NCBI GenBank assembly: GCA_003693705.1
Contig: RBZT01000286.1
Coordinates: 169,461 to 233,460, forward strand
Length of the DNA: 64,000 nt
Reading direction: 5' to 3'
Origin: Polymyxa betae A26-41
Taxonomy: Eukaryota > Protista > Endomyxa: Phytomyxea
Made by a program: the position numbers and the translations under genes. The notes beneath the pieces were generated by a model. It was not told the DNA's origin, ran no database searches, and saw only the letters and a list, made by a program, of their open reading frames with translations. The number at the start of each line of letters is the position of its first letter. The stretch's first letter is position 1. Below, one piece after another: positions 1 through 64,000 of this stretch.

Positions 1-390
1 ATAAATGCCTACCTAAATTGATGAGAGAAAGATTCGTGTCTTTGGCAAAGCATTGAAACTGCAGAAGAGTTAATGCGGGACGAGATAATTCACTGATAAA
101 CAAACGCGTAGAGAAACAAGCAGGGCAAGACAAAACGGCATCAGTTTGTGAAGTATCAATATCTTTCAAATTATTAGAATTCAGATAATTTCACAATAAA
201 ACAACAAACTCAAAGATTCCAGCAGCCATTTTTCATCTCGATCGTCTATTTCTGGATCATAAAGCTCGTCCGGATTGGGATATCTTAAAGTGTCATCTCC
301 GGAATCGTACTCTCCCATGATATTGCCATTGCCGTTGGCCTGTACATCACCACCGTTACGGGCATGAGAGTCGGTGTTGTGGGAACCCAT
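1..390 (-). CDS. EAPP: E2F-associated phosphoprotein (EAPP)-like, spliced, 3' end outside window
   Basis: Exon 1 has LYDPEIDDRDEKW. Manually spliced downstream exons give QTDAVLSCPACFSTLSMLCQRHE, the EAPP C-terminal cysteine motif. Confidence 0.8.
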
Positions 391-764
391 TTTACAGAAA
401 TCTGAAAAGATGATGCGCGGACAATTAAATCGCTTTTATATTCACGAACCAGTCTGATTTTTCAAGCGATTTAAGAACTAAAAAATGCCATTGTCATGAC
501 CCAGGTGCTGTCTGCAACAGATTACAACAACAGGAGTAGGATTATAGCCAAGTTGATTTATTGAGTTGGCGCAGCCCCATGGTCGAATTCGGTCAAGTAG
601 GTAGTCATAGTGTAACGTTTCCAGGAGGTTTCCTATTTCAGTATTCTGGGCTCTGCTGCTTCCGCTGGCTTCTTAACTGCCCGCCCTGTTTCACACATCT
701 AATTCTACCTCTATTTCTTATATTGTCATGTTCCTGGCCCCGGATTGCTGATTGCTGCTTCGTC

Positions 765-3700
765 ATGGTTTTGCTATTCGTCCGGAAAACTACCGGGACG
801 ACCTTATCGGTCGACATTGAGGTCCAGGCAACAGTGCTGGCTTTAAAGGAAACTTTGCATGCCATTGAAGGATCTGCACCGGCGAGACAAACTTTGATTT
901 TCGCCGGTCGAGTGTTAAAAGACGATGCAACTCTGCTCTCGTATAACATTACGAAAGAGTGTAGCATCCAGCTCTTCACCAGCGCTGTGCAGCGCCTGAA
1001 AGATGGAGAAGTACGTATGGAAACTACGATTCCAACATCGCAGACTAAATATTGTCGAAAGGATATAAAAAATGGTGAAAACGCTGGTCCAGCTCCGGTC
1101 GAGCTAACACCCGATTCCTCGCTGATCGAAGGGAAGAAGTTACCTCAAAGGATCTCGAGCGGAACATCGATAGGGGTTGCTTCATCAACGCGAAGTCATC
1201 AACAAGAAGGCGGTGTTTGTGACGTTTTAAGACACGGAGATATCGTTGTTATTAGATTGCTTGAGGCAAGGAACTTGGAACGCGCCGACTTCTGGCCAGG
1301 TTTAACGTTATGCATCCCCTTTACATCATTTCTTATCTGAAAGCAGTGCTATCCGGGTCGTCAGATCCATACGTGATCTTTGCATTAGGAAATAACAGTG
1401 CAAAGAGCAAAATTATTCGGCGAAATTTAAATCCCATTTGGAATGAGGTTTGATGCTATTGTGCGCTGGCAGAAATCGTGTTTTCATCCGTTCGTAGACC
1501 TTCGGTTTCCGTATCAACGAGGAAGATGAAAAAGCTGTATTGAGAGTTCTTGTTTTCGATTTCGATAACTTCACTCCAGATGACTTCATTGGATCTGTGG
1601 AAATCAATCTTAGCAGCCTCCAAAGGGGGAAAGTGATTGACAGATGGGTTGATTTGCAGAACGTGAAAACCGGACAGATACATTTGCAATTCCATCGTTC
1701 TATTCTGACATCGCCTTCTTTGAACACGATTGTTACCTCATTAATGGAGCTGGTAACGAATGATTCAAATATCGCTAGTCTCTTGCTCATTTACAACAAG
1801 GAACGGTCTTGGACGCCAGAAGATCTCTCACGGCATGGAATCAAGCTTGAACACCTAACTGGTGAATTAGCTTGGTTTACAGAAAACACAACCAATCCTG
1901 CAATCGAACATCTGGCTGAATCCATCCGTATGGGAAACATCGACTGGAAAGCGAGCTCCCTTGCGAGAATCGAAACTATTCTAACCAGTCAAGGGCTCTG
2001 TACTACCCCTGTCAGCAATTCTTTTCGAGTTTGGAAGCGGACTAATTGTTTCGTCTTTCAGGGTCTTCCTACTCCTTACATATGGTTTAGCGGAATCGCC
2101 AACGATTGCTCACCTACAGGACTAATTCAAGAAATATGCAAACATGCAGCCGTTAAGCACATCAACTTTCCCTCGAAGGGATGTGCATATGTTGGCTTCC
2201 GATCGATCTCCGATTCTCTTCTTTGTTTTCTCCATATGCAGCATAAACAGTATAGCAACGGCGTGCTGGAACTCGGATTTGGACGGGTATTTGTCGTTGT
2301 GGCTAGCATTATTGGCAAATTCCTGATTCTTTCGTTAAGTATATTCCACGAAATGACCCGTTTCTGACTTCATGCGGTCGAGCTGGATTTCTTCATATTT
2401 TCCATCCATCGATGGCAAATTGGATATATGGATGGATGTTTCTGGTAAATAATTCTATCCATTTTTTCAGTGATTTGCAAATTGATTCGCCCACTTTCTC
2501 GATGGATTTGGGTCGGATTTACATTTGTAGTCATGGTCCTAATTCGATTGAATTACATGACAAAAGCAAGCAACAGAGTGCATTTATTCGATCTGATTCC
2601 CATAATCAGATTGTCGATTGGAAATCAGTTTTCAAGAAAGTAATCATATGATTTATCAACTGCATCGTTCTCATAACTCTTGATCAGATCCAGCTGTCAT
2701 CAGCGCCAGGCAGTTTTCGAGCTGAACCCGGATGTATTCCCGAAGAAATCGTTCAGTCAGTTTCTTGTCGCTGTAACGACTGTTCGAAAGAATATCAGTT
2801 GAACGAAGTTTACTTTCACAAATCTTCTGAAAACTGCTCTAGCAACTACGTTTGCATTTACTGCTTGCGGCAAATAATTCTAAAGAAGGTTCTCGTTTTT
2901 TATCCTTTCTTCTACGGATTAATAATCGAAGTTTAGGTGGAATCTGGAGAAGTTACGTCGTTAGCTTCTGAATTTACCGTCCAAGATATTCGGGATCTTC
3001 TTTATGCGTCTGAATTCGAGTTATATCTTGATTCCAGTCTTCGGGAGTTATTGGATGCAGATGATAATTTTGTCAGATGTCCCAAATGCTCTGTCGCTGT
3101 CGAGTGAGTCACCTGTTCTCATTCTTGCTTGCGTATACCTACAAACTTTATAGATACGTTCGAGATGGTGTCCAAGATATGCCCGATTTTTCCAGGCTGG
3201 TTGGCGTCGACGGAAAAGCAATCAACATCTATACCCAGTCGCATTATCTCAATAATAGGTTGAGATGTCGAAACAGCCATTGCACAATTGATTTCTGCCG
3301 AAGCTGTCATGAGACACCTTATCATGCAGGTTTCGATTGTGAAGAATTTAAGGTCTTCAAGTCTGCAGGTTTGCTTATGAAATCTTTCAATGCATTCAAA
3401 TCGGTGACTGGCTTTAGAGCATTGTCGATTTTGTGATTGCGCCTTGCTCGTGGGCAAAACTTTGGCAACAGAGCCTCCTTCGAAAGCGTTAGAACGATGC
3501 TGCAACCAGGTGGACTGCTTGAGAAAACGTGATCAAGCTTGTCTTGAGTTCTTGCCTTGTGGCCATTATTGCGGTTTGCATCAAAAAAAGTTGCTGCCGT
3601 GCCAGAGCTGAAAGCTCTTTTGTAGGTGGTGTTCGGGACGAAAAGCATCATCCGCACTGCTTGTTCGATGACGTGAAACCAGAACAAGTTACACAAGACC

Positions 3701-4743
3701 ATTCCGACTTCTGTAATATATGCTTCACTGAACCCTTGGGTGCTTCTCCAGTCATCGAATTGGATTGTGGCCATTTCTTTCACTTTGAATGCGTCAAGAA
3801 GCGTCTGACGGAAAGGTAATGCTGGTTTTTCTGGGAGTTTCATTCTCATGACCTTCATCAGGTGGTCAACTCCTCAAATTACGTTTGGGTTCTGCAAGTG
3901 CCCCTTGTGCAAAATAAATATTCATCATGAGCTTCTCATCCCCTGTCTGAGTCCTATCTGGGAGTTACACAGAGGCATCGAAAATAAAGCATATAACCGT
4001 CTTATATACGAAGGTCTTCTAAAGAAAGAGGAGTTACAAGAAAATGGTATGGAAATGGTTGCCTTGTATGCTCATTTAAATTCATGTTTTAGGTCCGTAT
4101 TATCGAAATGCTATGGGTTTTGCAATCCAGTATTTCGCTTATTATATGTGTTTTAAATGCAAAGTATATAGTTGAACGTTTCCAGATCTTATTTTTGACC
4201 TGGAACAGGTCCCCTATTTTGGCGGCCAACCGCGGTGCAACGACGGCCTTGATCATTTTGATCCTTCAGAATTGGTGTGCGGCCCTTGCAGCGGAATCGG
4301 TGTGTCAGAGTGTACTACACATGGCAAGGAATTTATACAGTTCAAATGCCGGTTTTGTTGCAAGTATGTATTTCATATTCTGGTTCCATTATATCTAACC
4401 CATTTGTCCTTTAGTTTAAGTACTTGGTATTGCTGGGTATCGAACATATATCTCCATCATAAAGTATTAGCAAAACTGAGCAAAGACATAGGGAACTACT
4501 CACTTTTGCGACGACTGTCACCGAAGACAGGAAGCCCATGATTATATGAGCACCAAGTCCCAAGGGGAATTGATCCAATGTGAGGGCCCAGCCAAGTGTC
4601 CTTTGGGAATTGAACACCCTCCGTTCGTACATCTAATCTCTAGTAAGGATTTCACTGATGATCTTGCTTCTAGGAATGGTGAAGAGTTCAGCCTTGGTTG
4701 TTCACTTTGTCGTGGAGGAGCTGCTCAGCATTTGGCTCAGTGA
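765..4743 (+). CDS. Multidomain E3 ubiquitin ligase: UBL-C2-RRM-PH-RING-like-IBR followed by MYCBP2/Highwire-type RING and tandem-cysteine (RCR) module
   Basis: GT-AG junctions join all exons in frame from ATG 765 to TGA 4743. Motifs: QTLIFAGRVLKDDATLLSYNI (UBL); SSDPYVIF..NLNPIWNE..VFDFDNF..DDFIG (C2); KGCAYVGF (RNP1); CPKC..CRNSHCTIDFCRSCHETPYH (IBR); CNICFTEPLGASPVIELDCGHFFH and [47 protein letters not shown] (MYCBP2 C-terminus). Confidence 0.85.
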
Positions 4744-4826
4744 GAACTTTCAATCATGCTGTGTATGCGGCTTACTACTTAACCAGTTACAAATAAATAT
4801 TTAATTGATGGTGTGATAACAGTGTA

Positions 4827-5785
4827 TTAAACATGGAAAATTTTCTTGAAATTTGGTTCTTCTTCTTCGGTACCGTCATTCGCAGTCACTATCATAGAAC
4901 GGTGTGTTGACGTTCTGCTTAACTTGTACCGATATTTCACTTTCCTTATTTCCTGATCGACGCCTTCGTATGAGCAGTGTTTTAGACGATGAATAATGGG
5001 AACGATTACGATTTCTCTGATCTTGTCGTCTACCTGATATAACTTGTTTACATGCCACTTGAATACAAACGATTGCATACTTTAGTGAACACCTCCTCTG
5101 GAATTTCCATCTCCCGGAATCGAGTATACATCAGCGTTAGAGCATCACAGAGATTTACGACGGTGAATGTATAATCAAGTTCACATGGCTGTATGAAAAA
5201 TAAATGAAGCAATCATTATCTTAAGCATTGACGAACAATATTGCAGTTGAAAAGATACTCAAAGACTAACTTCTTGCCGGATTTCGCTACCGAAGGCTTT
5301 TCTTTAGCTGAGACACCTGCCAGAGGTTCTCGGCAATCAACAGGTTTACTTAATGCAGAAGGCACGATTTCGCGATGACCCGAATATTTGGCCTCTAATT
5401 CTTCAAACATTAGCAACAGAGCACGACTGAGATCTGCTGCTGATTTCATGGTCAATAAACGTGAGCATGATATTCCCAAAACAAATAACTCTTCAACACT
5501 GCAAACCTGTTCAGATTTGATTAACTCATTGGATTGCCTGCATTACGATAGATGTTTTGTTGACTTTTGTCGAGAGATTTGAACAGGATCGACGCGAACC
5601 ATTCCAAGCCACATGGCTCCATCGGTCTCATGAGCTAGCCGTATCTGATCTAGTGTGTGCAGACGCCTGACAATGCAATGCGTCACGGACGAGGCTGGAG
5701 ACAATTTGGAACCTCGGGTGGCATGATTTTTCATACGCCTGATGGATGTCAGGCTGGTAAGTGCTGTAGCTTGTTCAGATGTCAT
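4827..5785 (-). CDS. Hypothetical protein (spliced, probably conserved)
   Basis: Three to four coding-like exons with GT-AG ends (RRLHTLDQIRLAHE..MWLGMV; LFVLGIS..ALLLMFEELE; FEYL..ELDY..LCDALTLMY; VDDKIREIV). Start codon uncertain (5734 or 5785). Confidence 0.55.
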
Positions 5786-6197
5786 TATAAAATTGAATGA
5801 GAGTAGAAGATCACGACACAATGTAGTGAAGTAGTGGCGCCGCCTCTTCCAGTCAAGATGACTTGTTACATTTAACTTTGTATTACATTACATCATATAT
5901 TGAGTTTGTCAATTCAATTGCATTATTCTTATTCAAGAGCATTACTGGTTAAGTCCTTTCAGACAATCAGAACCGGTAGCAAATGGTCAGGAATGGTTGG
6001 AAGCTATCCAGAATTATCGCCAAGGTTTTCTCTTATCAAGCAATTGAGGATAGTTTGCTTAACATGAAAAGCTCTCATTTCCTCATCTGTGATCTATTAA
6101 CTATTATTGCCAGTGAATATAATGATATCACTATTAGTGATGTTTAGACGACATCTGTTTGGTCCGTAGTTAACAATCCCGATTAGATTAACACTGA

Positions 6198-8131
6198 ATG
6201 TCCACAATTGGCCCGAATCTCCCCGAGTCTGCCAAGGCAGCTGAATTTCTTGGGACACCGCTCACAGGCAGGTCCAGATCTGTAGCTAATAATGAGGATC
6301 CATTGAAGGTTGTCGCTGGTCGTTATAAGCAGGGTTTGTCCTATTACTTCACATAGAGATCTCCAGTTTCTGACTGTCAGCTCACTATTATTTAAATTTA
6401 GATGAATTAAATCAATTTGGACCCAGTTTTAATGAACTAAATCTGTATGTTAGAAGTAAAATCGGGGCTGGTTACCGATGGGAGAGGTGGTCAACGATTT
6501 CATGGTGCATTTCATGGGTAAACAACAGCTGACTTCCATATAAAGTTATAAATTAATTGATATCAATGAACAGAGGGTTCTCTGCTGGTTATTTCAACAC
6601 GGTTGGGTCCATTCATGGCTTCACTCCGTCATCCTTCAAATCCTCTCGAAAATCTGGCCGTTCTACAGTACAACAAAAACCGGAAGATTTCATGGATGAA
6701 GAAGATTTAGATGAGCATATGCAGCTCGGGGTTAATGTTAAAAATCAGTCATTATTCTCAACTACGGCAGATGAACTTGCTGCACGTTCTTCTGAGATCG
6801 CACCTGGATTAGTGACCAGTGCTCCGATCGTTCGTTCAATTGGGATCATACTAATGCAAAGAATGGGATGGTCTCGTGGCGATCCTATTGGGAAATCTCG
6901 AATTCAAATACGACATTATACAGTTGAGCCAGATCCAACAGTTCAACAGGCGAGATCAGCACCAAAAGCCGATGTGCTCGGATTAGGTTATGTTCCGTCT
7001 AGTGACGAACAACTACGAAGATTGCCGACAGTTGACGATGATGATGGCAGCTTTACTGAAAAATATGATACGAGTATTTCATTTGGTGATGAAGATGAGG
7101 TTACTGTTGCTCACAAGCCAAAATCGACAAAGGTGAAAGAACGGTTTCCAGGTTATATTCTGTCTACCGTTGATGTATCAATTGTATCTCCTCCACCTAT
7201 TCAAGGATTACGAATACCCAAAAATTGGAAGCCATCTGCCTGTCCTGTTACTGAAGCTGAAATTGCTCCTGAGCTGGAACGATTTCGCTCTGATATTGAG
7301 CTGGTTGCGAAACGTCGTCGTCGACCTTTGTCACTCGATGAGCGCTCAGCAGCCTTGGGCGAGGAAGTTCACCCTGCAGCTCTTTCGACACAGCAGACAT
7401 CGATTTTCAGCATGATATCATCTGAGGCAAAAGCGCAGCTCTCTAAATCGCTTACGAATATGTTCCATGTTGGGTCAACATTAGCTGTTGGCAATACTGA
7501 TGATATTACCGTACATTTTCCTGATGATCCTGCAAAGCAGGCTCGATTTGTGCAATTCTTGAAGACCAAAGCAATAGGTGGCGATCCAACTTCAGAACCT
7601 ACCCGAGATTGGCGAAGTGCTTTAGAGCTGCAACAGTTCGAGACATTGGCATCGACTATTCCTGCACCAGCTGTTAAACAGGAACCGAAGACTGAATCCC
7701 GACCTGAGATTCCAACCGATTACGATTCAGCAGCCAAATTGAAAATGTTTGGATCATTAACTCGAGAGACGATGGATTGGGTTCCTCCAAGACTGCTGTG
7801 TAAAAGATTTCATGTTCCAGATCCATATCAAGGTCGTGCTATCCCGACACCCACCATTCAGAAGCGCACACGATATGAGGACCTTCTGGCTACAGTTCAT
7901 CCCGAGTTGGTCGCCCTTCAGAACCCGGTTACACCCCCTGTTTCAGTTAAACAGGAGAACGCGAACGAAGAAGATACACCTGAGAAAGAAGATCGCCCTC
8001 CTGTTGATTTGTTCAAAGCCATATTTGCTGAAAGTGATGATGACGCTGAAGAGAACGAGCTGCCAGAGCAAATTTCCAGGAGGGGCAATCCTGATAAACC
8101 CGATAGTAAAAGGCCAAGGATCGGTTGTTGA
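6198..8131 (+). CDS. GPATCH1: G-patch domain-containing protein 1 (GPATCH1/TOUGH-like)
   Basis: QRFHGAF..GGFSAGYFNTVGS..QKPEDFMDEED (DUF1604), G-patch LMQRMGWSRGDPIG, FPDDPAKQARF, FGSLTRETMDWVPPRLLCKRF, DLFKAIF. The 3' end could include an extra exon. Confidence 0.88.
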
Positions 8132-8389
8132 TAAATTCTTCTAATTATTACAATCCCCTAATGTGAAACGTCAGATTAGAAGACAAGAAGGTCAATACAG
8201 CACGCAACCAGCAACGACAACTCGTAAAGGATTGTCAAATATTGATGGAAGTAATAGAACTCACAGATCGGCAGTCTGAACCGAGATCATATCTTATTAG
8301 GTGACTTAGAATCAAACTGTATGCTAAAATGTTTTATAGAGATATGGGTGTTGAATTATTCAGAAGATGTCCAAGAATATCTTTGCATA

Positions 8390-9635
8390 TTATTTGCAAT
8401 GTGGGAAAGGTGGCAGCACCAGACCCGTTTTGTTGACTCTATCAGCAGTAAATATTCCCCAATGTCGTTCAATTTCATCGGCATCAGTTTTCCATGATGC
8501 GTCAAATGCTTCAAACCAGTAGAATTTGATGTTGTCTCTGGTAGCTCGACAAACGAACTCCTTCATATAAATGTCGTAATTGTCTGGTGTTGTTCTAGAG
8601 CCACCTCCAGCAGAAGGCCAACCAGTCTCTCCAATGATAACCTCCTTTCCCTCAGATCTATCTTGAAGCTCATACAGTTGACTGAAGGTTGTATCAGCAG
8701 CAGCTGTAGCTGGAACATCAGCTGCAAAATACGGATGCAGATTTGCTACAACTGCATCAACTGCATTCACCAATCTGATATCCATGTCAATGATAATCAT
8801 TAAGGAATATTTCTGTAATTAACCTGTGATTATCATAGAAACTGGTTACAACATCTACAGTAGTGATAGAGACTCGTTGGAAGAACATGGCTCCAACCTG
8901 ACGTCGAACTTGATGAATCAAATCTATTAACGACTAAATCTAATATTAATAGTCTTTTCATAAAAATATGAATCAGCTTACCTCAACAGGAAGCAGATGT
9001 CTCATAATAACTTCATTGCCAACATTGATCATATCGATATGACGAAGACCATGCTTCTTGATGACAGCCAATATCTAGACAGCAGCTCAATAATGAATTG
9101 CAAAAAGAAAGACAGTAAACGACTTCTCGAATTCCTCCTTGATTAGCATCATTATCGCTTGTGACAGGTATCGCAGCCATCACCCGAAACTTGCCCAAAG
9201 CTTTTGGGTTTTGTTCGATGGCCGTTAACACCACATCAAGATGACATGCATCAGCATATGTTCGAATGCGATTTGTGATCGGAGAGATCATTAAAAGATC
9301 TTCTGTTACTTTGTCAACAGTAGGACACCATTCATCAGGTCGTGCCTGAACATTCATTAGTAAGCGACGACCTTGTGATAATAGAATATACATACAGGAT
9401 TGTATGATATACCCCAGAAGGTATTACGAGCAGACGGGATACTAATCGGGTTTAATTTGATCAGAATATAGACGAGAAGTGAGCTAAATATTGTAATCAG
9501 GATCATGCCAGCCATATAGAGGGCTGCCGTCCCAATTCGATGCAGCTTAGTGTTTATCAGTGGCTGACATCGATCACGGTTGCCGCTAAGATCTTGAATC
9601 AATAAAGGCTGCCGTGATGTATCTGAAATCTGCAT
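8390..9635 (-). CDS. Glycoside hydrolase family 17 beta-1,3-glucanase/glucanosyltransferase with N-terminal membrane anchor
   Basis: RIRTY, INVGNE (acid/base Glu), ANLHPYF, IIGETGWPS (nucleophile Glu), YWFEAFDASWK, ERHWGIFT. Hydrophobic segment in exon 1. Confidence 0.9.
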
Positions 9636-10179
9636 GATGAGATGACAGATGATATAGAGAAGTCAGTGAATGACTGCAGATGTGTTGGAGTACAGGGTTG
9701 CCTCACAATCTATTGGGATCTCCTGTATCAGTGCGTATGTGAGACCCCAATAATACCCCACGATACTTCAAGATCCGTCACGCAACCGTAACCATCCGTG
9801 GAAGACTCGACGCAAGACCGCGAGTCTGCCTAGACTTCTTGGAATTCCTTTCACGCTTTGTTTACTGCTACATTTTCTCGAACGGCGGCGTACAATAGGT
9901 TATTTTCGAACATTCCTAGTTACTTTTATGTAACAATGAATAGAGCATTGGTTTTCATCACATGTGATCCATTCTTGAATTTCTTGTTTATAGAGTTTAA
10001 CCAGCAAAGGGATAAGATATCACGTACCGGTAGTGAAAATCTAAGTAATAGATATGAAAGATCATAGTCTCTTAGATATGATATAGATTTCAGTATAGAA
10101 TATCATTGATATAAAAGTACTATATAAGCGGCCTCCCAGGTCCTCGTCATCATTGGTATAACGACATTCTTTCGTCAGT

Positions 10180-11056
10180 ATGTCACTAAGCAATACCAAC
10201 GCTGTGGCATCCACATCCAATAGCGCCTTCACCGAACAGGCCAAGAAACTCGTCATCAAAGTCGGCATGATTGGCGATTCACAGACAGGTCAGTATGAAG
10301 TTTTTCTGCCTTCATGGCTCAAAGCTGGCTACAGGTAAAACCAGCCTTATGGTGAAATATGTCGAAGGAAGGTTTGATGAAGATTATATTCAAACTCTCG
10401 GTATACCAAGGCGATGCCATCTCGAGTTTCATTTTAAATAGATTGCAGGCGTTAATTTTATGGAGAAAACAATCAACCTACGAAATTTAGAAATTACGTT
10501 CAGCATTTGGGACTTAGGAGGTATACCAGTTTGGAATTTACAGCAGTTAGATAATCTGAGGGTCGTGCTTAGGACAGCAGGAATATTTGCATATGCTGCC
10601 ACTGGTCTGTAATGATGCTGTTGCTTTACTTTTCATGTTCGATTTATGTCGTAAATCAACCTTGACCGCTGTGAAAGAATGGTACAGGCAAGCTAGAAAA
10701 CTGAATAAGGTTTTGAAGGCTTCGATTTTGTCTTTTTTTGGATTCATAATTTGTACAGAGTGCTGTCCCTTTCCTAATCGGAACGAAGTATGATGTTTTT
10801 GCGAAGGCTCCCATGGAGACAAAAGCCGATATAACTAAACAGGTATTTCTCTTGCTCTTGGAATAGCGTCAATGTACTCATTGCACGGTAGGCGAGGAAG
10901 TTTGCAAAAGCTATGAAGGCGCCGTTAATATTTTGTTCGGCGTCACATGCAATCAATGTAAAGAAGATTTACAAAATCATCATCTCCAAAGTGTTCGAAT
11001 TACAATGTACGGTAGAGATGGTTACAGCAATCGGTGATCCTATCATCGAATATTAA
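10180..11056 (+). CDS. TEM1: Septum-promoting/mitotic-exit small GTPase Tem1/Spg1
   Basis: Spliced translation [81 protein letters not shown]. Confidence 0.93.
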
Positions 11057-11106
11057 ACCAATGTATTCTTTGTACTCTTCATTGTCTAGTTATAATCAGG
11101 TTTTCC

Positions 11107-12298
11107 TCAAAATCGGTAGAAATCCTGGAATGTCTCATCGTCCTTTCGAACATTGGTCTGTAGAACCTGCTCAGAGTATACGTATCCTCCCACCAGCTCA
11201 ATCACAACCAGGTATAGCAATACGGCAATGCTGGCAAACTGGATCCAGGCGAATTTAATAATTTCTGAGAAGCCAGGAAAATAACTGCATCGGTTGTTAT
11301 TGAAAACAGAGTCAAAGTGGAAAACACAAAACCTGATTGTCTGGGTTGGAATCCTGCAAGTGATATTGAGCTCAAACTGAGCGGAGGTGCCTTTCCTCCA
11401 TAACGGAAATCGGTCTGAATTGAAAACCACTGTATCTTTTGGTAGCAAATTGGCAATTGATCTCAAACAGGATACAATTCATACCATTTCTTGATGTATA
11501 CGAAGCCAGCCATTCGGTCAAATCAAAATTGTTGTAAGAGCTGATCGGATCGGGAATCGTTGGAGGTGCTTCATAATCTGCATTGCTGTTGAGTCTGTAC
11601 AAGCTGAGCACTGATTCAGGCTAAAATTTGCTGAAGATACCGATATAGAGGCTGAGATTGCCAATATTCAAGATTGCCCGATATTTCCAAATAGGACCCT
11701 GGCATTGGGGATTCGTGCTTGACGATGATGGGAACGTTCATCAAAAGTGCTATCTGGTCATTAAGGAGAAACTCAACGAAGAAAACGGTAGTCGCCCCAT
11801 GCACTTGCAAACCGTTACTAATTGGAACCGTGATTCCCAGACTAATAATGTCGTTGGATCCATCACGATTTGAGTCCGCTTCCTGTACCTAGGAAACTCT
11901 ATCGGCGATAATTTAAATGGATTGCAGTGAACCAACACGGATTAACGCAGGTATGAATTCGTTGTCAGAAATAGCATCATTCAATGTGGGAAATGTACTC
12001 CAGAACTTTGTGCCATGCTGACTTGTTGTCGAATCGAAAGTATCCAGAATCAAGATGGATTCATGCCGGAAGGAGATCTTGGGCTGTTCCCGATATTTAC
12101 CTTGCTTTCTCCATAGAGCTATCAACATGACTTTAGGCCAAATCTGCAATCGTGGGATTACTTACCGCCGGAGTTATAGGCTAGATAGAACGATACAAAT
12201 ATTACAACAATATAAGAAAGAAAACGAAACAGGTTTGCGGCCGACAGGAACGGGGCTGTATATCGGACTCGCAATGGCGAAGAGTATACCTGGGCCAT
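11107..12298 (-). CDS. TMEM231: Transmembrane protein 231 (ciliary transition zone, MKS complex)
   Basis: MAQVYSSPLRVRYTAP..TM..LWRKQGKYREQPKISFRHE; PGSYLEISGNLEYWQSQPL; YFPGFSEIIKFAWIQF followed by a C-terminal TM. Confidence 0.85.
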
Positions 12299-12510
12299 CG
12301 ACAAGTCGTACTACAAGGTTTGCAGACCTGTTGCAATCTGAATCATGAAGGTCGTAATCTGTGACGGAATCCAGACGAATAGAGCATGATGGACAGCTGC
12401 AGAGCAACGGCCAAACAAAATATCACTATGTCAGATATGGGATAATCTTGGTCTCATGTATGTGTATATACTATAAAAATGGCTTAAATAAAGGTGTAGA
12501 TAAAGCAGGG

Positions 12511-15500
12511 TTATATAAGGTTGGTGAGACGAGCTCTTTGGATGATCTTGGTACGCGTCATACATTGCACTGCAGATTCAAGAAGACGCAATTTCTTGAG
12601 GGCATCGTCACTCTTTGGTCCATGATTCAAATTTGTTAAATAATCAGAATTCAAAAGCTGATCATCAGGCTCATCTGAAGACAAACGTTAAAAAACACTT
12701 TTTTTGTACACAGGCAGAGTTTACTTTGGCCATTGGCGAACAAAAGCAACTGCGAAACAGCATGACCAGAAGTACTCCAGCTTTGCGGGAAATAGTCCTG
12801 AAAGCGATTCAATATACGATGGATTTTGAGTGCAACCAGAACCTGTTTCGTTTCAAATTGAGATAAGAATTGCTGACAAACTGCAAAGTTTTGTGTCAAA
12901 ATAAGATTAGGAACGATTTCAGTGATAAAAATCGAGAATGCGGCTTCCCAATGTCCCGCCCTCATTGCACAGGTCATGGCTACACAAAAGTTTCCATCAC
13001 TGATACATCGCCCATACTGCATGAATGGCATACTCTCAATCAGAAAGAGGAGTACAATAGACTGGAAAATGTACCTTGGCAGTGTAACTTAGAGCCATCG
13101 GATCGTAAGCATCCCGGGCTTCGACTTTATCGGTCCAGTACGTGACGAAATTGATTAAATCAGTTTCTTCAGCAGATAGAAAATCGCACGGTTCTAAATG
13201 CGACGTCACCTCAGATAGTTCTGGAAGACCGAACTGAACAGAAACGAAACTCGATCTGGCCTGCAAAAATATTGTTTTGAGACCGAAGACTGAACAAAAG
13301 AAATGGAGTTAAACCGATTTAGGCCAGTTTCTGACAAGGAAGTCTTGAAGTAGGGATTTAGTAGCTGAAGGATAGAGATGTGACCCGATGATTATGATGT
13401 AAAGAGCTTCCTTAATTTGATTGGCGGCCTCAAGCTGAGCGACATAGCATACATGAAGAGTCCATGCTGCATCGCCATAAAGAACCACACCCCGTCTCGA
13501 TAAAATATCATACATGTGCCACATTAGCGCGAAGTCAAAATACCTTTCAAACAAATAAGATTAATGTTTGGTAGGAGAAGACGTCAACAAACTTTGGATT
13601 GCCTTTAAATAAACGTGCCGTTGGCAAGGACGGGTCAGCACGAAATTCTAATAACGATCTTCGAAAATCATACGATGATGATTGGAACGGAGCCAATAGC
13701 GATTGTAGTGGCTCATTGGGTCGATCGTTAAACCAAAAATTGGCAGACAGGTTTGACAGCCAATCGGAACCCTGAACGAGCAATCCGGTAAAAAAGCAAT
13801 CGAAAAAAGAAGATATGGCGGCGATTCAGACCTTATCGAGCACATCGCCAGCCAGAATTCTATAAACGGTCTGGCAGGTTGCGGTAAAAGTCTGCCAGGT
13901 ACCCGATATCACCCATTTCCTACCAAGGGTGTTTAGCCAATAGTATAACAGACATGTGTGACACGAACTTGATTTGCTCCCGTAAAAGTTGACGAGATTG
14001 GCCTCGAAGACCGCTGCCGTTCTCGGCGATTAGCTAGAAGTGAATTAAGCCGGAATCATCTGAGCATAAATGGGCGATATTACAGTTGCTAATTTGGGAT
14101 TTCCATGACGGAGTGAGATCGTGACGGCCTCACCAAGACGATGACCTAATAGAGAAGATGCGATTTCTGCCCAGAAATCGGAACCGGGAATGTTTCGGTC
14201 TAAAATGGAGACAGAATCAGTTATGATATTGACCGAGCGTTTAAATGACGAGAACTCTGAAGGACGATATGTTGCTGAATCTCTTCACTTGAAAGCTTTA
14301 GAAAGTCAGTGCGAATTGCTGACTCGAACCAGTTCGAGAGAGCATTACGCATGTGAACATTGGAGCTGCTGAAGTTTGGGTCGAATAAAGCGATCAGAAG
14401 AGACCAATGATCACCTGGGCATGCCTAACGATAAACATTAGCACTGAAAACGACACTGTTATAAAACACTTCAGATATCTAGTACAGCCGACAGCAAACG
14501 AAATTACAAATATACGAGCAAATACGATGTCGTAATCTGGTATGGAAATTAAATACAAAATATTGTCGGACCTTATACGAATAGGCCAAGTCTTCTAGAG
14601 GCTCAGCTCCTTCAACAGCCTTCTGATGTAAACCAACGAGTTTCATATTGATTCCATCATGTTTCAGCCTTAAAATTCGGACCGATGTAAGGCTTGCACC
14701 ACGACACACCACTCTCAATCCAGAACCGAAACCAGCACGAAATGTTGACCTATAAGTAAGTTCAAAAAGTTGCAATTTTCAAAATTAGGAGTCTTCACAA
14801 TTTGGGTCCGATTAAATTCAGGGTATTGGCGTCATAAAGCGGTTGAGAAATAGCTCGCGGGGCGTCGTCAATTCTGTGATGGCGAACAGGAACAGAGAAG
14901 AGGGGCCCGCCCCATTCCTCATCTTGATCCTCAACTTCAGAAATAGGCGCATGTTTATCTGGAGTCTTCGGGATATCCGGAAGACTCGGGAGTGAATTCA
15001 GCCTAAAACATGGTCAAATTCTATCACAAACTTAACGCCACACAATGACTGCACTAAAGGCAAAGTGAAATGAAAAAAAGTGTCACGAAATTTGTAGGAA
15101 TAATCAAGGTTCTCCTATAAAGAACACGGAATGGCAAAATTGAGGGGGTAATGCAAGGTATGAAATCATCGAATAGTAGATTTAGAAATCGTTGCTCCAA
15201 AAACTGAAAGAAGGCGATCATTGATACCACTGCGGTTGCTGACGATTAGTATCGTATAATTGTGCAGATTCATGTTCGAAGGCAGACTGCATGGCACGAA
15301 GTTTATTTCCATCAAGATGAAGAGATGCCGCCAGAGTTTCGGATCGTGGCAGAATTTTTTGAGATCTGGCAGGCGATGATCTCGACAGTGAGCCAATAGA
15401 AGCAAGCTCATCTACAGGAATTAGGGCCTGACGAATGCACATTAATAATCGTATTATCAATGACAAAAGTGGTCCCGACGTCATCGATCTGATCGAAAGT

Positions 15501-15764
15501 AGCACCGTCTAGAAGCTCCGATGACGATAAAGGTCGTGTGTTCAATAAGGGGTAATTGTTGGACTGATTGTTATGATCAGAATCGATATCGATCTGATCC
15601 AGACAGAACTCAAATACATCATCCTGATCTGAATCTACCAACATTATAAGAAATGAGACTAATGACTGAGGTGAAGCCCCCAGAAGTAACCTCTACATGC
15701 GCACTATCTGTAATGTAATGTTACTTGGACTAACATTCAAATATCTGAAAGAATCAATAAGCAT
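12511..15764 (-). CDS. NUP96: Nucleoporin Nup96-like (start uncertain)
   Basis: STFRAGFG (SFRVGWG-like), ISSLLGHRLGEAV, DWLSNL..WF, DFALMWHMYDIL, YVAQLEAANQIKEALY, AGHWEAAFSIFITEIVP across several minus-strand exons. Confidence 0.7.
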
Positions 15765-16192
15765 GTCCTGAACCCATCATTGTATTATTATCATTATTGC
15801 TTTAGTTCAATAAAGTCCAAGTGCATAAAACAGAATGACGACGCAAACAATGCATACCAGTAAACAATCTCCACGCTCGTGTCATAACCACAAAACAAGC
15901 CTATTGCCTAAACTAGCGGTTCGCCCAGGATAGCTGATAAACTTGTCTGCTTTCCAAATGACGAGTCTACAGCATCATATTCAGTATGACACAGCACCAT
16001 ATTAAACTAATAAACTGCTCAAATTACAATGCCAGTTCCAGATTCGCTCAGTTTTATATCACCGCGGCCATACTGACAGTTTATTCTTGAGGAAACGTTT
16101 ACACCTTAATATTACATGAAGTTGTTATCTGATGCTGATTGAAGGCTTAATCCCATTTAAAATGAAACAATTACCATTGAATAACAAAGTTT

Positions 16193-17633
16193 TCAGATGA
16201 ACTGTTCATATGGAGGATGTATAGGCGGTGCTACAGGGGGTAACATCACCGAATCTGATAATGCATATCTAAAAATGAGCACAGTTCAGTATTATTGATT
16301 CGTCTAGCTTGTAAGAACATACGATGCATCGGCGTCGAGGTCTTGATTATCAGCAACCAGATCACCACATGAGAGAAAAGACACCAATCTCCTTTGTGAT
16401 TCTGACAATGTGACATCACGACCTAATCTCAGATTAACATCTCAGTAACGGAAATACCAAGTTTTCATACGAATAGGAAGATTGGCAGTAATCATAGTTG
16501 GAATATAATCTGATGGAGGATCATATCTCTCACAGACCAGGAATGATTCTGTAAATAGCCATCATATCAACATTGCAAATATCGAAAGGGTTCAATACGT
16601 ACCAACACTGGAGTTCCTACTACTAGTAGGTTTAGCGACCGTGACTTTGTTAAAAAAGATGTCCAACTGATCCAGTAATAATGCTAATGAATCCCTAGAT
16701 ATATAAAACTTAGGGATGCAAACTTAGAGAGATCATGATCACATTGATCAATTACTAACCCGCGGAATACTTTGGCTACAAATGATCCACCAGGACGTAG
16801 AACATGAGTCGTTATACATAGCGCCTATAAACATTCTCGTCAATTGGCCAGTATCATTGTGACATAATCCTATAATATCATACAGATAGGATCAGCTGCG
16901 ATTGAACATATCTGCATTCAAGACAATTAGAGAATGTTTCGTGCCAGCAATGGCCAGTACGACTTACTCGTCCATATCGTGCATACTTGATACAGAAGCG
17001 TCCAAAATCAGTTCAATAACATCGATGGTATTAAAAAGAGATCAGAAACTTACCCAGTCACTAAAATACAGCAAATTAGCCAAGCTGTGAAGAAATTATA
17101 AGTAGAAAAAATGGGCAAGCACAGTATCAGGTTAAAATAGGTTTTCAATAAAAAAGAATGTGAATTACCATCTGGAGCTCCATCACACACAACAATATCA
17201 GCTAGATGTCCCTGAAATAAATCGATAATAGATTCAGCTGTAGATCTTCGTGTGATATCTCCTTGTAGCTGAATTATTCCATCTATTGGGGACATTTCCT
17301 GAAGATCAACAGCTACGACGCGACCATTATTAGCTCCACTAGAAAACATATTTTCAATCATGGCAACAGAATGCAAAAAAATTCAGGCGACATTCGATTG
17401 ATGAGAACTTGTGACCAGCTTCCAGGTGCTGCACATCTATTTAATTAATTGAGTACAGTAAGTGATGGGGATAGGCTGAGATTTGCAACTCACAGATCCA
17501 CAGCATTCTTAACATGATCCAACAAGTGGAATGTGTTATCCAGTTGAAGTAACTTAAATGCAGAACGGGCGCGATATCCGAGTTCTTTAGCACGACGGTA
17601 GAAAATGTCACGTTTATCCTTTGAGTACTTCAT
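16193..17633 (-). CDS. TRM7: tRNA (cytidine32/guanosine34-2'-O)-methyltransferase, FtsJ family
   Basis: [91 protein letters not shown]. Many small exons. Confidence 0.92.
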
Positions 17634-17913
17634 GGAGATTTCCAAGACAAAAGTATGACAAATGCTGAAAGAATGGAAATCAGCAAATGCCAAGAATGAA
17701 ACAAGTAGAACTGCGTGTCGCAGTTCTGGGACATTTTTGAAATATTTTTTATGTAACATTACAGAGTTGAGTGAACATTTAGATTTCTTCTTTGTGACAA
17801 GAGATGATATTCGAGAATTATCGAGAACTAATTCGATATTCAACAAATGATTATCTGACCATCATGGACAATCTACTCGCACTTCGTCTTCATTTCCCAC
17901 TTTCAACGCGAAC

Positions 17914-19168
17914 ATGATATTGCTACTGGTACTGGCCCTGAGCTGTAACATTTTGGTGCAGGTCCAGGCTCAACACAGCAATGCTGTATCTCTCCCATGT
18001 CGAGGTCAGTTTCATGCTGACATACTGATCCACCGACTCTGCTACCACCAACCCATTTACAGATCCAAATAACTTCGACGCTTCCTCATGCTTGTTTGCT
18101 GGCGATTATTGCGACTTTAATGCAAATTTCTCGTTGTTCTACGATCAGGTATAAGTTATATCTACGTATTAGGTGGATAATATTTGATACTTATATATAG
18201 GCAACATTATATCATAAATATGTTGAGAATCCAGTACCTGAAAATGCTGAGTTTGTTATAGAGAGTGGTATACCTCGTATAGAGAATGATGCATTATCTG
18301 TATCATTGATACCACCACAATCTCCATCTGATATGGGCACTGCTACTATTATCAGTACGACCAGATTCTTACATTATGGTTTATTCGAGGCTCGATTTAA
18401 AGTGTCTGGCGCTGGTGGTATTGTATCCAGTTTTATTGGGTTTTCGAATGTTCACGATGAGATCGACGTTGAAATTACTGGATATGATAATAGCAGTGTT
18501 CAAGCTAATTGGTATTATTTATGGGCATCATTGTAATTGCATCTCCCATCTCAATTGATTTATTACAGGTACTATCGAGGCAAGGCTGATTTATTTGCCA
18601 GCAATGGTGAATGTCACAATTTGAATGTTTTATTCAGCGTCGATTAATTGATTTTAGGGTCATCTGTGAACGGATACATTGGGAAAGCGAATACTAGCAC
18701 AGCTGACTTTTACCATACATATACGGTTAATTGGACACAGGATTCCATTACCTGGATTCTTGATGGTCGATTAATGCATCAATCACTAAAATCTGAATCC
18801 GGAAAGAATGGATTCCCAGATACACCCATGCGTATATCATTCGGGATCTGGCAAGCACAAGCTAATAGTACATGGGCTGGATCATTAAATACCAATGATT
18901 GGTCACAGCCAATTACAACATCATTCCAATCGTTGAGGGTGTCCTGGTTCGTTCAATTTTAGATTTGCAATGTATCATTTATCAATGTTGTTGGTTTAGT
19001 CTGGCAGGTCCTCATAATCATTCAAATTCTGTTACTGGTGATCAGTTAACTCATACGTCTTCTGGCTACAATCCAGACAATCCATATGGCAACTCAGCTG
19101 TATTTTGTATGTTCCTGACTCCGATCTTCCACATCATTATGCTCTTCGTTATCCTTGCAATCATTTAA
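17914..19168 (+). CDS. Glycoside hydrolase family 16 (Crh/Utr2-like), signal peptide and probable GPI-type C-terminal hydrophobic tail
   Basis: MILLLVLALS signal; YGLFEARFK..GIVSSFI..HDEIDVE (EIDxE catalytic motif); FYHTYTVNWTQDSITWILDG; FPDTPMRISFGIW; terminal NSAVFCMFLTPIFHIIMLFVILAII. Confidence 0.88.
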
Positions 19169-19508
19169 TCACTATATTTAAATCCAATAAAAATAACCAC
19201 ATTTATTCTTATAAGATGTTTGTTTCTGAATAGTAGGTAGTCAAAAGCAGACCAAATTCTATTGACATATTGACAAACAAATATGACACACTTGACAGGT
19301 TGACACTCAGATGCTATTACGATCTTCAATATAAATCGTATTTGTTTACGTCCTCCATTTGTGAAAGTCGCCTATTGTATTCCGTCTCTTTCAAAAGGAA
19401 AGTGATAAGTATTGTTAGTCAGATGGCAAGTTCGAGAACATTCTGGATTCCGACAAATGATGGGCATAATGATCCAAGACGTGTATGGAGGAGTGACAGT
19501 TCTGGATC

Positions 19509-21259
19509 ATGGCCCATACCGCAAAGCGATTACAAAGGCGGGCACATACACTGTTCACCATGATCAAAAGAAGGATGTCGAGAAATCAGTTATTCTTGAT
19601 AGGTGGTTCTATGCTTGGTCTCGTTGCTCTACTCGTTACTATCATTACGGTTGCTGCGATACGTCCAACTGAAACTCGTATTGGTATGGGATCTGATGTA
19701 CCAGATTCATCTAAGGCTGCAACTGTTAATAATCAGTCAACACGACGAATACTTGGATATTATCTAGAGGTGAGCAGATGGGATTTTCGAGGGTTTTGAG
19801 GTTCTGATCATATTGTTAATTTTAGGCGGCGACAGGAGGCAATTGTCCTGGGATCCCGGCTATGAGTAATAGATTTCCTCACAGCTTTATGACATTGCTA
19901 ATATGATCTGACAGGCCCGGATAAGATCCCGGCTCAATATTACACACATCTTATATATGGATTCTCACCATTGATCAACACAACAAGTTGGGGGTTGAAT
20001 GAACCTACAGATAATGAAATACAGAGATATACACAGTTCAATAATCTTAAGAAGAACCATACCGGCTTACAGACAATCATGAGCCTTGGCGGTGATCTAC
20101 CAGTATATAAATTCATTGATGCAATGGAACATGACCAGTATAATACTGATTCTGATAATAGGATATATCACCCATGTCGAGAATGTCACATGATCCATTG
20201 CGCAGGCAGCAGTTTGTTAAGAGCACGATTGCATTCGTCCGCCGATTCGGTTTCGATGGGATCGGTAAGTAGATCCCTCTTTAATCGTATCAAATTGCTC
20301 AGAATAGATATTCAAATGTTAAACAGATATCGATTGGGAGTTCCCTACAGATGTTAGTCGTGGTGGATCATCAAATGATACAGCTGGATTTGTAGATCTG
20401 GTCCAGGAATTTCGTGATCAAATAGATGCAGAAAATCGTCCTGCCAATGTTGCCAAATTACTGCTCACATCCATTGTCCCCGGAGGACCATACTGGGGCA
20501 AGTACTACTCCATCAGCAAGACTATTACTTCCCTTGATTTCGTACATATTTTAGGTAGGCATTGTTGTGACTTATTTGCTGTGAAGTTGAACTCTATTCA
20601 GCATACAATGTATTGGGTACTTGGACGGGAATAACTGATTGTTCAGCTCCATGGGAGAACCCTCGAGACCTCAATCAGGATTCATCTGCTAATGCTCTGC
20701 GATACTTTCTAAGTGAAGCCAAAGAGGCTGGAGTTGGCCCTGAAAAATTCAATTTCGGAATCAGTTTCTGGGCCATCTCGTACACATTACAGCAAGCTCT
20801 AAATGCCACAACAGCTATCAGTAATCATCTATCGCATTCGTATTCAGGTCGTTCTAACCTTCCTGGGATAGGCCCAGCTACGGGAACATTAGCATATACG
20901 AGTGCTGAACAGCCAGCTAAACCTGGATTCTGTACCAAACAGCCAGGATATTTGTCGTACTTCGAAGTAATCAGATTGACGAATACAACCAGAGCGACAG
21001 AGGTTGATGAAGATCCTATATCTGTCTGCAAATACTTCACATATGATCGGGATCAGTATGAGAATGCCCTTGGGGTTAGGGTCTGTAACTGACGTTTTAC
21101 AGATGGGTTGGATATGATGACGCCTCAACATTTAATACCAAAATTGATTATGCCATGGGACTTGGTCTGAATGGTGTATCAGTATGGGGAATGGATGCTG
21201 ATAATCCTGATACATTTGAACTAACCCAGTTCCTTTATAACAAGGTCATGCATTCATGA
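19509..21259 (+). CDS. Glycoside hydrolase family 18 chitinase with N-terminal transmembrane anchor
   Basis: Spliced FDGIDIDWEFP (DxDxE), YTHLIYGF, IMSLGG, PEKFNFGISFW, GYLSYFEV, WVGYDD, GLNGVSVWGMDAD. Confidence 0.9.
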
Positions 21260-21709
21260 AACACATCAATTCCAGATATAGAGACATTCACTCCAACGAA
21301 TAGAGCAACAACCAACCTTCTCATTCTGTTAGGTCTGCTTCTATTCATTTACTACTGGTCATCGCAATCACTTCAAACGACTACATTAAAATAAATTATA
21401 AAATTACAACATGATCAATGGAACAATTGGTTAAGTAATGCAATTCACTGCATAAGGGAAGATCACGATGGATTTTTAATTGTAATAGTGACAGAGTCTG
21501 CAATGCTGTCGATTCATCCCTGCCTGTAATGTATAATCAGTGTAGAAATCCGAAAATCTTGTCACTATGGGAATATTTCGACGACAATTTTGATTTTTTT
21601 TTCATAGAGGCCGCGCCCTGTGTCAGGCGCCTCGTTGGATTCTGTTTGTACGTAAATAGCTGATCTTATCCTCTTAGTCTTACTCAAGTCCTGAGTTATA
21701 TTCACAATC

Positions 21710-23393
21710 ATGGCTCCTGTGGATGCGCACGACGACCCCACCAAGGAACTCGATAAGGAGATCACACCGCTTGATGAAGGCGATATCGCTCTTCTCAAAA
21801 CATATGTACAATCATGATCACTTGATCAGGATATCCCGCCGTTAAAATATGGTCTGTTTAGGGTGTGGGACCATATTCGAAGAACATAAAAAAGCTAGAA
21901 GACGAGATCAGCGAGAAAGCCAAAATGGTCAATGAGTTGAAAGGTTTCTTAATGTCTTGTGCACTGAAGTCGATTACTGAAGCTAACTTGCAGGAATCAA
22001 AGAATCTGATACTGGATTGGCACCTCCGAGTCAGTGGGATTTAGCTCTGGATAAGCAAATGATGCAGGAAGAACAACCATTACAGGTAATCTGAGCAAGC
22101 TATACATTCATTGCTGACCCCTCCAAGGTCGCTCGCTGCACGAAAATCATAAATCCAAACACGGATGATGCCAAGTATGTGATTAACATTAGGCAAATGG
22201 CGAAGTATGTTGTCGGTTTGGGTGATCGTGTCGCTCCAACTGATATTGAAGAAGGCATGCGTGTTGTGAGTTGACTTGGTCCAACGTTGTGTGTATATCA
22301 TTCTTATTATTTTTCAGGGAGTAGATCGTACAAAGTATCATATTCAGATCCCTCTACCTCCTAAAATTGATGCGTCAGTCACTATGATGCAGGTTATTTC
22401 AACATTGTTGCTTTGATCTTGTGTTCAATCTTGCATTTAGGTAGAGGAGAAACCCGATGTTACCTATGATGACGTGGGAGGTGCGAAAGAACAGCTTGAG
22501 AAGCTTCGGGAAGTTGTTGAACTTCCTCTGCTTAAACCTGAGAGATTTATCGAACTTGGTATTGATCCACCAAAGGGTGTGCTCCTCTATGGCCCTCCTG
22601 GAACTGGGAAGACATTATCAGCAAGAGCCGTAGCTAACAGAACCGACGCCTGCTTTATTCGTGTTATTGGTAGTGAACTGGTACAGAAATACGTTGGTGA
22701 AGGCGCTCGTATGGTTCGGGAATTATTCCAACTGGCTCGGTATATATGTTGTGTGCTTTAAACTCCCAATACTGACGTTATTCAGATCCAAGAAAGCGTG
22801 CATTGTGTTTTTTGACGAAGTTGATGCTATTGGTGGTGCCCGTTTCGATGACGGTGCCGGCGGTGACAACGAAGTTCAGCGAACTATGTTGCAGATTGTT
22901 ACTGAACTGGGTACTTACTGTATGGTTATTTGAATCTCATCCATTTCTTAGACTGTTTTCAGATGGTTTTGATCCTCGTGGTAATGTCAAGGTTTTGATG
23001 GCCACAAACCGTCCCGACACCTTGGATCCTGCTCTTATGCGTCCTGGTCGTATGGATCGTAAAGTTGAATTCAATGTCCCCGATCTTGAGGTTGAACTGT
23101 TTAATCGTCCTTTTAATCTTTTGCTGAACAATGTATAGGGAAGGAAGAAAATTCTTCAGATTCATAGTAAAAGTATCAATTGCGAAAAGAATATTCGATG
23201 GGAGCTCCTGGCTCGTTTATGTCCTAATGTGACTGGTGCTGAGCTTCGTTCCGTGTGCACAGAAGCAGGAATGTTCGCCATTCGAGCTCGGCGTAAAGCC
23301 ATTAGTGAGAAGGATATGCTTGACGCTGTTCAGAAAGTTATTAAGGGTTATGCGAAATTTTCTGCTACTGCCAAATATATGGTCTATAACTAA
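21710..23393 (+). CDS. RPT1: 26S proteasome regulatory AAA ATPase subunit 7
   Basis: [76 protein letters not shown]. Confidence 0.97.
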
Positions 23394-23530
23394 CACTAAA
23401 CAAGGACTTTGATTTCCAAAAAGTCATATTATATTTGTAATTTGTACCTACGTATGTAATACAGTATGTATGTATAATAATCTATTGCGAGATGCTAGAA
23501 ATTGTGCGACCACCTTGACGTCATTTCACA

Positions 23531-24993
23531 ATGATCTGGAATTGGGTGACATACCTGGTCTTGATCAGTATTGTTTGTCAAAGCGTACTTCATGCCATCA
23601 GCATATACCTGAATTTGTCGTGCTTCACCGCCTCGGTCCCAGCCGAATTCACTCATACCTATGACAAAGATGGTACTGGGTCTTATTAACCAACCAGCAT
23701 TCTGTCTAATCGCTATTTATCAGCATATGCAAGATCTCAGCGCTATACTAAGGCTAAGTCCTCCTACCAGTTGATTGCAAGCACGTATTCGACTGTTGTG
23801 TTCCTGGTTTTATGGTTTACCCGAACATTCAATAATGTCGACATTTGGCTCCGATCTTTCCATTTTCATCCCACTATCACAGGCGTCTTCTACATGTTCG
23901 CATTCTTTGGAATCTCGTTTCTCACGAATTTACCGCTTTCAGTTTATTCTACGTTTGTGCTTGAGGGTAAATTTGGATTCAATAAGACTACTGTGAAGAC
24001 ATATATTCTTGATCAAATCAAAACTATTGTGCTATCTATTGCACTTGGGTCCCCTCTGCTTGCAATCATACTATTGTTTCTCGAGCGTTTCGGGCCGTCA
24101 GCTTGGGTATTCTGCTGGATTACTGTCTCGTTGTTCAGTCTTCTCATGTTTTTCATTGCTCCAAAATATTTGCTTCCTCTTTTCAACAAGCTGACTCAAC
24201 TTGAAGATGCTGGATTACAAAGCAAAATCAAGCAACTCGCTGATCGAATTCAGTTTTCGTTCAGCGCTATCTTTGTTATTGACGGATCCAAACGATCCAA
24301 TCATTCGAATGCTTTCTTCGCCGGTATTGGCAGCACAAAACGTATTGTTCTTTTTGATACTTTATTATCCAAGCAATCTTGTAAGTCATTCACCGTCAAT
24401 TTTTCGTCGTATCTAAATTGATAGCAGCCGATGAGATTATCGCCATTTTAGGTCATGAGATGGGCCATTACAAGCTTGGCCATGTCTATTCCAACTTGAT
24501 ATTATCCATAGTCAATTTTTTGGGGCTATTTTATGCAATGAAGCTCTTTATCAGCAACGATGCTTTATTTAAAGCTTTCCTGTTGGAGAAGAATTCATAT
24601 TACGCTGGACTGCTTTTCTTTTCCCAAGTCCTATCGCCCATTGCTTTCTTTGTCGAACTGATTGTTACTGCAATCAGCAGATATAACGAATATCAAGCGG
24701 ATAAATTCGCAGTAGAATGTATTGAGAACCCAGAGGATCTTGTTTCTGGGCTCAAGAAGCTTTCATTAGATAATTTATCAAATCTCACCCCGCACTGGCT
24801 AATAGTTGGTTTTTTTAAGGTCGTTGTTAGGGGTGTTAATAATTTTTATTAGGTCTTTCTAACGTACACACACCCTCCAGTCTTAAAGAGAATTGAAGCA
24901 ATTCGGGAGCATGCTAAACAGAAATCGTATGGAAATCAGTATAGATATTGTAATGTTCAAGATGCTAATTATTGTTCTAGGAAAAAAGATTAA
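23531..24993 (+). CDS. M48 family zinc metallopeptidase (Ste24/CAAX protease-like)
   Basis: FVLEGKFGFNKTT, DGSKRSNHSNAFF, KRIVLFDTL, HEMGH, EYQADKFA, YTHPPVLKRI. Multiple TM segments and 3-4 introns. Confidence 0.9.
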
Positions 24994-25653
24994 GCAGATC
25001 AAAATGCTCGCCAAAAGCAGCCTAGGATTTTGCCAAGATGGTTTCTTGAACAATGTTAAAAATGAACATTTCTCAGTGCTTAAAAAAAATCGCCTTTCGA
25101 TGTTTTAAAAAAGTTCGGATCACTTGCTATGTTGATTATGCAAAGATAGAAAATTGTGTCTGGTTGAATTTGTCGACTTCTCAGAATACATGGAAGCGTT
25201 CGCGTCTCGTTGAAAGTTGCTTTGCTCCTTGAACTGGGGATTCTTTTGATGTCGATGCGCTTTCCATAAAGAGAGTTGTCATCTGATTAATACAAGCACA
25301 TCAATCAGTAAGCATGAACATTCGAAACAAAGAGAAAAGAAATTCACGATTGCACAGATTGCAAACCCTCTAAAATGCAGTCATTTACGGTCTTCGATCT
25401 TTTGGGAATCAGAACTGGTGGGTGGAAGCAAACTGCAAAGTTGCTGCTCGACTTCTGTTTCCAATACACTAAATGTTCCCTATGTATGTAGGAGTATATT
25501 GTATAATAGTAGTCGTAGTTTCCAATACTTTCCAGAAGATCTTGAAAAAACCGGAGTTTGACGGAGTCCGTGACGGAGTTTTGAATGTGGGTAGCTCGAT
25601 AGATTTGGGTTCTGACAAATCCAGTGATTTGGTGTGAATTTCGAAGTCCCGAC

Positions 25654-28600
25654 ATGTCACTATTCTCAGCATACCGTGCATTGGGATTAGTGACCGATCA
25701 TGGAAGGTTTCATGTACAGAGACTTGGCACAGAGCATTTCGTGACTGTCCCTCTTGGCAAATACTTCCACATTTATAGTGTAATGTTACATTTCCATATG
25801 CGTCGATTTCTTACAGTATCATCTTTATAGTGCTCGAAGCTTAGATTAGTAACTGTTGGCAGATCTTTATCTCAGCAGATCCAAGCTGTGTCGTCTGATT
25901 CCCATGGCCAGTACACGTATACAGCTGCTGGCACCGACATCATTGTTCACCGTCGGCATGAAATTGTCGGGACGTTGACCAAACATACCGGCCAGGTTCG
26001 TTTATTGTTGAGCTTCGGTGCGTACTTGGTATCAGTTTCTGATGACCATACGATGGTGGTTTGGGACATGACCACTCCAAACGAACTTCCATCAGAACCG
26101 GTATCTGTAATTGATCTGCCTGCTGATGATACCGTTCAATGCATTATTCACCCTGATACTTATCTGAACAAAATCGTTGTCGGATATCAATCCGGTGCTC
26201 TCGATATATTTAATATTCGTTCATGCAAACGGGTTTACCGCCTGAAGCAATGGTAATATTTATATATTACTTTTCCGTGTTCTGTAAATGTAATTTGGCT
26301 TCAAGACCGTGTATTTCTACTTCGAATTTCTAACTTTTTCTCAACAGCTTTAAGAGTGGCATTGTCTGTCTTGCCCAATCGCCAGCTGTTAATGTGATTG
26401 GGGTTGGGTTGGCCGATGGCTCTGTAGTATTGCATGATATCAAACGTGATATGACCCTTTGGAGTGTCGTTCATACTGGAGGCTCAGTTCAGTCCATTTC
26501 ATTTCGAACCGACAGTATGCGTCTCTTGGAGAGTCTGTTGCTCTTCATCTTTAATCGTTAATTTGTAGATGTGTCATGGATGGCGACTTGTAGTTCCAAT
26601 GGATCGTTGGCGATTTGGGATTTGGATAAGAAGCAGATGTTATCGCAGCAGTTATCTGCACATCACGGTGCCATTACTGGCTCATATTTCTTAGTAAACG
26701 AGCCTCTTCTGCTCACTTCAGGCTCTGATAATCGCCTGGCTATCTGGATTTGTGATAAAACTGACGGTTAGTTCGCAGCGATGACACCTTTCTATAATCT
26801 CTGTAACTTATTTCTTATTTTAGGGAATTTACGCTTGCTAAAATCTAGAAGCGGTCATACAGAATCTCCTTCTCAAATTTCGTTCTACGATGCATCAGTT
26901 ATTCTGTCCGCGACACGATTATCTTTCCGCATGTCATCGATGGTTCGCGATGAACGTTCTCGTGAACTGTCTTCTGTGTCTGTAGAAGACCTGCCTCCAA
27001 TTGCTGGGTTTGCACTTTGCCAAACCAAGCAAAAGCAATGGGATAACCTCTGTACTTATCATGAGAATCACGATCGTGTCTATACTTGGTCTTATCAACG
27101 TCTTGCTATCGGAAAGCATTGTTTCAAATGCCCACCGTAAATTGCATTCTTTGAATATTGTAGTTTAGTGAATTCTTTTAGGACTCCTTCTGGCAAAGAT
27201 ATTGTTACCAGCGTGGCTGTTAGTTCCTGTGGCAATTTCGGTCTTGTTGGATGTCGATCAGGTCGAATTCACAAGTTCAATATGCAATCGGGAATGAACC
27301 GAGGACTATTCAATAATACTGGCTCAGCGCTCATCTCTGGAATTGTTTATGATTCGGTTAATTCTTGCTGCGTTTCATCATCCTTCGATGGGCACCTTCG
27401 ATTGCATGATCTAAGACGTTTATCTCTGATTGCTGATATTGATCTTGGATCTCCAATTGCTAATATTGTTTTACATGAAGTATGTCGAAGCCATTTTCTC
27501 CATTAGATAGCTTAAACAATTTTTACTGATCGTTCTATTCAGGCATCAGGTCTCCTACTTTGTGCTTGTGACGATCTTATCGTTCGTCTTCTTGACTTGT
27601 CTACTCGAAAAATTGTTCGTCGATTCTCGAGCCATCTTAATCGAATTACTGCGATGACTTTCAGTAAATTTGGTCGCGAAGTGATTACTGCAGCTGCCGA
27701 TGGAGTATTACTACTTGATTGGACTTTGTTTTTGTAAATGACCTTCCCCATAGGGAGTTTGTGTATTTGATGTTCCTTCTGGAGCCATGATTGATTGGTT
27801 CCGGTTCAGAAAATCTGTGGTTTCGATGTCGATGTCTCCGAATGGAGACTTCCTCTGCACATCTCATGTTGGTCATCGTTCTATGTTCCTGTGGGCCAAC
27901 AATAGCTTTTTCTCTTCTGTTTGCTTAACAAGGCACAAACATGATAAACCCAGAGAGATGGACCTACATACTAATGTACACGATCTCTCTGAATCCTTAT
28001 CAGATCAAACCGACCAAGAAACAGCTCTCGATCTAGAAGCCTTTCAGTCCCTGGGCATGGAGTCTTCTTCAAATCTCACACCGTTGTTATCTTTATCATC
28101 CCTGCCATCCTCAGCATGGCTTAATCTCTCATCGCTCGATGATATCAAGAAGCGCAACAGGCCCAGACAACCCGTAAAAGCCCCACCAAGTGCTCCCTTT
28201 TTTTTGCCAACATCATCTGGTTTAGCTCCAGAACTGCTTGTTGAAAATAGAGATGAGAGCGAGCCTCATACAGAGTTGAAAAAGCAGCGATCTGATCCGG
28301 GAGTTGGCAGGTTTTTGACAATGTTGCAAGAACATAGGTATCAAGAAGCTACTGTTTTCTTGAAATCGCTGTCTCCATCTGCTGTCGATGTTATCGTCAG
28401 AAGTCTGACGTTAGATATCGACGAAGAGCAAGAGAACTTAAACGTTATGATCCAATATTTAACAAGTGAGACTAAGAGAAAAACTGATTTCGATTTCATT
28501 CAATCAGTGTTGAGCCTGTTTCTGAAAGTCCATGGATCATGCATTGTAGAGTTCATGACCGAGGTCCAGTTGGCGGAGCTGCATAAGGAAGTCAAGGATT

Positions 28601-28674
28601 CCTGGGAGCATACCGAAGACTTGTTAGATTCTGCCGAAAGCATGCTAGGCCTGTTCAGCGGCTTGCAATTGTAA
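25654..28674 (+). CDS. UTP21: U3 snoRNA-associated protein 21 (WDR36/Utp21)
   Basis: MSLFSAYRALGLV, HPDTYLNKIVVG, QSPAVNVIGVG, RLLKSRSGH, FNMQSG, KKRNRPRQPVKAPPSAPFFLPT, LKSLSPSAVD. Confidence 0.93.
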
Positions 28675-28886
28675 ATACAGTTTCTAGAAATGAACGTTTT
28701 TGTGATAGGCGCGTGCCTTAAAAACCCTAGATGGAGTCAGTTGAGCGAACAGTCAGTGGATGGACGGAGATTCATATTCTACTGCATCTATTATGGCTAC
28801 TTGCATGCTCTGTCCGATATGCGTCACTGCAGCCTACATGTGCGATTCTGCGTGAGCTTGCGCAAAACATTGGTGACGGAGTCGGG

Positions 28887-30873
28887 ATGACGACCACGAC
28901 GGCGGCGCCGTTGGCCGATGCCCAACCACAGCCCAATGACCAGTTAGCCGCGGAGGAAACCTCCAGCGATGACGAATATGAGATTGTCGGCAGCGAGAGG
29001 ATTGCACCACCTCCTACCGCTAGCGTTGCGCCATCATCGGAGGCTCAAGCGGCAGTGCCGCCAGAATCCAATGTCGAACAGGGCGATATTGAGGCTTTGA
29101 TGGCTTTGGCAGAATTTGCCGAGTCTGCTCCTGCCGCTTTGCCCGATAATACCAAAAAAAGGGGCAGGGCGGAATCTGCCCTGGAAGTGCAGAACAAGAA
29201 GAAGAACAAGCCACTGAATGCAATGCCTGCTACAGCTACTCAGCAGCAGTGGTATAATCAACAAGCTCAGGTTACAGCCTTGCAGCCAGATCGATGGAGG
29301 CAACAACAACAATCACAACAACCGCTGCATGCACCCCAACAGACACCAGCACCACCTCAGCAGCAGCAGCAGAATCACTCTCAACAGCAGCAGCTTCCTA
29401 GTTCGCAGCTACCGGTTAGATCTCTTCATTTAACATTTTTTTCGAACAAATTTGTGAATTACCTTTAATATATTTTTTTAACGGTGGCTGATGATATTAT
29501 TCAGGCTAGGAAGGTATCTGCTGGTGTTGGTGCACCTACTTCTCAGCAGTATTCTGCACCTGCACAATCAGCTCCTTCAAAGCCGCCGGCTTCTGTAATG
29601 CCCGCTCACAATCGTTGCAGTCGTCATGTTGCAATTGCTTATTTTATTTACTATCAACAAAGAGCAGCAATTTTGAAACAGCAAGGATCTAGAGGAGCCC
29701 AGGTAGTAAGTTTCTTCTTGGTTTTACTGGTTATTCACAGGATTTAACAGATTATAATGGATCCAACCTTAGAAGCTCGAAGATTAAAAGAAAAAAGTGA
29801 ATGGTTAAAAAGAAATCAAGCAGCAATTGGTCCAGATGCAGGGCTTCCACCACCAGGATCTCAATATATGCTTGCATATGGTCAGCATCCATTCGCTCAA
29901 CAACCTTTCGCAGCACAACATGTATTATGAGAGTCTCATTCGTGTTGACCTTGTTTGAAATATTCGGAACAGGCCTATCAAATGTCTGTAATGCCTCCTG
30001 CTGGTCAAGGACAGCATTATATGCCAGCATATGCAGCACCGCCATTCTATCAGCAAGGTCAGCAAGGGCCTTCACAGCAAATAGCAGGGCAATATATGCC
30101 TGCAGGTGCTTTTGCATCACAATTCGTCCCTGAAATGGGCATGTACAATTCAGCTCAGGCTTTCGCACCACATTCACAACCACAACAAATGATGAATGCC
30201 GGTCAAGGCATGTCGATATCACATTTACATCATCTTCAGCAACAGCAACAGGTTTGACTTCATTGCTGTGAGCCCAATTTATAAGAATGTTAAATAGCGA
30301 TCAAAGGGTGTGATGGGTACCATGCCATCTGGAGGTGCAGGACCTGCTGTTCCTGATCAGCTGCATTTACAGGCTCAAAATGTATACCAGCAACAGATGG
30401 CATTAGCTCAAGCTAGGTTTGGGAAGCGGTCGTACTGGGTTGCATAATGTTAATTAGTTGTGTAGATATTCCCAATCGATGCATGCAGCACAGTTATCTC
30501 AGCAAGCACAAGCTGCACGACAAGGAAATGAGAATGTTCGGCAAGCGCCACTGCATTCAGCGCCATCAATGCAAACTAATCGTGGTCATCAACTACCATC
30601 ACTACAACAGTCTCCATCCCCATCTGCTGTTCAGATTGGTCAGCAACAGGTATGAATAGATAGTGTATATTGTCCCAAGGTTTTAAGAGCCTTTAACAGC
30701 AGGCATCTGCGACTGCTGCTCCTGTCCAAAATGCAGGAGCCCCCGCTTCGGGAGAGAAAAGAACTCCAACTAACTCTTCTAATAATAATGCTGCACAACC
30801 GCCGCGTCTCATATCTAATGGATCGCCGTCGCCTGACAAGGCAACAGGTCCACCTCCTTCTGACTCGAAATAA
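28887..30873 (+). CDS. Q/P/A-rich low-complexity nuclear-type protein with short conserved-looking motif RCSRHVAIAYFIYYQQ
   Basis: Coding-like exons linked by GT-AG introns; basic NLS-like KKRGR..KKKNK; polyQ runs. Confidence 0.65.
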
Positions 30874-30935
30874 ATAATTCTTGTTGAAATTCTTTGATGT
30901 GATGTTTGAAATTGGTTTTTTGCGCCATACAACTG

Positions 30936-32411
30936 ATGAATCAATATAACGATGAGGCAGGTCGTATTTTAGTATTTGCATCAATATCTGATCCAGAGTC
31001 TACATATGAACAGATCATCACCTTAAAACCACCATTTCATTATCTGTTCGTATTGGATTCGCCTTCCGACAAGGCATTGGAAGTTGCTGCTCCGATTCCC
31101 ACCTATTACTTGCATACTGATTCTGAGCAAGTCGATTATCCTGATTTAAATCTCACTATTCTTCCAAGATACGGTGTACTGAATTTAAGTAAATTGACAG
31201 TAGCTTATGTGGTGGATTCGGCTCATTGCTCTTTAATTCCTGATCAGCATGTTGATATTCTATTAACCCGACAGTTTCCTCGAGGTTTTCATCGGTTCTG
31301 GACTAAGAAACTGGAATCTCCCTGGACTGTTGGTGATTATGCTATTAGTAAGCTTTGTATGGCTCTTACACCCAGGTATCATTTCTCTTTGGGATTTCAT
31401 GCTGAGATTCCTCCGTTTCGTAATGGTCCCATCATTACTCGTTTTATTGGATTAGCTCCACAAGGCAACAGAGAAAGACAGAAATTTCGTTATGCTTTCG
31501 TATTGAACAAGTCTTCTGTTCAACCGAAAGATTTAACTGAATGTCCTTTTACCTGCAAAGAACCTGAAGAATCAGAATCGAATCAAGATGAAACACCTTC
31601 CAAAAAGATGAAATTAACTTTGCAGCCGATTGATTCAACTGGGGGCTTTCAACGTTGGTCTACGACTACTGAAGAATCTGATTGTAATCAACCTCCAGAT
31701 GGTTATATCTGTAGACGATGTCATAATCCTGGTCATTATATCAACAATTGTCCTTCATCTCGGTCAAAATCCGCAACAATTCAGCCATGCTGGTTCTGTC
31801 TTGCATCACCGAATATCGAGACACATCTCATTGTGACCATTGGAAAAGAGGTTTATCTGGCGTTGCCGAAAGGCCCAATGCATCCACAACACGTTCTTAT
31901 AATCCCCATAGCTCATGTAGCTAGCAGTATCCAATTATCAGATACTACTAAAAACGAGCTAATCGAATATAAAAAAGCCATCGGTCGAGTATTTCAGAAT
32001 AATGTGATCTTCTACGAGAGATATATTCGTACACGAAATGCAACTCATCTGCAGATACAAGCCATTCCAATATCACCTGAACAAATGCCAGCAATGACTG
32101 TTAAAAGATTTATCGATACTGCAGCAGCTGAGAATCACGTTCAGTTCAATCGAATCAGTCCCGAATTTAACCTGTATTCGCTTGCTGATGATACTCAGTT
32201 TATTCTGGTAGAATTGGGTCATGAGCGTGTCTTTTATGAACACACAAACGGGAAACATGTTCCATTACAGACTGTTCGATCTGTTCTGGCTTCTATGCTC
32301 GGCGATCCATCTCTTGCTGATTGGCAGCGATGTCAATCATCAGTTGAAGAAGAAACTGCTTTGAAGGAGACGTTTAAACAGTTGTTCGCTCCATTCGATA
32401 TCAACCAATAA
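30936..32411 (+). CDS. CWF19L1: CWF19-like protein 1 (Drn1), intronless
   Basis: VDILLT..PRYHF, zinc knuckle CRRCHNPGHYINNC, CWFCLASPNIETHLIVTIG..YLALPKGP..HVLIIPIAH, FKQLFAPFD (CwfJ_C). Confidence 0.9.
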   Translation: MNQYNDEAGRILVFASISDPESTYEQIITLKPPFHYLFVLDSPSDKALEVAAPIPTYYLHTDSEQVDYPDLNLTILPRYGVLNLSKLTVAYVVDSAHCSLIPDQHVDILLTRQFPRGFHRFWTKKLESPWTVGDYAISKLCMALTPRYHFSLGFHAEIPPFRNGPIITRFIGLAPQGNRERQKFRYAFVLNKSSVQPKDLTECPFTCKEPEESESNQDETPSKKMKLTLQPIDSTGGFQRWSTTTEESDCNQPPDGYICRRCHNPGHYINNCPSSRSKSATIQPCWFCLASPNIETHLIVTIGKEVYLALPKGPMHPQHVLIIPIAHVASSIQLSDTTKNELIEYKKAIGRVFQNNVIFYERYIRTRNATHLQIQAIPISPEQMPAMTVKRFIDTAAAENHVQFNRISPEFNLYSLADDTQFILVELGHERVFYEHTNGKHVPLQTVRSVLASMLGDPSLADWQRCQSSVEEETALKETFKQLFAPFDINQ

Positions 32412-32431
32412 AGACAGTTTTCTTGCATTCA

Positions 32432-33863
32432 CTATTTGCTTGGCCTTTTCCTGAACGATTTTCTCATGACGCTGCTAATATCTATATTGTATTGTCCTGG
32501 TCCAGGTCCTGAATCATCATCTATTTCCATAACATGAACTGTCTTCTGCAATTTCCAACAATTAGAATTGTGATTAGCCCATTGATTTCCAAGTCATAGT
32601 TTACCGTTCGGAAAGCGCTCGTCTCAACGCCTTTTCCATTGATCTGAGCTTGCTTTATTTTGATGACTCGTGGATGGCTAGCTCTAATGGCAGGTTTCGC
32701 CTCCCTTACACTTGTCTGATTCTGTGATAGTTTCGGGGTCGTATCCTCGGTTTTCTTGACCTTTATCTGATGTCGTGACAATTCTGAGAACATGCTTGAG
32801 GATCGGATTGATCCTCTTTGAAATAATTCTTGTCCAAATGCATGTTCAACATGGTATGCATTGGGAGCTGGAGTCTGTTCTCTAATTACAGTAATCAGTT
32901 TCTGTTTATAATCACGTCCAATGAACTCTTACTGTTGCTTCACATATCGTTTAATGGTATCTGGACGAAACATTGATGATAGTGTTGCAGGGTTTCTAAA
33001 ACGTTTCTCAGAGGTTGGCTCTGTAATGATCTCGATATCGTCTTGATCTTGATCATGTTCTATACTTTGTTCACTATCTATATCTGGTATAGATTGCTTG
33101 TTATGTTCAGATATTGCAGTTAAACGGGGAGCTTTAGACCTCAAACCAGTTCCTCCATAATTACCTCGAGACTTATACAGCTTACTTACTTCAATGTTAT
33201 AATCACCTGGTCCAGGTGTTGTCTCATGTTTTGTCACTTTAAATCGATCCGATGTTCTGGCTAAAAGTTCCCCAATTCGATTATGATGATGATCATTAGG
33301 AAGCTGTGGAATGTATATTCCTGGACCTGGAATGTCTTGGTCAGTTTGCTCGAATATGCAATTTCGACGGGACTGCAGTATCTCAATCAGCATTGATATT
33401 CAGATCTGATTTGATGGCAACCTTTGAGATGAACCCACTTCCATATCCTTTCTTCGACAACGATGGGGAGCTAAAAACAGCTGAATATTCTAAGTGATAT
33501 GATCCTGGACCTGGAACATCACGTGTCTATAGACTAATTCATAGAGATAATGTACTAAGCCAATAATACTTACTATACAACTCCCAGACAAATCCTGAAA
33601 TCTTTCACTTTGTATATTGAATGCCTTTCCAATATCATGTCTAGGATTAATGAACACGGTTTCATATCTCGATGGGATCGACGATGTTGTCGCTTTCCTG
33701 CTATTAGCTCTGTATTTCGATGTTGGGCCTGGGCGCGATTACATCAATTGAACAAGATCAGCAATAAACCAGATTCAGGCCAACCTTTCTGTATAGATCC
33801 ACGTTCGTATGTCTTACCAACTTGTCTGTAATTTTCATTATCAAGAATCTGATGGGTAGTCAT
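32432..33863 (-). CDS. Sperm-tail PG-rich repeat (SHIPPO repeat) protein, STPG1-like
   Basis: Five PGPGxY-type repeats (PGPGSY, PGPGIY, PGPGDY, PAPNAY, PGPGQY); N-terminal SSIPSRYET..AFNIQSERF and SPSLSKKGYG. Confidence 0.75.
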
Positions 33864-33943
33864 GCTTGCATCATATAACTTTGCAATGTTAGATCAATCG
33901 AGTGTACATCTCTACAAGATTGTTATAACATTTCATCTTGATT

Positions 33944-36900
33944 ATGGCCAAGATCGGGTCATCTGCAGTGGTAAATTCCCTCCGTTCTGCATGGTTAGAT
34001 TATGATGAATCATCATAAATGCAGGTACCAGATAGAGACGAAATTGCCAATAAAGTGCAAATCCCCATTAATCCATCTCCACAAACCATAGCTAAACACA
34101 TTAATGAAGTTAACGACCACATTAAAGGCAGGATTACATCATGGATAAATCAAGTCTTAAACATTCAGCTAACACCTGATTCGCTGTTCGATCAATTACA
34201 AAGTGGAACAGTAAGCATTATTCAGGCTTCACCATTACCTGTTCTAATCTCGATCCAGATTCTCTATAAAATCCTTCATAAAATTGATCCAAATGCATCG
34301 TTGAGTCAAATTACAGAACATGCTCAACCTGGTTCTATCAGAGCCAGGCATAATATTACTGCCTTCTTACAATACATCAAGAATGATCTGAACTCAGACA
34401 AGATACGCCAATTCGAGCCAGATCAGTTCATTGAACGCACAGATCATGAGTAGCTCTTGGCTTATACATCTTCATCCCATCTCTAAAATGTCTTCGTAGG
34501 CCTTTGATTGATTGTGTTCTTGATTTGATCGATTATGCCTCAATAGAAAAGGGGTTTCCATGCCTTTCTATCGATGCCAATGTCTTGATCGAAAGGGAAC
34601 GATATCGGTCTCATTATTCAGGATTATCGCTACCAAGATCCAAGACCAGCAGCATTGTTGATGTGTCAAAATCCAACCATCGCCCTTCATCTGTCGCCGC
34701 ATACTCAAAATCTTCCAGACCTCCATCTGCACCGCAACACAATTATCTGATTGGAGGTGTCTCCCAGAATCAGCAAACTTCCAAGATCTCTCGTATTTTG
34801 CCTCCATTGGTCGAGGTAAGAATCAGGGCTTGTCTTCCATAGCAACCGAATCAAATAGTAATTAGAACGATATTGATGCCGGCTCTGAACTGGTTTCATC
34901 TACTGATAATGTGATAACCATGCTCGGCACCATTTCGGAGCAAACTTCGCCAAACGTCTCAGTTTTGCAGAATCCTCAACTGATCATGTCCTTGAAGAAA
35001 TCGGATAAGTTTGCTCCTCCAGGAATATCTGATATTCTAAGACAATTTTATGGAACATTGGCGAGTTTTCCAGAGCAGAATCGATTGCAGTCTATGTGCG
35101 AGCTCGTGATGCAGAATTCATCCAATTATTATGAAGAGATCGCTCAAGAAGAGGCTAACTTCAAACCTGTTACTGCTATCCAAATTGTTGTGAATCATAA
35201 GGGGGAGGCGCCAGATGACGACTTTCGAATTTTAGAGAACAATGATCGACCTGTTGACTTAAATCGGTCAATTAGTAACAGACAGCTATATTTAGCAGTT
35301 AGTCGTAATGATAACCAATCACCGATTACTGATATTCAGCTACAAGAGGCAGATCAAGAATCAATGCCGCCATATGGTTTCAATAAGGTATGTTGCTGTT
35401 GTTGACCAGGCTTATATTGATTAATGAAACAGATTCTGAGATCTGTAAGCGGTCTACCTGGAAATTTGAAATTTGGAACAGGAAGAGCTGGGTTATATCT
35501 GTGCTATAAACATGGACCTGCTGCTCCTATTATCGATCTGCAAATTTCTGACGATCCTCAGCCTGGCTATCGGACACTTCCTCAAAGGCTCCAATACTTT
35601 GGTTATAATCATGATTATGGTCAGCTTCTTTATGCTAAACCTATATATAGGCGATGTCGAAAGCGAAAGAGAGATGGGCAAAGGCCTAATGATCCATTAT
35701 AAGCCAGGACTGTTGCATATCATTTCAAGATTCGAATCTTACCTGAAACACGATCGCTGTCTTGAAGACTGTGGCCGCTCGGAAGCACTGGAGGTTTACT
35801 ACAGCCGTGCTTCGGCTCTGTTATGTACGAGATGCTGGCTCTATGGTCTGCTTGTACTGAACTGATGCAGGTCTGAGCTGCTATTCGTCGAATGCGACGC
35901 TAGTTCATCATTGCCTACATTATATAGGTCTATTAGGAACTTTACCTACTGATACGATACCCAGTCGACCTGTCAATATGGTGAGTAATGTTATATACCC
36001 TCTCTGTCCATAAACTGACTCATGAAATCCTAGCTATTGTGTGTTCTACTGAGTCTATGCCCATCATTGTCTATAGAGAGTCTACATCTACTTAATACTG
36101 CTATACGGGTATCTCGACAGATCTATCTCCATAATCTACACCATATTGATGCATGCACTGCTATTCACTATGTTCAAACTCTCATCTGCTACTCTCATCT
36201 CTACCCAGATCTGCTTCAGTCTCTGCTCAATCACACGCTCAGGCAGCGTCTACCACCTTATCCGATGTCGCCACAGCATCAGGCAGCGTCTTTGAAGAGA
36301 TGGATGAGAGATCATGTCATCGGATCCGTTCTCAATAATGTGCTATACTTCAAGGCTCTACAGTCTATCTCTGGTGCTGTAAAAGAAGATTCAATTGACG
36401 AAAATTGGATCACGCTGCAGTCTAAATCTATCTCTGAGATCGTGTCGAGCAACGAGCAAAGCCAGATTTTGGGAATTCTGGTGCTATTGTCGACAATATT
36501 AGCTGAACCACCCGATTCTTACGTTATGTCAAATCCAAATGATGAAAGTCGGCCAGAACATGCTGGCGTATTGGATTTTATCATTCAAATATGCGACCTA
36601 GGGCAATCGCATCTGAAATCATGCGAAGGCGCCATCCTATTGTTACGCCGAGTGGTGATTCCAACTGCAATTGAAGCCAGTATTACCGGATCTTATCGTC
36701 AGTCACACTTCCAGCGACTGATGAAACTTTTTATAACGCTCTATCGAAACTATGCTTCTGAGTTGAAAGTAGAATTAGGCGCTTGGTTCTATGCAGTCCT
36801 TCTAGATTTATTAGATTGCAAATCAACATCACATCTACAAAAATGGGATATATTGGAAGCTATAGAATTATTGTTGAACAGCGCTCAACAGGTTATCGAT

Positions 36901-39373
36901 GCGTTCGTCAACTTCGATAGTGGTTGCGAGCCTTTACCGATTTATGAGCGTTTAGTTATAATTCTTTCTGACATTTGCATCGAGCAAGTCTCGCCGTCTT
37001 TGAAATTCAGTCGTACTCATTCGAGTGCCAACCCAATCAATCAGAAATTCAGCCCAGAACTACAACACTTGAAGCGTTCTGCAATATCTATATTAGTTAA
37101 CATGTTGGAAATGCAATCACGCTGGTTAGCCAGTCATCTAATCGTCAATAACGTATACCAAGCTCCCGTTTCGAATTCGCCGAAATTATCTTCGAGCCCT
37201 TCACGAAAAGCTCTTAACTCACCAGTGGCGAAACTTTCCTGTTCGCCACGCAATCGCAAGCCCAGTTTGTTATCGCCAGCATCTGCTGACACTCCTCATC
37301 GTAGACGGTAAGGGTTTATTCACCACGATCGCTCCTTTTTTTGAAATTCTGTCTAGATCGTCATGGCGTGAACAGATGGTCTCACGAGATGCTCATCACC
37401 ATGCTATTCAAAAAGCGTTGTCCCTAGCAGCAAGCTCTTCTCTCAGTGCTGCAATCCGTTATTTAGTATTAGTAGAACATTCAATTCAACGTCGCGCTGT
37501 TCATGGGATTCAGTGGCGTCCAGTCGCTGTATTTTTATACCGGGCAAAAACACTGAACGAAGGCGAAGTTGGTGATATATTAGGAAGCGAACGCGATGAA
37601 ACGTTTTCTGCACAAGATTTTGATGACTTGCGTCGGGAGTTTACCGAGCTTTTGGACTTCACAAATCGCAGCTTTGAGTCTTCGTTACGATCTTTTGTCA
37701 ACGATTCTGGGTTCAGGATGCCTGAGAATAGAGAAAGCTGTGAACGACTTTTAACAGCATTTTCCGATGCCTACTGTCGCGATAACCATGCCGTCTTTAC
37801 TTCAAAAGCTTGTGCTTTCAAGCTGGCTAGGTCATTATACTTCCTGCGTAACGGTAGAATAACAGTGGCTTCTGACAATCGGCTATTAAATGATTTTGCA
37901 TCCTAGATGATAATGTAGAGTTTTCTGACTGGAAAAAATTGTTGGAGTGCAATACGTTAGAGGAAGAGCAACTTTTGGAATTGTTCTCCAATTTGAAGGC
38001 TTCTCCTCTAGGGCGTTCACAAGAACGTGTACCTTATCGGAAACTTAACAATGATGATGTGGAAAGGGAAACGCTTCTGGCGAAACAAAGCGAGAACAGT
38101 GTCCATAATGCTTTGGCGATCATAAGAAGCCGTTGGTCATACAAGAATAGATTTTTGTCTGGTGCGAGCTCAGTTAGCATTGTAAGCTACATGTTCGATA
38201 TGTCCTGGGTTTATTTTCTAGGATGTTTATCGTCACCGGTTATCAATGCGTTTGCTGATAATGACCTCATTTTGAATGGGTTGATGCATGGGACTATCTG
38301 TGCTCTACTTCTTTCCAAAACATCAGAAACCGATTCCTTTCTCAATGTTCTTGCGAAATATGCATATTTATGTTCAACCAAAGATCCTGCCGATCGGCAG
38401 AAGATTACTCTGCTATCTGGAGCTTATATGTCTCAAGAATGGATCACAAAATTTAAATCTTTACCAACAAGGCAAGCGAGTGATTGGTTACTCGACGTTG
38501 TTCATGATATCCGAAATCGGATGAACTTTAGCAAAGAAAGAAATCGTATCGTTCAAATTCAATTGACATTATCTTCTCCAATTGATCTCTTTTCGGGAGA
38601 AAAAAGGGTAATTTTGATGCAGGCGGACTTGATCAGATTATGTAAAGCAGGCAAATCAGCAATTTTGCATCGATTATATCTGTTCAACGATATACTTTTA
38701 TATGGGAAACTGGACGCGAAATCGATCTTTCTGAAAAAGCCCCGCGTTCTGAATTTGCTGACTTGCAAACCTCTAACCTATGAGGTCCCGAAATGTAAGT
38801 CCCAACTATGGCTGCAACATTGCAAATTGGGCCAATTTATTTGCTGTAGCTATTTCATCCAAGTTGAAAAACGTCATACCTGAGAAAAACTACGGGATAG
38901 AGATTCGGAGTAGTAAGAAGAACTTGTTGTTCGTCAGCAATTCTCCAGATGAATGCAAACGGCTGATAAGCACTATTAACGCCTCTATTCCTGGGCTTCT
39001 GCATATTCACTACCAGAGAATGGAAGGTACCATTATTCGGATACAACGTTGCCATTTAATGATATGGAACAAAGACATCAAAGAGGGATTATTGTCGTCC
39101 GATACCTTAAAGTCGGATCAGTCGTGTTTCTATTGCCTCAGATATTTCACTGTATTTAATAGAAAGGTAAACACAGAAAATGTAGACTATTCAGTATCAA
39201 ACATAATTGTATAGCATGAATGTGGAAGATGCCACCTACCAGTGTGCATCAGTTGTTTACCTGGGAAGATACCAGGATTAGGTTCAGGTACAAAAAAAGT
39301 AAAGGCATGTGATGGATGTATCAAACTAGGTAGACGCCTTTCACTCGATGATATTGATCAAGATGGCGATTAA
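33944..39373 (+). CDS. Large Sec7-domain protein: CH-MABP-(DCB/HUS)-Sec7-HDS1-like-PH-FYVE
   Basis: In-frame splicing across about 11 exons. WINQVL..LQSGTIL..ARHNITAFL (CH); PVTAIQIV..VDLN..LYLAVSR..PITDI..LYLCYK (MABP); FVNFD..IYERLV (HUS); LDFTNRSFESSLRSFV..FRMPEN..ERLLTAFS..Y (Sec7); LYLFNDILLYGK (PH); CFYC..FTVFNRKHECGRC..VCISC..ACDGC (FYVE). Confidence 0.78.
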
Positions 39374-39545
39374 TTAATGATATCTAAACTGAAATTTAAA
39401 AGTCGATGTCTTGGTCTGGATGCTGCGAAGAGGCTCAGTTTATGCTGAAGAGATTGATAGCTTGGAAGTGACAAAACCCGTCGTGGCAGGTTTTTTAGCG
39501 TAGATCTTCTCTACTACGGTAGCTTGATATCTGAGTCATATCAAC

Positions 39546-40928
39546 ATGGGCACTTCATTCTTAAATCTGCCTCTCAATAATGATCACGAACAGACTTTAC
39601 CAGATCAACTGGAGAAACTCGTTCCTGAGGCCAAATTATTTGTTGCCTTACTGCGTCTTGAACAACGAATCGATGCCAACATTACCAGAAGCAGGCTGCA
39701 GGCCGTCGAAATGCTACACAGTTCCAACAAGGTCTAACTTTGGTAGATTTCCTGCGAGTTTCCTGACGCATTCTAGATGTATAGGATCTTAAGAATATTT
39801 CTCTCCCACCAAGTCTTTGGAGAAGACATTATTATTCATATCCAAGGCCAACTTGTCAATCCAGATGTAAATTTTTTAGTCGAAAATTTCGTATGAATGT
39901 GACTCTATCTAGACTGGCAATTTGGACATGAAGAAATACAGATTTTCGGATTTCATTCGTAGTGCTGTCGTTGTGCTTGATTCCAACGTCTTTCGAGGTA
40001 AATTTCAGAAACTGTGTGGCTCTTAATATCGAAACGATTATCAGGGAAATCATATTCAGAATGGGCAAGATCTAATGAATCGGAATCTGTTGATGGATTT
40101 GAACTGCGAGCTTCTCGACCAGATCCTGCTATTGATTCTTTTTGTCGTATACAACTGATGCTGGACGATTATCCGAAAAGATATACAGTGCCAGAGAAGT
40201 TATCAGCTGCTTTAGGTTGCCAGCAGGAGACATTTGACCGCCTTATGATGGCGCTATGGGCTTATATTAAGCGAAACAATCTTCAGGTCCCCATTGTTTC
40301 AGTTATTTATGACATTTTGATATTGTGTTCTTAGGATGCTGACGATCCAATGACTATTGAGTTCAATGAATCTTTAAGTGAAATTTTCGGCTGTAGCTCG
40401 ATAATGATGGACCAAATTGGTGCATCGTTATTATCGTTATTGTCTCCTGCTGAACCAGTCACTTTTATGTATCATTTAACAATGTCAAATGATCCACTGT
40501 TGTCTCGTCAAGTTTATGAGGTTGCCTTGCAAATACCTCAGACAGAAGGCATGCATGAATTGGGTATTGCGATTGTTCGCATGAAGTGCTGGAGCTCTAA
40601 TCAGTGTCAAAAGAAAAATTTGTCCAGGTTGACAAGGGGTCTCAGGAAAGAATCACTGCGTTAAATTTACGATGTACGGGGCTATTAAAAGAGATTGCTC
40701 TCCATCAGAGAAGACACGAAACCATGTTGGCATTCAATGAATCTCCTGTCGATGTAGCAAGGCTTCAGCTGGAAACTGCCAAGCAAAGCCTAAAGGTCTC
40801 TTTTAATTATTCGATGTCGATATCTGACTGTTCGACAGATTCTGCAGTATGGCAGTCCTCAGGCTAGCGTTGATGCAGCTCGAAGGGCGATCATTGACGA
40901 TCTAATAGCTCCATCTAAAATGACATAA
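39546..40928 (+). CDS. SWI/SNF subunit SMARCD/BAF60 (SWIB domain), divergent
   Basis: LVPEAKLFVALLRLEQRIDANITR, RSLRIFLSH, SEWAR..VDGFELR, LMMALWAYIKRNNLQD, MLAFNESPVD. Confidence 0.8.
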
Positions 40929-41091
40929 CTAGATATTACAATGAAATTTAACCATTTGTTAAACAATGGATATGAATATGGCTGTAGTGGCGTGTGCCTG
41001 GTTATCTGAGGCAATTACACTTTTGTGGTGATGATAGAGGTGAACGTATTGCTGGACTGTTCCGTTTGATCTGGATCTGGTTGCTTCTCTA

Positions 41092-42111
41092 ATGGCATAT
41101 GCAGCACCAGCTGGTGTCTCAATCCAATGTAAAACTATGAGGCATGCCAATGAGGATAGATTCACTGTCATTGAATCAATGCCTGATTATTCTGATTCTG
41201 GTAACATCTTCTCCAATCCATTACTTTCATATCAACATTGCGCTAGTCTCGTTTTTCGCTGTCTATGATGGGCATTGTGGTGATTCCTGTTCTGCATTTC
41301 TAGCTGAAGCTCTCCATAAATATGTGACTGGTTCAATCGCCTTTCAAAATCGCGATTTTAAAACAGCATTGTCTGAAGGGCTATTAGCCGCTGAAAAGAA
41401 TTATCGTAATCAGTTTGAAAATCAGGTTAAAGGCGATCCGACTGCCACTCCTGACAATCCTAAACGTATCTCTGTTGTTAAGATCACAGCAATTAATACT
41501 GATCTATGTATTTTAGCGTCAGCTGGATCATGTGCAGTCTGTGTAATACGAACTAAAACACAATTGTTCATAGCAAATCTGGGTGATTGCCGAGCTGTGG
41601 CTGCTGTTAACAGCATGTCCAAGATGCTAACAAGAGATCATAAGGCCAGTGATCCAATTGAGAAGGTAAAGTGATTTCTGCAACTAGATTGTTGACTGAT
41701 TATCAAGCAGGCAAGGGTCGTGGAAGCTGGAGGATTCGTTCGTTCAAATCGTATGTTTGGATTGATGTCAGTAACACGTTCGATTGGCGATTTCGAATAC
41801 AAATTGGGGAATATAACAGGGACCTTAATATGTACGCCTGAATTACATCAGGTAGATAGCTCTAGCTAGTTTCTAAACTAAATCTGATGTTTGTGCAGGA
41901 AGAGATCAGTCCACAGCATCAATGCTTGATAATGGCATGTGATGGTCTCTGGGATGTCGTTGATAATGCATTGGCAGTGGAGACGGCTCTTGATAGTCTG
42001 AGAGCTGGCAAGACAGCCTCTGAAACAGCTTTTGCCTTAGCTGAATTAGCACAGCAACGTGGAAGTAAGGACGATATCACAGTTATTGTCATTCCACTGA
42101 ATATATCCTAA
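41092..42111 (+). CDS. Protein phosphatase 2C (start may lie upstream near 40966)
   Basis: RHANEDRF, FFAVYDGHCG, ANLGDCRAV, LTRDHKAS, MSVTRSIGD, IMACDGLWDV, RGSKDDITVIV. Confidence 0.92.
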
Positions 42112-42331
42112 ACCTTAACTCAACGTCCCTCAATTAGTAGAATAAATGCATCCTCCATTGCATAGATCTGTAATAACTGACAATATCTGCAGCAGAGTTG
42201 ATTATTATGCTTGTACTTGATAGAGAGAAAAATGTGAAATGTCATTCGACATGTGTAATCCGTGTTTCCAGAGAAATAGGAAGGCGTTATTCAGTCGTAA
42301 ATAAATGCAAGAAACTATGATGACTGTTAGA

Positions 42332-42717
42332 TCAATCTTGATCTTCAGGTTGATCAGCCTCATGATCGTCATTGACTTGCTCGTTAGCTGCTGCCGACTG
42401 TGCAGCAGCTAAAGCTTCCGCCTGTTGGATAGCGTTAGGAAAGCTGCCAGAAGCATCATACCTATTCAGTATTAAAAAATAGGGCAATCAGCCATATTAG
42501 GCGGAGACCTTCGATTATCAAGGAATAGCCTCCACATACCAGACGATATCAACGTCGTGGTATTCTCCCAGGAACTATAATGATCGCGTACATGTTCAGA
42601 ATATGTAGACCTTTTAGGTCTCCTGGTGATATTTGTCTTCCTGACCTTCTTCTTATGCTTATCCTTTTCGGATGATTTCTTGATCTTCTTCGGTATAGGA
42701 GCTAATTGCTGGCTCAT
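42332..42717 (-). CDS. Small basic/acidic hypothetical protein
   Basis: Lys-rich exon followed by a probable second exon ending EQVNDDHEADQPEDQD*. No family recognised. Confidence 0.4.
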
Positions 42718-42922
42718 TTAGAGAAAATGGAAGTATTAATACTTGCAAACGCGATATTGAATATTGTAAAATGTTGGTGTTTAAATGAAATTTGCGTACG
42801 CAAGTATTGAAGAATCCATTTGATTTTTTATACACATACAGTATTGATGGGATTTATGGCACTATAATCTGTAGACCATACCTGCATCTGTGCTTGCTCC
42901 AAGGGTTATTTACTATCAAATT

Positions 42923-44758
42923 ATGATGGAGACCGATCAAGTTCTTGTCCAAGAACCAGCTCCATTGCCGCCCTTACTTCATGCATTGCATGCGTTGAGG
43001 CATCCATCTTTGTCCATAGATCAAAGGAGGCTGTTACTGGCTGAGATTAAGCAGCTACATCGGGAAGTTAATCTCCATCTGGATAAGACTAATGAGGATA
43101 CAATGGCTGCTAAATTATCACTGGATGCACTTGCTCTCCAGTATAACAGCTTAATTCGTGAGAAGGAGTATGTTCAGAAGGAGATGCATATATGTCGAGA
43201 GAGTATCAAATTCGAACAGCATGATCTAGTGAGCCTAGATGAGTTCATGTCTCAAGCTCCCGAACATCTAAGAACTGCAGAAATTGTCCAAGATTCTCAT
43301 AGATTGTATATGTCCAGATTAGTATTTGAAGTACTTTATTATATTTTGCCTCCTATTCGATGATCATTTTATCGAATAGGAAACTCAACGACGCGAAATG
43401 ATGAAGCAGCTTGAGAGTCTTAATCTGAGTAAGAAAGGGCTGATATCAGCTAACGAAGAAATGAAGGCGCTTCTGGACTCGATACCTGCCCATTTGGAAC
43501 GTATCATGAAGGCAGCTTTACCACTGAGAAAACATATGACTTTACCAACTACTGTCATTCTTCCAGATTCTAAGGTAATTTGCTGCTTATAATATTATTC
43601 AATATTTAACACATCATTATGCACAGATGGAAACGTTATGTCATCCTTTATACACGTTATATGTGGCTTTCTCTACATATATCAATGTATTTCAGGATAA
43701 TTTGATCGATGTTCGAATCGAGATTTGTTCTGATCCTTTAGAAGTATTATCGGGTGATACTGAGTTTAAATTACACCCATATAGTGTATTTGTTACGATT
43801 AAGGAGCCCAATATATCTGCTGGTTTAGATTTGGTGTTCTCAGCACTCTATCCTGGTCCAATCATTTTTGTTAAAGGAGGATCCAACATTCTCACTGACC
43901 TTTATTCGGAAGATGATGGAACCACATTTCCTAATTCCATGCAGCATGTTGTTGAGATTGCAACCAATATCAAGTATTTATTGTTGGAATGTTCGATCTG
44001 ATATGTTTCTAATTGGGGCTGTAGAGAGCTCTCGTTAATTGGAACACCTTATAAATGGGCCCAGGCTCTTTGTGCTATCTATCACCATCCAAACCAGACT
44101 CCAAATGCTCGCTCTTTCATCTCTTTAATTCGAGATCGTATGTCTAATCATGTTCAGCTTCAACGTCATATATCTGCTCTAGGTAAGTCGCCAATCGTTC
44201 TGCTCAATGTCTGAAATTTTTTGTAGAATCATTGGATATTCGCATTCCAGCCTCTCTGATGAACGAATTTCGATTCAGTCCTCGTTCCAAGCTATCATCG
44301 TTCAGGTGCTTGTCGCCTCGGTTATATGAATGCGTGTTTCAGCATATTTCTGGTCTTGGTGCAATAACAATTATTTCTGAAGTACATCCAGATTATCCAC
44401 ATCGAATGCCTTCCGTTCAAATAGCTGTTTCAGTATCTGACCCTGACGATCAGTTTGAAACCATCGCTGAGCAAGTTCAATACGAAGTATATTTCTGCTT
44501 GCTGTATTATGTTTTTGTGTTTTAACGATCCTGTAGGTTAATAGTTATTTCCAGCTAGATAATAGGCTAGAACCGGTCCTGTTACCCTATCTGCTTCGCC
44601 ACATACAGATGCTATTCGATGTAAGCATGTGTGCAATTGGTCGTGATACTGATGAGCAAACGAAATTGCTGGTGCGTTTGCGTCGTGGACGTGACCGACG
44701 TCTTCCTTTATTCTATGATGAGAAAGTACAGATGTTTCGAGCTCGTACAAATATATAA
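42923..44758 (+). CDS. THOC5: THO complex subunit 5 (FmiP/Thoc5)
   Basis: LQYNSLIREKEYVQKEMHIC, LVSLDEFMSQAP, HRLYMSRLVFE, LCHPLYTLY, PYKWAQALC, RGRDRRLP. Confidence 0.82.
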
Positions 44759-44847
44759 AACAACTAAGATGGCGTCACTGTACAATTTTCTAGCTAATAC
44801 AATCAGAGAGGGAGTATGTGTGTGTGAGAGAGATAAATAGATAGACC

Positions 44848-44876
44848 GAGAGAGAGAGAGAGAGAGAGAGTGAGAG
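44848..44876. repeat. (GA)n microsatellite
   Basis: GAGAGAGA run between THOC5 and the TBC gene, with (TG)n and GATA flanks. Confidence 0.9.
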
Positions 44877-44958
44877 TACCATCTGATCTATGTCATCCTG
44901 CCGTTATTTAGTAGTAGTTATAATGGACATGTTCTTCATAATATATATATAATAACAT

Positions 44959-46257
44959 ATGTCAATCACCAATAAGCTTCCTGTAGCTTGCCAAAGGTCC
45001 AGTCAGTCCTCGATTTCGAATCAGATCATTGATGATAGACCTCGAGCTTCTCGCTTCATTAAAGCATTAACAGCTGGCACTATAGATCTAGGTATGTCCA
45101 GTCTGGTATTGCCATTATGATCATGAAGCTTGGTCTCCAGATCAGTTGAAGAAGCTGGGATGGTCTGGAATCTCAGCTGAATCCCGTGCTAATGTCTGGC
45201 TGGTATTGCTGCAAGTTCTGCCTGTCTCTGTCGATCTATGGCAGATCACATTAAATAAACGTCTAGCTGCATATCGTGATCTAGTACAACAGTTCTGGAC
45301 AGATTCAGATGCAACAACCACTACTACACCACAAATGCAGAATACACTAAAACAGATCAGGAAAGATGCACCTCGAACTCAGCCAGGATTTCCATTATTT
45401 CAGCACACGAAATTACAAGAAATGATTATTCGAGTATTATACATATGGGCTATTAGACATCCTGCTACTGGTTATGTACAAGGTGGGATATTTGCCATTC
45501 TTTCTCAGACAACATTTCCTTATTCAATCTAGGTATCAATGATCTTCTCGCGCCATTTATATTCGTTTTCTTCAGTGAGACATTCTCGGGCGATTTTTAT
45601 AAGGTTCAGTTGGAAGCTATTGATGACGCTACATTCGAACTAATGGAATCGAAATGCTTCCATTGTTTAACGAAAATCATGGAAATGGTTCCAGATATGT
45701 ATCTATTTGGTCAACCAGGTTCATTATTCAATATGATACTGTCATATTCTAATATGATTCATTTTAGGTATTCAAAGAATGATATATCGATTAGAGCAGC
45801 TTATTAAGAAAATTGATGGTAATTGTCAACAAAACACATTTTCTGATTGTAGTTGACATTCTTGCTGCAGTATCGCTGTATCAGCATTTTAGCAATCAAG
45901 AGCTGCAGTTTGTTCAATTTGCATTCCGTTGGATGAATTGTTTCTTAATACGTGAAATGCCATTAGAAGTGATAGTTCGATTATGGGATACATATTTAAG
46001 TGATGAGAATAATACTGGCTTTACAGTATTTCATGTATATGTATCTGCTGCTCTTTTAATGTTCTATTCACCTCATCTTAAGGTAACTAACTCTCACGAT
46101 TTTTCGGTGCTCATTATTTCTATAGACTTTGGAGTTCCAAGAACTCATGTTGTTTCTGCAAAATATGCCTACAAAACAGTTATCCAACAGGGATATTGAA
46201 TCAATATTATCCCAATCATTCGTATATCAATCAATATTTAACAATACGAAATTTTAA
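44959..46257 (+). CDS. Rab GTPase-activating protein Gyp1/TBC1D22
   Basis: LKKLGWSGI..RANVW, QIRKDAPRT (IxxDxxR), RHPATGYVQGINDL (YxQ), FAFRWMNCFLIRE, RLWDTYLS, FHVYVSAA. Confidence 0.9.
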
Positions 46258-46301
46258 ATCAACAAATATAACAATTAGCAATTGATAACGTCGTGGTCAT
46301 C

Positions 46302-47771
46302 CTATGGTAATTCGATCTGGTCTTTCTCTTTCGAATCTGCCATTTGATTGCCTGATTTCCTGATTTCGGGCTGCATGAAATTGAGCAGAATGGTAGCTCG
46401 GTCTCGAATATGAATATGTGGATGATGTCTAGCAATGTCAGTAAGCAGATAGGATGTTTGCTTGACGTCAGATTTTGATACAATATTTAGAGCAGAGATA
46501 AGTTTGTATCCGAACTGAAAGCTTTCCATTGCCATTGGTAAAGATATTTGACACAGTTTTAACAGAATCGAAGTATCTGCATCTGGACATTTTGCTGCAG
46601 CTAATAATACGGCCAGGTAATCAGCAGCTGTTAATATCGTCAGAGGATTGTCCACCAATGACATTTTATGTAAAAGATAAGGCAATGTTCTATTGGCAAG
46701 GTTCGATGATAATGACAATTGAACTAAAGCATTTACTGGCAGGGACATCAGTAGAGAATCGGGTAATGGCAATCGAGAGAGAATATTTGATAATGAGGAA
46801 TTAGGTAGCGATTCACAAAGATAGGTTAGCAATTGTACAAGATTGTTGAAGCAGCATTCATTATAATGTAGCAGTAATAATTGCAACTTTGTAATGAGAA
46901 TGTATGGAGACCGATCAAAAGTTGTTCGTTGAAGCCATGCTAGAAAATGTTTTCCTTTGATCCAGGATATGAAGAGCCAATGAATGGTTAGTGGTTGAGT
47001 AAGATCGGAGGCACTCAATTGTAAATATGAAGAGAACTCGTCATGATGGTTATCTGCATCATGATTGAGTATAATATATGCCATAAGAGCATAAACTGGA
47101 GAATATCTCGTCTGATACAGCTCTAAAGCAGTTTGTTGCAGGTTAACTCGATGAATGTTGGCACATTCTGATAACATGAGACAATGTAATGATGATAGAG
47201 CTGAATAAGGTCGATTGGAATACAGGCTTGGAATCAACATTGGGCATTGGCATTGTTCTCCTTCTCTGGAGAATGCCTGACATTCAATAGAACGTATTTG
47301 CAATAGACATCGTTGAGATACAGTTGATGGAAATGAAGATAACTGATTGGTGAGTGTTGCTATTAAATTATGACATGTTCTAGGTAATGAATTAGTCATA
47401 CATACAAGTATATTAGTACATGTATAGGCTAAACTAGACCAGATTATAGTATCATGTTGGAAGGAAGACATTGATGATATCAATCTAGATATATGATTAT
47501 GAACTTGCAAACCTGTACGAAAGAATTCCTGAACATGTTCCATCATCATGACTAATAAACAATCTCGTAATATATTGCTGCAATCACCAGATATCACTGT
47601 TGATATTATACAATCAAGAAGCTGCTCTCTCTCAACATATCCAAACTGCTGATATGTTCCAAGATCTTGTAAACAGAGAACCTGACACGAGATATTGGAA
47701 CCTGATTGTCGATTCCATTTCCATGCAGATGATAATAATGATGCTTGATCTAATGATATACGTCTAATCAT
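46302..47771 (-). CDS. AP-5 complex subunit beta-1-like helical solenoid, intronless
   Basis: 489-aa Leu-rich ORF; C-terminal SFQFGYKLISAL..LLTDIARHHPHIHIRDRA resembles the beta-adaptin/AP5B1 DxRDRA motif. Confidence 0.5.
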   Translation of the reverse strand: MIRRISLDQASLLSSAWKWNRQSGSNISCQVLCLQDLGTYQQFGYVEREQLLDCIISTVISGDCSNILRDCLLVMMMEHVQEFFRTGLQVHNHISRLISSMSSFQHDTIIWSSLAYTCTNILVCMTNSLPRTCHNLIATLTNQLSSFPSTVSQRCLLQIRSIECQAFSREGEQCQCPMLIPSLYSNRPYSALSSLHCLMLSECANIHRVNLQQTALELYQTRYSPVYALMAYIILNHDADNHHDEFSSYLQLSASDLTQPLTIHWLFISWIKGKHFLAWLQRTTFDRSPYILITKLQLLLLHYNECCFNNLVQLLTYLCESLPNSSLSNILSRLPLPDSLLMSLPVNALVQLSLSSNLANRTLPYLLHKMSLVDNPLTILTAADYLAVLLAAAKCPDADTSILLKLCQISLPMAMESFQFGYKLISALNIVSKSDVKQTSYLLTDIARHHPHIHIRDRATILLNFMQPEIRKSGNQMADSKEKDQIELP

Positions 47772-47860
47772 TGTGTTTGCAGCAATAACTGTACGTCACT
47801 CTATGTTCCATCTACTATGCATAATCAATCGTGGTACAAATGCAATTCTATTTATTCAAA

Positions 47861-50266
47861 TCAAGCTTTGAATACATCAGCTGATGGATATAAATCATGG
47901 GCCTTATTAATGAAATCAGAAGACCACGTTTTATAGTGTTCATGGACAATCTCTTTGGCTCTTAACAATGACGATAGTGATGGTTTCGATCCTGACCCAA
48001 ATGACATAATTAAAGACCTGATAGAACCCGAATCAGCACCGATTAAGGACATAAGATCTGCAGCATGAACACGATCCATATAATTATCAGAAGTGGAATA
48101 TTTACAGATTAATGAATCAGCATAGGCAGCAGCTGTTGTGAATGTAGATGGAAACAATGAAGCGATCTCAGCTGACACAACTTGACCAACAATATCATCT
48201 GATGGAGTATAATTCAGAGCAAACCGCAGAGCAGCTTTCTGATAGGTTTGATTAGTAGTAGCATGAGGTAATTGATTAGCTTGTAATAATGAATGTAATA
48301 CTCGTAATGGTAGATTCATGCAAGTATACAGATCAGCAGATACAATATATGTTTGCATATCTGACGGAGCAAACATTTCTAATTTATGAACATGTTCACG
48401 ACATTTAATAAGGAAATTGCCATCTTTCAGAAACGATTCTCCATCAGAGTCAGTATCACCATCTTTGGAATCTTTGGCCATCTTATGAAGTGCTCTTCTG
48501 GCTTTTGCTGCTTCTCGTTTAGATAGCTGAGTATGGCTATCAGATTCACGTTTCGCTTCAGCATCATTAGAAACAGGATTTAAAGAGCGGTGATGCAAAT
48601 TGAGATAGATTCGGGCCGAGTTGACAGCAGCTCGAACAGCGAATCGATGGGCTCTTAATGTATCCTCCCATTTTAACATAGATACATAGACAGATAATGT
48701 TTGACGACGTATACAATACATATGAAAATCGAATTGATCATCAGCAATATCATTAAAGTGAATATCAACCTGATTAAACTTCCTTAATGCTGGTCCATAT
48801 TGATGTTGACGTTGATAAGCTTCACCAACAGCTAATTCATACCACATACATTGCATATCAAATAGAGATATAACGGTATCACCATCACGTAAGAATAAAG
48901 AGACAACATTCTCAGCATCAGATAACAGACCAGCACGAAGAGCATATTTAACAGTTTTCGTATTTAGATATCGATCTTGAAGATCAAGACGACGTGCTTG
49001 ATCCATGACAGAATGAGCTTCAACAAACGCACCGATATGTTTTAATATTCGAGCTTTTAGCATGAGAATATCAATACAGCTGCGATCTATCTCACCAGAA
49101 TGAAGTTCCAGAATACGATCAATAATCTTTAATGCTGAATTGTGATCGTTAATAAAATCCAAATGTTCAGCATATAACATTAATGACTCTCTTGTTATTG
49201 GTTCTTCATTACCGTATCCAATAATTAAATTACATATCACTTCACGTTTATCTGCCTCAGAATAGAATTGGCGAACGCAACGGAATAGACAAGGAATACC
49301 TCGTTGAAGACCAGCTCTGAGATATTGATCAGATAATGATGTAAATATTGAGATATCAGTTATAAACTGAAGTGGAAGAAGTTTGGGAAGATTGGCCTCA
49401 GGATATATGTTAATTAGATCTTCATATACAGATAAGAGATCTGATTCAGCAATATCCAGAGCAGATTGAAATCCAGTATGATAATCAATATGATCTGGAT
49501 TAATATTAAGTAACTGTCGATATAAATCAACAGCTTCCTTGTTACGACCAAGCTTTAGCAATAAATCAGCTTGAATCTGTTTATAGGCGAGCATGTCCAG
49601 AATCGACTGATGATGATCTTGTGAGAATTGTAGAGCTTGTTGCAGTAATCCCTCTTCAATCATGATTCGCAATTGAAATAGAATCATCTCACTATATTCA
49701 TAAGACTTATTATCTTGATCTAATGTCTTATAATATGCAGATAGAATATCAAGAGCACGTTGACGTCGTCCACCAAGACATGCTGATACACTATATGCTA
49801 ACCAGTTATGTCTTCCTCCTGGTTGTAATACCAATATACGACGTCGTGTCTCTTCATAACCTGATAGATCACGGATTTGGATCTGAAGCAGTGATAAATC
49901 ACGAAGTATCTGAATATTATCAGGATCAATATGAAGAGCACGAAGATAGGCTTTAATGGCCTGAGCATATTCTCGTGCAGCACGATGATAAAGGCCTAAG
50001 ACATGCCAACAGATATGGGATTGCATATTTGCTAACAGTCCCTTCTTAATCATAGGTAGAGCTTGAGATTGTTGTTCAGGTCCCAAACAATTCAGAATTA
50101 ATCCCTTCATAGCCATGGTCTCACCATGTCCAGCCTGCGCTTTCAGAATCTGATCAGCAGCCCGAAGTCCCTTCTTGTACTGTTTTGTCTCATAGAATCG
50201 AACTAGCTGCTTGAATATGAGAGCATATCGTTGCGGTAGGACTTGTAATGAGCTCTGCTTTGACAT
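47861..50266 (-). CDS. NAA15: NatA N-terminal acetyltransferase auxiliary subunit, intronless
   Basis: YETKQYKKGL, HGETMAMKGL, SHICWHVLGL, ILRDLSLLQIQIRD, LDLQDRYLNTK, DMQCMWYE, DDQFDFHMYCIRR. Confidence 0.96.
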   Translation of the reverse strand: MSKQSSLQVLPQRYALIFKQLVRFYETKQYKKGLRAADQILKAQAGHGETMAMKGLILNCLGPEQQSQALPMIKKGLLANMQSHICWHVLGLYHRAAREYAQAIKAYLRALHIDPDNIQILRDLSLLQIQIRDLSGYEETRRRILVLQPGGRHNWLAYSVSACLGGRRQRALDILSAYYKTLDQDNKSYEYSEMILFQLRIMIEEGLLQQALQFSQDHHQSILDMLAYKQIQADLLLKLGRNKEAVDLYRQLLNINPDHIDYHTGFQSALDIAESDLLSVYEDLINIYPEANLPKLLPLQFITDISIFTSLSDQYLRAGLQRGIPCLFRCVRQFYSEADKREVICNLIIGYGNEEPITRESLMLYAEHLDFINDHNSALKIIDRILELHSGEIDRSCIDILMLKARILKHIGAFVEAHSVMDQARRLDLQDRYLNTKTVKYALRAGLLSDAENVVSLFLRDGDTVISLFDMQCMWYELAVGEAYQRQHQYGPALRKFNQVDIHFNDIADDQFDFHMYCIRRQTLSVYVSMLKWEDTLRAHRFAVRAAVNSARIYLNLHHRSLNPVSNDAEAKRESDSHTQLSKREAAKARRALHKMAKDSKDGDTDSDGESFLKDGNFLIKCREHVHKLEMFAPSDMQTYIVSADLYTCMNLPLRVLHSLLQANQLPHATTNQTYQKAALRFALNYTPSDDIVGQVVSAEIASLFPSTFTTAAAYADSLICKYSTSDNYMDRVHAADLMSLIGADSGSIRSLIMSFGSGSKPSLSSLLRAKEIVHEHYKTWSSDFINKAHDLYPSADVFKA

Positions 50267-50877
50267 TGATATGTAATATTTGGGAGTATTGAAGGAGGAA
50301 TTGCCTTGTTGTTGAACGAAATCCCCTCTTACCAAGAGATTTTAATTAACAAGTGCGTCACGGACTTTATAACAATGTAACATATATGATATACTCTGTA
50401 CTTTGCATTAATATTCTGTAACATTACCAATACAATAGGTCTTCTCTATTACTTGTTTCATTACTTAATAATAACAGTCAATTGCAATGATAATCAAGTA
50501 TACTGTGCATCTCATGAAGACTATTGCAGTTGCAAGACATTGCCTCAAAAACTGAACAGGATATCAGTGCCTTTGTCAGCAATCGGATAAGGCTCATTTG
50601 CACGATGCCAACAGACAATTTAAGCTGCAGCGAAATAACAGATAAGCTGTTTTATGTTGAGGAACATCATGAAATGTATGAACAAGGAGATTTAGTCCTT
50701 TACACATGTTGACAGTTTAGAATACATCCAGCTGATTATACCTAATCTGACTAATATTGTAATATTTCCAATGTTCTATGCATTGTTAATATTATCATCA
50801 ACTAGCCCAAATACCACATATTGCTTCATGTTAGATAATACCCGTTGCTCAATTATTATGAAGTTTAATAGAGTTAG

Positions 50878-53044
50878 TTAGCAGGAGAGGAACTGATTAG
50901 CATCATATGATGCTTCTACGATAGATTCCAAAGAATCTACCCAGAGCTTGATATCTCTTAAATCTGTATGGAACATATCGAGATCCTTGTAAGATAGGCA
51001 TTCTGGATGAAGTTCATCATGATCCAGTAATCGATCATATACACAGACCTTCTCTGAGATCTTATTGAAAACATACTTGAACTGATTAGTAACAACTGCA
51101 TACAACTTATATCCATTGATAGGATTATCTAGGACAATACGTCTGTGTTCTGATTGTTGTCTCATTAATGATTGACCTATACCATGTTGTTGAAATGGAA
51201 TTAGACCAAGCATATCTATAACGGTAGCCATAATATCATACTGATTTGACACTTGATCAATGCGAATAGGATCTTTAACCTGCTGGTTATATGGAGGTAG
51301 AATAAGCAATGGAATTCTTTGAAAGTCATCAAGTAGATCAACCATATGAAGTTCAGGATTACCACCAAGTCTATAATCTTTACCTCTTCCATGATCACCT
51401 TGAATAATTGTAATCGTATGATTCAATAATCCCTTACTACTTAATGACTTTATGAGTCTACCAAGTAGACGATCCTGAATATGACAGTTCAGACTTTCAA
51501 TAATCAGTAAATACATTATTAATTATTATACCGAATATATAATAGAAGATTTATAGTTTGCTGAAGTCTTTCCTCTGCTTGCAATAACAGCAGGATGTGC
51601 GAGATCGTGATCAGATAAATCTTTAGATGGAACTATGAAGGGGCTATCATAATGGTTAATAATATGGAATAGTATTAAATACAATCACTTACCTATGAGA
51701 GCTAACAGAATAATAATCAATAAAGTAAGGCTGTGATGAATTATGCAATTGTTGTATCCTATCCTCCAATATGGTCATAGTTTGTTGATCATGAAGACCC
51801 CAAGATTGTTGCTCAAATTGATTACTTGTCACACCAAGCTCTCCAAGTCGATTCAAAATAGCATATCTATCCATACAATGATGAAATGAATGATGAGATA
51901 GAAACCACTGCCAATCATGCCAATTGAGATCAGTTCCAGATATGAATTCATTCCTGTATCCTCGTTCTTTCAATATATCAGCTAAACCATAGACACAAAG
52001 AGATCGTGATTGTGATGCTAAAGCAGCTTCATGATCATATTTGGGTTTGATACCGAATAGATGTGTCAATAAAGTTCTGGAGGTCTGAGATGATGGAGAA
52101 TAATGTGATGTAAATAATATGCTATTCTGGGCCAGATGATCAAATTCTGGTGTTAGCGATTCATTGTTGGTCTGATCTTGTATGCATCCAACTATATGAT
52201 GAGACCAAGATTCCATGTTCAATATTAATATATTGTAAGGTCGACTTGGACTTGGTTCTATATGAAATTGGACTGGGCCATTGTAATTCCAAGTCCTTCT
52301 CCAGAATTGATGTTCAGATAATGATGACAGCAGCGTGTAGTTTTCATGCTCTCCAATAACAGATTTAATTATGGACGAATGGCTTGGAATAAATATATGT
52401 GATGATGACGACAATGGTACATAAAGACCTAGATCGGTTAGAAATCCAGCTTGTAAGCATATGACTGCATTATCGAACAAATATTTCGTTTGTGATGATT
52501 GACCCAAACGTAGATATAGGACCAGGTTCGTAGTGAATACTGATGTCAGTGCTGCAATAGACACATGTGTGTAATTGGAATGTGAACAAACAGATCTGAC
52601 ACATCTGGAGCTGATCAGAATAAAGGCAGAATACAAGATAATAAATATAATTGAAGTGAGCTCGAGGACAACCTGCTTAAACGAGGTGAGAAAAAGGTTG
52701 AAATTTGACAGAACAGTTTTGAAATCAGTGTACGATAACCGAGGATATCCCCAATGTTGTAATGATAGATCTAAAACTATAGGAAGAGTAAATAGACAGA
52801 TGATTATGCAGATAGATGTGAATCTGGGTCGACTGCAGATTATCATATAAGCCTGCATTAAGATGCAAAGATCCTGCAAATACCCGAACATCATACCAAA
52901 TAAAAGAGTTGGAAAAGACCATCCAATTCCATGAGCTGATATCTGAATACGAACTGTATCCAACCGATTAATGCTCAGAAATATCAATGCAACTGCCAAG
53001 AATCGCAGCCAAGTGTTCTTCTCACATCTATACATTTTGGGCAT
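50878..53044 (-). CDS. LTA synthase/MdoB-like membrane phosphotransferase (alkaline phosphatase/sulfatase superfamily)
   Basis: About 5 N-terminal TMs, NILILNMESW, SQTSRTL, WGLHD, spliced SSHSPF, IIQGDHG, RIPLLIL, SNQYDIMATV. Two introns. Confidence 0.82.
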
Positions 53045-53225
53045 CAGATAAAGAGTGATCGGACGTTTGTCTATGCGCTTGTGGCTTAAATCATATGGCC
53101 TTGATTGCTGACAAACCAAGATGAAACGGTATGGATAGTAATTCAACATTGCAAAACATGTTTTAGTGGAGATAATGTATGCAGTAAACAGCGATCACGA
53201 CCAGAGCTTGCTTAACACTTGAGAG

Positions 53226-54050
53226 TTATGTACATATTGGTGGCGACATCTTCATACCGAACGATTGTTTCATGACGACGTCGTATAAACTTTCAATAGC
53301 ACTATCAACAGGTGCAGAACGTTCCTTCATCTTGCGTATTAAGGCACGACATAAAGAGCTCTGCTCCGATGCCGATAAAGATGCTGCTGTAACTCCATTT
53401 CCAAATATGTTGATGCCGATTCTAGCAGCAAACGACGATATAGAGGAATCATGAGACTTAAGACGTTGGCATATAATAGGGATAACCTGATCTGTAATCT
53501 GCCTTAAGATAGGTGCCCATGAAGATTGGAGAGATAGACCGGCCAGACACATCAGCGCTTCACGATGTACTTCCAAGAAAGGAGAGTTGGCAGAATGCAG
53601 CAGAACTTCAATTAGCTCCATGTTAGCTTCTTGATGGATAAATGCTGGCTCGCTTTCAAGACTAGGTTCAGCAAAACCATCCTCTTGAATCGAGCTCTGA
53701 CGAATATTGTTAGGAAAATCCAAGAATGATTTGTCGGAGCATAATTCGACATTAGGCTGTCGAAGCTTTAATGAAGAATATATAGCTCGAGCAATAAGCC
53801 GGAACACAGAGCGATCTCCAGAGAGACGCTGAAACTCGAATAGAAGCGAGTTCTTAGAATGTTGAAAAATGTTCAAAGCCAGATGTAATGTCGAGGTTCG
53901 AAGTATCAACTGATAGGGTTGCAAACGTATGCAATTGCCAAGGTGTTGTATGCTATCAGCTGCAACCTGTAATAGCTGGTGGGGAGTCAGAAGAGGACAA
54001 GTGGCGGCCCATTTCTTGTCATATACGGGTGGTATGCCAGGGAGAGACAT
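53226..54050 (-). CDS. Hypothetical protein, KA1-like N-terminus plus ARM-like repeats, intronless
   Basis: 274-aa ORF; LLFEFQRLSGDRSVF (KA1-like), then EVHREALMCLAGLS and IPIICQRLKSHDSSISSFAAR (ARM/HEAT-like). Confidence 0.55.
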   Translation of the reverse strand: MSLPGIPPVYDKKWAATCPLLTPHQLLQVAADSIQHLGNCIRLQPYQLILRTSTLHLALNIFQHSKNSLLFEFQRLSGDRSVFRLIARAIYSSLKLRQPNVELCSDKSFLDFPNNIRQSSIQEDGFAEPSLESEPAFIHQEANMELIEVLLHSANSPFLEVHREALMCLAGLSLQSSWAPILRQITDQVIPIICQRLKSHDSSISSFAARIGINIFGNGVTAASLSASEQSSLCRALIRKMKERSAPVDSAIESLYDVVMKQSFGMKMSPPICT

Positions 54051-54411
54051 GATGATGGCTATGATCTAGCACATGAGATGTCTCATGATGACGCTAGACC
54101 TCAACAACAGAATCTGATAATGAGAATGATAGAAAAGGAGAAGCAGTAGGGAGTATGGTGAGTCAACACTCAATACGTCACACAGGGTTGCACCCCCCGA
54201 ATATATCTCTCTCTATATATAATAAAGGTACTTAATACAAAGGGATATCTCGGTCATATAATCAGCCAACTACACCATCACATCTACACTCCTCAAAACT
54301 CCAGATTTTAACAGTTATTTTCGATATTCCTCTGATGACAACTCGGCATTATCAATCAAACGTCAAGATGGGATTTATCACTGAGTGATGAAATATTGAG
54401 AACAAATGGAT

Positions 54412-56890
54412 TTATTTTTTCCTTTTTGATAGGCGAAGCATATTGGTGTCTCGTCCTAAATTTTCTAAAAATGTCCTGTTCTCTTTCAGTTTCAGTGTTT
54501 TCTGTAATTCTTTCTTCTGAGTCAACTGCCTTCGTTCATTTTCGATGAACTGGGCGTCTCGTCTAAGTTCTCTTCGAGCTCCCTTCTTCTCGCTCTTCAA
54601 CTTTCTCAGCAATGCTTTCTGGTGTCGCTTTTCAGCATCTTGCTCCCTTGCCTTTCCCGGAATAAAGTCTTCATAGACCACCGGATCTCGCTCACGAATC
54701 TGTATAGTCGGATTAGGAAGAGCATATCACTTGAGCAAAGAACATACCTTATGAGGATTTCTGTTGATAACCAAAGGCGTTCTCTTTGAAACAATTTTCT
54801 GAATGGTTGACATAAACTGATTTAAATCCACCTGATCATTGACCTCTTCAAGTAGGTGACAGAATGGGGAAATCAGCTGTATGGAAGAAATGAGCTCAGA
54901 CGAATAAAATAATATAATGATGATGAATATAACCTCTGGATATGATGATAGATGTTCATGTAATGATAATGCTCGTCGAAATATTGACATGAATGCATTA
55001 AGAGGAACACGACCATCATTTGAGAATAGAGAAGTTAATTGCAGGTTGCCATCATAGCGATCCCGAATGACTTTCTGCATACAGAGTATCATATGATTGA
55101 TGAGTTCAGGAATAAAGCGGTGTGATTGTTGGACATATTGTAGAAGAATATCACATAGAAGAATGCTACGAGCTAGACAGGACATGGTTCGTCCTAACAA
55201 AGTTCAGTAGTAGTCAAATGCAGTAGAAAAGAAGCATACTTCGAATCTGAAGAGCAGATAGATAGGATGTGACAGCAAAGAGAAGTGGAGTTATACAAGC
55301 ATGAATATAATCTGATATAGAGAAGATCTGCATTGCTACTTGTAATTCAATTAATGTATGAACAGGTAGATCACAGAGAGGAGGTAAACATGCATCGATC
55401 TTGGAAATAATCTGAAACAAACTTAACTGACAGATATAGTCATTGAAAAGCCTTACGAACATTTTGTAAGAATGAATCAGAAGCTAGACGAGGAAATTGT
55501 ATGGCCATTTCAGCAATAGCATTAGTAAGAACATGAGATAATTCAATAGTATTTGATGTAAATGATACAGAATCTGACCATAATCCACGTAGATACTGAA
55601 GCAACATACGAAATAATCGTTGTAATGCCATACTGTTATCAGTATGAAATGATATATGAGAACATGCTCGTATACGTTCAATAACTGTAGATAGACGTTC
55701 TCTATCTGATTTACCAAGATCTATAAGATCTTCAACATTATCAGGTACATGGATAATGTATGGGAGCTCTTCAACATCTCCCTTATCTCCCTTATTACTA
55801 ATTGTAATATCATTGACTTCAGATTCAGAACCCGACAATCTCAGATCATAATCATCATCATCCATATCGGAAATGTCATGATCAGAATCTGGTAATACAA
55901 ACTCAGGATCTATCTCAACATTACATACAGTTAGATCTTCAATCGAATGTCTAGTCTGCTTGCTAATCATTGGGACTGCCATACGCTTCAGACGTTCTTG
56001 CTCTAATTCAACAAGTTTCTTATGAGTTTTGGCTGCAGCTTCAGCTTCTGTCAAAGTACGATCTGAAGCTGCTTCTGTCGCCTAGGAATGGCAAGTAAGA
56101 TCCCTGATATTGATCTCAATAACAATATCATTACCTGTGTTGATAATTGTCTGGAAATCATCTCAAAATCATCATCAGGATCATCATTTACTGGATCAGA
56201 ACATTGATCGTCTTTTGAATATATCATTGCAGATCGAAGATCAAGCCATGCTGAATCTAAATCAGCCAATATTGCTGCATCTTGCTCTTTCGCTAACGCT
56301 GCTTCTGCCTTGGTTTGCTTTGACTTTATAATAATGTCCTGTAGTATCTCTTGACGTGTACGAGGAACACCACATCGTGCTTCTTCAGCCATTAATTCGC
56401 GATCTCTTTCAATCTGTAGTTGAAGTTCGTGATTCTTTTGAATCTCTTCATCATGTTCATCTTGTAATACACATGATAATGCAGCACCAAAATGAGTGAT
56501 CTCATTAGCACCATCAACATTGTCATCATCCAGATTATATAACTCATTCTTTTTACGCCGCTCTTGTTCAAATCGAATCTGGCTCTTTTGCTCAGCGGTT
56601 AATGACGGATTGAATTGACCAAATCGATTATCAATAAAACGATTGATCTTATTATTATGTTTCCGGTTAAATTCATCATGTAGAGATTGAAGACGAGAAT
56701 GGATAGCTTTAGTTCGAGCAGCAGTTACATTCCGATCGGCTCCTTTAATCTTTCTTCCAAGAGCAATCTGTCGTTTAGGTATTGATGATACCTTATTGAA
56801 TGGATTATTCGGCACTGTTGTTTTCCTTCTCTGACGATGTATTAATGATTCCACAGCAGAAGATTTGGATTTCTCCTTTGGAGCGGCCAT
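54412..56890 (-). CDS. NOP14: Nucleolar protein 14
   Basis: NPF, NRFIDNRFG, ITHFGAAL, TRQEILQDIIIKSK, LVELEQERLKRM, FSISDYIHACITP, RFIPELIN, KSEKKGARRELRRDAQFI. Confidence 0.92.
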
Positions 56891-57389
56891 CTTTTCTTTT
56901 ACTGTATCAAATACAGATAATCAGAAAGCCAGAGCTGCCCCCCAAGACCTTCGCACTCCGCCACGGATTGGATCTTCAGCTCTCGGACTTCTCTAATTTT
57001 TCATATTCTTTTTATTGCGGCATCAAAAATATTCAGTCGAAGTACGTTTTGCAGAGGGTACTGTTAACACGTTTTGGCTGGTTGGATTTACTTCACAAAC
57101 ATGTTAATATTCTTATAATTATGATGAAAACAGTAAGAGGAAGCCACTAATTTCATAAAGTTTGTACCGTCAAACAACAAGCTATGCTCTATCTTGGGAT
57201 CAATAACAATATACTTGTTTTTCATTCTCATTATGTCTTCTTACTGCAAATCTTGACCTGTTCATTGTCTGCTCACTAGTAATAGGGATACGGCGATATG
57301 CAGAGTAACTTTTTATCTTCTAGTGCTTGTAACACGCACATTATCTCTGCTTTCTAGCCTTCTAGGTAGGAGTAAAAAAATTCCCACTT

Positions 57390-57420
57390 GAAATAGGCTC
57401 TAAAAATAGGCTCTAAAAAT
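57390..57420. repeat. Short tandem duplication (AAATAGGCTCTAA x2)
   Basis: aaataggctctaaaaataggctctaaaaat seen directly. Confidence 0.7.
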
Positions 57421-57441
57421 GCTGTATCATTCAATTATTCT

Positions 57442-58368
57442 ATGATCATCAATTGCTTGTGTTTGTCATCATCTCCACAGCATACGCTCTATCAAGCATT
57501 AATTTATCAAGACATAGACTTGATCTTGTCTGTAGTCACCCAGCATTCCTCTACTTTAGATTTAAATATCAAGGTTGTTCGTCTTCATGGTTCGTATTGC
57601 TATAGTGACAATTTTAGGCCCAAGGTCGAGGACTGCTTCATTTGGCTACTGCCTATCAAGATATAAAGCTAATTCAGCTTTTGGTCAAAAGTCAAATCGA
57701 TATTGATTTGCCAAATGATGTAGTGAAGTCGATTGATACACCATTTTGTCACACTGACTATCGTTTGCAGTTAGGTCAAACGAGTGTTTTTATTGCTTGT
57801 TTATCAGGCAGATTGGATATTGTTAAGATTTTGTTTAACGCAGATGCTGATATTTATCAATCCGACCAAGTAAGTTTTGCTTTATGCAGCTAAGATTTTT
57901 TTCTTGGCGGCATATATACATCAAGTTTATATTTGCTGGTAGGAGGGTACGACGCCTTTTATGGTAGCATGCTGGAGGGGACATGTTCCTGTTGTTAAGT
58001 TCCTCTATGAGAATCGATCATCAGTTTATGATCGAAATCACCATAATGAATCAGCACTATCATTATCTTGGGCCTGGTCACAGCTGTCATCACTTAAATA
58101 TTTAATTTCTATCATGATCCAGGACGTCCTTAATCTCATTTCAATAGCGAAGAACATTGAAGAACCAGAGGTTCTCAAATCTAAAATTTTAATGTATTCT
58201 GGCATCACAGAACAACAACAGGACACTATCGATTCATTATACAAATTCGGTACAGATATTCTACTACCGATCGTGGAAGTTTTGTCTGGTCAAGCTGCCA
58301 GCAATTCCATTTATGATTTAAGTCAGATTATACTCAAACTTGATGAAGTCCCAATGTCTTGCTATTAG
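57442..58368 (+). CDS. Ankyrin repeat protein
   Basis: LLHLATAYQDIKLIQLLV, GQTSVFIACLSGRLDIVKILF, GTTPFMVACWRGHVPVVKFLY, NESALSLS. Start uncertain. Confidence 0.8.
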
Positions 58369-58407
58369 CATAGTCATATCATGCATATAGCGTGTTCTTC
58401 ATTATTT

Positions 58408-59590
58408 TTAAAATGCATAATGTGGTCCAATATATTCATTCTCGCCTCCATCGTTGTCTTCAATATCTTCATCTTCAGTAACAGCTTCTGCCTCTGTTTG
58501 TCCAGAATCCGAATGAAACTCGCTTTCATCTGAATCTGATTGGGAAACCCTTCTCTTTCCAAGATATAATTGTTTGAGCTTGAATAGCTGTGAACACTGA
58601 TAGACAAACTTGAGCATGTTCTTCTCAGGTGTGTCACGAAGATCCAGTTTTCTCAATTGAGTGCAGTTGTCTGCTAGCGATGAGATATCGGTTACTGATG
58701 TTGATCGAAGATTCAGTTCTAGTAAAAGACGGCATGATGATAGTGGATCAACTGTTAGGACCAATTCAGTATGGAGGAAAGAGATGCAATTTAGACACAT
58801 TACTATCTTGAATTTGGTGACATTGACATAGATCAAGATATTGTAGGTTACGTAGATACTTTAGAGGGCTAATATCAACCAATGAATGCCAATGTCTTAA
58901 TGATAATCTGATCAGATTCACTAAGGGCGATATCCACCTGATATCTGTATCATCACGTACAGCAACATTTAATTCGGTTAATTGAATGCATCTGGATAAC
59001 GGATCCAATGGAACATCTTCCAGCAGGCACGCTAAATGTATTTCTTTTAATGATTGTAGACTTGATAAAAATTCCAGATTAGGAAGTCGGGTTCGTGAAA
59101 TATTCAAGGCTATCAAATTTGGAATCAGAGCCAAACGTTCCGGATCCTCAATATCAAGTTCATCATTTGGTATGAGATTAATTGTTGGCCTAGAAGGTAT
59201 TTTCTTTAATTCATGTATACGACTTAGGTCAGATACCAATAGAGTAGCATGCTCTAGCTTTGTGAATACTCTCAGATATGAAAGCGTCTCAGTACGAACT
59301 CGAAGTTGTCTTAATGTCCTTCCGAATACTAGAGCTATTTCAGCTAATGGGATAGGATCAGCAGTATAGATGTCAAAGTTAGTGACCGAATTGGTTAATG
59401 ACAAGAATGTAGCTACAATCTGGTTAATGTGATCCCGTCCAGGGTCGTACAGCAACACAATACTCTGTATATGCTGTCTACATTGATAGAAGACTCTGGA
59501 GACCTGATAGCAGATTACCATTTGATCATAAGGTAGATAGTCTAAAGCTAGAGCGAGCACGTCGACCTGAAGGTCGCCAATGTATGACAT
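58408..59590 (-). CDS. F-box-like/leucine-rich repeat protein with acidic tail
   Basis: DLQVDVLALALDYLP (F-box-like); LRRs such as DISPLKYLRNLQYLDLCQC and LLELNLRSTSVTDISSL. One intron near 58752-58803 joins the two ORFs. Confidence 0.78.
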
Positions 59591-60072
59591 GATTGTAGAC
59601 TCAGAGTATGATGACAGTCTTAGAGCTGACAATCACATCACCTATATCTCTGCCTCGTCTATGTCATTATGACAACCACTTCTAAGATCCAGACAATGTT
59701 CTCCAAGCAGGCAGTATAGGGGTTCTCACATCATCGTATTTGTAAGATTACCGCATGGATCCTTAATCAATCATGTTCTGAATGTTATACTTCATCAAAT
59801 ATCGGTGTTATTGCAATACGATCCAATTTATTTTCTCTTCTTAAGTGCAACAGGCTGACTTTCTTTGATGCGGTAATTTGTAACATGATCCATTTTTTTT
59901 CAGAAGTAAAATCCTGTATGTACCTTTACCTTACCTTATACCTGTGAACATGTTCTTGTTGTTTCGCTTTAGGCGGGTAAGTACCAAGGATTTAAAGTCA
60001 AATACTCAGTATACTTCACAACAATGCGAGTATCATGTTTTTTCGGCGCTGATTTAGACCTAAATAGAAATT

Positions 60073-60600
60073 GTGCATAAATACGCCGATTATAAACAGG
60101 CATTTCCCATTTGTACGATTTCAGAGGAACAGCTGAAAGTCCATGTTCGGAAAGAGAAGCAATCCTTGAAAGCTGGGGGAGCTGACGACGAATCAGGGAA
60201 GGTCCTTGTTCAGCCTGCTGATATCATGGAGCAAATCCGTCAAGGCGATCGTCACGCCTGTAGAAACATTCTGGCAGAGCGAGCGAAAAAACTTGTATCT
60301 CCCGATAGTAAAGCATCGCCGGCGGTCAAGAATAAGCAGGACGCTGGAAAGCCCGGCGAATCAGTTGACAATTAAGCCGGGGAAGCTGTTGAAGGCCAGT
60401 TGCCTGCAACAACAGGTTGCTTCCTTTCGCCGAGGTCGCAGCAGATCTCAAGAAGAACCTCAAGCTTCGCGAACGATTCAGTAGGCTCCATGAAGAAGCG
60501 ATGATAGCTCAGGCAAACAGCGCCAAGTTTAAAAACCTTTAAAAGGCCCGAGAAATCTGGTTAATTTCGGAAGATTCTTGGCGAAGGCGACGCTTTTATT
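60073..60600 (+). pseudogene. Possible degenerate second ORF of the adjacent PIF/Harbinger element
   Basis: Charged coding-like fragments in shifting frames, convergent with the transposase, GC higher than the host flank. No motif recognised. Confidence 0.3.
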
Positions 60601-62271
60601 GCTTTTGTATCGGTTTGGGAACCTGGTTCAAACCGATACACTTTGAGGCCAACAAATCAGAAATCGCCTTGCCAACTGCATTTGTGTTAACCTCTACCCC
60701 AGCGGTCATGTCATTTCGACGACGCTGAAGGAAGTTAGTCATGATCGCAGCCGAACGAAATAGATGGGGAAACTTATCGTGTATCATATTGATTGTATTC
60801 ATCAACCGACGCCATTTTTGTTTGAGGCCGCCAATTCGGAAATTTTCCATTCGATGCGGATTCTGTACCCAGCGTGCATAGAATTGAATGCATCAATTAC
60901 TGACATTCCACCGTCCTCGACTGTTTCGCGACGACCAATACGACGCATAATAACATATCCTCACCGACGTATCTTGGATTTCCAAGCAGATAGTAAATAG
61001 AAAGAATCGTCGTTGTGGGTGAAATAGCGACGCCAATTTTTGTACAGCTCCGACTGCCGCAGGCAGTTCACGTCATGCAAGGATCCTGGATATCCTGGGT
61101 CAATGAGAACGAACAGCCCGCTGTGATCGATGACAACAGAGTTGTTGAAGCAGTACATTGACTTGCGTCCATTATACTAGAGCAGCAGCTGATCGGCCCG
61201 GGATTCGGAAGAAGGACGAAGAATCTCAATGAGATTCCCTCTATGATTCCGATGCATCCTTGAAAACCAGGAATGCATTTTTCAGGGGCCCGGCGTTCGA
61301 ATTCGTTGGGCCATTTTCGTTCTTTCGTCAACGCTTCGTTAATACAGCTGGAAACAAAAATCACATAATCGCAAGCAGACGATTTAGGCCAATTCTAGTT
61401 GTTAGGGATGGGTTCGGTTCCGGTTTCGGCTAGCCGGCTTGAAAATCAGAACCAGCCGGCTAGCCGCTTAGAAAACCGGCTAGCTGCCGACTAGCCGGTT
61501 AGGGTTAGGGGTTCTGTAGACATGTAAAAACCCTAAGTTTGATCAGAGTAAGTTGGCTCAGAGCTGGGGCAAACACTGATACAGGCACCTTTCAATGCTT
61601 TCATGAAGCACTTTATTGATCACATCTTCATCGCAACGGTCATACACAAGATTCACGTCGTCAACTCAATCGTTTCCGGGTGTGGTCAGAGCCGCACCGC
61701 ACGCACTGGAGAATTAACAGATGCGAGGACAGGCGAAACCGAGTTTTCGCGCTGTTTCCGGCTAGCCGACGGTTAGCCGGCTACAGCACAATGACCAGCC
61801 GGCTAGCTGTTTAGAACGGCGAACCGGCTAGCCGATTGGTTAGCCGGAACCGCGCCCATCCCTACTAGTTGTAAGTATCATAACGCATGGCGTTATCGTG
61901 CTTAAAATAGAAAATTAGATGTAGGACTCTTTGCTTTGGTCTGAGCTTGGAGCGGCGCCCGAAAGCTGAGCGACGAGCCCAGCCGTTCGAGCATGAGTAA
62001 CGATTATCGGGCACACTGCAGCGCAAAGCTCCTCGAATTCTTCAGCAGTAGAATTTGTGAGAATCTTAAAGAGGGAAGGCATTTGTAGCAAAGTTTGCTA
62101 ATTGGTCTCGTCCTCCAACTAACGAGTTACAAAAGCTTGGTCTACTTCATCAAACTCATCAGGGTCGAGCATATACCAGCTGATGTTTGAGGCAGCGGTT
62201 GCGACCGCACCATGCGCGGTCAGCTCCTCGTCAGTCAGATCCAGAAAATCGGTGGAAGCAGGATCGTTCAT
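60596..62271 (-). mobile_element. PIF/Harbinger (DDE_Tnp_4) transposase relic, frameshifted and interrupted by a MITE
   Basis: FKILTN..EEFEELC, FYFKHDN, WPNEFERR..GFQGCIGIIEG, NNSVVIDHSGLF..GYPGSLHDV, IGGLKQKWRRL, AAIMTNF. Several frameshifts and a stop. Confidence 0.85.
61403..61864. mobile_element. Non-autonomous hAT-type element (MITE), 462 bp
   Basis: TIRs TAGGGATGGGttCGGTTCCGG / CCGGAACCGcgCCCATCCCTA; perfect 8-bp TSD CTAGTTGT at 61395-61402 and 61865-61872; subterminal GGCTAGCCGG repeats. Confidence 0.92.
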
Positions 62272-62520
62272 GGCAGCACGGCTCCGGCGCGGTGACTACA
62301 CAGAAATGTGCAACGAACTTCTCGCAAGTCGCGATATTAAAACCTTGGCCAAACTTTCTAACTTCTACGTTCATTACGGACAAGGCGTAAAATCGGGCGA
62401 AGCGCAAATTTTTACACGCAAAAGTTGGTCTCATTAAACTCGTCCGTAAATGGGTGCGGAGTTTGGCACGGTGTTCGTGTTAGTCATGATTTTCGTCCTG
62501 CGTCCGCAAAATAGGCTAAA

Positions 62521-62856
62521 ATGATAGAAACTCCCTACGAAACTAGTCGTGAGTTTTCTCCGCATTACAATTTCAGGGCCCCTGTTCCATCCAGCCAATT
62601 TATGGACACTTCGTCGACAGAAGACCTGTTGCTGTGTGATTCTGATGACAGTGATCAAGTCATTGCAGCAGTTTGCATGGCAGGGGCCGGTGTCGACGAT
62701 TTCTTTGCTTCGGAAGAGTGGCTGGACGATGGTCACGAATATGTTAATCAGGAAGAGGGCGTTCGAGACGTTTTAGCCATGATCAGACGAACTCCTACTT
62801 TATTTAAATGCTTGACGAATTTCACTGCTCAGGAATTTGAGGAGCTTGTGGCAATC
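62521..62856 (+). mobile_element. 5' part of a second PIF/Harbinger-like transposase, truncated by an LTR insertion
   Basis: GVRDVLA..PTLFKCLTNFTAQEFEEL parallels PSLFKILTNSTAEEFEEL of the minus-strand copy. Confidence 0.7.
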
Positions 62857-63017
62857 TGTCGTTCAAGCCTGAGACGATTGCACGAAGAAATAGTGAAGAT
62901 GAATCTCTATTAATTATATGCTTACTCAGGCCCTTAGTAAATCCAGAAATTCATCGGAGTTGATTGATAGCCAGAGTATGCGTAAATTAGAGCCATACAA
63001 TATCTAATATTGTTACA
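62857..63017 (-). repeat. Probable 3' LTR (161 bp) of the chromovirus
   Basis: On the minus strand the polypurine tract AAGAGAAGAAGGGGAG is followed by TGTAACA..ACGACA. The left end coincides with loss of Harbinger similarity. Confidence 0.7.
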
Positions 63018-63124
63018 CTCCCCTTCTTCTCTTAAATCAATCTCCGAGAACAAGAAGCACCTGGGAAATTACAGTAAGCAGCGGCATTAAAAACCATCAG
63101 GGTTCTAATGGGAAAACATGCCAC

Positions 63125-63766
63125 TTAAAGCAAAGTCCACTTCTTAATACTCTCTAGGACCATGTCTGCCAAAGGGTGGCGAGACAACTTTAAACTCTTA
63201 TGATACTTCTGGACTAAGACAGGAACATCTTTCCAGAGATTCTGTAAGGGCTCCCAAGTACTCTCTGTTTGGGAAAATCCCTTCCAATCTACAAGTATCT
63301 CTATCTGATGACTCACTGAGTCAAGTCGGCAATCTCTAAATTGCTCAACTTCATAGCTTGCATTATCATAAGCAAATTGGTCCTTAATCTCTTCAGTAAT
63401 ATTTAATTTGTCATCCGCATAGTATCTCATTCGGTCCCCGTGAATAACCTTCTTGGCGCCATCTATTATATTTTCAACTTCGAAGATATAATTATTCTTT
63501 ACGTCAGTAATACGGAATGGACCCTTCCGCAGCAAGAACAATTTCCTGCCGGGTCTTCCTACAAGATCAGGATCCCCAACCAAGACAAAGTCCCCAACTA
63601 TAACATTAGGCTCTCTTCTGAAAAATCGAGGTTGAGGGCGATTCTTTCGACGCTGATCCTCTAAAGTAATTACTAATCGTCGATGCATCTGTGTTAACGA
63701 ATCTTGTAATTGCTTAACTTCCTGTAGAAGCTTATCTAGCGGAATTCTCTCATATGTCATGCCCAT
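63125..63766 (-). mobile_element. Ty3/gypsy chromovirus pol C-terminus (integrase GPY/F region plus chromodomain)
   Basis: VGDFVLV..KL..KGPFRI..IHGDRMRYY; chromodomain YEVEQF..ILVDWKGFSQTESTWEPLQNL. Confidence 0.88.
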
Positions 63767-64000
63767 TGAGCATGACAGTACTCGCAGCCGCCCAGCCGAC
63801 CACCAGGCAGTCGTACTGGCCCTTCCTGAGGGGCTGCGCAGAGGGCTGCGCCCCTGCTGACGATTCCTATAGGGGAAGAGCCCTAACTGTCACGGAGTGC
63901 GCGGGTCCCCTCGTCTCCCTACTATGAATGGCGAGGAGCGGCCTCCACGCAACCATTCCGATCAACTCCAAAATTCATACGTTTCTCATCTCGTCTCCGA

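Follow-up and report, generated by a model that had tools for sequence, protein, structure and literature searches.

Gene structure and transcript evidence

The window, by which we mean the whole stretch of 64,000 nucleotides that was analysed, carries at 765-4743 on the + strand one expressed gene of a plasmodiophorid-like protist, divided into 18 exons (Table 1). Spliced transcript contigs from three studies assign it a single mRNA of about 584-4805. In the Logan contigs of runs X3, X8 and X12, which represent the three studies, all 17 introns are removed with GT..AG at each predicted junction, and contigs of 3381 and 3181 nt each contain the entire coding region. The joint 1010->1062 and both junctions of the 22-nt micro-exon 4415-4436 (4363->4415 and 4436->4492) are present in three runs. 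The resulting reading frame of 3138 nt encodes 1045 amino acids and has one terminal stop. The first-pass annotation had proposed a single in-frame protein of roughly 1100 amino acids; the single protein stands, but the length was overestimated because four in-frame introns (1011-1061, 1753-1800, 2011-2061 and 4623-4673; +67 amino acids) had been counted in. The RNA contigs also bear out one mRNA instead of two separate genes, and a two-gene or mis-joined model is ruled out because single transcript contigs cover every exon.

By direct reading of the DNA, the 5' UTR contains a 7-codon upstream open reading frame, from ATG 728 to TGA 751. Homology searches were made exon by exon, the whole-protein steps relied on database orthologues, and a local script gave the frame, the length and the motif positions.

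Table 1. Exons, domains and catalytic residues of the gene, in window positions
Feature	Position	Strand	Basis
5' UTR	584..764	+	X3 and X8 contig starts at 584 and 596
Exon 1	765-1010	+	contig joints
Exon 2	1062-1299	+	contig joints
Exon 3	1347-1447	+	contig joints
Exon 4	1498-1752	+	contig joints
Exon 5	1801-2010	+	contig joints
Exon 6	2062-2286	+	contig joints
Exon 7	2340-2639	+	contig joints
Exon 8	2688-2888	+	contig joints
Exon 9	2937-3103	+	contig joints
Exon 10	3154-3368	+	contig joints
Exon 11	3418-3573	+	contig joints
Exon 12	3626-3815	+	contig joints
Exon 13	3862-4046	+	contig joints
Exon 14	4093-4163	+	contig joints
Exon 15	4209-4363	+	contig joints
Exon 16	4415-4436	+	contig joints
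Exon 17	4492-4622	+	contig joints
Exon 18, including stop	4674-4743	+	contig joints
Start codon and ubiquitin-like domain, aa 1-82	765..1010 (exon 1)	+	Pfam PF00240, 2.5e-17, residues 4-73
Ser-rich linker and C2 start (from ~1235)	1062..1299 (exon 2)	+	alignment to orthologues' C2 domains
C2 remainder, then start of helical segment	1347..1752 (exons 3-4)	+	Pfam PF00168, 5.6e-8 and 9.5e-9 on the two exons
Conserved helical segment, ~90 aa, no known family	1801..2010 (exon 5), plus 1696-1752	+	conservation
RRM-like domain, RNP2-like IWFSGI, RNP1-like KGCAYVGF	2062..2286 (exon 6)	+	weak PDB matches
PH domain	2340..2639 (exon 7)	+	Pfam PH 0.017, below Pfam's threshold
Degenerate RING1 (CNDC ... 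CIYC)	2688..2888 (exon 8)	+	family consensus comparison; fold match to RBR RING1
RING1-IBR helical linker and IBR (RCPKC ... CRNSHCTIDFCRSCHETPYHAGFDC)	2937..3368 (exons 9-10)	+	weak PDB matches; Pfam IBR in relatives
Cys-rich zinc finger (CRFC ... CC..C ... CGHYCGG ... HC)	3418..3700 (exon 11 and start of exon 12; intron 3574-3625)	+	alignment
RCR RING (CNICF ... CGHFFHFEC ... CPLCK)	3701..3915 (across exon 12/13 junction; intron 3816-3861)	+	Pfam zf-RING_2 6.4e-7; phmmer
Linker helix and helix-turn-helix, RING to TC	3916..4163 (rest of exon 13 and exon 14; intron 4047-4092)	+	colinear with 5o6c_A 48-105; family alignment
Tandem-cysteine (TC) domain	4209..4743 (exons 15-18, including stop)	+	phmmer; orthologue alignment
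C930, upstream (mediator-loop) relay Cys, = MYCBP2 C4520	4236..4238 (TGC)	+	YFGGQPRC aligned with YFGGEARC of 5o6c_A, chain residue 143
E941 in DPSELVCG, = catalytic-triad Glu E4534	4269..4271	+	aligned to chain residue 157
C978, downstream (esterifying) Cys, = MYCBP2 C4572	4431..4433 (TGC, micro-exon 4415-4436)	+	chain residue 195
H989 in CDDCHRRQ, = catalytic-triad His H4583	4519..4521	+	aligned to chain residue 206

The N-terminal domains and the RING1-IBR unit

The domain order of the first-pass annotation holds on the spliced protein: UBL, C2, a conserved helical segment, an RRM-like domain, PH, a RING-like domain, IBR, a zinc finger, RING and the tandem-cysteine domain. On the window's own exons the ubiquitin (2.5e-17), C2 and zf-RING_2 (6e-7) families of Pfam are significant; PH, RRM and IBR are significant in orthologues only. 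The ubiquitin-like domain is without a C-terminal GG. The C2 domain, which reaches 1e-23 with Pfam in orthologues, has the acidic loop residues (..ADF.., SDPY, FDFDNFTPDD) in alignment. The helical segment between C2 and RRM, for which neither Pfam nor the Atlas gave a match, is 81-82% identical to that of the closest named orthologue, Plasmodiophora brassicae PBRA_005101 (P0153, 'hypothetical protein', 1066 amino acids). The RRM-like exon gave weak PDB matches to the SHARP RRM (0.12) and the U2AF65 UHM (0.8), and Pfam RRM_1 is present in two of 11 orthologues (best 1.5e-6). The RNP1-like motifs of the orthologues are canonical, GFAF(V/I)DF; that of the window protein has a Cys at the usual aromatic position. 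Pfam PH is present in 8 of 11 orthologues (best 2e-8), and no obvious basic phosphoinositide-binding motif was seen in the window's PH domain.

Judged against the family consensus C-x2-C..C-x-H-x2-C-x2-C..C-x4-C, RING1 keeps only C1, C2, C5 and C6 (4/8 ligands) in the window protein and its UBL-C2 subfamily, and the second zinc site is gone, with the His and the last Cys pair absent from the window protein and the whole UBL-C2 clade. The window protein is therefore without the eight-ligand RING1 (C3HC4) by which RBR ligases are recognized, and from its sequence the RING1 of this protein and its subfamily is a relic; in other family members the C3HC4 RING1 is intact. Since half of the zinc ligands are missing, any RBR-like function would be weakened.

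Exons 9-10 hold the C6HC pattern of an IBR and gave weak IBR-type PDB matches (RNF216, ARIH1 and FBXO5), and Pfam IBR is present in two of 11 orthologues (best 3e-7). The pre-RCR region of the P. brassicae orthologue was modelled with AF2 at pLDDT 88.9, and the top Foldseek matches of its RING1-IBR were all RBR E3s. VIA superposed this model on the RING1-IBR of ARIH2, Parkin, HOIP, RNF216 and HOIL-1 with Z 8-9.5 and rmsd 3-4 Å over 125-134 residues; these fold results are those of the orthologue's models, the window's own protein being 50-87% identical to it exon by exon. RING1, helical linker and IBR are thus arranged in RBR fashion. No RING2/Rcat or RBR catalytic Cys was found after the IBR, the next segment being the zinc finger, with a different ligand pattern. 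The proposal that an RBR front half is joined to an RCR (RING-Cys-relay) module instead of RING2 is hence supported at the architecture level, by the orthologue's RING1-IBR fold and by the lack of an Rcat after the IBR.

The zinc finger is common to animal MYCBP2, in which it lies just upstream of the RING; by BLASTP, residues 756-1059 of P0153 align with 4139-4437 of a long animal-type protein at 39% identity (5e-69). Its AF2 model (pLDDT 87) gave no fold match (best Foldseek E 1.1, best VIA Z 2.6), and its sequence gave no match in PDB. The idea that it is a disguised RING2/Rcat found no support, as neither a PDB sequence match nor an Rcat/IBR fold match was obtained. As far as can be seen, the zinc finger is not RBR-derived.

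The RBR-like arrangement of RING1 and IBR with no Rcat behind it, together with the intact C3HC4 RING1 of many family members, could suggest that RING1-IBR docks E2~Ub (UbcH7-like, in the open conformation) and passes ubiquitin to a TC cysteine, the TC domain functionally replacing RING2/Rcat. However, zinc site II of RING1 is lost in the window protein and the whole UBL-C2 clade, the RCR RING is fully conserved, unlike RING1, and animal MYCBP2 works without any RING1-IBR. We regard such a hand-off as very unlikely here.

The RCR module and its predicted chemistry

Downstream of the zinc finger, a RING homologous to that of MYCBP2 lies directly upstream of the TC domain. With phmmer, the RING and the region after it match 5o6c_A at residues 5-44 (1.4e-10) and 48-105 (2e-12), and exon 15 matches residues 136-188 (5.6e-12). 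The PDB matches of exons 12, 13 and 15 are only to the MYCBP2 RCR structures 5O6C/6T7F and are colinear, and the RCR module of the orthologue P0001 matches 5o6c_A over residues 7-259, the whole crystal construct, at 1.1e-75. The TC domain is homologous to the zinc-binding domain of MYCBP2 at 4500-4640, and its Cys/His ligand columns are kept. None of the TC-domain exons matched the Pfam copy used, and exon 17, too short when searched alone, gave only chance USP12 matches in PDB.

Both cysteines that the first-pass annotation had singled out are confirmed in the spliced frame at exactly the codons it had given, and they align with the relay cysteines of MYCBP2 as it had claimed (Table 1). C930 lies in the GG-x3-C loop. 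Around C978 the spacing CC-x6-C-x-G-T-T-H-F-C is identical to that of MYCBP2, and the downstream Cys is accompanied by the catalytic His (H989) and Glu (E941). Chain residues 143, 157, 195 and 206 are C, E, C and H in P0001, and the window protein is identical. For MYCBP2 we assume the residue numbers E4534, H4583, F4573, F4578 and F4586, the first two of which fit the 5o6c_A chain numbering. We collected 242 relatives; of those that matched the motifs, 164 of 166 have the His, 187 of 187 an acid (E or D) and 157 of 166 the Phe of THFC, and this near-invariance argues for selection on catalysis.

The RING is canonical, and one might suppose that the TC domain is a structural zinc module in an ordinary RING adaptor E3 that lets lysines be modified directly from E2. 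In MYCBP2 none of the four residues, two Cys, the His and the acid, is a zinc ligand, yet they are near-invariant from protists to animals, which is hard to explain without catalysis, and we consider a purely structural TC domain scarcely credible. We suggest instead, with a probability of roughly 0.8, that the gene encodes a cytosolic ubiquitin E3 ligase of 1045 amino acids with a complete RCR engine, homologous to the C-terminal 300 residues of MYCBP2, which would act by relay and hydroxyl discharge. The RCR mechanism, the Cys-His-Glu triad, the esterification of Thr/Ser and the inactive C4520S mutant have been reported (PMC9527308, PMC9120709 and PMC12664034), the triad of MYCBP2 being described in PMC9527308.

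By homology, the RCR RING (aa ~800-850) would bind the ubiquitin-charged E2, and C930, in a mobile loop of the TC domain, would take over the ubiquitin as a thioester and relay it to C978. The triad of C978, H989 and E941 would then discharge it onto a hydroxyl (Thr or Ser), not onto lysine. RING1-IBR, with one zinc site lost, may serve as a regulatory or ubiquitin-binding scaffold and not as the E2 dock. The C2 domain, having the acidic calcium-loop residues, could mediate calcium-dependent membrane recruitment, the UBL could exert intramolecular control in the style of Parkin or HOIL-1, and UBL, C2, helical segment, RRM-like and PH domains together may place or gate the enzyme. We infer the activity, the hydroxyl specificity, the substrates and the roles of the UBL, C2, RRM and PH domains; the membrane targeting, RNA binding, UBL autoregulation and non-lysine chemistry of the first-pass annotation are likewise predictions.

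The acceptor may differ from that of MYCBP2. Where MYCBP2 has F directly after the downstream Cys, the window protein has W (in the family, 117 sequences have W and 43 have F), and Q stands opposite F4586 in the alignment. Three aromatics line the Thr-methyl pocket of MYCBP2, and since two of the three differ here, the Thr preference may not be conserved. The ester could even be formed with hydroxyls outside proteins, for example on the head groups of membrane lipids or on the ribose of RNA, with C2, PH or RRM-like domains recruiting the substrate. The esterifying triad is kept, the C2 acidic loop residues are present, the family has PH and RRM domains, the latter with canonical RNP1-like motifs in orthologues, and lipid, glycan and nucleic acid ubiquitination by other E3s has been reviewed (PMC13270118). 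The argument is nevertheless purely inferential, as C2, PH and RRM are equally often protein-interaction or localisation modules, and the window's own RNP1 has the Cys for the aromatic residue and its PH lacks a basic motif; we consider non-protein acceptors improbable and keep to protein hydroxyls.

Distribution and comparison with known ligases

The window's exact protein was not found in the protein databases (searched via P0001 and P0153), the nearest entry being that of P. brassicae. PBRA_005101 has the same domain order and 50-87% identity per exon over the conserved exons, but its annotated C-terminus seems to run into the last intron and the final CxxC is lost. Identity to the Spongospora subterranea paralogue P0169 is only 42-60%. 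Proteins with RING1, IBR and RCR were found in Rhizaria, ciliates, Amoebozoa, Blastocystis and one haptophyte. Short protist forms (for example Cavenderia fasciculata DFA_01858 and proteins of Tetrahymena, Stentor, Spongospora and Dictyostelium purpureum) have in common with the window protein the RING1-IBR-zinc finger-RING-TC core; most of them differ in being 550-800 amino acids long, in their intact C3HC4 RING1 and in being without the UBL/C2/RRM/PH front. A quick tree separates the UBL-C2 type as a clade (SH-aLRT 99) and puts the animal proteins together in a single clade that branches among the short protist forms.

Literature searches on PBRA_005101 and the other orthologue locus tags returned no relevant paper, and those on non-animal RCR found none describing the protist family or architecture. 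The idea of an undescribed system, raised in the first-pass annotation, thus survives insofar as no paper characterising the architecture was found; on the other side, the gene is not unique but belongs to a wide protist family, some members of which are auto-named 'RCR-type E3 ubiquitin transferase' (DFA_01858 in UniRef) or 'MYCBP2'. Going by sequence, the gene encodes an enzyme of a known class in a new architecture, with predicted chemistry and substrates.

In the literature RCR ligation figures as an oddity of MYCBP2, a single giant animal protein and the only one from which the rare two-Cys relay engine has so far been known; according to a review, the conservation of MYCBP2 extends from C. 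elegans to mammals (PMC9120709), and a human E3 compendium lists RING-Cys-relay among the 'atypical' E3s (PMC13061254). Here the engine is joined to an RBR-type front half and to UBL, C2, RRM-like and PH domains. With intact catalytic residues it is common in protists, behind RING1-IBR and in one clade also behind UBL, C2, RRM and PH. This hints that RBR and RCR ligases may be linked in evolution, and it offers small, tractable RCR enzymes for biochemistry and structure (1045 amino acids here, 550-800 in the relatives). It also makes it testable whether hydroxyl-directed ubiquitination is ancient and whether it is used on membranes or RNA. As the nearest named relative comes from P. brassicae, the clubroot pathogen (PMC9831288), the biology may bear on plasmodiophorid cell biology. 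A bolder reading, which we think unlikely, is that the RCR engine arose early in eukaryotes within an ancestral RBR-like RING1-IBR context, with MYCBP2 as a derived offshoot and the UBL-C2-RRM-PH form aimed at lipids (calcium-dependent) or RNA hydroxyls. If true, protists would possess a ubiquitin 'esterase-in-reverse' for lipids or nucleic acids.

Compared with MYCBP2, the window protein has in common the zinc finger, RING, linker helices and TC domain, with 37-44% identity over ~300 residues and with the relay cysteines, the catalytic His and Glu and the zinc-ligand pattern all conserved. MYCBP2, however, has ~4600 amino acids vs 1045, and the BLASTP similarity to long animal-type proteins ends at the zinc finger, with none further upstream. 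The architecture of MYCBP2 comprises RCC1-like, PHR, RAE1-binding, F-box-binding and Myc-binding regions (PMC9120709). Upstream of the zinc finger, the window protein and its orthologues have UBL, C2, RRM, PH and IBR (Pfam) instead of these, and in the strict sense, which calls for RCC1-like, PHR, RAE1-, FBXO45- and Myc-binding regions upstream of RCR, the window protein is not a PHR protein.

With the RBR E3s (Parkin, HOIL-1/RBCK1, HOIP, ARIH1/2 and RNF216) it shares RING1, helical linker and IBR in the same fold and order, and with Parkin and HOIL-1 also an N-terminal ubiquitin-like domain; HOIL-1 is also known to form ester bonds (PMC6613137). It differs from them in having a RING1 with one zinc site only and neither RING2/Rcat nor the RBR catalytic Cys, and catalysis would be expected from the RCR module that follows.

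Gene structure and transcript

The best-supported reading of the gene at 765-4743 (+), to which we give a probability of about 0.8, is that its product is an active RING-Cys-relay (RCR) E3. The first-pass annotation had proposed that the region splices in frame into one ubiquitin ligase. Short GT..AG introns of 45-55 nt are found throughout it. In a search of sequencing runs, all sampled words of the stretch were present in two DNA runs, and 0.62-0.66 of them in ten further runs, as is expected from spliced cDNA. Contigs of the runs X3, X8 and X12, which belong to three studies, were placed on window 300-5300; they lacked the introns, whose ends are GT..AG at each junction. The entire coding region, with all exons, is covered by single contigs of 3381 nt (start 584) and 3181 nt, which indicates one transcript. 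The coding sequence is composed of 18 exons and 3138 nt, encodes 1045 aa and contains only one stop, at its end, so the proposed single protein holds. The exon set needed correction: thirteen introns were confirmed by the transcripts, but four in-frame introns had been read through (see the table). The 22-nt micro-exon, which adjoins introns of 51 and 55 nt, carries the downstream catalytic cysteine codon, and exons of this kind could easily be missed by gene predictors in the RCR family.

Several neighboring features were also observed. The 5' UTR contains a 7-codon uORF (ATG..TGA) at 728-751, and transcript contigs begin at 584 and 596. An X8 contig of 4236 nt runs on into a convergent neighbor (window 4813-5030 onward; minus-strand gene 4827-5785), reflecting either overlapping 3' ends of the two genes or an assembler merger. 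The minus-strand ORF 181-390 (69 aa, Gly/Asn/Asp-rich) has a high contig depth in RNA-derived runs and probably belongs, as first exon, to a gene transcribed divergently from this one.

The RCR module and its predicted catalytic residues

Exons were searched singly, and whole-protein analyses were done on database orthologues. Among the window's own exons, Pfam assigned zf-RING_2 to exon 12 (6.4e-7) and gave no match for the exons of the tandem-cysteine (TC) domain. When compared with sequences from solved structures, exons 12, 13 and 15 matched only the MYCBP2 RCR entries 5O6C and 6T7F, colinearly along the chain 5o6c_A. The RCR part of P0001, the orthologue that was the best database match, aligns over residues 7-259 of this chain (1.1e-75), and MYCBP2 residue numbers were obtained by counting along this alignment. 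The window's YFGGQPRC pairs with YFGGEARC of the chain, whose Cys is residue 143 and hence C4520 if, as we assume, the chain begins at 4378; the numbers E4534 and H4583, which we take to be those of the triad, fit this numbering. Both cysteine codons had been correctly placed by the first-pass annotation, and its pairing of them with the MYCBP2 relay cysteines is borne out by the alignment.

Features of the gene, its RCR module and its paralogues (window coordinates unless stated)
Feature	Position	Strand	MYCBP2 (5o6c_A) counterpart or remark
In-frame introns missed in the first-pass annotation	1011-1061, 1753-1800, 2011-2061, 4623-4673	+	seen in transcript contigs
Micro-exon, 22 nt	4415-4436	+	both sides confirmed by contigs
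Cys-rich finger directly upstream of the RCR RING	3418-3700; 4131-4208 of P0081, a long animal-type protein	+	kept from protists to the long animal-type proteins regarded as MYCBP2 orthologues
Exon 12			residues 5-44 (1.4e-10)
Exon 13			residues 48-105 (2e-12)
Exon 15			residues 136-188 (5.6e-12)
Upstream relay cysteine	C930 (TGC 4236-4238)	+	residue 143, C4520
Catalytic-triad Glu	E941		residue 157, E4534
Downstream cysteine	C978 (TGC 4431-4433)	+	residue 195, C4572
Catalytic-triad His	H989		residue 206, H4583
Paralogue (loci L002, L005-L007)	G000:C162:36165-38292 (P. betae genome)	+	zinc finger CRFC..CSHPCSG; RING CNICW..CGHIFH; YFGGKRECGD; KCRYCC..VWFC
Paralogues (loci L003, L004, L009)	G000:C503:1912-4241 and C503:13249-13767	-	zinc finger seen

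Conservation was counted among the collected relatives whose sequences matched the motif: 164 of 166 retain the triad His, all 187 the triad acid (E in 147, D in 40) and 157 of 166 the Phe of THFC. Directly behind the downstream Cys, 117 carry W and 43 carry F. It might be proposed that the TC domain is non-catalytic, but residues in it that bind no zinc are invariant, a point against this reading, which is the least credible of the alternatives and a highly improbable one.

The RBR-like half, the zinc finger and the N-terminal domains

Between the PH domain and the RCR RING, a 61-sequence alignment gave a consensus that opens with a C3HC4 RING1, continues through a helical linker to a C6HC IBR and closes with another Cys-rich finger. 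The AlphaFold model of residues 560-835 of P0153, the 1066-aa Plasmodiophora brassicae orthologue, was predicted with confidence (pLDDT 88.9), and only RBR ligases (RNF216, HOIL-1, HOIP, Parkin, HHARI and ARIH2) appear among its top Foldseek matches. VIA aligned model residues 22-194 with RBR RING1-IBR units at Z 8-9.5, covering 125-134 residues with an rmsd of 3-4 A. For the finger that follows the IBR, an Rcat identity was considered and rejected: animal MYCBP2 has this finger too, and it is exactly here that MYCBP2 begins to resemble the protist proteins. The finger had no PDB sequence match. Modelled by itself in AlphaFold, confidently (pLDDT 87), it resembled no solved fold: the lowest Foldseek E was 1.1 and the highest VIA Z 2.6. 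The MYCBP2 construct that was crystallised does not include it. The RING1-IBR fold match and a finger that is not Rcat point to an architecture in which an RBR front half leads into a zinc finger, RING and TC domain of the MYCBP2 type and RING2 is absent, in agreement with the earlier proposal that an RCR module replaces the RBR RING2. RING1 of the window and its subfamily retains only four ligands. That RING1 docks the E2 and the TC domain then takes over the ubiquitin is very unlikely, since RING1 is degenerate.

In the window's own exons, Pfam detected ubiquitin on exon 1 (2.5e-17), C2 split across exons 3 and 4 (5.6e-8 and 9.5e-9) and a weak PH on exon 7 (0.017). Among eleven UBL-C2-type proteins, members of the window's own subfamily, it found C2 and RING in ten each, ubiquitin in nine, PH in eight, and IBR and RRM_1 in two each; each domain originally named is thus supported at the family level, with RRM and PH weak in the window itself. 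The C2 domain carries acidic loop residues, as expected of calcium-binding C2 domains; the PH domain has no obvious basic lipid-binding motif, and the RNP-like motifs of the RRM-like domain take a more canonical form in orthologues. In an active RCR E3, these N-terminal domains would serve as localisation and regulation modules. Between the C2 and RRM-like domains, a strongly conserved helical segment of roughly 90 aa (window 1696-2010; P0153 270-365) has 81-82% identity to P. brassicae and no Pfam or Atlas match.

Relatives and comparison with MYCBP2

Exon 15 gave 349 matches at E <= 1e-3 among 1.84 billion representative proteins; some are fragments, the longest exceed 4000 aa, and many measure 550-1200 aa. 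A full-length search with P0001 placed the family in several protist groups: Rhizaria (Plasmodiophora, Spongospora, a cercozoan, Bonamia and Reticulomyxa), ciliates (Tetrahymena, Stentor, Blepharisma, Stylonychia and Pseudocohnilembus), Amoebozoa (Dictyostelium purpureum and Cavenderia), Blastocystis and a haptophyte. The RING1-IBR-zinc finger-RCR family has additional paralogues in the same P. betae genome. The closest named protein is P. brassicae PBRA_005101 (P0153), with 50-87% identity in conserved exons. The similarity marks the window as plasmodiophorid DNA, and Spongospora subterranea was rejected as its source because its paralogue P0169 is only 42-60% identical. The public annotation of PBRA_005101 ends in '..IEHPPS..VSC..CAHA', corresponding to window 4623-4673; its frame apparently runs on into the last intron, losing the final CxxC of the TC domain, and this C-terminus is likely a gene-model error.

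A quick maximum-likelihood tree was built from 94 RCR modules, and in it the UBL-C2 type formed one clade (SH-aLRT 99). Seven long proteins (over 1900 aa) formed another (98), nested among short protist forms; their length and end-to-end RCR similarity led us to regard them as animal MYCBP2 orthologues. The tree was midpoint-drawn only, and therefore no direction of evolution is claimed.

The databases contain the family's sequences and a few automatic names: most entries are listed as 'hypothetical' or 'RING-type domain-containing', with 'RCR-type E3 ubiquitin transferase' and 'MYCBP2' given automatically to one entry each. Our literature search found no published description of the RING1-IBR-RCR architecture or of its wide occurrence in protists; the enzyme class is already known. 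In MYCBP2, according to reviews, an E2 held by the RING transfers ubiquitin to the first Cys; the ubiquitin is relayed over ~24 A to the second Cys and then joined to Thr or Ser in an ester bond by a Cys-His-Glu triad (PMC9527308, PMC9120709); the C4520S mutant is inactive (PMC12664034). That the window's enzyme acts instead on non-protein hydroxyls is speculative and improbable. The MYCBP2 spacing CC-x6-C-x-GTTHFC is identical in the window when acceptor 4415 is used, which is the junction seen in the transcripts.
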